A stretch of 32,000 nt of DNA from Candidatus Nanosynbacter sp. BB002 (lineage in GTDB: Bacteria; Patescibacteriota; Saccharimonadia; Saccharimonadales; Saccharimonadaceae): positions 30,001 to 62,000 of the forward strand of contig NZ_CP146064.1 of NCBI RefSeq assembly GCF_037013405.1, in the 5' to 3' direction. Shown here piece after piece: positions 1 to 32,000 of this stretch. Numbering within the stretch: the first letter of the stretch is position 1; each line of letters opens with the position of its first letter. A model generated the notes under the pieces. That model had not been told where the DNA came from, ran no database searches, and worked only from the letters and a program-made list of their open reading frames with translations. The translations under genes were made by a program, and so were the position numbers.

Positions 1-246
1 GATCCTGATCAAATCAGGCGAATGATCTATGAAGGAATTGAACGGGCGCACGGTGACGCCAAGACAACAGAAATTCCTGACCGACGACAGGCGATTGAGC
101 GAGCACTTGGCTCTGCGCAAAAGGGTGATATGGTGCTGATCACTGGGATGGGGCACGAAAAATACCGAATTGTGAATGGGCAGCGACTACCATGGAATGA
201 TAGTCAGGTAGTGCGCGAGATTTTAGGGCAGGAAAAAGCAGAATAA
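1..246 (+). CDS. murE: MurE-type Mur ligase, C-terminal fragment (5' end lies outside the window)
   Basis: The frame is open from nt 1. The C-terminal signature LITGMGHEKYRIVNGQRLPWNDSQVV matches the GKGHE..Q....R..F.D ending of MurE. Stop is TAA at 244-246. Confidence 0.7.
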   Translation, partial: DPDQIRRMIYEGIERAHGDAKTTEIPDRRQAIERALGSAQKGDMVLITGMGHEKYRIVNGQRLPWNDSQVVREILGQEKAE

Positions 247-1536
247 CTAACTCAATGACTTGCCGAAAAAAGCTTGTTTTTTGTTAAGCCATTCTTTGGA
301 TTGGCGGACAAGTTTTTCGGTATCTTTCGAACTTTTGAGGAGTGGTTTGATAGCTTCTTCGAGGTAGACACCACCTTGAGATCCTTTGAATAGTAAGACG
401 GTATCTTGATGAGCCAGGGATTGTAATAATTCTACAGCATCGATGGCTGTATCAAACGATGTAACAGTACAACCGTTGTCTTGGGCGGCTGGCGCCAAGA
501 ACGTAGCTGCATTGGATCCGATAGTGATAACGTGCGATAGTTGCGCTGGGTCGCATAGGGTACCGAGTGCACGGTGTTCAGACGCTGTTGTGTCACCAAG
601 CTCGTTCATATCTCCCAAGACGGCGATTTTGGCTTTACCAGGCAGCTGATAGAGTGTTTCGAGGGCTGATTTGGCAGCGAGCGGGCTGGAATTGTACGAA
701 TCATCGATGATCGTTGAGTTATTAATGCCGCTTAGGAGGTTCATTCGCCCCGACACGGGAGTGAAGTTCTCTAGAGCGGTGATGACACTTTCAACATCAA
801 GGTTGAACTCCAACGCAACAGCGGCGGCTCCAGCAGCAATGCGTAGCTGATGTTTGGCAACAACAGGCATGATAAACTCACGAGAGGTTTGTTCGCCGTG
901 GGTGAGAGTACAGGTGTATCCTTGGCTGTGATTGAACTGATGAGCGGTGATGTAATAGTCAGCATCTGGCTCAGTACTGTAAGAAAGATTGCGTTCAGAA
1001 TTGGCAAAAGCGATGAATCCAGAGTTGATATCATCACGGTTATACAGGGTAACGATGCTGTGGCTAGATAGGGCAAATTCTTCTTGGGCTACTGTTTTGA
1101 GATTGCCGAAAAACTCCATGTGCTCAGGAGATATGGCTGTGACGACGAGAATATCAGGGTGAGCGTAGCGACCAAAGGCGGTCATTTCACCGGGGTGGTC
1201 GATGCCAAATTCTTGAACGATGACGTTGATGTCGTGAAGTTGGCGAGCTGAGCGATAGGCGCGGTAGATGGTTGATAGCCAATCAGTGATGGATCGAGGA
1301 TTTTTCGGGCCATCAATACCAAGCATCTCCAGGGGTGCACTAAATTCAGCATTGAAATTACCCCTGTTGGTTCGAACTTTTTTGTTGTGTTTGAGAACGT
1401 CGACGATGGTTGATTTGGTGGTTGTCTTGCCGACGCTTCCGACAACGGCGACCAGGCGAATGTGTGGATTATTGTGGAAAAATTTACGCATAATTCGCAC
1501 CAATAGACACGAGATGAGAGATTTGAATAGCTTCAT
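247..1536 (-). CDS. murF: UDP-N-acetylmuramoyl-tripeptide--D-alanyl-D-alanine ligase (MurF-like Mur ligase)
   Basis: 429-aa ORF with P-loop VGSVGKTTTKS, a DDSYNSSP motif (MurF DDSYNANP) and KGSQGG near the C-terminus. Its stop codon directly abuts the murE stop; the two genes are convergent. Confidence 0.8.
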   Translation of the reverse strand: MKLFKSLISCLLVRIMRKFFHNNPHIRLVAVVGSVGKTTTKSTIVDVLKHNKKVRTNRGNFNAEFSAPLEMLGIDGPKNPRSITDWLSTIYRAYRSARQLHDINVIVQEFGIDHPGEMTAFGRYAHPDILVVTAISPEHMEFFGNLKTVAQEEFALSSHSIVTLYNRDDINSGFIAFANSERNLSYSTEPDADYYITAHQFNHSQGYTCTLTHGEQTSREFIMPVVAKHQLRIAAGAAAVALEFNLDVESVITALENFTPVSGRMNLLSGINNSTIIDDSYNSSPLAAKSALETLYQLPGKAKIAVLGDMNELGDTTASEHRALGTLCDPAQLSHVITIGSNAATFLAPAAQDNGCTVTSFDTAIDAVELLQSLAHQDTVLLFKGSQGGVYLEEAIKPLLKSSKDTEKLVRQSKEWLNKKQAFFGKSLS

Positions 1537-1542
1537 ATAGGT

Positions 1543-1551
1543 ATTATAACA
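1543..1551 (-). promoter_or_regulatory. Extended -10 promoter (TGT TATAAT) placed 6 nt before the murF ATG; predicted leaderless transcript
   Basis: The minus strand reads TGT TATAAT ACCTAT ATG (1551 down to 1534). The spacer contains no SD. Confidence 0.5.
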
Positions 1552-1596
1552 ATATCAAGGCGGGAGGGCTATTTTTAGGGAAGGGTATTGAGTGAA

Positions 1597-1623
1597 TTAG
1601 CACTCACCCTTGACGAGTGCTAA
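1597..1623 (+). promoter_or_regulatory. CIRCE operator (HrcA binding site)
   Basis: TTAGCACTC-ACCCTTGAC-GAGTGCTAA is an exact match to the canonical 9-N9-9 CIRCE inverted repeat. It lies 48 nt upstream of groES. Confidence 0.9.
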
Positions 1624-1639
1624 CGTGGTGCGATACAAT
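1610..1639 (+). promoter_or_regulatory. Candidate groESL promoter
   Basis: TTGACG (1610-1615), 18-nt spacer, TACAAT (1634-1639). The -35 lies inside CIRCE. Confidence 0.5.
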
Positions 1640-1670
1640 AAGATGTATTGTTAACGAAATGGAGGATATT

Positions 1671-1937
1671 ATGAGTGTACCTATTGAGCCTCTCGGTGAC
1701 CGCGTGGTAGCGGTGCGCGAGGAGGCGAAGACGCAGACGGCTAGCGGACTGTATTTGCCGGATAGCTCGAAGGAGAAGCCAGTGGTTGCTGAGGTTAAAG
1801 CGGTCGGCGGCGATGTCAAGAATGTGAAGGTGGGCGACAAAATTGTTTATAAGGAATATTCGACTACGGACTTGAAAATTGACGGCACGGAATATTTGAT
1901 CGTCCGCGAGGAAGATATTTTAGCAACGGTTGTTTGA
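1671..1937 (+). CDS. groES: Co-chaperonin GroES
   Basis: The sequence MSVPIEPLGDRVVV..GLYLP...KP..AEVKAVG is typical Cpn10. A GGAGG SD at 1661-1665 supports the internal ATG at 1671 rather than the ORF-track start at 1617. Confidence 0.95.
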   Translation: MSVPIEPLGDRVVAVREEAKTQTASGLYLPDSSKEKPVVAEVKAVGGDVKNVKVGDKIVYKEYSTTDLKIDGTEYLIVREEDILATVV

Positions 1938-1956
1938 GAAAAGGGGAGTTTACGTT

Positions 1957-3600
1957 ATGGCAAAAAAAGTATTTTACGATGACGATGCGCGCGCTCGCGT
2001 GTTGGGCGGTGCCGAGGCACTGTATAACGCAGTTAAGGTAACCTACGGGCCAAAGGGCCGCAATGTGGTGATCGCCAAGGGGTTTGGCGGGCCGACGGTG
2101 ACGCACGACGGCGTAACAGTGGCAGAAGGCATCGAGCTGCCAGAGAACGACGATGAGACGCTGGGCTACAAAGTTGGCGCTGATTTGATCAAGCAGGCGG
2201 CCAAGAACTTGAATAAGCAGGCTGGCGACGGTACCACGACCGTGACGGTGCTGACCTATTCGATCTTGAAGGAGGCCAACCGGTTGATCGCAGCGGGCCA
2301 CAACCCGATGGAGCTACGCAAAGGCATCGAGCAGGCTGGTGCAGAAATCGTCAAAGAGCTGAATAAATTAGCTGAGCCAATTGAGGGTAAATCTGAGCGC
2401 GTGGCGGAAGTGGCGACTATTTCGGCGGGTGACGCGGAAATTGGTAAATTGATCGCTGGTGTCATCGAGAAAGTTGGCAAAGATGGCGTGGTGACGGTCG
2501 AGGCTGGCCAAGGTTTGGAGTTGGAGGCTGAGGTTGTTGAAGGCTTTAGTCTAGACAAGGGTTGGGTAAGCCCGTTCTTCGTTACCGACACCGGTCGGCA
2601 AGAGGCGGTTTATGAAAAGCCAGCGATTTTGATCACCGATAAGAAAATTTCTAGCGTGCAGGAATTCCTGCCAATGTTGGAGAAATTGGCACAAAGCGGC
2701 AAGAAGGACGTGGTGCTGATCGCTGATGAAGTCGAAGGCGAGGCGCTGAGCATTTTGGTGCTGAACAAGCTTAAGGGTGTATTTAATACCGTGGCGGTCA
2801 AGGCGCCAAGCTTTGGCGACCGCCGCAAGGAGATTTTGCGCGATATCGCAGTACTGACTGGCGCAACGGTGATTTCTGAAGATCACGGTTTGACGTTTGA
2901 GAATGCTGGCTTGGAGGTCCTAGGTTCGGCGCGCAAAGTGATTGTCGGTAAAGATGAAACCACCATCGTTGAGGGCGCGGGTAAGCCATCAGCAGTACAG
3001 GAGCAGATTGCTCAGATTAAGGCACTGTCCGACAATGCTTCCAGCGAATACGAAAAAGAACAATTCGACAAGCGAGCAGCTGCCTTGAGCGGCAAGGTGG
3101 CCGTCATCAAAGTTGGCGGCGCGACCGAGACGGAGATTGACGAAAAGAAGTTCCGGGTAGATGACGCAGTAGCAGCGACCAAGGCGGCCTTGGCTGAAGG
3201 AATTGTCGCCGGCGGTGGTGTCACCTTGGTTAATTTGGCTGGCGGCCTGAAGGTGAGCGGCGCGGACAGCATCGCGGCTGGCCGGCAGATTCTGAAAGAC
3301 GCCTTGAAGCAGCCGTTCCTGCAGATTATGCGTAACGCTGGCTTGAACGCCGACGCACTCCTGGCGCAGGTCGAAGCGGGCAAGGCCGGATTTGGCGTTA
3401 ACGTCATGAAGCCTGAGAATGAATTGGTGGATGTCAAAAAAGCTGGCGTCATCGACCCAGCACGCGTCACCAAAGAAGCAGTGCAGAACGCGGTATCTAT
3501 CGCTTCAACTGCAGCAACCATGGGCGCACTGGTCGTCGACGTGCCAGAGCCAGAAGCTCCAGCTGCGCCTGGCGGTATGCCAGGTATGGGGATGATGTAG
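1957..3600 (+). CDS. groEL: Chaperonin GroEL
   Basis: Begins MAKKVFYDDDAR, contains AGDGTTTVTVL, and ends with a C-terminal GGMPGMGMM tail. An SD (AGGGGAG) precedes ATG 1957. Confidence 0.97.
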   Translation: MAKKVFYDDDARARVLGGAEALYNAVKVTYGPKGRNVVIAKGFGGPTVTHDGVTVAEGIELPENDDETLGYKVGADLIKQAAKNLNKQAGDGTTTVTVLTYSILKEANRLIAAGHNPMELRKGIEQAGAEIVKELNKLAEPIEGKSERVAEVATISAGDAEIGKLIAGVIEKVGKDGVVTVEAGQGLELEAEVVEGFSLDKGWVSPFFVTDTGRQEAVYEKPAILITDKKISSVQEFLPMLEKLAQSGKKDVVLIADEVEGEALSILVLNKLKGVFNTVAVKAPSFGDRRKEILRDIAVLTGATVISEDHGLTFENAGLEVLGSARKVIVGKDETTIVEGAGKPSAVQEQIAQIKALSDNASSEYEKEQFDKRAAALSGKVAVIKVGGATETEIDEKKFRVDDAVAATKAALAEGIVAGGGVTLVNLAGGLKVSGADSIAAGRQILKDALKQPFLQIMRNAGLNADALLAQVEAGKAGFGVNVMKPENELVDVKKAGVIDPARVTKEAVQNAVSIASTAATMGALVVDVPEPEAPAAPGGMPGMGMM

Positions 3601-3615
3601 TAGGTTACATCAAAC

Positions 3616-3644
3616 AAAATAGGGCCGGTAGTAGGCCCTATTTT
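3616..3644. terminator. Bidirectional intrinsic terminator between groEL and the convergent hypothetical gene
   Basis: The 11-bp stem AAAATAGGGCC / GGCCCTATTTT has a 7-nt loop. A and T runs flank it on both sides. Confidence 0.8.
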
Positions 3645-3659
3645 AATGAATTGGAATGA

Positions 3660-4148
3660 CTATTTTTGTGGATTTGACAGATAATCTATCTCTTTGATCA
3701 CATCCAGTAGGGCTTGAGCGCGGCGGGATTCGTCGGCGATGGCACCAGCTGCTGCATGTGCTGGAGCGATCAAGGCGCTGTCATCTGTTGAGCGTAGCAA
3801 CAACAAATAAGTGTCAAACTTTTCTTCCGGGGAGATGTTTAACTTATCAACCAGGGGACGAAGCTCTAGTAGTGCTTGTTGCTTGATGGAGTCTAGGTTT
3901 GAGTCACTTACCGGGGCTACAGGGGTCGTAGTATCGACGGAAATAGGCACTGCTGGCGGCGGCGCGACCATCAGATCATCTGTTGCCACTGGAATTGAAT
4001 TATCTGGCGGCGGCGCGACTACCTGAGCGTCGTCTGACTGCGGAGTTGTCCCCGTCTCTTCAAAGCTCAAATTATCATCTGTTTGTTGTGTTACACCTGC
4101 CAAAACCTTGGCAAGCTCTTGATCATCGGTAACTGATTGGTTTTGCAT
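3660..4148 (-). CDS. Hypothetical acidic, Pro/Thr-rich protein (162 aa)
   Basis: The long ORF has a GGGGTGGGG SD-like tract upstream of its ATG. It has a low-complexity N-terminal half and a helical C-terminal half. I recognise no family. Confidence 0.55.
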   Translation of the reverse strand: MQNQSVTDDQELAKVLAGVTQQTDDNLSFEETGTTPQSDDAQVVAPPPDNSIPVATDDLMVAPPPAVPISVDTTTPVAPVSDSNLDSIKQQALLELRPLVDKLNISPEEKFDTYLLLLRSTDDSALIAPAHAAAGAIADESRRAQALLDVIKEIDYLSNPQK

Positions 4149-4222
4149 GTCCCCACCCCGTATTATTAATGATTATGCTTATATATGTTATACTTTAGCA
4201 TGAAGAAAGGTGGTATGACAAG

Positions 4223-5263
4223 ATGCTTGATGATCCTATGATGATTCGGCGAAAAGATCCAGCCGACACCCTGTCTGGTTTGTTGCAGTTATCAACACAG
4301 ACTTCGTTTGAAGTAGTTATCGAAGGGAATGATTATGTCCCGGGAAGTATCAATACGGTGGTGATTGCTGGTATGGGTGGTTCGGCGCTGGCAGCAGAAA
4401 TGGTAATTGCGTTAACGAGGGGCTGGCTACATATTCCTCTGGTGGTAACAAAAGGCTATGATCTACCAGGTTTTGTGAATGATAATACCCTAGTTATCGC
4501 TATCAGTCATTCCGGTAATACAGAAGAGACCCTCAGTTGCTATGATCAAGCGCGTGCCAACAATTGTCAGCTGGCGGCAATTACCACAGGTGGATCCCTG
4601 TTTGAAAAGGCAGTGGTTGATGGCATAAAGAGGATAAAAATACCAGCTGGTGCGCAACCACGTATGTCAACAGTCTACCATCTGCGAGGATTGTTGAAGA
4701 TATTACAACATTTTTTGATTATCGATAGTGATTTGTATCAAAAATTGGAAGAAAGCGGCGAATGGTTATCTGGTCAGGTAAAAGCTTGGGCACCAGAAGT
4801 GCCAACCGAGCAAAACATTGCTAAACAGTTGGCACTCAAGTCGGCTGGCAAAACCCCGGTGATTTATGCTGGTGAATTAACATGGCCGTTGGCATATAAG
4901 TGGAAAATCAGCTGGAATGAATCGGCAAAAAATATAGCTTTTTGTAATCAATACCCTGAATTTAACCACAATGAGTTTATCGGCTGGTCATCTCATCCGG
5001 TCGAAAAGCCATTTGTGATTTTTGATTTGATGAGTCATTTGGAACATCCGCGTATTCGTGAGCGCATGGAACTGAGCGATCGACTGTTGAGTGGTATGCG
5101 TCCACACGCTGTGTCGGTGGAACTGCAAGGCGAGACCTTGCTTAAACAACTATTGTGGGGCTTGGCGCTTGGTGACGCCGCAAGTATTTATACAGCAATC
5201 CTGAACGGTGTTGATCCAGCACCAGTAAAACTGGTAGAACGTCTGAAGAAAGAATTAAGCTAA
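4223..5263 (+). CDS. SIS-domain bifunctional phosphoglucose/phosphomannose isomerase family protein
   Basis: Contains GMGGSALAAE and ISHSGNTEET SIS motifs, and its ~345-aa length fits the PGI/PMI family. SD AAAGGTGG lies 8 nt upstream, and an extended -10 (TGTTATACT) is at 4186-4194. Confidence 0.7.
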   Translation: MLDDPMMIRRKDPADTLSGLLQLSTQTSFEVVIEGNDYVPGSINTVVIAGMGGSALAAEMVIALTRGWLHIPLVVTKGYDLPGFVNDNTLVIAISHSGNTEETLSCYDQARANNCQLAAITTGGSLFEKAVVDGIKRIKIPAGAQPRMSTVYHLRGLLKILQHFLIIDSDLYQKLEESGEWLSGQVKAWAPEVPTEQNIAKQLALKSAGKTPVIYAGELTWPLAYKWKISWNESAKNIAFCNQYPEFNHNEFIGWSSHPVEKPFVIFDLMSHLEHPRIRERMELSDRLLSGMRPHAVSVELQGETLLKQLLWGLALGDAASIYTAILNGVDPAPVKLVERLKKELS

Positions 5264-5279
5264 ATCAAGTCCGAGTTAC

Positions 5280-6488
5280 TTAGTTACGCATCGCTTCAAT
5301 AGTGTTGCGGTTGGCAGCGCGTACGGCTGGATAAATACCAAAGACGACACCGACCAGCATGGCAGCGCCAATACTGACGACAGCAGGCTGCCAGCTCAAG
5401 ATTGGTGAAACTGGTAGGAAGGTGCTGACGGTATACGCACCGATTAAGCCAAAGATATACCCCATAACACCACCAGCTAAACCAATGATGACTGATTCGA
5501 TCAAGAATTGATGGATGATGTGTCGGTTGGTTGCACCAATTGCTTTACGGATACCAACTTCACGCTGTCGTTCGGCAACATTTACTAACATGATATTCAT
5601 GATGCTGATTCCGCCGACAAACAGGGAGATGATTGACACAGCGATCATGATTGCGGACAGTGACAACAACATAGCGTCACTAGTTGCAGTAATATCTTTA
5701 CCTGTGATGATATGGTAGTCATTAGCATCGTGGTGATTTTGATTGAGCTTTGCTGTGATGTCAGAAATTGCTTTCTCAAGAGATGAGTCGCCGTCAGTTT
5801 TGATGGCAATTTGCTGAATTTGTGCGATATTTTGTGTCAGCTTCTTGCTGACATCAAGTGAAACGATGGCTGAGTTGTTGAAGTTAACGCCTAGATAGGT
5901 GAGAGGTTGTTTGACTGGTTTTAAAACGCCCATGACCGTAAACGGCTTATCCTGAATACGCAGGACATTACCAAGTGAATATTCGGTACCAAACAGATCA
6001 ATTGACAATTGATGACCAATAACCACACCGTTGGCTTGCCCAACAAATTGACCATCGCGTAGTTCTAACTCTGCCAGATCTTTGATTTTTTCAGTGGTAC
6101 CAATGATGGCGGTTTTGTGCGCATCGATGCGTGAGTTGGCAGTAGTGATGGAGTTGTGAATAACTGACATCGGAGCGCTGTTTGGAGTGATGCGAGCAAC
6201 GTCCTGTACATCGTATTCGGTCAGGGTCGGGAGAGGTGTGATATTTTGCGCTTGAGACAACGACCGCTCGATATTACCACCCAGACCAGACCGTATCAAT
6301 GCCACACTGTCTTTGGTGGTTGAAAACTGTTGGTTGATCAATTTATTGACACTAACAGACAGGGACATGATCATAGTGATGCCCATGATACCAATAGTAA
6401 TGCCGGTAACCGTCAATGTTGTCCGACCGCGGCTGGCACGGAGGGATTGCATGGCGTTTTCTATGTGATTTTTAAATAAAAACCTCAC
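5280..6488 (-). CDS. ABC transporter permease, MacB/FtsX type
   Basis: 402 aa with one N-terminal TM segment, a large extracytoplasmic domain and a C-terminal FtsX-like 3-TM bundle (ERQREVGIRKAIGA). Its start overlaps the stop of the upstream ATPase by 4 nt. Confidence 0.85.
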   Translation of the reverse strand: MRFLFKNHIENAMQSLRASRGRTTLTVTGITIGIMGITMIMSLSVSVNKLINQQFSTTKDSVALIRSGLGGNIERSLSQAQNITPLPTLTEYDVQDVARITPNSAPMSVIHNSITTANSRIDAHKTAIIGTTEKIKDLAELELRDGQFVGQANGVVIGHQLSIDLFGTEYSLGNVLRIQDKPFTVMGVLKPVKQPLTYLGVNFNNSAIVSLDVSKKLTQNIAQIQQIAIKTDGDSSLEKAISDITAKLNQNHHDANDYHIITGKDITATSDAMLLSLSAIMIAVSIISLFVGGISIMNIMLVNVAERQREVGIRKAIGATNRHIIHQFLIESVIIGLAGGVMGYIFGLIGAYTVSTFLPVSPILSWQPAVVSIGAAMLVGVVFGIYPAVRAANRNTIEAMRN

Positions 6489-7459
6489 TTGGTCGTCTCC
6501 TTTTTGGAAGTTTGTGTCTTCTTTGTGGATTTGGTTGAAGATTTTTTGTCAGACTTTTCAGCGGGTTTATCATCTTCTTTTTTTGGTTTCTCGGCAAGCT
6601 TAGCCTCTTCTTTTTCAGGATGTTTGGCTGGCTTTACTTCCTCTTTGTTAGGCTTTTCGGTAGGTTCAGTAGCTTTTTTCTCAGATTTCTTGGGCTTATC
6701 TGATGGTTTTGCTTCTTTTTCTTCGTCAATAATTTCCAGGTTTTTCCTAAATGGTGCTGATTTCTGTAGCTGTTCATCTGTATCGATCCTGCCGTCAAGC
6801 ATGGTGATGACGCGGCTGGCGTACGAGGTCAACTCAGGGTTGTGGGTTACCATGATGATGGTATTGCCACGGCGGTGAATGTCGGCCAACTCTTCCATGA
6901 TGATATGGCTGGCCTTACTGTCTAGGTTACCAGTCGGCTCGTCCGCCAGGATGATTGACGGGCTGTTAACGAGCGCACGAGCAATCGCTACACGCTGAAC
7001 CTGTCCACCTGACAATTGGTGTGGCATGTAATATTCGCGTTCGCCTAAGTGAAAGTTCTTTAAGATTCGGCTGGCTTCCTGTAAGCGTTTAATCTTACTC
7101 ATGCCTTTGTATGTTAGCGGGAGAGACACGTTTTCTAGGACGCTCAAGCGAGGAATCAGATTAAAATTCTGAAACACAAAACCGATGTCATCTGAACGGA
7201 TTCGGGCTAATCGTTTTGAGCCGAGATTGTCCACTGAATCGCCGTTGAGGAAATATTCACCATCTGTTGCTTGATCTAGCAATCCGATGATGTTTAAGAG
7301 AGTGGTCTTACCACAACCACTTGGCCCCATGATGGCGATAAATTCGCCCTTCTCGACGGTCAAATTCACGTCGTCAAGAGCATAGTGTTCCGCATCGCCG
7401 ATACCAAAACACTTTGTAATGTTTGTGAGTCTTATACACGGTGCAACTGGTGTATCCAT
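6485..7459 (-). CDS. ABC transporter ATP-binding protein (MacB/LolD-like) with a 79-aa Lys/Glu/Pro-rich C-terminal tail
   Basis: Walker A is GPSGCGKTT, the signature is LSGGQ, and Walker B is ILADEPT. I place the start at ATG 7459 (MDTPVAPCIRLTNITKCFG); the 22-codon upstream extension looks non-coding. Confidence 0.85.
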   Translation of the reverse strand: MDTPVAPCIRLTNITKCFGIGDAEHYALDDVNLTVEKGEFIAIMGPSGCGKTTLLNIIGLLDQATDGEYFLNGDSVDNLGSKRLARIRSDDIGFVFQNFNLIPRLSVLENVSLPLTYKGMSKIKRLQEASRILKNFHLGEREYYMPHQLSGGQVQRVAIARALVNSPSIILADEPTGNLDSKASHIIMEELADIHRRGNTIIMVTHNPELTSYASRVITMLDGRIDTDEQLQKSAPFRKNLEIIDEEKEAKPSDKPKKSEKKATEPTEKPNKEEVKPAKHPEKEEAKLAEKPKKEDDKPAEKSDKKSSTKSTKKTQTSKKETTK

Positions 7460-7595
7460 ACTATATTTATTATATGCAGTACGGGAGGATATGCAACCAT
7501 AATAGTTATGTAAAATGTACATCATCAGCCCATTTTTATATTGTTACTGCGGTAGTTGGTTATTTCCCGTAAAGTTTTGTATACTAAATCAAGAC

Positions 7596-7687
7596 GGAAG
7601 GATGCAGGAGTGGTTGAACTGACACGCCTGGAAAGTGTGTAGACTCTTTACGGGGTCTCCGGGGTTCGAATCCCCGTCCTTCCGCCA
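7596..7687 (+). tRNA. tRNA-Ser (anticodon GGA), CCA encoded
   Basis: Hand-folded cloverleaf. Acceptor is GGAAGGA/TCCTTCC and the anticodon stem is CACGC/GTGTG with loop CTGGAAA. It has a long variable arm, a T arm of CGGGG-TTCGAAT-CCCCG, discriminator G and a genomic CCA. Confidence 0.92.
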
Positions 7688-7737
7688 AGTGCAAATAGGG
7701 TTATCTTCGATCGTCATTGTAAAATTAACAAAACCTA

Positions 7738-7791
7738 TTGCAAACCCTACATTTAGTGTTTATCATGGTGTATATACGCTATATCTATAGC
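7738..7791 (+). promoter_or_regulatory. Candidate nrdAB promoter (TTGCAA-17-TATCAT) with two NrdR-box-like sites
   Basis: Box 1 (ACCCTACATTTAGTGT, 7744-7759) matches 13/16 positions of the remembered NrdR consensus acaCwAtATaTwGtgt and fills the -35/-10 spacer. Box 2 (ACGCTATATCTATAGC, 7776-7791) matches 11/16. The boxes start 32 bp apart. Confidence 0.45.
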
Positions 7792-7828
7792 GGGTAGATA
7801 AACAAAAACCAAGAGGTGAGAAAAGCTG

Positions 7829-7859
7829 ATACCACAGGGGAGGTGCTGTTGGTATTTTT
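7829..7859 (+). terminator. Terminator-like hairpin plus U-run inside the nrdA 5' leader (possible attenuator)
   Basis: Stem ATACCACAG / CTGTTGGTAT has one bulge. The 8-nt loop is GGGAGGTG, and TTTTTCTT follows. The structure ends 40 nt before the nrdA ATG. Confidence 0.35.
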
Positions 7860-7898
7860 CTTGTGTCTCTATGACAAATATAGTTTAAGGGAGGTATA

Positions 7899-10304
7899 AT
7901 GAGTGTCATTCATGTCGTCAAACGAGACGGGACGAAAGAGCCGTTTGATGCAAATAAAATCAACATAGCGTTGCTGAAGGCGGCAGAGGGGTTGCCTGAT
8001 CAAGTATCCAAGGTCGTGCAGGTGGCTACTGAACTGCAGCTGACATTGTTTGACGGCATTACGACTGAGCAGCTCGACCAAGCGGTCATCCAGACAACCT
8101 TGCAGAATGTTAAAGACGATCCAGATTATGACAAGATCGCGGCACGGCTGTTGTTAAAAAATATTTATAAAAACACCCTAGATGATTATGAAACCGCTGA
8201 TGAGCTAAAGAAATTGCACGCAAAGAAATTTCCTCAGTTCGTGAAGGATGCAGTAAAGGTTGGGCTACTGGACCAGCGGATGACTGACGGTAGGTTTGAT
8301 TTGAAAAAGCTTGGTGAAGCGCTTGATCCTGCTAAAGACGACCTCAGTAAGTACCTCGGTGTCATCACTAACCGTAACCGCTACGCCCTGCGTAAACATG
8401 GTAGTGAGCCAATTGAACCACCACAATTTACTCACATGCGTATCGCTATGGGACTGAGCTACAATGAAAAAGATCCGACGGCTGCAGCAATCGATTTTTA
8501 CAATCACATGAGTAGCCTGGAGTATGTGCCAGGTGGTTCAACCCGCGTCAATGCCGGTGGTTCATTCCCGCAGCTCAGTAACTGTTTCTTGCTGAACGTT
8601 GATGATGATATGGAATCAATCGCCAAGGCGGTGCGTGACACGATGTGGATCGCCAAGGGTACTGGTGGTATCGGTATCGGCTTTACTAAATTGCGGGCAT
8701 CTGGCAGTCCAGTCAAGACAACCAATACGGTAAGTACTGGACCAATTCCATTTATCAAGATGATCGATACGGCGCTATTTGCCGTCTCCCGTAAGGGTAA
8801 AAAGATGGGTGCAGCGGCAGTATATATGGAAAACTGGCATATTGATTTTAGGGAGTTTATCGACCTGCGTTCTAACTCCGGTGACCCATACATGCGAACG
8901 CGTTTTGCTAACACTGCGGTGTTTATCTCTGACGAATTTATGAAGCGGGTACAAAAAGACCAAGATTGGTACTTGTTTGACCCAGCAGATACGCCAGATC
9001 TACCAGAACTGTACGGTGAAGGATTTTCCGCGCGCTACAAAGAGTACATTAAACTAGCCGAGGCTGGTAAAATGCGCGTCTTTGAAAAGACATCAGCTCG
9101 CCAGCAATTCAAACAGATTTTGACCAGTCTACAGGCTACCAGCCACCCATGGCTCACCTGGAAAGACACTATCAATGTGCGAGCATTGAACAATAACACG
9201 GGTACGATTCACCTGTCTAACCTCTGTACGGAAATTACCTTACCGCAGGACAAAGACAACATTGCTACCTGTAACCTGGTGAGTATCAACTTATCAGCCT
9301 TTTTGAACAAAGATAAGACGTGGGATTGGGATCGACTCAAAGAAGCATCGCGAGCAGCGGTACGCCAACTGGACAACTTGGTAGATATCACCCAGACGCC
9401 GATTCCGGAAGCTATGCACTCAAACAACCAAACGCGGGCAATTGGTTTGGGGATAATGGGCTTTACTGATGTGCTCGAAAAACTTGGTTACTGCTATGAG
9501 TCTAAGGAGTCGTATAGCTTGATTGATACACTGACCGAGTTCATCAGCTATCACGCCATCGACCAATCAGCAGACTTGGCACAGGAGCTGGGCAGCTATC
9601 CTACCTACAAGGGCAGCGGTTGGAGTAAGGGTATTTTGCCGATTGACACCCTGGAGACGCTGTCTACCGACCGCAAGGTAAAGGTGAAGATTGACCACAA
9701 ATCGAGCCTTGATTGGGATTCACTGCGAGTGAAAGTGAAAAAGGGTATGCGCAATGCGACACTGATGGCTATCGCGCCGACGGCGAACATTGGCCACATT
9801 GCCGGTACCACGCCAGGCATCGATCCGCAGTTTGCACAAATTTTTAGCCGCTCAACGTTGAATGGTAAGTTTTTGGAGGTAAATAATAACCTGGTGCGCG
9901 ACCTTAAGGCGCTCAATTTGTGGGATGACATCAAGGAAGAGGTATTTGCTAACCAAGGTGACATTCAACACATTGATGCTATTCCGCAGAAGCTAAAAGA
10001 TGTCTATAAAACCAGTTTCCAATTAAGCCCATATGCGTTCATTGAAGTGGCGGCACGAGCACAAAAATGGGTCGATCAGGCGATTAGCCGCAATATGTAC
10101 TTGGAAACGCGCGATATTGATGAATATGTGGAAATTTATTCTGAAGCGTGGCGTCGTGGTTTGAAAACGACCTACTATCTACACGTTAAACCACGTCACC
10201 AATCAGAACAAACCACGGTTTCGGTGGAAAAAATTGCTGAGCAAAAGATTAGAACAGGTGCAGGCAAGGCGCGTGGCTTTGGCTTTGCGAAAATTAATAA
10301 ATAA
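7899..10304 (+). CDS. nrdA: Ribonucleoside-diphosphate reductase alpha subunit (class I R1) with N-terminal ATP-cone
   Basis: ATP-cone is VVKRDGTKEPFDANKI. Active-site motifs are LSNCFLL, NLCTEI and ATCNLVSINL. Strong SD AAGGGAGG. No cysteines occur in the last 38 residues. Confidence 0.95.
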   Translation: MSVIHVVKRDGTKEPFDANKINIALLKAAEGLPDQVSKVVQVATELQLTLFDGITTEQLDQAVIQTTLQNVKDDPDYDKIAARLLLKNIYKNTLDDYETADELKKLHAKKFPQFVKDAVKVGLLDQRMTDGRFDLKKLGEALDPAKDDLSKYLGVITNRNRYALRKHGSEPIEPPQFTHMRIAMGLSYNEKDPTAAAIDFYNHMSSLEYVPGGSTRVNAGGSFPQLSNCFLLNVDDDMESIAKAVRDTMWIAKGTGGIGIGFTKLRASGSPVKTTNTVSTGPIPFIKMIDTALFAVSRKGKKMGAAAVYMENWHIDFREFIDLRSNSGDPYMRTRFANTAVFISDEFMKRVQKDQDWYLFDPADTPDLPELYGEGFSARYKEYIKLAEAGKMRVFEKTSARQQFKQILTSLQATSHPWLTWKDTINVRALNNNTGTIHLSNLCTEITLPQDKDNIATCNLVSINLSAFLNKDKTWDWDRLKEASRAAVRQLDNLVDITQTPIPEAMHSNNQTRAIGLGIMGFTDVLEKLGYCYESKESYSLIDTLTEFISYHAIDQSADLAQELGSYPTYKGSGWSKGILPIDTLETLSTDRKVKVKIDHKSSLDWDSLRVKVKKGMRNATLMAIAPTANIGHIAGTTPGIDPQFAQIFSRSTLNGKFLEVNNNLVRDLKALNLWDDIKEEVFANQGDIQHIDAIPQKLKDVYKTSFQLSPYAFIEVAARAQKWVDQAISRNMYLETRDIDEYVEIYSEAWRRGLKTTYYLHVKPRHQSEQTTVSVEKIAEQKIRTGAGKARGFGFAKINK

Positions 10305-10315
10305 AGGGGGTTATC

Positions 10316-11317
10316 ATGTCAGACTATACACATCCAAAAGGTGGAATTTTAGGCTCGGGGCTGCGCGACGGACTGAGTTTACACCCAATTCGTTACCCAT
10401 GGGCATACGATCTATACAACCAAGCGGTGGCTAACACTTGGTTTCCTAATGAAGTTCAGCTAGCACAAGACTTGATGGATTTTGAAAAACTTAGTGACGA
10501 AGAAAAGCACGCGCTCAAAACCGTCATTAGCTACCTCAATCCGAACGAGCTATTGATCAACAAGTCGTTAGCCTTTGGCATTTACCCATATGTTAATGCT
10601 GCTGAAGCGCAACTGTATCTGTCAAAGCAGATGTGGGAAGAGGCCAATCACTTTATGACCTTTGAATACATCATCGAGACCTTTCCGTTTGATCGCGAGG
10701 AGATTTACGCGGCGGGCTTTGGCAAAAAATCGCTGGCTGACAAGGCGAACTTCCAGAACAAGCACCTGGATGTCATGCTTGATCCAAATCTCGACATCTA
10801 TACCTTGGAGGGTAAGAAAAACTTTGTTCGCTCACTGGTGGCGTATAACATCGTACTGGAAGGTATTTGGTTCTACTCGGGCTTTATGGTTGGTATGAGC
10901 TTCCGTCAGCGCAACTTGCTGCGTAATGTCGGTACGCTACTGGACTGGATCACCAAGGATGAGAATCTGCACTTGACCTTTGGTATCAACTTGCTACTCA
11001 CCATTTTGGACGAAAACCCAGAACTGCAAACACAGGAATTTGCCGAGGAAATTCGCAACCTCATCCTGCAGGCGGTTGAGCTAGAAAAAGAGTACAACAA
11101 GGACATGTTGCCAAAGGGAATCCTTGGCTTGAACGCTGATTATGTCAATCAATACGTCATGCACATGACCGACCGCCGCTTGGTCGAGCTTGGCTTTGAG
11201 CCTGAATACAACGTGGCCAACCCAGCCAAGTGGATGGCTACCGCAAACGATACCCTGGAACTCGTCAATTTCTTTGAGAGCACTAACACTAGCTATGAAG
11301 TAAATACCACGAAATAA
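10316..11317 (+). CDS. nrdB: Ribonucleotide reductase beta subunit (R2), class Ic-like (Phe at the radical-Tyr position)
   Basis: Ligand pattern is E78, E109-x2-H112, E182 and E216-x2-H219, with E. coli-like spacing of 31 and 34 residues. F116 lies at His+4. A tyrosine is present in the C-terminal tail (TSYEV). Confidence 0.9.
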   Translation: MSDYTHPKGGILGSGLRDGLSLHPIRYPWAYDLYNQAVANTWFPNEVQLAQDLMDFEKLSDEEKHALKTVISYLNPNELLINKSLAFGIYPYVNAAEAQLYLSKQMWEEANHFMTFEYIIETFPFDREEIYAAGFGKKSLADKANFQNKHLDVMLDPNLDIYTLEGKKNFVRSLVAYNIVLEGIWFYSGFMVGMSFRQRNLLRNVGTLLDWITKDENLHLTFGINLLLTILDENPELQTQEFAEEIRNLILQAVELEKEYNKDMLPKGILGLNADYVNQYVMHMTDRRLVELGFEPEYNVANPAKWMATANDTLELVNFFESTNTSYEVNTTK

Positions 11318-11322
11318 CTACT

Positions 11323-11721
11323 ATGGACAAAATTACAACAGACATTTTAGACACCGTGGAAGTTGGCGCTTTGGCTACCGTTAATCGTGACAGAACACCG
11401 CTAGTGACGCCGCTCCACTTTGTACGTTATAAAAATGACAACATTATTTGGATTTCTGACCGACAATCTCGTCACGCCGTCAATGCTTACCGCAGTGGTG
11501 TTGTCGAATTTGTGGTTTGGAACGATCAAAAGAGTGCTGTATTTTTGACGACAATAGTACAAGAGCTACCGGAGGAAGAGGAAGCAGCGGCCTTGGAGGC
11601 TTATGCTAACAAGCTGGGTGACTTTATGCCACGCGTCGAACATAGGCAAATTTACATCATGCCAATCGGCAATCTTGATGAAAAAACTACAACAGGAAAT
11701 TGGCTGCACTATATTGCATAG
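11323..11721 (+). CDS. Pyridoxamine 5'-phosphate oxidase-like FMN-binding split-barrel family protein
   Basis: The 132-aa sequence VGALATVNRDRTPLVTPLHFV...IIWISDRQSRHAVNAYRSGVVEFVVW fits the PNPOx-like pattern. It starts 5 nt after the nrdB stop and has no SD. Confidence 0.65.
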   Translation: MDKITTDILDTVEVGALATVNRDRTPLVTPLHFVRYKNDNIIWISDRQSRHAVNAYRSGVVEFVVWNDQKSAVFLTTIVQELPEEEEAAALEAYANKLGDFMPRVEHRQIYIMPIGNLDEKTTTGNWLHYIA

Positions 11722-11781
11722 CCGCTACATATAGCGTATTATAAGCATAAGCAGATACTAAATATATAGAAAGACAGGAAC

Positions 11782-11955
11782 ATGAACGCAAGTCAAATTA
11801 TTTCTGACGACATGACATTGGAAGAAAAATTAAGTGCTATCGACGCAGCGATGAAAGCAGTCCAGCAGGCAGCCGACGACCAGGCAAAAAAATCTGGTGG
11901 CATTGCAGCACCGCTCGATCCCGCAAGTTTGACAGTGTGTGACGGTTGTGAATAA
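11782..11955 (+). CDS. Unannotated small ORF (57 aa) ending in a C-terminal CxxC (…PLDPASLTVCDGCE)
   Basis: My own translation gives MNASQIISDDMTLEEKLSAIDAAMKAVQQAADDQAKKSGGIAAPLDPASLTVCDGCE. It is below the ORF-track size cutoff. An intrinsic terminator follows 6 nt after the stop. Translation signals are weak. Confidence 0.4.
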   Translation: MNASQIISDDMTLEEKLSAIDAAMKAVQQAADDQAKKSGGIAAPLDPASLTVCDGCE

Positions 11956-11961
11956 AACAAC

Positions 11962-11987
11962 AGAGGTGTCGATTCGGCGCCTCTTTT
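11962..11987 (+). terminator. Intrinsic terminator closing the nrd transcription unit
   Basis: The stem AGAGGTGTC / GGCGCCTCT is 9 bp including G-U pairs, with a 5-nt loop, followed by TTTT. Confidence 0.75.
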
Positions 11988-12004
11988 GATAGGTTGGAGA
12001 AGTG

Positions 12005-13582
12005 ATGACGAAGAAGTATATTTTTGTAACTGGTGGAGTGCTGTCTGGTGTTGGTAAGGGAATCACGGCGGCAAGTATTGGTGCGGTGTTGCAAGCCAAA
12101 GGCTTGTCAGTGTCCGTACAAAAGTGTGATCCATACTTGAATGTTGACGCTGGATTATTAAATCCGAAAGAACACGGTGAATGCTTTGTAACCAAAGATG
12201 GTGCCGAGACTGATTTGGACCTAGGACACTATGAACGCTTTTTGGATTTGGAGTTGACGCAGAAAAATACTACCCTGTCAGGTCGACTATTGCGTGATCT
12301 CATCGCTGATGAACGAGCTGGTAAATTTGGTGGGCAAACAGTGCAGCTAGTGCCACATTTGACCAATGCTATTAAAAAATCTATTCACGAAGCAGCTGAG
12401 GGCGATGTTCACATTGTGGAAATTGGCGGTACGGTCGGGGACTACGAAGGTCTGAGCTTTATTGAAGCAATTCGTGATTTTTCACAAGAAGTAGGCAGGA
12501 ATAATTGCCTCTTTGTTCATGTGGTGTATGTGCCGTTTTTGGAAGCGAGTCAGGAGTACAAAACAAAGCCTGCACAAAATGCCATGGCGGAGCTTCGTAG
12601 CTTTGGGATCATGCCAGACGTCGTGGCGGTGCGGACCGAGGGTCATGATAAACCGCCGCGTAGTGTTGGCGAAAAAATCGCTATCTCATCTGGCGTACGT
12701 CCTGAAGGTATCATCATGATGCCAAATGTCAATACTGTGTATGAAGTGCCGTTGACGGTTGCGCGTGACTTGGGACCAATGTTGAGTGAATTTACTGGAG
12801 TAACAATGGAGCCTGATTTGACTCGCTGGGAAAATCTCGCCACGCGTGACACGACTGATTACGCTCGTGAAGTAACCGTTGGTCTGGTGGCAAAATATAT
12901 TGACAATACCGATACGTATTTGTCGGTGACTGAAGCGCTCAAATCGGCAGCCTGGGCGGAGAATTGTGAAGTCAATATACGGTGGATAAATTCAGAGACT
13001 GCCAGTGATGACGATTTTGCTGAGGTTGATGCTGTGTTGGTGCCGGGCGGATTTGGCTCACGCGGTGTTGAAGGAAAAATTGCAGCGGCGACGTATTGTC
13101 TGGAGCACAATAAACCATATTTGGGTATTTGTTTGGGTATGCAAACAGCGGTGATTGCCGCGGCGCGTCGAGGTGGCGTGGACAGTGCTAACAGTGAAGA
13201 ATTTGGTGCAGGTCAGGGCACGAACGTGATTTATCTAATGGATGGGCAGGCAGGTAAAGAGTCGACTGGTGGCACGATGCGCCTTGGTGATTATCCGGCA
13301 GTGCTGAAAGAAGGCTCACTCGTGGCAAAGACGTATGGTACGACAGAGGTGACAGAGCGACACCGCCACCGATATGAGGTGAATCAGGATTTTGTTCAGG
13401 CGATTGAACAAGGTGGTTTGGTTGTTTCGGGCACCTCGCCAGATGGTAGATTGGTTGAATTTGTGGAATCGCCGCACTGCAACTATTTCGTTGCTACACA
13501 AGCTCACCCAGAGTTTAAATCTCGTCCATTTCGGCCACACCCGCTCTTTGATGGACTCATTAGAGCAGCTGCTTCCAGATAG
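12005..13582 (+). CDS. pyrG: CTP synthase
   Basis: Begins MTKKYIFVTGGVLSGVGKG. The glutamine amidotransferase motif is GICLGMQ, with a HPEF motif near the C-terminus. ATG 12005 is preferred over GTG 12002 on SD spacing. Confidence 0.95.
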   Translation: MTKKYIFVTGGVLSGVGKGITAASIGAVLQAKGLSVSVQKCDPYLNVDAGLLNPKEHGECFVTKDGAETDLDLGHYERFLDLELTQKNTTLSGRLLRDLIADERAGKFGGQTVQLVPHLTNAIKKSIHEAAEGDVHIVEIGGTVGDYEGLSFIEAIRDFSQEVGRNNCLFVHVVYVPFLEASQEYKTKPAQNAMAELRSFGIMPDVVAVRTEGHDKPPRSVGEKIAISSGVRPEGIIMMPNVNTVYEVPLTVARDLGPMLSEFTGVTMEPDLTRWENLATRDTTDYAREVTVGLVAKYIDNTDTYLSVTEALKSAAWAENCEVNIRWINSETASDDDFAEVDAVLVPGGFGSRGVEGKIAAATYCLEHNKPYLGICLGMQTAVIAAARRGGVDSANSEEFGAGQGTNVIYLMDGQAGKESTGGTMRLGDYPAVLKEGSLVAKTYGTTEVTERHRHRYEVNQDFVQAIEQGGLVVSGTSPDGRLVEFVESPHCNYFVATQAHPEFKSRPFRPHPLFDGLIRAAASR

Positions 13583-13634
13583 AGCCAAGTAGTATTAGCG
13601 GACGGGTTTCAAGATAAGCTTAAACACTTACCTA

Positions 13635-13664
13635 TTGACATTATAGGGTTTTATATGATATAAT
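13635..13664 (+). promoter_or_regulatory. Promoter TTGACA-18-TGaTATAAT; the -10 ends 6 nt before ATG 13671 (predicted leaderless)
   Basis: TTGACA is at 13635-13640 and TATAAT at 13659-13664 with TG at 13656-13657. AAAAGT then precedes the ATG. Confidence 0.6.
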
Positions 13665-13670
13665 AAAAGT

Positions 13671-14525
13671 ATGGAACCATCTGAAAAAACGTTTTTATCT
13701 AGGCACCCTGCAGTGAAAAAAATGAAAGCCGCTAGTGAAGAGTTAGGATTGCCAAAAGCGGATATTCGTTTGTCTTTGGGTCTGAGGGCTTTGATGGGTG
13801 TAATGCATGGTCGCGGCAATGTTGATATATCTGGTGAAGATAATCTAATTGAAGCAGTAGAAAGAGCTAAGGAGAAGAACAGGGGACTTGTGGTGATTAC
13901 ATCACATGAGTCTGGGCTTGATGTGCCTACTGCTAGCTATTTAGCCTCTTTGGTGGGTAAGACTAGTATCGGGATAGCTTCAACCAACGGTGATTGGATA
14001 AAAGAAGGTGTGGGTGGATTTAATCCGGAGCCTATACAATATGTTTTAACGGGAAGAGAAAACTTTATCCCTGTACCGTATACATGGATGGATAGGAAAA
14101 ATAAAAAACCAGCCCCTTTTTCTGAAGATGATTATAAGGAGGCTGTTGAGCGAGTTAAAGATGGTGAGATATTAGTTATGGCAGGGTTTTCAGACCACGA
14201 ATCAGTGGAGCATCGTAAGCTTGGTTCTGCGGCGGCACATATTGCCCTAGAGGCCGGTGTTGAGATTCTACCGATATCTATCTCAAGCGATAAGGCGGAG
14301 GATTTTTCTGGTGGACCATCTGCGGCTGTATTAAAGGATCATGGACTAAAAATTAATATTGGTGATAGTAGGGACAACTGGCTTAGTACAATTCAACATT
14401 CTTATGCAGAGGCTAGTCCAGAGACGAGAAAGGCTATGCGGAATAAGCTGAAGAAGATTTTGGCGAAGGGTAGTGTATTTAAGGGAATAGTCAGTAAGGG
14501 TGATCGTCACTTGCCTAAAGAATAA
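13671..14525 (+). CDS. Divergent lysophospholipid/glycerolipid acyltransferase (LPLAT, PlsC-like) family protein
   Basis: HX4D motif is VVITSHESGLDVP. The later block EILVMAGFSDHES...GAAAHIALEAGVEILPISIS aligns to the FPEG / VPIVPV blocks. Confidence 0.55.
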   Translation: MEPSEKTFLSRHPAVKKMKAASEELGLPKADIRLSLGLRALMGVMHGRGNVDISGEDNLIEAVERAKEKNRGLVVITSHESGLDVPTASYLASLVGKTSIGIASTNGDWIKEGVGGFNPEPIQYVLTGRENFIPVPYTWMDRKNKKPAPFSEDDYKEAVERVKDGEILVMAGFSDHESVEHRKLGSAAAHIALEAGVEILPISISSDKAEDFSGGPSAAVLKDHGLKINIGDSRDNWLSTIQHSYAEASPETRKAMRNKLKKILAKGSVFKGIVSKGDRHLPKE

Positions 14526-14548
14526 ATTAACTTACCGAACACATCTCA

Positions 14549-14577
14549 TTGACAAATTAAAAATAATATGATACTAT
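14549..14577 (+). promoter_or_regulatory. Strong sigma70-type promoter about 200 nt upstream of argS
   Basis: TTGACA (14549-14554), 17-nt spacer, TACTAT (14572-14577), with TG in the extended -10 position. Confidence 0.6.
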
Positions 14578-14592
14578 CATAACATATAAAGA

Positions 14593-14760
14593 ATGAAACA
14601 AAAAAGGAAATTAATAGCTGAAGAGCAAGCGTTATCACAGCAACCACAAGCGTTGCCTACACAGGATGATTTATCAACGTTGTCGTATATTTTGCGTCAT
14701 GTCCGGGGATCGAGTTTAATCTCCGCCACGGCGTTGGACTTGGACATAGTGGAAGACTAG
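14593..14760 (+). CDS. Possible small ORF (55 aa) within the argS leader; alternatively a non-coding leader RNA
   Basis: My own translation gives MKQKRKLIAEEQALSQQPQALPTQDDLSTLSYILRHVRGSSLISATALDLDIVED. It has no SD and I recognise no family. Confidence 0.25.
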   Translation: MKQKRKLIAEEQALSQQPQALPTQDDLSTLSYILRHVRGSSLISATALDLDIVED

Positions 14761-14779
14761 TTGATCTGGTGGTATACTG

Positions 14780-16417
14780 GTGGTGATGGAACACACAATT
14801 CAAGAAGTTATTGCAAAGCTATTTAATATTGAAACGACGGTGCAGTTGACGCGTCCTGATCCAAAGTTTGGTGACTTTGCGACGAATGTGGCGCTGCAGC
14901 TAGCGAAGCCCTTGGGTAAAAATCCACGTGAGATTGCCGAGGCGATCGCAGAAGAGTTGCGTGGTCATGAGGAGTTGGGCGAGGTGAGCGTGGCTGGACC
15001 AGGCTTTATCAACGTGACGTTAAGCGACCAAGCAGTGCTGGAGTCATTGAAAGTGCGACCGGCCACCAATCGTTCAGGCCAAACGGTCGTTATTGAAACT
15101 AATTGTCCAAATCCATTCAAAGCTATGCATATTGGTCACGCTTTGAATGCGATTTTGGCGGACACTATGGCAAATTTGCTGGCGGTGGACGGCGCGGCGG
15201 TACATCGGGTGAGTTACCACGGCGACGTCGGCACGCATGTCGGTAAGAGTATGTGGGCGATTCTTCGCGAAATTGACGGCGATGTCGGTAAATTAGAGGC
15301 TATTCCAGCTGACAAGCGCAATGAATTTATGAGCCGTATGTATGTTGAAGGCGCACGGGCAGCTAAAGAATCACCAGAGGCACGAGTAGAGATTGATGAG
15401 CTAGCCAAGCAGTCATTTGTGCTGGATGATCCGCTGTACAAGCAAGTGTACGAGATTTGTAAAGCCTGGAGCTTTGATGAAATTGATGTCAATGTGGCGC
15501 GGCTGGGCAATGTGCCGATTGAGCGGCGTTATGTTGAGAGCGAGACTGAAGTGCCAGGTAAGACCTTGATCAAAGCAAAAACCCCAGAGTTCTTTACCAA
15601 GTCCGATGGTGCGTATATCTTCAAAGGTAGTCAGTATGGTGCGTTTGATAATGTATTTATCGGTTCGCACGGCAACGGGTTGTACGGCGCGCACGATATG
15701 GGGTTGATTCAGCTGAAGCATCAAGATTATCCAAACTTGGACTTGTCAATTACGGTCAATGGCGAAGAGCAGGCGGCGTATTTCCGCGGGGTGATTGCCG
15801 CTAGCGAACTCGCAATTCCAGAATTGAAGGGTAAATTGTTTAATTATGCGACTGGCCTCGTCAAGCTAACAACCGGCAAGATGAGCTCGCGTACTGGTGA
15901 CGTCATTACTATCGATTGGTTATTCAACGAGTTCAAGAAAGCTATCACCCAAGCTGGCGGCGAACCAACCGACGCGGTGGTGGCAGGTGCGCTGCGCTAT
16001 CAATTCCTGAAAGTGAAAATTGGTAGCGACGTGGTGTTTGATATCAATGATGCGGTGAGTCTAACAGGTAACACCGGTAGTTATCTGCAATACGCGCACG
16101 CTCGGGCGCGGGGTATTTTGGCAAAGTCTGAGCAGACAGTTGCTTTCCCGACAGAATTGTTTGATGAAGATCGGCTGCTGGTCAGGAAAATGAGCGAATA
16201 CGCGGAGGCGGTTAACCGAGCTACTGAAAGTCTGGAACCGCATCATGTTTGTGCCTACCTGTTTGAGCTGGCGCAGGAGTTCAATCGTTACTACGAGAAA
16301 AACCAAGTCGTCGGCAGCGACAAAGAAGCGCACCGCGTTGGTCTGGTGGCGGTGTACGCTGATATCTTGAAAGCAGGGTTGACTGTTTTGGGTATTGTAG
16401 CGCCAGAGAGGCTATAA
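14780..16417 (+). CDS. argS: Arginine--tRNA ligase
   Basis: Class I HIGH motif is AMHIGHALN, the KMSK-like motif is GKMSSRTG, and an ArgRS anticodon-binding C-terminus is present. GTG 14780 has GGTGG 7 nt upstream; ATG 14786 is an alternative start. Confidence 0.93.
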   Translation: MVMEHTIQEVIAKLFNIETTVQLTRPDPKFGDFATNVALQLAKPLGKNPREIAEAIAEELRGHEELGEVSVAGPGFINVTLSDQAVLESLKVRPATNRSGQTVVIETNCPNPFKAMHIGHALNAILADTMANLLAVDGAAVHRVSYHGDVGTHVGKSMWAILREIDGDVGKLEAIPADKRNEFMSRMYVEGARAAKESPEARVEIDELAKQSFVLDDPLYKQVYEICKAWSFDEIDVNVARLGNVPIERRYVESETEVPGKTLIKAKTPEFFTKSDGAYIFKGSQYGAFDNVFIGSHGNGLYGAHDMGLIQLKHQDYPNLDLSITVNGEEQAAYFRGVIAASELAIPELKGKLFNYATGLVKLTTGKMSSRTGDVITIDWLFNEFKKAITQAGGEPTDAVVAGALRYQFLKVKIGSDVVFDINDAVSLTGNTGSYLQYAHARARGILAKSEQTVAFPTELFDEDRLLVRKMSEYAEAVNRATESLEPHHVCAYLFELAQEFNRYYEKNQVVGSDKEAHRVGLVAVYADILKAGLTVLGIVAPERL

Positions 16418-16473
16418 GTCGCTCTACATTAAATATGGTACAATCAAGGTGTTACTTAACGTAAAGGAGTTTT

Positions 16474-16908
16474 ATGGCGGAGAAAAAAGTAGCCAAGAAA
16501 GCGGCAGTCAAAAAAACGACGACCAAGAAGTCAATTATTAAAAAACCAAGCGTAGCGGCGTTAAAAGAAAAAGCAGGCGTGGTAAAAAGCCATGGCGGCG
16601 GCTTTATGATGTTTATTCGTGAGCAGGGTGTCGTTGGTCTAGCTGTCGGTTTGGCGATCGGTACTGCGGCTGGTGATACCGTGAAAAAGTTGGTGACAGC
16701 ATTCATCGACCCGCTTGTACAGTTGATCGTTGGTTCGCAACAAGGTCTCCAGGCAGCATCATTTACTGTTGAGATCGCTGGACGTCGGGGTGAATTTTTG
16801 TACGGAGCATTTATCAGCTCATTGATCACCTTGCTGGCGGTTGCCTTTGTAGTCTATGCAATTGTCCATTTTTTGAAACTTGATAAATTAGACAAGAAAA
16901 AAGACTAA
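16474..16908 (+). CDS. mscL: Large-conductance mechanosensitive channel MscL with a lysine-rich N-terminal extension
   Basis: The MscL core is FIREQGVVGLAVGLAIGTAAGDTVKKLVTAFIDPLV plus a second TM segment. It is preceded by about 43 aa of K/A/T-rich sequence. SD AAAGGAG. Confidence 0.85.
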   Translation: MAEKKVAKKAAVKKTTTKKSIIKKPSVAALKEKAGVVKSHGGGFMMFIREQGVVGLAVGLAIGTAAGDTVKKLVTAFIDPLVQLIVGSQQGLQAASFTVEIAGRRGEFLYGAFISSLITLLAVAFVVYAIVHFLKLDKLDKKKD

Positions 16909-16971
16909 AACGCTTACGTTTGCCATTTTGCGCTCTCCTATCTACAATGTGAGTATAAAGGAGAGTGTAGT

Positions 16972-19518
16972 GTGAAAGATGGAGTCCGGAGGGCGGGTTA
17001 TTTACATAGGTCGAAAGAACCGAGTAGTAGCCATTTGTTAAGTCAGAATATTGAAGGTCCTCGACGGTCGCCATATAACTATGGCGAGTCTCCCGAGCAG
17101 AGAAGACAGCGCCTCGAAGAATTGCGAAAACAGCACGGGAAGTTACCGGAAACTCCTTTTGCTAACTACGATCTTGGTGACAAAACATTGCCTGCGTATA
17201 AGCACAAAGCAGAGATATTAGATACACTCTCAGAGAACAAAATATCTTGGTTATGTGGACCGACGGGTAGTGGTAAAACGACACAAACCGCTCAGTATGC
17301 ACTGGAGCGGTTTGATCGTGTTGTGGTGTTGATGCCGCGACGGGTGATTGTTGATAATGTTACTGAATATGTCGAGCAGAATTTACGTGAACAGCTGGGC
17401 AAACAATATCCTGATCATTTGGTAGGAAAAATTCATGGACGCGCCACGGAAGCAATGCCAGATACTAGACTTTGTTTCATGACGGCAGCAACGTTTACAA
17501 AGAAATTGGAACAATTTTCTCGTGATTGGCATGGTGAGAAAACGCTGGTGTTGGTTGATGAAATACATGAAGCCAATTTGGAGATGGAATTTGCTACGGC
17601 CCTGGCGGCAAAATCGATAGAGAATACCGACAAATGGCATATGGCTTTTTCCAGTGCGACGCCTGACACGGAAGTTTCTCAGGCGATGTACGAAGATATT
17701 AATGGATCAGCATTGCCAGTCGTAACCATCGAGGGTCGGCCGTATGATATCGACATTACAGAAGATAACGTGGGGACCGTATCTGAAGCGTATCTTGAAT
17801 ATGGTAAGGACTCGAAAAAAGCACTGGTCTTTGTTGAAGGGGTGAGAAGTATTGAGGAAACTATTGCGTCAATCAAACGTCACACCCGCCATCAACCTAA
17901 GAGGATACGATTTTTTAAATTACACTCTGGCATATCAGAGGCTGCGCGCCGAGAGATTTTTACTGCCAAACCAGCAGAAGACGAGTCGTTTGTCATCGTT
18001 TCGACCTCGGCTGGACAGTCTGGCATCACCATCCCTGAGGTCGATTTGGTGTTGTCAAATGGACTGACGAAGAGTAAAGAAATCGGCGAAGAGGGTGCGG
18101 AAGGATTGCCACCTCGATTGTGTACCCAGGCAGAGTTGATGCAACAGGCGGGGCGTGGTGGCCGTGATATTGACGGTGCAAAGTTTGTGCTGGCGCGGCC
18201 AATTTCTTACGGCAAGATTTATCTACCAGAGGAGCTGAAAGGATTTTACGACATCAAGTCCCGTGAACAGCACATCCCACCGGAGATATATCACACCAAT
18301 ATCGTGCGTAACGTCTTGTCGGCTATCAATTTGAACGGTGATTTTGAAGACTTGAACCGGTACTTGATGCATCCTGTTGCTAGTAAAAAAGTTATTCAAG
18401 AGTCGTACGATTTGTTGGAAACATTGGAGGCGATTGATGAAGAAGGGCAGATTACAAAAATTGGTGAATTTATGGATAATCTACCATTGTCACCAGAATT
18501 ATCTCGAGCATTAGCAGAAATGATTAAACGTGGAGGAAGCTTGCGTGAAGTGTTGGCGCTGTCAGCGATGGCGGCTTCTATCTCTGGTGGTGGCTTTGCT
18601 GCCTGGCACCAACCAAAGGAACTATTCCAGGAATTTGTCAGCCCCGATACAACAGATGACTTTTTTGCCGAATACGATGCTTTTTTGAAAACCAGAGAGA
18701 TCTACAACGGTCATCACACTGATGGTCGTGCTTATCTGGCAAATGGTATTGACCCAAATAAGGCAGATAATATTCACTATCAATTTAACAAAATATGTCG
18801 GCGTCTGGAGGTTAATCCATATGACGTCGATATGGGTGAACTGAACAGTGAAGAAAAACATAATATATCAGTGGCCCTGCTGCGGGGATTTCAAGAGTTG
18901 TTGTATGCCAAGGTTGGTAGTCGACGTATTGGTCGAACAACAGTTAACCAATACAGAAATGTTCATACTGGCGAACGTGGTATTTCTGAGTACGAAATTA
19001 GTTCGTATAGTTTAGCGCGGCGTATGGGGATGGAGGCGCTGAAGTTGGTAGTAGCCTTTCCGTGGTGGTATGACGCGCATGATGGTCGTCGACATACGCT
19101 CAATACAATTTTGCCGGTGACGAAGGATCAAATCACGCAAGCCCTGAGCGACAGTGCCGTGCCTGAGTTCCTTGGTGACCGGGTGGCTCCGAATGGCGAT
19201 TTGGTTCATGTGGCGCAGCCGAAAGTTGGCTCACTAGTGATCGGTCCAGAACAGCAGCAAAAAATCCCCGCTACGACAGATAAACAAATCGCGCTGATAG
19301 TGGACACGATGAAAAACAGGGCCAATAAACAAGTAAGAGTATTGTTTGATTTACAACATCAGCGAGTTATTACTAAGGGTCAATTGCGTCAGGTCCTAGA
19401 CGGGTCTGCGGTAAATAGTCACAATGTCCATGAAGCGGAGGCTAAGGTTTGGGCTGTGGTGCAAGAGGTATTAACGAGCGAACAGCAAGAAGCTTTTTAT
19501 GGTCAGGTAAATAGATAA
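16972..19518 (+). CDS. DEAH-box (HrpA/HrpB-like) ATP-dependent helicase
   Basis: Motifs GPTGSGKTTQ (I), DEIHE (II), SAT (III) and QQAGRGGR (VI) are present, as is an HA2-like segment (LETLEAIDEEGQITKIGEFMDNLPLSPELSRAL). GTG start with AAAGGAGAG SD. Confidence 0.85.
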   Translation: MKDGVRRAGYLHRSKEPSSSHLLSQNIEGPRRSPYNYGESPEQRRQRLEELRKQHGKLPETPFANYDLGDKTLPAYKHKAEILDTLSENKISWLCGPTGSGKTTQTAQYALERFDRVVVLMPRRVIVDNVTEYVEQNLREQLGKQYPDHLVGKIHGRATEAMPDTRLCFMTAATFTKKLEQFSRDWHGEKTLVLVDEIHEANLEMEFATALAAKSIENTDKWHMAFSSATPDTEVSQAMYEDINGSALPVVTIEGRPYDIDITEDNVGTVSEAYLEYGKDSKKALVFVEGVRSIEETIASIKRHTRHQPKRIRFFKLHSGISEAARREIFTAKPAEDESFVIVSTSAGQSGITIPEVDLVLSNGLTKSKEIGEEGAEGLPPRLCTQAELMQQAGRGGRDIDGAKFVLARPISYGKIYLPEELKGFYDIKSREQHIPPEIYHTNIVRNVLSAINLNGDFEDLNRYLMHPVASKKVIQESYDLLETLEAIDEEGQITKIGEFMDNLPLSPELSRALAEMIKRGGSLREVLALSAMAASISGGGFAAWHQPKELFQEFVSPDTTDDFFAEYDAFLKTREIYNGHHTDGRAYLANGIDPNKADNIHYQFNKICRRLEVNPYDVDMGELNSEEKHNISVALLRGFQELLYAKVGSRRIGRTTVNQYRNVHTGERGISEYEISSYSLARRMGMEALKLVVAFPWWYDAHDGRRHTLNTILPVTKDQITQALSDSAVPEFLGDRVAPNGDLVHVAQPKVGSLVIGPEQQQKIPATTDKQIALIVDTMKNRANKQVRVLFDLQHQRVITKGQLRQVLDGSAVNSHNVHEAEAKVWAVVQEVLTSEQQEAFYGQVNR

Positions 19519-19537
19519 CGAGTGTATAATAGGTAGT

Positions 19538-19626
19538 ATGAGTAAGACAAAAAATATTATGGATCGACCTGGAGATGACTGGACTAGATCCAGTGCGTGA
19601 TGAGATTTTGGAAGTGGCGCCGATCG
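19538..19626 (+). pseudogene. Relic 5' fragment of orn (start codon plus about 30 codons, frame-disrupted)
   Basis: It aligns to the orn 5' end at 20763-20862. The A8 run is shortened to A6 and 9 nt are missing, so ATG 19538 is out of frame with the conserved LWIDLEMTGLDPVRDEILEVA part. Homology stops at 19626. Confidence 0.8.
19557..19626 (+). repeat. Direct repeat, left copy (67/70 identical to 20793-20862)
   Basis: Base-by-base alignment with a 1236-nt offset. The perfect 54-bp core is 19566-19619. Mismatches fall at 19565, 19620 and 19622. Confidence 0.95.
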
Positions 19627-19633
19627 TATTTAT

Positions 19634-19662
19634 TTGACTTTTTAAATGATTTATGCTAAAAT
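19634..19662 (+). promoter_or_regulatory. Promoter of the nucleotidyltransferase cassette gene
   Basis: TTGACT (19634-19639), 17-nt spacer, TGcTAAAAT (-10 at 19657-19662). It begins 8 nt after the end of the left repeat. Confidence 0.65.
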
Positions 19663-19711
19663 ATTGTACGTGGAAAAAGTAAGCCCGAACCCGAGCGATA
19701 TAGAGGCTAAG

Positions 19712-20755
19712 ATGCATCAGCCTCGTGTTCTGCAAATGCTTGATAGTGGTGAACATTATGCGGATTTAGGAGGGGAGAGCCTTCAATTAAAAGACTGTGA
19801 TTGTGAGCAACTCGGTAACCCGGAAGCTCGCTGCAATGAAATATATGAATATGAGTTGCCTGCCGATGCTATTGAGCGGGCTAATTTGGGTTTTGATTTA
19901 GATGAACTACCGTCATTTATTGGTGTAAAGGGCGGGGCGGCTCGCCAGGTTTTGGAGGCATTAGTACACAGTGACCGTCAGTTACCACCTCCTCGCGATG
20001 TCGATTTGGTAATTTTAGAAGAAGTTATTGCTAGCGGCGATTATGATCCAGATGAGATTTGGGCGGTAGCGAGCAATCTTTCAATGCGCTTTTCGCCGCG
20101 TGATGCAATGAATGGCTATGGTGCGGAGCCTGTGCATTCTACCGCTGAGTTTATGAGGCAGCATGATTTTACAATCAATCAAGTGCTTATACACAAGGAC
20201 GGTGACACTTGGAGGCTGTTGGCCAGTACTCAAGCAGTGTTGGATACTGCCGAGCACGTTATCAGGCCAACGGTATTTGAGCACGATCCTGATAATAGCT
20301 ATCGTATTGGTAACAAATTAGCCCTCAAGGCTGTGCGCCTTCTTTCAGATATGCAAGTTCAAGGAATTGACGATGTAAGTATTAAAAGCGTTCAGCTGCC
20401 AGATGATACTTATGGCGATCCAAGAGACGATTATTTCATGCAAACGTTGCAACTAGATAAGGCTTTAGAGGTCAGCGACGAATTAGCTGAACGCTATGTA
20501 GAAAATCTGAGGTCCTACCGGATGCTGCCATATGGTTGTGAAGACATGAGCGCTGCTGAATTATACTATGAGTTAGTCAATCGGACAAATTTTGTTCCCT
20601 CTGACGGCAACGCATCTGGTGTTTTTCTGACTGAAAGAGAAAATCGTCTGGAGCTTGGTAGTGTAGCAAAATTTAATGACGCTGTTGAACGGTTGCTGCA
20701 GCAGGTGCCAGAGCAGTTTTCTCGTGACTATTACGACTCTAAAAAAGTAGTATAA
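19712..20755 (+). CDS. Divergent class-II nucleotidyltransferase (CCA-adding enzyme / poly(A) polymerase family head and neck domains)
   Basis: KGGAARQVL...RDVDLVI corresponds to the GGxVRD...DxD motif. HDFTINQV corresponds to RRDFTINA. VIRPT..FEHDP...ALKAVRL corresponds to LRtv..F.EDPLR.LRA.RF. Start is set at ATG 19712 (GAGG SD 5 nt upstream) because the ORF-track start 19646 lies inside the promoter. Confidence 0.7.
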   Translation: MHQPRVLQMLDSGEHYADLGGESLQLKDCDCEQLGNPEARCNEIYEYELPADAIERANLGFDLDELPSFIGVKGGAARQVLEALVHSDRQLPPPRDVDLVILEEVIASGDYDPDEIWAVASNLSMRFSPRDAMNGYGAEPVHSTAEFMRQHDFTINQVLIHKDGDTWRLLASTQAVLDTAEHVIRPTVFEHDPDNSYRIGNKLALKAVRLLSDMQVQGIDDVSIKSVQLPDDTYGDPRDDYFMQTLQLDKALEVSDELAERYVENLRSYRMLPYGCEDMSAAELYYELVNRTNFVPSDGNASGVFLTERENRLELGSVAKFNDAVERLLQQVPEQFSRDYYDSKKVV

Positions 20756-20756
20756 T
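20751..20756 (+). promoter_or_regulatory. TATAAT box 6 nt before the orn ATG (predicted leaderless), overlapping the upstream gene's stop codon
   Basis: The sequence reads TAG TATAAT AAAGAT ATG (20748-20765). Confidence 0.45.
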
Positions 20757-20762
20757 AAAGAT

Positions 20763-21314
20763 ATGAAAGTAACTTTTAAGCCAAAAAAAATTTTATGGAT
20801 TGACCTGGAGATGACTGGACTAGATCCAGTGCGTGATGAGATTTTGGAAGTGGCGGCAATCGCTACGGATTGGGATTTTACGGAAATTGCGACCTATGAG
20901 GGTGTGGTGCGACATGATCCGGAGAAGTTGGGTAAGCTACTGGACCGAAATGCTAGCTTTTGGGACCAGCATCCAGCAGCGCGGCGCGGTTTGGAGGAGC
21001 AAAATATGTCTGGTAAGCCGCTAGCCGAGGTGGAGCGTGAGTTGTTGGCATTTTGCGATGAGCATTTTGCAGATGAGCCACGGATTTTGCTTGGTGGTAA
21101 TTCAATCCACCAGGATCGGCGGTTTATTGATCAGTGGTGGTCAATGTTGTCAAAAAGACTACATTATCGGATGTTGGATGTCAGCGCTTGGAAAGTGGTG
21201 TTTGAGGGTAAATATGGTAAGAAATTTGCCAAGCCAGAGGATCATCGGGCGCTGGAGGATATTCGCGGCAGTATCATGGAACTTAAGTATTATTTAAAGA
21301 AGGTGAAACCATGA
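20763..21314 (+). CDS. orn: Oligoribonuclease (DEDDh 3'-5' exoribonuclease)
   Basis: LWIDLEMTGLDP, GNSIHQDRRF, YRMLDVS and HRALEDIRGSI align along the full length with E. coli Orn. Confidence 0.9.
   Translation: MKVTFKPKKILWIDLEMTGLDPVRDEILEVAAIATDWDFTEIATYEGVVRHDPEKLGKLLDRNASFWDQHPAARRGLEEQNMSGKPLAEVERELLAFCDEHFADEPRILLGGNSIHQDRRFIDQWWSMLSKRLHYRMLDVSAWKVVFEGKYGKKFAKPEDHRALEDIRGSIMELKYYLKKVKP
20793..20862 (+). repeat. Direct repeat, right copy (inside the functional orn 5' coding region)
   Basis: See the left copy. The perfect core is 20802-20855. Confidence 0.95.
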
Positions 21315-21676
21315 CCCATAAACAATTTGAAGAGTTTATCCTGAGTTTGCCAGGTGTGTGGCTGGACTATCCGTTTGGTGAGGATATCGCGGTATATAAA
21401 TTTGGCAAGAGTAATGATGGTGCAGGGAAAATGGTGGCATTGGTGGCGGAAGGCTCAAAGCCACTCAGGGTGAGTTTGAAATGTGACCCATTGCTGGCGC
21501 AGAATTTGCGGGAAAAATACGAAACGGTACTACCGGGCTATCATTTGAACAAAAAGCACTGGAACACCATCATCTGTTCGGGGCAGTTGAGTGATGAAGA
21601 AATTTTTGATTTGGCGCGGCTGAGCTGGCAGTTGGTTAGCGGTATTACACCGGAGAGCTCTCGAGACGCTTCTTGA
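21311..21676 (+). CDS. MmcQ/YjbR-family protein
   Basis: The 121-aa sequence PGVWLDYPFGEDIAVYKFG...KCDP.....LREKY..V.PGYHLNKKHWNTI is typical YjbR. An ATGA overlap couples it to orn. Confidence 0.6.
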   Translation: MTHKQFEEFILSLPGVWLDYPFGEDIAVYKFGKSNDGAGKMVALVAEGSKPLRVSLKCDPLLAQNLREKYETVLPGYHLNKKHWNTIICSGQLSDEEIFDLARLSWQLVSGITPESSRDAS

Positions 21677-22247
21677 TGGAAGTGATGTCTGACTGTGTTT
21701 TTTCTAAGAATTCTTTGACGTCAGATTTTTTGGCTTTTTTTGACAAGCTGGATAATTCTGAACTAAGCAGCTCAAGTTGATAGGCCATCTCCCTGGTGTA
21801 GACAGCATCGAGCTGGTCGTTTAAAAAGGCATCATCTAGCTTTTCATTGAGCTTTACCTCAAAGTCCGGCACCTTGAGAGCTTTGTTAATATCCAGTTTT
21901 TCTGACTGAGCGATTGGTGTTGCCTTATTGACGGCGGTGGTTAATATTGCATCAAGGGAGCTGTTAATGTCAGTGACCGTGCTATTTTTTAGACGCTTTT
22001 TCTGTAGTTCAGTGACTGTTTGTAGGCGGGCAACCCTCATGATGGCGTTAGAAACCGTTGGACCAGAACCTGACTGACTGGCCGCCCAAATGAAGCCAAG
22101 ACTGAGCACACCAACCAGTGCAATGATGATAATGATGATTTTGGTTTTCTTATCAAATCCAGCTGGCTCTGGTGGAGCAGCGATTTGATTGAGATAATCA
22201 ATACCAGATGGTGTTGGTGGTTGAGAATATGGATCATTTGGATACAT
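21645..22247 (-). CDS. Hypothetical single-pass membrane protein (200 aa)
   Basis: It has a Pro-rich N-terminus, one TM segment (IIIIIIALVGVLSLGFIWAA) and a helical ectodomain. Start is set at ATG 22247, preceded by TGC TTAAAT AGTACT. Its 3' end overlaps the convergent yjbR-like gene by 32 nt. Confidence 0.55.
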   Translation of the reverse strand: MYPNDPYSQPPTPSGIDYLNQIAAPPEPAGFDKKTKIIIIIIALVGVLSLGFIWAASQSGSGPTVSNAIMRVARLQTVTELQKKRLKNSTVTDINSSLDAILTTAVNKATPIAQSEKLDINKALKVPDFEVKLNEKLDDAFLNDQLDAVYTREMAYQLELLSSELSSLSKKAKKSDVKEFLEKTQSDITSIKKRLESSPV

Positions 22248-22253
22248 AGTACT

Positions 22254-22262
22254 ATTTAAGCA
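22254..22262 (-). promoter_or_regulatory. Extended -10-like box (TGC TTAAAT) 6 nt before ATG 22247
   Basis: The minus strand reads TGC TTAAAT AGTACT ATG. Confidence 0.35.
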
Positions 22263-22285
22263 TAAACACGAACAGAGGTAAAGGG

Positions 22286-22294
22286 TGATATAAT
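22286..22294 (+). promoter_or_regulatory. Extended -10 promoter (TGA TATAAT) 6 nt before the dnaG ATG; predicted leaderless
   Basis: The sequence reads TGA TATAAT AAAGAC ATG (22286-22303). Confidence 0.5.
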
Positions 22295-22300
22295 AAAGAC

Positions 22301-24037
22301 ATGCAAGATGCCAAAGAAGAAGTGCGGGCACGACTGAATATTGAGGACGTGATTGGTGAGTATGTTCAGCTGAAGCGGGCAGGTCGTAACATGAAGGGAC
22401 TTAGTCCGTTTACCGACGAGCGAACGCCAAGTTTTATGGTTAGTCCAGAAAAGCAGATTTGGCATGATTTTTCGTCAGGCAAGGGCGGTGATGTATTTTC
22501 ATTTGTGATGCTGGTGGAGGGGATGGATTTTCGCCAGGCGTTGGAACATTTGGCGCGTAAGGCGGGTGTGGATTTGAGTTTGTTCTCTCGCGGTGATGGG
22601 AGAACTGCCAAGCGGCGAGCACGAGCGGCTGAAGCATTGGAGCTAGCGGCAAAATTCTTCCAACAATCACTACTGCGTACACCCAAAGCCCTGGAGTACG
22701 TCGTCAAAAAACGTGGTCTGACTCGACAAACGATTCAGGATTTTATGGTTGGGTTTGCGCCAGATGACGGTTCATCGTTGGTAACGGCACTCACCAAGCG
22801 GGGCTTTTCAAAACAAGAATTAGCCGATGCTGGTTTAACGAATAGATTTGGTGGTGATTTGTACCGTGGTCGGATGGTGGTGGCACTTATGGATGCGACT
22901 GGCAGAGTAGTTGGGTTTACTGGCCGGATCATTCATGATGAGGCAAATGCCCCAAAATATTTGAACACGCCGCAAACACTTCTGTTTGATAAATCACGGC
23001 ACATCTTTGGTTTGTCTCAGGCTAAAGAGGCGATTCGAAAATCAGACGAAGTGGTAATCGTTGAGGGTAATTTGGATGTAGTGAGTAGTCATCAGGCAGG
23101 GGTGCGGCAGGTTGTCGCCACGGCTGGAACAGCTATCACTGAACAGCACCTCAAGGCCTTGAGTAGGCTGGCTAGTAGAATTAAATTAGCGTTTGATGGT
23201 GATAGAGCGGGTTTAAATGCGACTGAACGGGCTATCAAACTATCACAAACCATTGGTGTGGAGCTGGAAGTTGTTAGCTTACCAGAGGGTAGTAAGGATC
23301 CGGATGAATTGATCAAACTACATGGCGTGAAGCAATGGGAACTGGCTATCACTAACGCTGTACCTGCCGTAGCGTGGGTGATACAACAATACTCGCAGCG
23401 AGAAAATGTCAGGATTGCTGAGGGAAAACGACGCTTTTCAACTGCATCGCTGAACTTGATTCGCAGCTTGCATGATCCAGTAGAACAAGAGCATTATTTG
23501 CAGATGGTGGCTGAGAAAACAGGGGCAAGTATAGAGGCTCTTACAGCAAAGATGTCTGGCATCACAACAAACAAAACGGTTCTCCGCCACCCAAAAGTTA
23601 AGAAAACAGCACCACAAAAACCATCAGATGAGACGCTCGATATGCTACTAGGGCTTGCAGTGCAAGAGCCGGGAGTGAGGCGTTGGCTGGCGTCGGTGCC
23701 AGAAGAAATTACGGACAATGTAAATACTCGAGAACTGTTGAAGTATCTCACCCAAAACCCCAATGCAGCACTGGATCCGATGCCCGAAACCTTGAAAAAT
23801 ATTGAAGAGTATGTAAAGATAGTACAGTTGAAATTCGACACTCGTTATGCCGACTGGGATAAAGACGATTTACCAGGTGAGATGGCACGATTGGTCAAAC
23901 ATGTAATATCCAAACACCGTGAAAACAAAATACAACAATTAATGAGTAATTTGCGTGATGCTGAAACTGCAAACAATGAGTCGTTGGCTCACGATCTGCG
24001 ACATCAGCTGAACGCACTAATTAAGGAGAAAGCGTGA
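22301..24037 (+). CDS. dnaG: DNA primase DnaG (zinc-binding-domain ligands all substituted)
   Basis: The N-terminus aligns with the DnaG zinc-binding domain ([36 protein letters not shown]). The TOPRIM motif is [11 protein letters not shown]. Confidence 0.92.
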
Positions 24038-25008
24038 CCGACGATCCAATAAAAAACAGGCCATTAGCAACTGATGAGACGGAATTCGATGAGCCGACCA
24101 TCGATGATGTTGATGATGACGAGGAAACCGAAGACCTTGACGCTCTGAATGCTGGGCAATACCTGGATGATATCTCTGATGACTCGGTCAGGTTGTATTT
24201 GCGTGAGATTGGTAAAATTCCGCTGCTCAATGCTGAAGAAGAGATGGAATTGGCACACCGTGTGATTCAGGGTGATAAAAGGGCTAAAGATAAGATGGCT
24301 GAGGCGAACATGCGGTTGGTGGTGTCAATTGCCAAGCGGTATTCGGGCCGTGGGTTGGATTTTCTAGACTTGATTCAGGAAGGTAATACTGGCCTGCTTC
24401 GCGCGGTTGAGAAGTTCGATCCAGACAAAGGCTTTAAGTTCTCAACCTATGCCACCTGGTGGATTCGCCAGGCGATTACTCGAGCGATTGCTGACCAGGC
24501 ACGAACCATTCGTATCCCGGTGCACATGGTGGAAACCATCAACAAATTGTTGCGCACTCAGCGACGGATGACGCAAGAGTTGAACCGTGAACCGACTATT
24601 GAAGAGCTGTCTAAAGAGCTGGATATGGAGCCAGAAAAGATTGAATATGTGATGAAAATCAAGCAAGACATTTCAAGCTTGGACGCGGGTGTCGGTCGTG
24701 ATGGTGATGAAGAAGATTCGGTGTTGGGCGATTTCATCGAAGATGAAGATACGGTATCACCAGAAGAGTCAGCGACCAATCAATTGCTCAAAGAGCAGGT
24801 CAATGATGTACTGTCGAGCTTGAGTGATCGTGAGCAGAAAATTGTCCGTATGCGCTTTGGGTTGGACAATGGTAAAAGCCACACGTTGGAAGAAGTTGGT
24901 CAAGAGTTCGCTGTGACACGTGAACGAATTCGCCAGATTGAAGCGAAGGCTTTGGCGAAGCTGAGGAAGCACAAAGATGCTAAAAAATTGTATGAATATT
25001 TGAGCTAA
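24034..25008 (+). CDS. rpoD: Primary RNA polymerase sigma factor (sigma-70 family)
   Basis: Region 1.2 is [16 protein letters not shown], region 2 is [27 protein letters not shown], and region 4.2 is [24 protein letters not shown]. The GTG start overlaps the dnaG stop (GTGA), with AAGGAGA SD. Confidence 0.93.
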
Positions 25009-25031
25009 ATGAGCAAGCGATAATAAAAAAG

Positions 25032-25065
25032 AAAAAAGCCAGGCGGATGTTCGTCTGGCTTTTTT
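25032..25065. terminator. Bidirectional intrinsic terminator after rpoD
   Basis: AAAAAAGCCAGGCG-GATGTT-CGTCTGGCTTTTTT forms an 8-bp GC-rich stem flanked by A6 and T6. Confidence 0.85.
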
Positions 25066-25078
25066 GATGCGTTGTGAT

Positions 25079-25666
25079 CTAGCACTGCTCAGGCGCCTTG
25101 CAAAAATGTTCGTGGTGAGTGACGGCCTCTAGCTGCGCGTATAGCTCGTCCAGCCCGCGGTCGTTCATCACAAAATAGTCGGCAATGGCAATTGGTCCGC
25201 CTTTTTCTAAGTTTTCAATTTCCGACCAATCACGTTGGTCAACTTCGCGCGGCTGCATCGGTCGTTCGGGGCGTTTGGCCATACGTTGATAGCGCAGGTG
25301 TTTTGGCGTGACAACGGCGATGACAGACATTTGGCCAGGGAATTCGTGCTTGAGGATTTTGTATTCGCTCCAGGTGTACAAACCGTCCAGGACAATGAGC
25401 TTTTGGCCAGCGTCAATCAAGTCATGCGCGGATTTGACGACTCGCTTGACCACGAAATCTTTGCCTTCGCGCCAGCGAATTTCCTCACGGAATTTTTGCT
25501 GATTATTCCAAGTCGGTTCAATGCCGGCCTCTTCCATGGCTTTGTAGATGACGCCACCAAAGTAAATTTTTGGAATGCCCTTTTTGGTGAAATATTCGAC
25601 CGCCGAACTTTTACCGCTACCAGCCAGACCGACCAGGGCGATGATTTTTGCGTGTGGTTGTATCAT
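25079..25666 (-). CDS. P-loop nucleotide/nucleoside kinase-like protein (UPF0200 / dephospho-CoA-kinase-like family)
   Basis: Walker A is GLAGSGKSS. The layout LDGLYTWSEY...RYQRMAKRPERP...DW.EIENLEKGGPIAIADYFVMND resembles archaeal-type small kinases. Confidence 0.55.
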   Translation of the reverse strand: MIQPHAKIIALVGLAGSGKSSAVEYFTKKGIPKIYFGGVIYKAMEEAGIEPTWNNQQKFREEIRWREGKDFVVKRVVKSAHDLIDAGQKLIVLDGLYTWSEYKILKHEFPGQMSVIAVVTPKHLRYQRMAKRPERPMQPREVDQRDWSEIENLEKGGPIAIADYFVMNDRGLDELYAQLEAVTHHEHFCKAPEQC

Positions 25667-25672
25667 GTTGTT

Positions 25673-25681
25673 AGTATAGCA
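25673..25681 (-). promoter_or_regulatory. Extended -10 promoter (TGC TATACT) 6 nt before the kinase ATG; predicted leaderless
   Basis: The minus strand reads TGC TATACT AACAAC ATG (25681 down to 25664). Confidence 0.5.
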
Positions 25682-25685
25682 AATT

Positions 25686-25694
25686 TGATATACT
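25686..25694 (+). promoter_or_regulatory. Extended -10 promoter (TGA TATACT) 6 nt before the polA ATG; predicted leaderless
   Basis: The sequence reads TGA TATACT GAGTAT ATG (25686-25703). Confidence 0.5.
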
Positions 25695-25700
25695 GAGTAT

Positions 25701-28235
25701 ATGAAACGTTTGGCAGTTATCGACGGAAAATCAGTGTTTTATCGAGGGTATTATGCTATGCCGGGGCTGAGCACGGCGGATGGTACGCCGACGGGCGGGG
25801 TGTATGGATTTGTGAGCTTGGCGATTGAGCTGATCAAGAAATTGGAGCCGGATTATGTGGCGGTGGCGTGGGACAAGCGCGGCACCAATATCCGTAAGAG
25901 GCGGGAATTATACTCAGAATACAAGGCAGGTCGCAAGCCAGCGCCTGATGATTTTTATCAGCAAATTCCGATTTTGATGGAACTGCTGGACGCGTTTGGC
26001 TGGCCGCTGTATGAACTGGATGATTATGAGGCGGACGATATCATGGGTGCGTTTGCTAGGCAAGCGGAAGCGCGCGGCGTGCAGACCTGTCTGCTGACGT
26101 CGGATTTGGATGCGCTGCAATTGGTGTCACCGCTGACCAAAGTCTACGCCATGAAAAACGGCCTGAGGAACATCGAGGAATTTACGGCGGAGTATTTTGA
26201 ACAAAAATATGGTATTCGGACGGACCAGTTTTTGGATTTGAAGGCGCTGAAGGGTGATTCGAGCGACAATTTGCCAGGCGTGCCAGGTGTTGGTGAAAAG
26301 ACGGCGGTGAAATTATTGCAAGCATATGACACACTGGACGGCGTGTATGCGCATGTGGATGAGCAAACAGGCGCTCTACGGATAAAGCTTGAAGCGGGCC
26401 GCGAGTCGGCGTATTTGACCAAGCAAGTGGCGGAGATTTGGACGGACGCGCCAGTGGAACTGGACTGGGGGGTGGCTGATGTTAATGACTGCGATTTTGC
26501 TAGAGTGGCGGAGATTTTGCGGAAACTGGAGTTTCATTCGCTGATTGGGCGGCTGCCAAAGACGATGCAGGCGGTGGATGAGGCAGTGGAGACGGCGGAG
26601 CTGGATTTACCGCGTGTTGACAATTTGCCGGCTGAGCCGCTGTTTGAAACAGAAAACATTATCTATATTGATCCATCAGAGCCGGACACGGTCTATATTA
26701 ATTCCAAGCCTGGTGTGGCGTGGCGAGCGAAGATTAGTGAAATTGGCTGGTCGGTTTGGCAGCTGTTGGCACAGGGCGTGGTGATTGCGGCGGACATCAA
26801 GGGGTTGTATCACGCGGTGGATGCTCACGGTGTGACGGTGCGGTTTCATGAGGTCTGGGATGTTGGTCAGGCGGCGTTTTTGATCGATCCACTGAGGCGC
26901 GACCGCAGTTTAGCGGCACTGGCGGGTGATTTTTCTGAGGATAATTTCCCAGCACGGCAGCTGGCGCGACTACGCCAAATATACCACCAGCAACAGGACT
27001 ATATGGCGGCGCATCAGCAAGTTGCTCGGGTGCTCCGTGAGTTTGATTTTCCAGTGATTTGGCCGCTGTTTCAGATGGAAAAGCGCGGCATGAAACTGGA
27101 TACGGCGCTACTTGAACAGATGGGTGAGGAGCTGAGGTCGGAGGTTAGTCAGCTTGAACAACAAATGTATGCGATGGCTGGGCGCGAGTTCAATGCTGCT
27201 AGTCCGGTGCAGCTGTCTGAGGTGCTATTCACCAAGTTGCAGCTGCCGACGACTGGTATCAAAAAAGGTAAAACCGGCTATTCGACAGGACAGAAGGAGC
27301 TAGATAAACTGCGCGGACAGCACCCGATCATCGAGCTGATTGAGCGGTACCGGGAGCTGACTAAATTGATCAGCACCTACATTGAAGCGCTGCCGAAGTT
27401 GGTGGCCGAGGACGGGCGGATTCACACCACATTTAATCAAGACGTCACCAGCACTGGGCGGCTGAGTAGCACAAATCCTAACCTGCAGAATATCCCGGTG
27501 CGCACAGAACTGGGCCGGAAAATTCGCCAGGCGTTTGTGCCGAGCCAGGGCAAGGTGTTTGTTGGTGCCGATTATTCACAATTTGAGCTGCGACTGGCGG
27601 CGGTGCTGGCGGGCGATGAGCAGCTGATTAACGATTTTAATAGCGACGTGGATATTCACACTAAGACGGCGGCCGAGACCTACGGCGTACCGATGGCCGA
27701 GGTGACAAAATTGCAGCGCCGCGCGGCCAAGGTGATTAACTTTGGGGTGCTGTATGGCATGAGTCCACATGGTTTGGCGGCGGCTACCGGCATGACGTTC
27801 ACTGAGGCGAAACAGTTTATTGAACACTATTTTGCAGTGCGTCAGCCAATTCGTCAGTATTTGGACACAATTTTAGTTCAAGCGCGCGAACAAGGTTTTG
27901 TCGAGACGTATTTTGGTCGGCGCCGACCAACACCAGATGTTAAATCGAGCAACTTTATGGTGCGTTCGGCGGCTGAGCGGGCGGCGATGAATATGCCGAT
28001 TCAGGGCACGGAAGCAGATTTGATGAAACTGGCGATGATTCGACTGGAGGATAAATTAGCTGGTTTGGCCGAACCGGTTCTGCAGGTTCATGACTCGATT
28101 TTGGTGGAGTGTGCGCCGGAAGACGCTGAGCGAGTAGGCGAAATCATGCGTGCGGAAATGGAAGGTGTTTGTCCGGAGTTGCCAATTCGATTGAAGGTTG
28201 ATGTACAAATAGGCAAAAATTGGGAGGAAACATAA
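25701..28235 (+). CDS. polA: DNA polymerase I (5' nuclease plus family A polymerase; middle domain apparently exo-inactive)
   Basis: The 5'-nuclease domain contains LTSDLDALQL and GDSSDNLPGVPGVGEKTA. Pol motif A is DYSQFELR, motif B is RRAAKVINFGVLYG, and motif C is QVHDS. Confidence 0.95.
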   Translation: MKRLAVIDGKSVFYRGYYAMPGLSTADGTPTGGVYGFVSLAIELIKKLEPDYVAVAWDKRGTNIRKRRELYSEYKAGRKPAPDDFYQQIPILMELLDAFGWPLYELDDYEADDIMGAFARQAEARGVQTCLLTSDLDALQLVSPLTKVYAMKNGLRNIEEFTAEYFEQKYGIRTDQFLDLKALKGDSSDNLPGVPGVGEKTAVKLLQAYDTLDGVYAHVDEQTGALRIKLEAGRESAYLTKQVAEIWTDAPVELDWGVADVNDCDFARVAEILRKLEFHSLIGRLPKTMQAVDEAVETAELDLPRVDNLPAEPLFETENIIYIDPSEPDTVYINSKPGVAWRAKISEIGWSVWQLLAQGVVIAADIKGLYHAVDAHGVTVRFHEVWDVGQAAFLIDPLRRDRSLAALAGDFSEDNFPARQLARLRQIYHQQQDYMAAHQQVARVLREFDFPVIWPLFQMEKRGMKLDTALLEQMGEELRSEVSQLEQQMYAMAGREFNAASPVQLSEVLFTKLQLPTTGIKKGKTGYSTGQKELDKLRGQHPIIELIERYRELTKLISTYIEALPKLVAEDGRIHTTFNQDVTSTGRLSSTNPNLQNIPVRTELGRKIRQAFVPSQGKVFVGADYSQFELRLAAVLAGDEQLINDFNSDVDIHTKTAAETYGVPMAEVTKLQRRAAKVINFGVLYGMSPHGLAAATGMTFTEAKQFIEHYFAVRQPIRQYLDTILVQAREQGFVETYFGRRRPTPDVKSSNFMVRSAAERAAMNMPIQGTEADLMKLAMIRLEDKLAGLAEPVLQVHDSILVECAPEDAERVGEIMRAEMEGVCPELPIRLKVDVQIGKNWEET

Positions 28236-28236
28236 G

Positions 28237-28647
28237 ATGACAGAGCAGTTATTTCAAATCGGCATAAAAGCCCTTATTCAAAACGATGAACGCCACATTT
28301 TGCTACTCAAAAGCCAAGACTATTGGGATATTCCAGGCGGTAGGATGGATCAGGGTGAGGATATAGCAGCTGCACTGTTACGTGAGCTACATGAGGAGAT
28401 TGGCATTCATTACATTGCCAAACGAGAACTGTGGAATGTAGCAAAAGCGGTCAAACAGCTACCGTATAACGATATAATGACAAGTTTGATGTTGATTGTG
28501 TACCGTGTTCAGCTACCGGCAGATCAAATTCCTCGTTCATGTGAGCCTGGCGTTATACTTCATTGGGTAAGCCCTGAACAAGCGGCTGATTATCTGAAAA
28601 ACAAATATCCTGAGGCCTTCCGTCAAGCGATAGCCCAGCTCTCGTAG
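28237..28647 (+). CDS. Nudix hydrolase
   Basis: The Nudix box is GGRMDQGEDIAAALLRELHEEIGI. It starts 1 nt after the polA stop. Confidence 0.8.
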   Translation: MTEQLFQIGIKALIQNDERHILLLKSQDYWDIPGGRMDQGEDIAAALLRELHEEIGIHYIAKRELWNVAKAVKQLPYNDIMTSLMLIVYRVQLPADQIPRSCEPGVILHWVSPEQAADYLKNKYPEAFRQAIAQLS

Positions 28648-28683
28648 GATACTAATTATACTAGTGCAAAAATTCTAATATTA

Positions 28684-28692
28684 TGGTATAAT
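28684..28692 (+). promoter_or_regulatory. Extended -10 promoter (TGG TATAAT) 6 nt before ATG 28699; predicted leaderless
   Basis: The sequence reads TGG TATAAT CACCCC ATG (28684-28701). Confidence 0.5.
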
Positions 28693-28698
28693 CACCCC

Positions 28699-29343
28699 AT
28701 GAGATACGCAAGAACAAATTCTTTTTCCCGACTGATACCGATTTTACTGGTTATTATCATCATGGTGGTGGCGGTGGCAGCGGTGATCGCCATTGGTCAG
28801 TCTTTGCTGGGCGGTAATAATCCGGAGAATAAGCCAAAATCTCAGGCAGATATTGCCAAAGAATCATTGCTGTCGACTGACGCTAACCGAGCGGTGCGTT
28901 TGACAGTTCGCGGACCAATCGTGGCGCAGGAAAAATTCCGCTCCTACCAGATTGAGATTACTCCAGACATTCGACGCATGAGTACCTATGAGGGCTACTT
29001 GGAAAAGCAAATTGATGAGAAAAAGTTAGATAATAATAGCCGCGCATATGAGGAATTGGTGTACGCTCTGGAAAAAAGAAAGATGATGGAAGGGCGTCAA
29101 TTGTCAGAAGAACAAAATGATTTGAGGGGTATTTGCGCCAACGGCAAAGTGTACAAGTTTGAGACATTATATCATGGAAATCCAGTGAAGACGCTGTGGA
29201 CGTCGGACTGTGGTGGTTCAAAAGGCTCAGCAACTGCCAATGCCAACGACATATTGCTGATGTTCCTCAATCAAATTCCTGACGGGAAAAAGATTGCTGC
29301 GGGCGTTGGTTTGCAACAGGAAGATACATTCTTCCAATTCTAA
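28699..29343 (+). CDS. Hypothetical N-terminally anchored membrane protein (214 aa)
   Basis: It has one N-terminal TM segment (LIPILLVIIIMVVAVAAVIAIG) and a soluble domain with two Cys. I recognise no family. Confidence 0.55.
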   Translation: MRYARTNSFSRLIPILLVIIIMVVAVAAVIAIGQSLLGGNNPENKPKSQADIAKESLLSTDANRAVRLTVRGPIVAQEKFRSYQIEITPDIRRMSTYEGYLEKQIDEKKLDNNSRAYEELVYALEKRKMMEGRQLSEEQNDLRGICANGKVYKFETLYHGNPVKTLWTSDCGGSKGSATANANDILLMFLNQIPDGKKIAAGVGLQQEDTFFQF

Positions 29344-29381
29344 TACACATAATAGATAACGAGGGATGGAGGTTACATCGG

Positions 29382-30350
29382 ATGCCTGAGCTGCCAGAAG
29401 TTGAGACAGTTCGCCGCGGTTTGGCGGAGTTGTTACCGGGTCGAGTAGTAGCACGAGTGGCGGTGTTTGACTCGCCAAAAAGCTTTCCGAATGCGCCCGC
29501 TGATGTTGAACAATTTTTGTATGGCGCACGCGTGACGGCGGTGCGACGGCGAGCGAAGGTGCTGATGATTGACCTGGATACTCGCTACTCGCTAGTGATA
29601 CATCTGAAGATGACGGGCCAGCTGGTGTTTCGCCAATGGTATTCTCGGGCGTCGTCTGCTAACAATCTGGGTCCCGGTGACAAGCACGCCCAGATTGTGA
29701 CCAGAGACACCACTCAAATACCTGACGCATCTAACTTCGCTGGTGGTCATCCAAATGACAGCTTGATCGGTGAGCTGCCGGATCGGTCGACGCGGGTGCA
29801 GATTGATTTTGTGGACGGGTCGCGGCTGTTTTTTAACGATCAGCGCAAGTTTGGCTGGGTGAAGTTGCTGCCGACTGATGAGGTAAAAGACCTACCGTTC
29901 ATGCAAAAAGTTGGGCCGGAGCCGCTTGATCCTCAGACGCGCGCCGAGGATTTCATCCAGCGGATTCGCCGCCGCCAGAATTCGATGATCAAGCCGGCTT
30001 TTCTTGACCAGACGGTGATCGCCGGTGTTGGTAATATTTATGCTGACGAGGCGCTGTGGGCAGCACAGATTCATCCGCAAACGCGGGTAAAAAACGTTAG
30101 CGATCAGCAGCTGAATACATTATTTAATGAGCTGCGGCACATCTTGCAGCTCAGCATCGACCAAGGTGGCTCAACCGATAAAAATTACGTTGATGCCGAG
30201 GGTCGGAAAGGAAATTATCTGACATTTGCTCATGTGTTCCGCCGCGAAGGTCAAGTCTGCCATCGCCACCCTGACCAAGAGATTATCAAGTTGAAAGTCG
30301 GCGGCCGCGGTACGCATGTCTGTCCGGTATGTCAAGCGGAGGTTATATGA
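29382..30350 (+). CDS. mutM: Formamidopyrimidine-DNA glycosylase (Fpg/MutM) with internal insertion
   Basis: The N-terminus is MPELPEVETVRRGL, the H2TH region contains GVGNIYADEALW, and a C-terminal zinc finger region is present. SD GGATGGAGG. Confidence 0.88.
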   Translation: MPELPEVETVRRGLAELLPGRVVARVAVFDSPKSFPNAPADVEQFLYGARVTAVRRRAKVLMIDLDTRYSLVIHLKMTGQLVFRQWYSRASSANNLGPGDKHAQIVTRDTTQIPDASNFAGGHPNDSLIGELPDRSTRVQIDFVDGSRLFFNDQRKFGWVKLLPTDEVKDLPFMQKVGPEPLDPQTRAEDFIQRIRRRQNSMIKPAFLDQTVIAGVGNIYADEALWAAQIHPQTRVKNVSDQQLNTLFNELRHILQLSIDQGGSTDKNYVDAEGRKGNYLTFAHVFRREGQVCHRHPDQEIIKLKVGGRGTHVCPVCQAEVI

Positions 30351-31243
30351 TTTATCTTCTCCACGGTAACAATGAGTTTGAAAAACGGGCGGCGCTTGCG
30401 GCACTCGTTGGTGATGCGGACGTGATGCGGCGTGATGGTGAAGCGTTGACACTGGCAGATATACAGGAGATAACGATTGGCCAGACATTGTTTACGCAGT
30501 CTTCGGTGTACGTCATCTCGAAATTGAGCGAAAACCCTGACATTTGGCCACGGCTACCAGAGATATTGTTTGATGACGATAACACTATTATCCTAGTAGA
30601 GAGTAAACTTGATAAGCGAACAAAAACCTATAAATGGCTACAAAAAACCGCTAAAACCCAAGAATTTGTGCCGCTCAGTGACCGCCAAAAACCGCAGCTT
30701 ATATCTTGGTGTGAAGTGCAGGCTCGTGAGCGCGGTTATAAGCTGACACGTAAACAAATAGGGATGTTAATTGACCGGTTGGGGTTTGATCAGCTGCGAC
30801 TCAGTAATTTTTTGGACCAATTGGCGCTCGCGGAGAAGATTACCGATGCGCTGATCAATGATTTGGTGCCGTTGGCGAGGTCAGAAAACGTGTTTGATTT
30901 GTTCGTGGCCGCTTTGTCGAAAGATTATGAAACGGTGCATAGCATCATCAGTTATTTGGAATCGGAGAGTGGTACAGACGGCGCCTACCAGACGATGGGG
31001 CTACTCGCTTCGCAGGCGACTAACCTGGTAGCATTGGTGTTGTCGGGCGGTGACAATAACATGGTGGCAGCAGATTTTTCGGTTAATCCGTATGTATTGC
31101 AGCGCTTGTCCTCGTCGGCGCGAACTATTGATATTGAACATCTCAGGCGGATCAACGATGCGTTGTTCCAGGCAGATCTCCAGATGAAAACGACCGGAGT
31201 TAATCCGTGGCTACTGATAGAAACGGCGTTGGTAGATTTGTAG
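30347..31243 (+). CDS. holA: DNA polymerase III delta subunit-like protein
   Basis: 299 aa starting MIYLLHGNNEF, consistent with the N-terminal pattern of HolA. An ATGA overlap couples it to mutM, with GGAGG SD. Family assignment is by overall pattern only. Confidence 0.55.
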   Translation: MIYLLHGNNEFEKRAALAALVGDADVMRRDGEALTLADIQEITIGQTLFTQSSVYVISKLSENPDIWPRLPEILFDDDNTIILVESKLDKRTKTYKWLQKTAKTQEFVPLSDRQKPQLISWCEVQARERGYKLTRKQIGMLIDRLGFDQLRLSNFLDQLALAEKITDALINDLVPLARSENVFDLFVAALSKDYETVHSIISYLESESGTDGAYQTMGLLASQATNLVALVLSGGDNNMVAADFSVNPYVLQRLSSSARTIDIEHLRRINDALFQADLQMKTTGVNPWLLIETALVDL

Positions 31244-31250
31244 TTATATA

Positions 31251-31282
31251 ACAACACCTCAGCATCATCACTGAGGTGTTGT
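31251..31282. terminator. Perfect 12-bp hairpin between convergent holA and rpsT
   Basis: ACAACACCTCAG - 8-nt loop - CTGAGGTGTTGT. The flanking U-runs are weak. Confidence 0.6.
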
Positions 31283-31298
31283 TTGAAGTTGACGAGTC

Positions 31299-31679
31299 TT
31301 ATTTGTCAGCTTTTTTGGCAGCAGGCTTTTTTGCCGCTGGCTTCTTTGCAGGTGCCTTTTTGGCAGCTGGCTTGGTAGTTGGTGTTTTCTTTGCAGCAGG
31401 TTTCTTGGCTGCCGGCTTTTTGGTAGCTTCTAGTTTAACACCAGCCTCTTTGGCTGCTTTGCTCAGAGCGCTTTTACGGCGAGCTACAGTATTTTTCTTC
31501 AAAAGACCCTTTTTAACTGCGGTATCTAATTCAGAGTGGGCAGCTGCCAAGGTAGTAGCGGTTGGATTTGCGTGAAAAGCTTTGACTGCTGATTTGATAT
31601 CTTTTTTGATGCCGATGTTCTTTTCACGGCGTTTGACTGCTTGTTTAGCGCGCTTGATGGCGGATTTGATGATTGGCAT
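31299..31679 (-). CDS. rpsT: 30S ribosomal protein S20 with KKPAAKK-repeat C-terminal extension
   Basis: The S20 core is MPIIKSAIKRAKQAVKRREKN...RRKSALSKA, followed by about 43 aa of Lys/Ala/Pro repeats. SD AAAGGAG, with TGTATAAT upstream. Confidence 0.9.
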   Translation of the reverse strand: MPIIKSAIKRAKQAVKRREKNIGIKKDIKSAVKAFHANPTATTLAAAHSELDTAVKKGLLKKNTVARRKSALSKAAKEAGVKLEATKKPAAKKPAAKKTPTTKPAAKKAPAKKPAAKKPAAKKADK

Positions 31680-31779
31680 GGTACTCCTTTACCTCTATAA
31701 GTTATTATCGCTAATCAAGGATGCATTATACAGAAAATCACATGAAAAGTAAAGGGGCGGGATGAAACGGGGTATAATC

Positions 31780-31809
31780 TTGACTAATCGCCTATGCTTA
31801 TGCTATAAT
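31780..31809 (+). promoter_or_regulatory. Promoter TTGACT-18-TGcTATAAT for the last gene
   Basis: TTGACT is at 31780-31785 and TATAAT at 31804-31809 with TG upstream. Confidence 0.55.
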
Positions 31810-31853
31810 TCAGCCAAAGGCTATAGCAATAAAAAGAAACAGGAAAACAAACA

Positions 31854-32000
31854 ATGAGCACCGCTTCCGCCAAGCAGCAGGTAATCCAAAAAATCAAAGA
31901 AAATACTAATATATTGGTTACGGTTAGTCGTGATCCAAGTGTTGATGAGTTATCAGCGGCATTGGGGTTGACGCTATTTTTGAATGAGCTTGGAAAGCAT
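31854..32000 (+). CDS. 5' fragment of a CDS, possibly a DHH/NrnA-like phosphoesterase (runs off the window)
   Basis: MSTASAKQQVIQKIKENTNILVTVSRDPSVDELSAALGLTLFLNELGKH resembles the NrnA N-terminus (I.I..H..PDGDA.GS...L). The DHH motif I residues are replaced by SRDPSVDE. Confidence 0.35.
   Translation, partial: MSTASAKQQVIQKIKENTNILVTVSRDPSVDELSAALGLTLFLNELGKH

Follow-up and report, generated by a model that had tools for sequence, protein, structure and literature searches.

In ordinary class I RNRs the active-site disulfide is re-reduced by a flexible C-terminal CxxC, which is re-reduced in turn by thioredoxin, glutaredoxin or NrdH. The tail cysteines of the alpha chain are C754 and C759 in Escherichia coli, a Cx4C arrangement, and a CxxC in eukaryotic R1; in class Ib RNR the C-terminal cysteines are known to be reduced by NrdH. 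E. coli also encodes, downstream of nrdAB, the ferredoxin YfaE, which serves the assembly or maintenance of the NrdB cofactor. Most class I RNRs carry their C-terminal CXXC in a disordered tail (PMC9669993), and in eukaryotic R1 the active site of one polypeptide is reduced by the tail of its partner (PMC4078304). In the split class II RNR, which has been called unique among free-living organisms, reductive dithiol exchange is mediated by a separate chain, NrdJb (PMC4520616). In Aeromonas phage Aeh1 a mobile element divides the catalytic barrel of NrdA into two large parts (PMC3045599), and in Facklamia ignava a complete glutaredoxin is fused to NrdB (PMC6187632). Full-text searching of the literature returned no account of a class I RNR whose tail is detached, nor of the small protein that is the subject of this report.

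The window analysed here, a stretch of 32,000 nucleotides from Candidatus Nanosynbacter sp. BB002, contains a gene string made up of nrdA, nrdB, a PNPOx-like gene and a 57-codon ORF, which is followed by a hairpin and then by pyrG (Table 1). The first-pass annotation had proposed this ORF, ending in CDGCE, and a terminator behind it; both are confirmed, with the 57-residue product read from ATG to TAA and ending in ...LTVCDGCE, and with a hairpin and U tract after the stop codon. It had also described an NrdA that has its active-site cysteines and lacks those of the tail, and this description is correct. The window NrdA, composed of an ATP cone, an all-alpha domain and a barrel (Pfam), has only four Cys, at residues 229, 443, 458 and 532, and none in its last 269 residues. 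Cys 229, 443 and 458 align with conserved active-site cysteines of five outgroup NrdAs. The best structural relative of the protein is the class Ia NrdA of Pseudomonas aeruginosa (5im3), and the best-fitting NCBIfam model, NF005101 (1289 bits), extends over 34 further C-terminal positions that are absent from the window NrdA.

Some features upstream of this gene string were recorded as separate observations. A tRNA-Ser(GGA) at 7596-7687 (+) lies between divergent ABC-transporter genes and the nrdA promoter region; it was called by ARAGORN and not reported by Rfam at the gathering threshold, and the Rfam scan of the window gave no match. The ABC-transporter ATPase at 6485-7525 (-) has a C-terminal extension of ~90 residues, which is of low complexity and rich in Lys, Glu and Pro, and pairs with a MacB/FtsX-like permease at 5280-6488.

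Table 1. Features of the nrd gene string in the window, in window coordinates, and loci at which phage copies of the small-protein gene precede a redoxin gene.
Feature	Position	Strand	Basis or remark
NrdR-box-like palindrome upstream of nrdA, CCCTACATTTAGTGTT	7745-7760	+	
NrdR-box-like palindrome upstream of nrdA, CGCTATATCTATAGCG	7777-7792	+	
nrdA, class I RNR alpha, one ATP cone, 801 aa	7899..10304	+	Pfam and NCBIfam matches
GFGFAK, NrdA residues 793-798, replacing the Cys tail	10275..10292	+	Tail comparison
nrdB, RNR beta, 333 aa, R2c-like, no Cys	10316..11317	+	Pfam and NCBIfam matches, alignment
PNPOx-like FMN-binding split-barrel gene, 132 aa	11323..11721	+	Pfam PF01243, 29.9 bits
Promoter/operator-like region of small-protein gene	11714..11769	+	
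TTGCAT	11714-11719	+	Upstream of small-protein gene
Palindrome CGCTACATATAGCG	11723-11736	+	Upstream of small-protein gene
TATTAT	11737-11742	+	Upstream of small-protein gene
Second box ACTAAATATATAG	11757-11769	+	Upstream of small-protein gene
Small-protein CDS, 57 aa, MNASQIISDDMTLEEKLSAIDAAMKAVQQAADDQAKKSGGIAAPLDPASLTVCDGCE-stop	11782..11955	+	ATG-to-TAA ORF, proposed trans-acting RNR redox tail
Predicted amphipathic helix, residues 13-38, proposed docking element	11818..11895	+	AlphaFold2, pLDDT 75-82
Predicted flexible tail, residues 39-57: P44, D46-P47, terminal C53-D-G-C56-E	11896..11952	+	AlphaFold2 and conservation
Cys codons of small protein	11938-11940 and 11947-11949	+	
Intrinsic-terminator-like hairpin and U tract	11958..11992	+	-17 kcal/mol, z = -4.1, then UUUUGA
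Phage small-protein gene upstream of NrdH/glutaredoxin-like gene	L103, L105-L107, L109-L112 (about 8001-8410)		
Phage small-protein gene upstream of NrdH/glutaredoxin-like gene	L092-L094, L123-L127, L130-L133		

The absence of the C-terminal Cys pair is shared by all of the ~140 linked Saccharibacterial NrdAs. For comparison we used five outgroup NrdAs from plasmid records (Phyllobacterium, Legionella, P. aeruginosa, Acaryochloris and a haloarchaeon), which span two Proteobacterial classes, a cyanobacterium and a haloarchaeon and are 38-42% identical overall. All five end in C-x(3-9)-[DN]-[PD]-x-CEACQ-stop. Nearly all of the ~140 Saccharibacterial tails keep a GFGF[AS][KR] end instead, which is absent from the outgroup tails. 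By this comparison the GFGFAK motif is specific to Saccharibacteria, and the small protein might dock on it. In the plasmid and phage collections, no NrdA exceeds 46% identity over the last 300 residues.

The first metal ligand of NrdB is Glu (NPNELL), and Phe takes the place of the radical Tyr (EEANHFMTFEY); the sequence carries the R2c (class Ic, Mn/Fe) signature. The same signature is present in the NrdBs of two outgroups, Phyllobacterium and the haloarchaeon. Since these outgroups keep CEACQ at the end of NrdA, tail loss is not a class Ic trait. The PNPOx-like gene lies between nrdB and the small-protein gene, a linkage that is frequent, not constant, and its product is like NrdB in having no Cys at all. 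It might be a flavin-dependent supplier of oxidant or reductant for the RNR. The linkage of the PNPOx-like gene persists in distant lineages, those of L089-L091 included, in which the protein is only 26-33% identical.

The 57-codon ORF is a real gene under purifying selection. A word-indexed search retrieved 507 homologues of the small protein, nearly all of 57-59 aa, and the pooled pN/pS over 72 distinct coding sequences from genome loci is 0.24. The invariant residues are each encoded by two to six synonymous codons: six synonymous forms occur for the codons of L13 and L17, four for each of P44, P47 and G55, and both Cys residues use both of their codons. An exhaustive comparison of the small-protein profile with 1.84 billion representative proteins gave 116 clusters at 50% identity. 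All of these are small free-standing proteins of 32-144 aa except one repetitive protein of 826 aa, the weak match of which (E 1.1e-4) is to the helical part of the profile. The ORF had been described as unannotated, and in this the first-pass annotation was mistaken, as identical or near-identical proteins are already on deposit under the name 'hypothetical protein', one of them being QHU91782.1 of Saccharibacteria oral taxon 488. Neither Pfam nor NCBIfam has a family that matches the small protein. In the PDB, sequence searches that used either the family profile or just the tail gave chance matches or none.

Two other interpretations of this stretch were examined and rejected. An antisense ORF of 55 aa (11793-11960, minus strand) was dismissed as a real gene on the codon-level constraint in the plus frame, and the reading of the small protein as a RiPP precursor was dismissed on the lack of a maturase or transporter gene nearby.

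An alignment of 71 diverse members shows C53 and C56 as the sole invariant columns, while L13, K16, L17, I20, D46 and P47 are conserved in at least 90% of the members. The family follows a simple pattern, in which an N-terminal (M)TLEEKLxAID helix is joined through a variable linker to P-x-D-P-x5-C-[ED]-G-C-[QE]-stop. The chain stops exactly one residue past the second Cys in nearly every complete member. Within the general end ...DPxxLxxC[ED]GC[QE]-stop the commonest form is CEGCQ-stop, and that of the window is CDGCE-stop. The AlphaFold2 model, built with a 30-sequence alignment, consists of a single helix followed by a low-confidence tail, with pLDDT below 50 at residues 53-55; disorder is predicted for the part beyond the helix. 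The conserved hydrophobic residues 13, 17, 20 and 24 make up one helix face. We read this face of the model as a possible docking surface, for which the GFGFAK end of NrdA is one candidate partner. A distant member of the family, P0208, belongs to a lineage of 52% GC (L089-L091, peptide at about 656-1053) and ends in ACPIDPAERALCEACQ-stop, which has an extra third Cys upstream together with the exact CEACQ of NrdA tails. Its gene has a PNPOx-like gene on one side and, on the other, genes encoding a ZIP metal permease and an Fe/Mn superoxide dismutase.

The end of the small protein resembles the tail that the Saccharibacterial NrdAs lack. A terminal CE[GA]CQ-stop and an upstream DP are common to the small-protein family and the five outgroup NrdAs, although so short a motif cannot be supported statistically. 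The spacing from DP to the first Cys is 5 residues in the small-protein family versus 1 in most outgroup tails, and the N-terminal helix of the small protein has no counterpart in NrdA tails. The profile search over 1.84 billion proteins returned neither a fused intermediate nor any NrdA whose tail is significantly similar, because the shared motif comprises only about 5-12 residues. Being so short, the resemblance is suggestive of a common origin with the R1 tail, not proof of it, and convergence is possible. In loci where the small-protein gene follows nrdA the spacer is only 12-26 nt in six cases and up to 91 nt in others. This order with a short spacer would be compatible with fission of the 3' end of nrdA, an origin that is putative, since the profile search recovered, apart from the repetitive protein of 826 aa, only small free-standing proteins.

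The association of the gene with nrdAB holds in both directions. A scan of one genome per GTDB species gave 132 loci, of which the best 80 were examined. All of these best 80 of 132 come from Saccharibacteria, Saccharimonadia or Nanosynbacter, with the exception of one that is titled only 'bacterium'. In 79 of the 80, nrdA and/or nrdB is adjacent to the small-protein gene, and the remaining locus is on a contig with only 162 nt upstream. Three gene orders are found: nrdA-nrdB-PNPOx-small-protein gene, as in the window, nrdA-nrdB-small-protein gene and nrdA-small-protein gene-nrdB. In the last of these the small-protein gene begins 12-91 nt past the nrdA stop, while in the window it is 1.5 kb downstream of nrdA, behind nrdB and the PNPOx gene. 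As the converse test, 80 metagenomic loci were anchored on the C-terminal region of NrdA, with NrdAs 75-100% identical to that of the window. The small-protein gene is present in all 73 of those with enough downstream DNA (about 1.7 kb or more, with about 0.5 kb sufficing if the gene comes immediately after nrdA), and the other 7 all end before its expected position. A phage-redoxin HMM detected no Grx/NrdH-like ORF either in the window or in 160 Saccharibacterial nrd loci, and Pfam annotation of 20 other window ORFs showed no thioredoxin-system gene.

Upstream of both nrdA and the small-protein gene, a pair of palindromic boxes with centres 33-34 bp apart flanks a -10-like TTAT(C/A)A/TATTAT. 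We take these boxes to be like NrdR boxes. The latter are palindromes that occur in pairs, with a spacing of about three turns of the helix, and overlap the promoters of RNR genes (PMC9110341). In the 160 Saccharibacterial loci, a box is found within 200 nt upstream of nrdA in 87 of 123 cases and of the small-protein gene in 99 of 148, and the corresponding counts are 17/90 for pyrG, 1/149 for nrdB and 0/114 for the PNPOx gene. With such a distribution of boxes the small-protein gene appears to be co-regulated with nrdA. No nrdR gene was seen in the window. The expression signals of the ORF had been called weak at first. This is true of the SD, an AGGA two nt from the ATG, in the window only, the genes of relatives having a canonical GGGGGA/GGAGG 5-8 nt upstream of the start; for the promoter it does not stand, as the gene has a promoter/operator-like region of its own.

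Homologues of the small protein are also found on 44 viral contigs in IMG/VR, none of which has nrdA or nrdB within 8 kb, while the phage genomes in GenBank contain no homologue. Further phage-like contigs came from an exact look-up. In phages the gene occurs in replication and nucleotide-metabolism modules, with RusA, exonuclease, HNH and dATP/dGTP diphosphohydrolase genes as neighbours. In 19 of 53 phage-type loci, a glutaredoxin-like redoxin of one of at least six lineages is encoded by the next or an overlapping gene; in several the redoxin frame overlaps the end of the small-protein gene, and between the two genes there is a 37-codon ORF in one group and about 190 nt in another. One redoxin type, with CVQC and WSGFRP, scores above the NCBIfam cut-off for NrdH (88.9 versus 85.75 bits). 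From the distribution of the gene we infer that these phages infect Saccharibacteria. Dependence of the host NrdA on a tail supplied in trans would make it understandable that a phage carries a tail and an NrdH without an RNR.

Two further observations concern the phage copies. On two phage contigs a second, divergent paralogue directly follows the first (L116 8156-8308 and L113 295-480), with a different N-terminus and the same ...DPMD[ED]LQCDSCQ end. In addition, a dATP/dGTP diphosphohydrolase-like gene (PF18909; L117 4480-4830) is directly upstream of the phage small-protein gene, a neighbourhood that, judged by its domain content, places the latter in a module for manipulating the dNTP pool.

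We consider it probable, at roughly 0.7, that the small protein acts in trans as a surrogate for the R1 redox tail, serving an NrdA that has no Cys pair of its own. The idea of a detached R1 tail, put forward in the first-pass annotation, is strengthened by the conservation of the peptide with its two invariant Cys, the two-way linkage to nrdAB, the Cys-less tails of the orthologous NrdAs, the likeness of CEACQ and CEGCQ, the phage redoxins and the shared operator. Each turnover of NrdA would leave an active-site disulfide (Cys229-Cys458) to be reduced again. The small protein would dock on NrdA through its amphipathic N-terminal helix, with the GFGFAK end as one possible site, and its disordered tail (...DPxxLxxC-x-G-C-x-COOH) would enter the active site and pass on two electrons by thiol-disulfide exchange. 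It would then be re-reduced by a redoxin of the NrdH, glutaredoxin or thioredoxin type. We infer the docking, the electron transfer, the identity of the reductant and the origin by fission of the nrdA 3' end alike. In its fuller form, which we think somewhat better than an even bet, the proposal is that of a third class I RNR subunit: a diffusible, separately regulated tail would cycle between an NrdH- or thioredoxin-type reductant and the tail-less NrdA, and the phage copy, often translationally coupled to NrdH, would take over re-reduction and dNTP supply of the host during infection.

Other explanations have to be weighed against the surrogate tail. The small protein could be a metal-binding protein or metallochaperone, active as a dimer whose two CxxC ends hold Zn, Fe or an Fe-S cluster; it would be dedicated to the assembly or upkeep of the Mn/Fe cofactor of the R2c-like NrdB, in the manner of YfaE. 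CxxC motifs are often metal-binding, the NrdB is indeed R2c-like, and one distant member of the family has a ZIP metal permease and an Fe/Mn superoxide dismutase encoded beside it. We nevertheless regard a metal-binding role as improbable, since each chain has two Cys only, at the far end of a tail predicted to be disordered, and shows no ferredoxin, Zn-ribbon or other Pfam/NCBIfam signature. Phages pair the gene with NrdH/glutaredoxin and not with metal-handling genes, and the outgroups that have an R2c-like NrdB, Phyllobacterium and the haloarchaeon, keep a normal NrdA tail. Such a role would also leave unexplained both the loss of the Cys pair in every linked NrdA and the match of the terminal motif to the NrdA tail of relatives. 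The metal-chaperone half of the initial hypothesis has gained no support.

The predicted helix-plus-disorder form, the tight linkage to nrdA and the apparent co-regulation with it would suit a small disordered RNR regulator like Sml1, Spd1 or Dif1, in which the CxxC is a redox sensor and not an electron carrier. We think this very improbable: the Cys-less NrdA would be left without a physiological route of re-reduction, an inhibitor is not expected on 44 phage contigs, in replication and nucleotide modules beside redoxins, and the terminal motif is like that of the catalytic tail in relatives. The least probable of the explanations is that the gene is unrelated and merely syntenic, with a redoxin or a small-molecule reductant acting on NrdA directly. 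There is precedent for direct reduction, in that class II RNRs without C-terminal Cys may use small-molecule reductants (Burnim et al.) and DTT is able to reduce the active site directly (PMC4078304). Mere synteny, however, is hard to reconcile with a linkage that outlasts three gene orders and NrdAs down to about 75% identity, with an operator common to the small-protein gene and nrdA, with a terminal motif that matches outgroup NrdA tails and with phage copies that adjoin NrdH genes. Altogether, each of these rivals leaves unexplained at least two of four observations, namely the universal loss of the Cys pair from NrdA, the copy of the tail motif, the adjacency to NrdH in phages and the shared operator.

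If the surrogate-tail reading is true, the small protein would represent the first shuttle tail detached from a class I RNR, and its phage copies a new type of auxiliary gene. Class I RNR would gain a new component, a widespread 'hypothetical protein' would receive a function, and it would become clear how a whole class of ultra-small, host-dependent bacteria, common in the human mouth, makes dNTPs with an apparently crippled NrdA. The reading would further suggest that phages manipulate host dNTP synthesis through a module of the peptide and NrdH. The disorder and covalent tethering of the alpha tail make its part in RNR re-reduction difficult to study; with a separate tail of 57 aa, the binding, the mixed-disulfide intermediates and the stoichiometry would be directly measurable. 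A separately regulated tail and the GFGFAK end specific to these NrdAs might also offer selective handles on Saccharibacteria.

Among known systems, the small protein would have its functional counterpart in the class I alpha tail. Like the latter it has two Cys near the end of a flexible terminus (C53-x-x-C56-x-stop, with disorder predicted), and the proposed action in trans, between polypeptides, has already been seen in eukaryotic R1 (PMC4078304). It differs in being a separate product of 57 aa, with its own helix, start codon and promoter/operator, and in its longer spacing from DP to Cys. Aeh1 and Facklamia also have split or fused RNR parts or redox partners, but neither detaches the shuttle tail alone. 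With respect to the small CxxC proteins NrdH-redoxin, glutaredoxin and thioredoxin, the likeness lies in size, in the CxxC and in the proposed delivery of electrons to RNR. Unlike them, the small protein has no Glutaredoxin or Thioredoxin match even at E <= 1, and its model is a single helix with the CxxC at the extreme C-terminus, where those redoxins have a thioredoxin fold of about 75-110 aa and the CxxC at the start of helix 1; it is more likely a substrate of these redoxins than a member. From a [2Fe-2S] ferredoxin of the YfaE type it is set apart by having two Cys only, and not four that bind a cluster, and by the lack of a Fer2 match.

The split class II NrdJa/NrdJb of P. aeruginosa provides the parallel in gene arrangement, since there too a catalytic chain without C-terminal Cys is accompanied by an adjacent gene for a Cys-bearing chain. 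NrdJb, however, is a large folded chain with predicted IscU-like and Zn-finger domains, and its enzyme is a B12-dependent class II RNR. The small protein, by contrast, has 57 aa, a helix and a disordered tail according to the model, and no detectable homology to NrdJb, and the enzyme beside it is of class I and R2c-like. Since the defining domains of NrdJb, of NrdH, glutaredoxin and thioredoxin, and of YfaE are all absent from it, the small protein falls outside each of these families.

Follow-up and report, generated by a model that had tools for sequence, protein, structure and literature searches.

How does a single gene come to lie between two near-identical copies of the 5' end of the gene that follows it, and does such an arrangement mark a mobile element? 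The question is raised by the oligoribonuclease gene orn in the window, by which we mean the whole 32,000-nt stretch of Candidatus Nanosynbacter DNA analyzed here, where a helicase gene is followed by a partial copy of orn, by one gene bracketed by the repeats (hereafter the cargo gene) and by the working orn. An earlier, sequence-only reading took this as the footprint of DNA inserted into orn. We favor another account, to which we assign a probability of about 0.72: the repeats are two orn 5' copies that came together when two alternative versions of one fast-evolving locus were joined, and the repeated loss of the cargo gene across them in relatives is ordinary recombination at a fast-changing chromosomal spot, with no mobile element involved. 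The features needed for the argument, all on the forward (+) strand, are the following.

16972..19518, +: DEAH-type helicase of 848 aa, distantly HrpA/HrpB-like (Pfam DEAD/ResIII/Helicase_C)
19519..19626, +: left orn stub directly after the helicase stop codon, an MSK-type orn 5' allele of ~33 codons
19549..19626, +: left copy of the 78-nt direct repeat (core 19566-19619)
19627..19633, +: junction spacer TATTTAT, the 7-nt gap from stub to cargo promoter, from the alignment of relatives
19634..19662, +: cargo promoter TTGACT-17-TGcTAAAAT, conserved with the gene in repeat-less genomes
19670..20755, +: cargo gene, 361 aa, predicted class II nucleotidyltransferase fold, uncharacterised family
20751..20756, +: -10-like TATAAT before the working orn, overlapping the cargo stop codon at 20753-20755
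20763..21314, +: working orn, a 183-aa DEDDh oligoribonuclease (Pfam RNase_T PF00929, E=2e-15, above cut-off)
20784..20810, +: probable tract of gene conversion inside the working orn, with 6 sites in 22 nt
20785..20862, +: right copy of the 78-nt direct repeat, within orn codons 8-34

A repeat search of the window gives a 78-nt direct repeat in which 74 of 78 positions are identical (95%) at a spacing of 1236 nt. The 67/70 identity reported earlier for a narrower span (19557-19626 and 20793-20862) follows from the same sequences, and the perfect 54-bp core (19566-19619 and 20802-20855) with its 1236-nt offset is exact; this core has 2 matches in the window, against an expectation of 0 from 100 shuffles. 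More than 30 assemblies, independent of one another and from human oral Saccharibacteria of the Nanosynbacter group, carry the arrangement.

The left copy is a fragment of an alternative orn allele. It contains a -10-like TATAAT (19525-19530), an ATG at 19538 and then ~33 codons, and is truncated after ...GCCGATCG. Its MSK(A/V/P)KKILW start is rarer than the MK..FKPKK (MKxxFKPKK) start of the working orn, which is the common orn 5' end in most lineages, and in genomes whose helicase directly precedes orn (L046, L067-70 and L101-111) the stub sequence opens an intact Orn of 180 aa. The right-hand promoter and N-terminus, proposed earlier as a replacement, are thus the widespread form. In the window the stub is frameshifted at its A-run (A6 instead of A7), and translation bears out the earlier statement that the frame from ATG 19538, MSKTKNIMDRPGDDWTRSSA, runs into a stop at 19598-19600 (a 20-codon ORF, 19538-19600). 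The A8 versus A6 run and the missing 9 nt (MKVTFKPKK versus MSKTK) are visible in the sequences, and the description of the left copy as a dead fragment of the orn 5' end is supported for the window genome. Among relatives the stub is in frame in L001-type strains, L026 and L056, carries frameshifts or stop codons in most others (the L016 clade, L022, L020, L025 and L063, with truncation points that vary), and is deleted in L021. The catalytic residues of Orn (D14, E16, D118, H161 and D166) are invariant in the alignment.

The distribution of the second copy ties it to the presence of both neighboring genes. It occurs at 27 of the 32 loci that have helicase and cargo gene, at 0/53 loci with neither and at 0/13 with the helicase only; the 14 cargo-only loci include a single second copy, in L019, a short contig that ends inside the helicase. 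In distant relatives (39-63% identity, the most distant at 39-45%) the cargo gene lies directly upstream of orn without repeat or helicase and retains its own conserved promoter, and in about 115 loci it was not found away from orn. The overlap of the cargo stop codon (TAA, 20753-20755) with the TATAAT of the intact orn, which we confirm, is kept in these repeat-less cargo-orn genomes, and a remnant of it persists in cargo-less genomes, many of which keep the last 2-22 cargo codons ahead of orn. The helicase, whose stop codon the left stub always directly follows, is itself variably present, with homologs at the same position down to 40% identity, and on the DnaG tree empty, helicase-only and helicase-plus-cargo states are interleaved among near-identical species. 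The cargo gene has also been lost through unrelated internal deletions. Two simpler ideas were dropped on this evidence. Both genes sit at the locus in distant lineages, which speaks against a recent cargo gene beside an old resident helicase and against the reverse. The MSK-type start is not specific to, or carried by, the helicase: L114 (helicase-cargo, a 32-nt gap, no stub) has a degenerate MSKAKK-type orn start after the cargo gene, and L115 is a helicase-orn genome with an FKPK-type start.

We therefore describe the locus as mscL, helicase, nucleotidyltransferase-like cargo gene and orn, and propose the following course of events. The left copy would be a truncated MSK-type orn allele, functional where the helicase directly precedes orn, while the segment between the repeats would belong to a native cargo-orn module known from many lineages, in which the cargo gene with its promoter is followed by the MK..FKPKK start of orn and its usual -10 box. 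A helicase-orn genome of the MSK type most likely re-acquired this module from a related genome, one end being resolved by homologous recombination within or beyond orn and the other by an illegitimate join inside orn codon ~34. Natural competence, with DNA integrated through homologous recombination, is a property of Nanosynbacter and its relatives and was demonstrated in Nanosynbacter with arms of ~1 kb (PMC10633639). Recombination or slippage between the repeats could then delete the cargo gene and regenerate one hybrid intact orn, and occasional gene conversion could homogenise the repeats, no dedicated recombinase being needed. The order of these events and the origin by transformation and an illegitimate join are what we infer from the anatomy of the junctions, which varies: stub and cargo promoter are separated by ~95 nt in L020 and by 12 nt in the L016 clade, and the ~95 nt of L020 are homologous to the region upstream of the cargo gene in helicase-less genomes.

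The empty site that the sequence-only reading predicted, a helicase stop followed by orn, exists. L109, a 392-kb contig from the window's own species (96-98% identical), is an exact empty site with one repeat copy, aligning to window positions 15953-19626 and 20784-24880 with a 79-nt overlap, and one copy is likewise found in the sister species L046, L107 and L067-70. The gene between the repeats is thus variably present, and the duplicated arrangement is not shared unchanged by all relatives. The empty alleles of the L016 clade, a sister clade, are chimeras of left and right sequence with at least two crossover variants, being left-type up to AAG or GCGAAAAA and then carrying the clade's right-type SNPs (GATTTTATGGGTGGATTTGGAG). 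Since left copies in this clade read ATATTATGGATCGACC and the 5' ends of its empty alleles carry GATTTTATGGGTGGATT, it is the duplicated state that gave rise to the empty alleles, rather than the other way round. Among all empty alleles there are at least 4 different left/right switch points, and an event whose crossover point differs in this way is not site-specific. Every complete empty allele encodes an intact 180-aa Orn. The L016-clade stub is frameshifted at the A-run, and the crossovers observed there are exactly those that keep orn in frame, a pattern that may reflect selection on orn filtering the crossover points. The identity at these crossovers is only 4-7 nt long, more in keeping with slippage or illegitimate recombination than with RecA-type exchange. 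Chimeric empty alleles could also have been produced by allelic recombination with DNA of cargo-less relatives, with a crossover in orn, in place of an intragenomic deletion. In the window, any crossover within the 54-bp core would pass the 1-nt frameshift of the stub on to orn, and the cargo gene may therefore be effectively locked into this strain unless a crossover falls in or to the left of the A-run.

The two copies have probably also exchanged sequence in place. Within the tract in the working orn, the window's right copy differs from its clade-mates L026/L027 and from the outgroups, and 6/6 of the differences show the left-copy state, with the effect that Orn residue 13 is I instead of M/V; the remaining orn is 94-96% identical to L027. 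We read this as a probable copying of stub sequence into the working orn by gene conversion in the window's sub-lineage. The two repeat copies are 100% identical over 71 nt in L024 and differ at 6-11 of 52 sites in the L016 clade. As to general concerted evolution of the copies, the mean difference to a genome's own second copy is 5.3, versus 6.0 to the copies of other genomes, which is not significant in a permutation over 24 distinct left/right pairs (p=0.15), the signal being confined to the window clade. Conversion is for this reason claimed for the window's sub-lineage only.

A less likely reading is that the polymorphism is mainly repeated gain, in which helicase-orn genomes take up the cargo gene by transformation using helicase and orn arms, and the empty alleles are ancestral. 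The demonstrated competence of Nanosynbacter with arms of that size would suit such gains, as would the failure of locus states to track the DnaG tree. The in-frame stubs of L001-type strains, L026 and L056 could be traces of recent gains, taken from an allele on which selection had acted. The hybrid status of L109 as a deletion product, moreover, hangs on one informative SNP (ATTTT versus ATATT), and L109 may instead carry a helicase-orn allele of the original kind. However, the mismatch between L016-clade stubs and the 5' ends of that clade's empty alleles excludes simple insertion, whereas the reverse is exact, and a double crossover does not itself make a stub, so that a founding illegitimate event would still be needed.

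It is also important to consider why the stub is so well conserved. Identity between clades is 92-98% over 87 nt, compared with ~66% at nearby neutral (fourfold) sites, and relative to L020 only 11/20 fourfold sites of the adjacent helicase are identical; decay of a pseudogene alone does not explain these values. Selection could have kept the stub because it serves the cargo gene as an upstream promoter or leader, or because it offers a reserve promoter and start codon with which orn survives excision of the cargo gene. We regard this as improbable. The TATAAT and ATG of the stub are kept in every lineage compared, all complete empty alleles use the stub for an intact Orn, and the stub region folds modestly better than shuffled sequences (z=-2.3). 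On the other hand, L021 has deleted the stub entirely, most copies are frameshifted or stop-bearing and truncated at different points, and neither TATAAT has a -35 element or is called a promoter. In the L016 clade the high identity reaches into the helicase 3' end and includes fourfold sites (21/24), as expected of a block exchanged recently and not of constraint. A structured RNA or riboswitch, whether in the stub or in the GC-rich sequence that precedes the cargo gene in relatives, was rejected on the same modest folding score and on the lack of any Rfam family at gathering score in the window or in L011/L044/L020. A search for a terminator after the helicase, a possible reason for the conservation, found none.

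The stub might instead have arisen in situ: a genome of the helicase-cargo-orn order would have duplicated the cargo gene plus orn 5' end in tandem and then lost the first of the two cargo genes, and the N-termini would have come to differ through later divergence and allelic replacement. Such a history would end in the same structure as the one-sided homologous and illegitimate join that we propose, the stub-less helicase-cargo-orn order looks ancestral (L114), and the weak upstream homology (TATAAT, ATG, 9-nt indel) fits divergence from one sequence. We nevertheless hold this origin to be distinctly improbable: it needs more steps, and no remnant of a first cargo gene lies between helicase and stub. 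The MSK-type start, besides, already exists as a separate allele after the cargo gene (L114) and as a working start in helicase-orn genomes, and in L020 sequence from upstream of the cargo gene lies to the right of the stub, as a join of haplotypes would leave it.

A more speculative idea, to which we give little credence, is that stub and right repeat form a selected, reversible on/off switch for the nucleotidyltransferase-like gene that works without a recombinase. Excision would leave a viable orn with an alternative N-terminus, natural transformation would restore the cargo gene, and the A-run frameshifts of the stub, like a lock, would determine whether the cell tolerates excision. If true, this would account for the conservation of the stub above the neutral level.

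We are left with the reading from which the question started, namely a small integrative or mobile element in the orn 5' end that carries a replacement promoter and N-terminus, is flanked by attL/attR-like repeats and depends on a recombinase encoded elsewhere. Filled sites with two copies and empty sites with one are the formal signature of site-specific integration, and the cargo gene is variably present among close relatives. This explanation is nonetheless very unlikely. As the sequence-only reading itself remarked, the 32-kb window holds no integrase or transposase (the other window ORFs tested are all housekeeping genes), and the repeat search found no terminal inverted repeats at the segment ends. 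The proposed insert is a long-standing orn neighbor, never found elsewhere, with the same stop/-10 overlap in lineages that have neither repeat nor helicase; the supposed replacement 5' end is the common orn allele. The composition of the cargo gene is native as well, against the hint of foreign DNA given earlier: the GC of 0.452 and GC3 of 0.395 lie inside the ranges of the other window genes (0.427-0.55 and 0.34-0.625), and codon usage (cosine) is no outlier among them. Together with the variable crossover points, the unrelated internal deletions and the cargo codons left behind in cargo-less genomes, these results speak against an integrative element of the attL/attR kind. Finally, a mis-join or collapsed repeat, for which nothing speaks beyond the general risk of metagenome assembly, is hardly conceivable, because 10 independent ENA assemblies, built with different assemblers, carry the arrangement with an identical Orn, dozens of species-level MAGs and one complete genome of a related species carry it too, and the stub has lineage-specific variants.

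The promoter of the cargo gene, TTGACT (19634) with a 17-nt spacer and an extended -10 (TGcTAAAAT, 19662), scores 10/12 as the best sigma-70-like site of the region, in agreement with the near-consensus promoter noted earlier ahead of the only gene between the repeats. The GTG start codon corresponds in the alignment to the ATG of relatives and lies only 7 nt after the -10, for which reason the mRNA is probably leaderless. The protein has no Pfam, NCBIfam or PADLOC match, nor do 10 distant family members, and its profile has no match among PDB sequences; a defense role was set aside with the PADLOC result. An AlphaFold2 model (mean pLDDT 80.6) retrieves with Foldseek CCA-/A-adding enzymes, bacterial poly(A) polymerase or TENT5 as all of the top 23 PDB matches, with probabilities of 0.93-1.0 and E values down to 1e-4 at low global TM-scores (0.25-0.36). 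Residues G88, G89, R92, R109, D110 and D112 (GGAAR...RDxD), which we take to be motif A (GG-x-x-R and the D-x-D carboxylates), are invariant in 23 sequences. A motif B-type match follows in DFTINQ, with D166, T168 and N170 invariant and F167 and Q171 nearly so; the RR that precedes it in motif B (R-R-D-F-T-x-N) is not conserved. We thus predict a class II nucleotidyltransferase fold of the CCA-adding/poly(A) polymerase-like kind. The cargo protein would share this fold with CCA-adding and A-adding enzymes and poly(A) polymerase I (Pfam PolyA_pol), and it keeps the GG..R...RDxD and DFTxNQ motifs at the expected spacing, but it differs from them in being shorter (~340-360 aa) and in its lack of Pfam, NCBIfam and PDB sequence matches. 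The helicase, by its sequence, is a distant HrpA/HrpB relative only, scoring far below the curated NCBIfam cut-offs (TIGR01967, 104 bits versus 723; TIGR01970, 99 versus 546). A defense role was rejected here too, PADLOC giving only weak generic helicase matches (Cas3, BrxH).

The locus can be placed among known processes as follows. Deletion between short direct repeats, RecA-mediated or by slipped-strand events, makes chromosomal segments variably present, and the locus shares with it flanking repeats, a one-copy empty allele, the lack of a dedicated recombinase, and empty alleles that are left/right hybrids with variable crossovers (the L016 clade, and L109 by one SNP). Unlike an ordinary case, the repeats here include a gene's start codon, so that deletion regenerates a gene with a different N-terminus and upstream region, and the stub frameshift narrows the set of viable crossovers. 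Integrative elements that insert into the ends of genes (tRNA, tmRNA or protein genes) may carry a replacement copy and leave attL/attR duplications. Here too a partial target duplicate brackets a segment, with an intact copy on one side and a one-copy empty site, yet there is no integrase, fixed crossover site or mobility to other sites, the "insert" is a native neighbor elsewhere, and the duplicated part is the 5' end with its promoter region. The duplication of at least 78 nt, without transposase or inverted repeats, also differs from the 2-14 bp target-site duplications of transposons and insertion sequences. Homology-facilitated illegitimate recombination is known from natural transformation in Acinetobacter baylyi and Streptococcus pneumoniae. 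The origin proposed here would likewise have one homology-anchored end (orn and downstream, or the helicase side) and one illegitimate end in a competent host; it differs in being read from junction anatomy, and in that the partners would be versions of the same locus, giving a partial gene duplication. In Neisseria, gene conversion moves sequence from silent pilS fragments into the expressed pilE gene, and here as well a non-functional fragment has apparently donated a short tract that changed M/V13 to I in Orn. In contrast to pilS/pilE, one fragment and one tract in one sub-lineage are involved, and nothing indicates that they serve to generate diversity.

The case indicates that a repeat-bracketed single gene resembling a mobile cassette can arise by recombination between alternative versions of one locus. 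Even when an exact empty site is known, an attL/attR-like footprint is therefore not sufficient alone for calling a mobile element, a point of use to genome scans. For human oral Saccharibacteria the locus offers a nucleotide-level record of gene-content turnover in small genomes: a spot of ~4 kb where the helicase, the nucleotidyltransferase-like gene or both have been lost independently in at least 5 ways, and which includes a pseudogene fragment that apparently donated sequence to a working gene and a frameshift that would decide which deletions are viable. The cargo family is sizeable (648 representatives) and persistently found beside an oligoribonuclease, often beside an RNA-helicase-like gene as well. 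Nanosynbacter strains are now genetically tractable, and the predicted fold and the neighbors of the cargo gene suggest an undescribed RNA 3'-end activity in these bacteria.

Two direct repeats of 78 nt, identical at 74 positions and spaced by 1236 nt, flank a single gene (the cargo) in the following layout:

16972-19518 (+): 848-aa DEAH-type helicase, a distant relative of HrpA/HrpB
19519-19626: truncated 5' end of orn (the stub)
19525-19530: TATAAT upstream of the left copy, then ATG at 19538
19549-19626: left repeat copy
19634-19662: promoter TTGACT-17-TGcTAAAAT
19670-20755 (+): cargo gene, 361 aa
20763-21314: working orn
20785-20862: right repeat copy

The 67/70 match and perfect 54-bp core (19566-19619 = 20802-20855) described in the sequence-only reading are both correct, and the core occurs as two exact copies in the window vs. 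none expected from 100 shuffles. The right copy is, as proposed, part of the working gene: it covers codons 8-34, and the product is a DEDDh oligoribonuclease of 183 aa (Pfam RNase_T, E=2e-15) with catalytic residues invariant in the alignment. The left copy is indeed a dead fragment; its A-run lacks one base, which puts it out of frame and makes it read MSKTKNIMDRPGDDWTRSSA-stop. The promoter between them also stands; it begins 7 nt past the left copy and is the best sigma-70-like site in the region, and the cargo stop codon sits within the TATAAT preceding orn, as had been noted. We read the feature, with a probability of about 0.72, as the 5' end of a gene duplicated in part when recombination acted on a hypervariable stretch of the chromosome.

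Scanning species-representative genomes with the Orn alignment gave 80 loci, all from Candidatus Saccharibacteria/Nanosynbacter; metagenome contigs, searched by pattern for helicase-orn junctions, gave 11. All loci (labelled L plus a number) were sorted by tblastn into states:

State 1: aak or mscL, then orn directly (empty)
State 2: helicase, then orn directly
State 3: cargo-orn, no helicase
State 4: helicase-stub-cargo-orn (window type)
State 5: other content

A second orn 5' copy is present in 27 of 32 loci with both helicase and cargo, in 0 of 53 with neither gene and in 0 of 13 with the helicase only; the single case among 14 loci classed as cargo-only (L019) lies on a contig cut inside the helicase. 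The second copy exists only where helicase and cargo are both present. On the DnaG tree the states interleave among near-identical species, and the locus is therefore subject to fast turnover or to shuffling through recombination.

The cargo lies directly upstream of orn in lineages without helicase or repeat, where it is only 39-63% identical; these lineages share the conserved cargo promoter and the same overlap of stop codon and -10 box, and the last 2-22 cargo codons still precede orn in many cargo-less loci. Such remnants and distant cargo-orn lineages argue that the cargo is an old neighbour of orn, there first and repeatedly lost through different deletions. The helicase is an old resident of the locus as well, with 40% identity in L115 (helicase-orn) and 62% in L114, where helicase and cargo are 32 nt apart with no stub.

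The origin of the left copy can be read from the helicase-orn genomes. In L046, L067-70 and L101-111 the sequence following the helicase stop is that of the window's left copy (GAGTGTATAATAG..ATGAGTAA..), and there it starts an intact 180-aa Orn, MSK(A/V/P)KKILW, so the left copy is the truncated 5' end of an alternative, rarer orn allele (MSK-type). The stub retains a -10-like box, the ATG and about 33 codons, and breaks off after ..GATCG. In the right copy the start is of the common MK..FKPKK type, which empty and cargo-only genomes share in every clade. The MSK-type start is an old one, not tied to the helicase; L114 has a degenerate MSK-type start after the cargo, and L115 is helicase-orn yet has an FKPK-type start. 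The stub of the duplicated state is decaying:

In frame: only L001-type strains, L026, L056
Frameshifted at the A-run: window, L002, L027, the whole L016 clade (the sister clade)
With stop codons: L020, L022
With further disabling changes: L025, L063

Truncation falls at three different points among the loci, and in L021 (3880-3895), the species representative closest to the window with a 100% identical Orn, the stub is entirely deleted. That 115-nt deletion also takes the helicase stop codon, and the helicase frame ends in the cargo promoter (..YGHLTF*), a layout similar to that in the distant L114.

L020 has about 95 nt between stub and cargo promoter that are homologous to the cargo upstream sequence of helicase-less genomes, with remnants of 12 nt in the L016 clade and 7 nt in the window. 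This graded retention fits one founding join, in which a helicase-orn haplotype with the MSK-type start would have been combined with a cargo-orn haplotype with the MK..FKPKK-type start, followed by small deletions. The simplest route would be that related DNA was taken up, one end recombining by homology and the other joining illegitimately within orn codon ~34. Experiments have demonstrated natural competence, and recombination via ~1-kb arms, in Nanosynbacter and relatives (PMC10633639). Creation of the stub by duplication in situ and subsequent deletion seems improbable, and the high similarity of the window's two copies is not due to a recent event.

That the cassette is variably present and has an exact empty site, as proposed, is borne out by L109, one of the 11 junction loci, on a 392-kb contig of the window's species (97-98% identical to other strains of it). 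It aligns to window 15953-19626 (95.9%) and 20784-24880 (96.6%); the 79 nt shared by these blocks are the repeat, of which a single copy is kept. In the L016 clade, empty alleles are left/right chimeras, of the left type as far as AAG or GCGAAAAA and with the right-copy SNPs of the clade (GATTTTATGGGTGGATTTGGAG) from there on. The stubs of this clade read ATATTATGGATCGACC and mismatch the empty-allele 5' ends, so the filled state is not derivable from those empties via simple insertion, and deletion between the copies would yield the empty alleles exactly. Switch points differ (two within the L016 clade, others in L107, L109 and L046) and so point to several events of independent origin. In the L016 clade the stub has its frameshift at the A-run, and the switch points observed lie at or left of the run, the only ones leaving orn in frame; from this we infer that deletion products are filtered by selection for a working orn. 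Likewise, crossing over within the perfect 54-bp core would frameshift the window's orn. The orn regenerated by deletion would take its start codon from the stub.

The working gene also bears a trace of probable exchange. The right copy of L026/L027, in the window's clade, reads AAGAAGATTTTGTGGATGGATCTTGAG as in outgroups, and that of the window and its closest relatives reads AAAAAAATTTTATGGATTGACCTGGAG; the two differ at six sites within 22 nt, all six in left-copy state in the window, and the remainder of orn is 94-96% identical. This clustering points to a probable conversion tract, donated by the stub or by some MSK-type allele, which turns Orn residue 13 into Ile. The two copies of L024 are 100% identical over 71 nt, and those of the L016 clade show differences at 6-11 of 52 sites. 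Across all distinct left/right pairs, concerted evolution is not significant (permutation test, p=0.15).

Fourfold-degenerate sites are about 66% identical between window and L016 clade, in helicase and cargo alike, and the 87-nt stub shares 96-98% of its positions with that clade and 92% with L020. The last ~70 helicase codons together with the stub (window 19300-19605) form the most conserved 300-nt block against the L016 clade (92-96% identity). Since high identity reaches into these helicase codons (21/24 fourfold sites identical), a recent inter-clade exchange tract ending near the stub is suggested; against L020 the high identity is not extended, with 11/20 adjacent helicase fourfold sites identical. 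The stub's conservation might come from refreshment by conversion, or from alleles passing through the helicase-orn state, in which selection acts on this sequence. A functional role for the stub itself is doubtful, because it is often frameshifted and, in L021, lost altogether.

No support was found for an integrative mobile element. The window has no integrase or transposase, as the sequence-only reading had seen, its genes all being housekeeping; the cargo is found beside orn elsewhere without the repeat; and the atypical composition suspected for the insert disappears at gene level, where cargo GC of 0.452 and GC3 of 0.395 compare with 0.427-0.55 and 0.34-0.625 in other window genes. An assembly artefact is ruled out, since the duplicated arrangement was found again in dozens of species-representative loci with lineage-specific variants. 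The identical Orn protein occurs on at least 23 contigs, and the 10 inspected, all human oral metagenome assemblies, share the order argS, mscL, helicase, cargo, orn, yjbR, dnaG, rpoD, polA.

Several further observations concern the surroundings. In L033 (150-5400; also L037, L041 and L060) aak and orn are separated by a 5-6 kb island, which may have been inserted at this hotspot from a phage or plasmid. One of its products is STIV B116-like (Pfam E=1.7e-16), two more, of 477 aa and 620 aa, match no family, and another, of 224 aa, is similar to the cargo family in its N-terminal part. A GC-rich segment (L011:4509-4856, L044:4467-4775, L020:4880-4975), ~350 nt between aak and cargo in helicase-less genomes, has open frames of ~100-120 codons on both strands and no Pfam or Rfam match; the ~95 nt beside the stub of L020 are what is left there of its end. 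Strains of one species differ in the called length of the helicase, 848 aa or 858 aa (window 16972 vs. L002/L006/L008), owing to an N-terminal start-site or indel difference. The helicase is broken into 659-aa and 164-aa ORFs in L018 (2318-4864) and cut to residues 1-496 in L035 (1179-2666), and the cargo is truncated to residues 1-180 in L053 (4887-5426); these are accessory genes decaying in individual species. The orn stop and yjbR start overlap (ATGA, 21311-21314), so the two are probably translationally coupled; corA or a 237-aa ORF is inserted between them in other clades (L011, L013, L015). At 31299-31679 (- strand), a C-terminal extension of ribosomal protein S20 matches histone-H1-like HC2 and extensin-like low-complexity models.

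The cargo protein has no Pfam, NCBIfam or PADLOC match and no PDB relative found by sequence. Its family has the conserved motifs GGAAR...PRDVDL and DFTINQ, and a profile search recovered 648 cluster representatives, so it is a real, uncharacterised family. Every one of the top 23 Foldseek PDB matches of an AlphaFold2 model (mean pLDDT 80.6) is a CCA-adding or A-adding enzyme, a bacterial poly(A) polymerase or TENT5 (E values down to 1e-4, probability 0.93-1.0); the cargo protein, though divergent, is thus predicted to have a class II nucleotidyltransferase fold. Membership of a curated nucleotidyltransferase family was rejected, as the family model gives no match. The GTG start at 19670 aligns with the ATG of relatives and lies only 7 nt past the -10 box, a spacing that points to a leaderless mRNA. 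The start actually used in the window strain could instead be the in-frame ATG at 19712, which has a GAGG motif.

The consequences of the direct repeat are ordinary, namely deletion and conversion, and the case is one of a known kind, here well resolved; the uncharacterised nucleotidyltransferase-fold family beside orn is a side finding of moderate interest.
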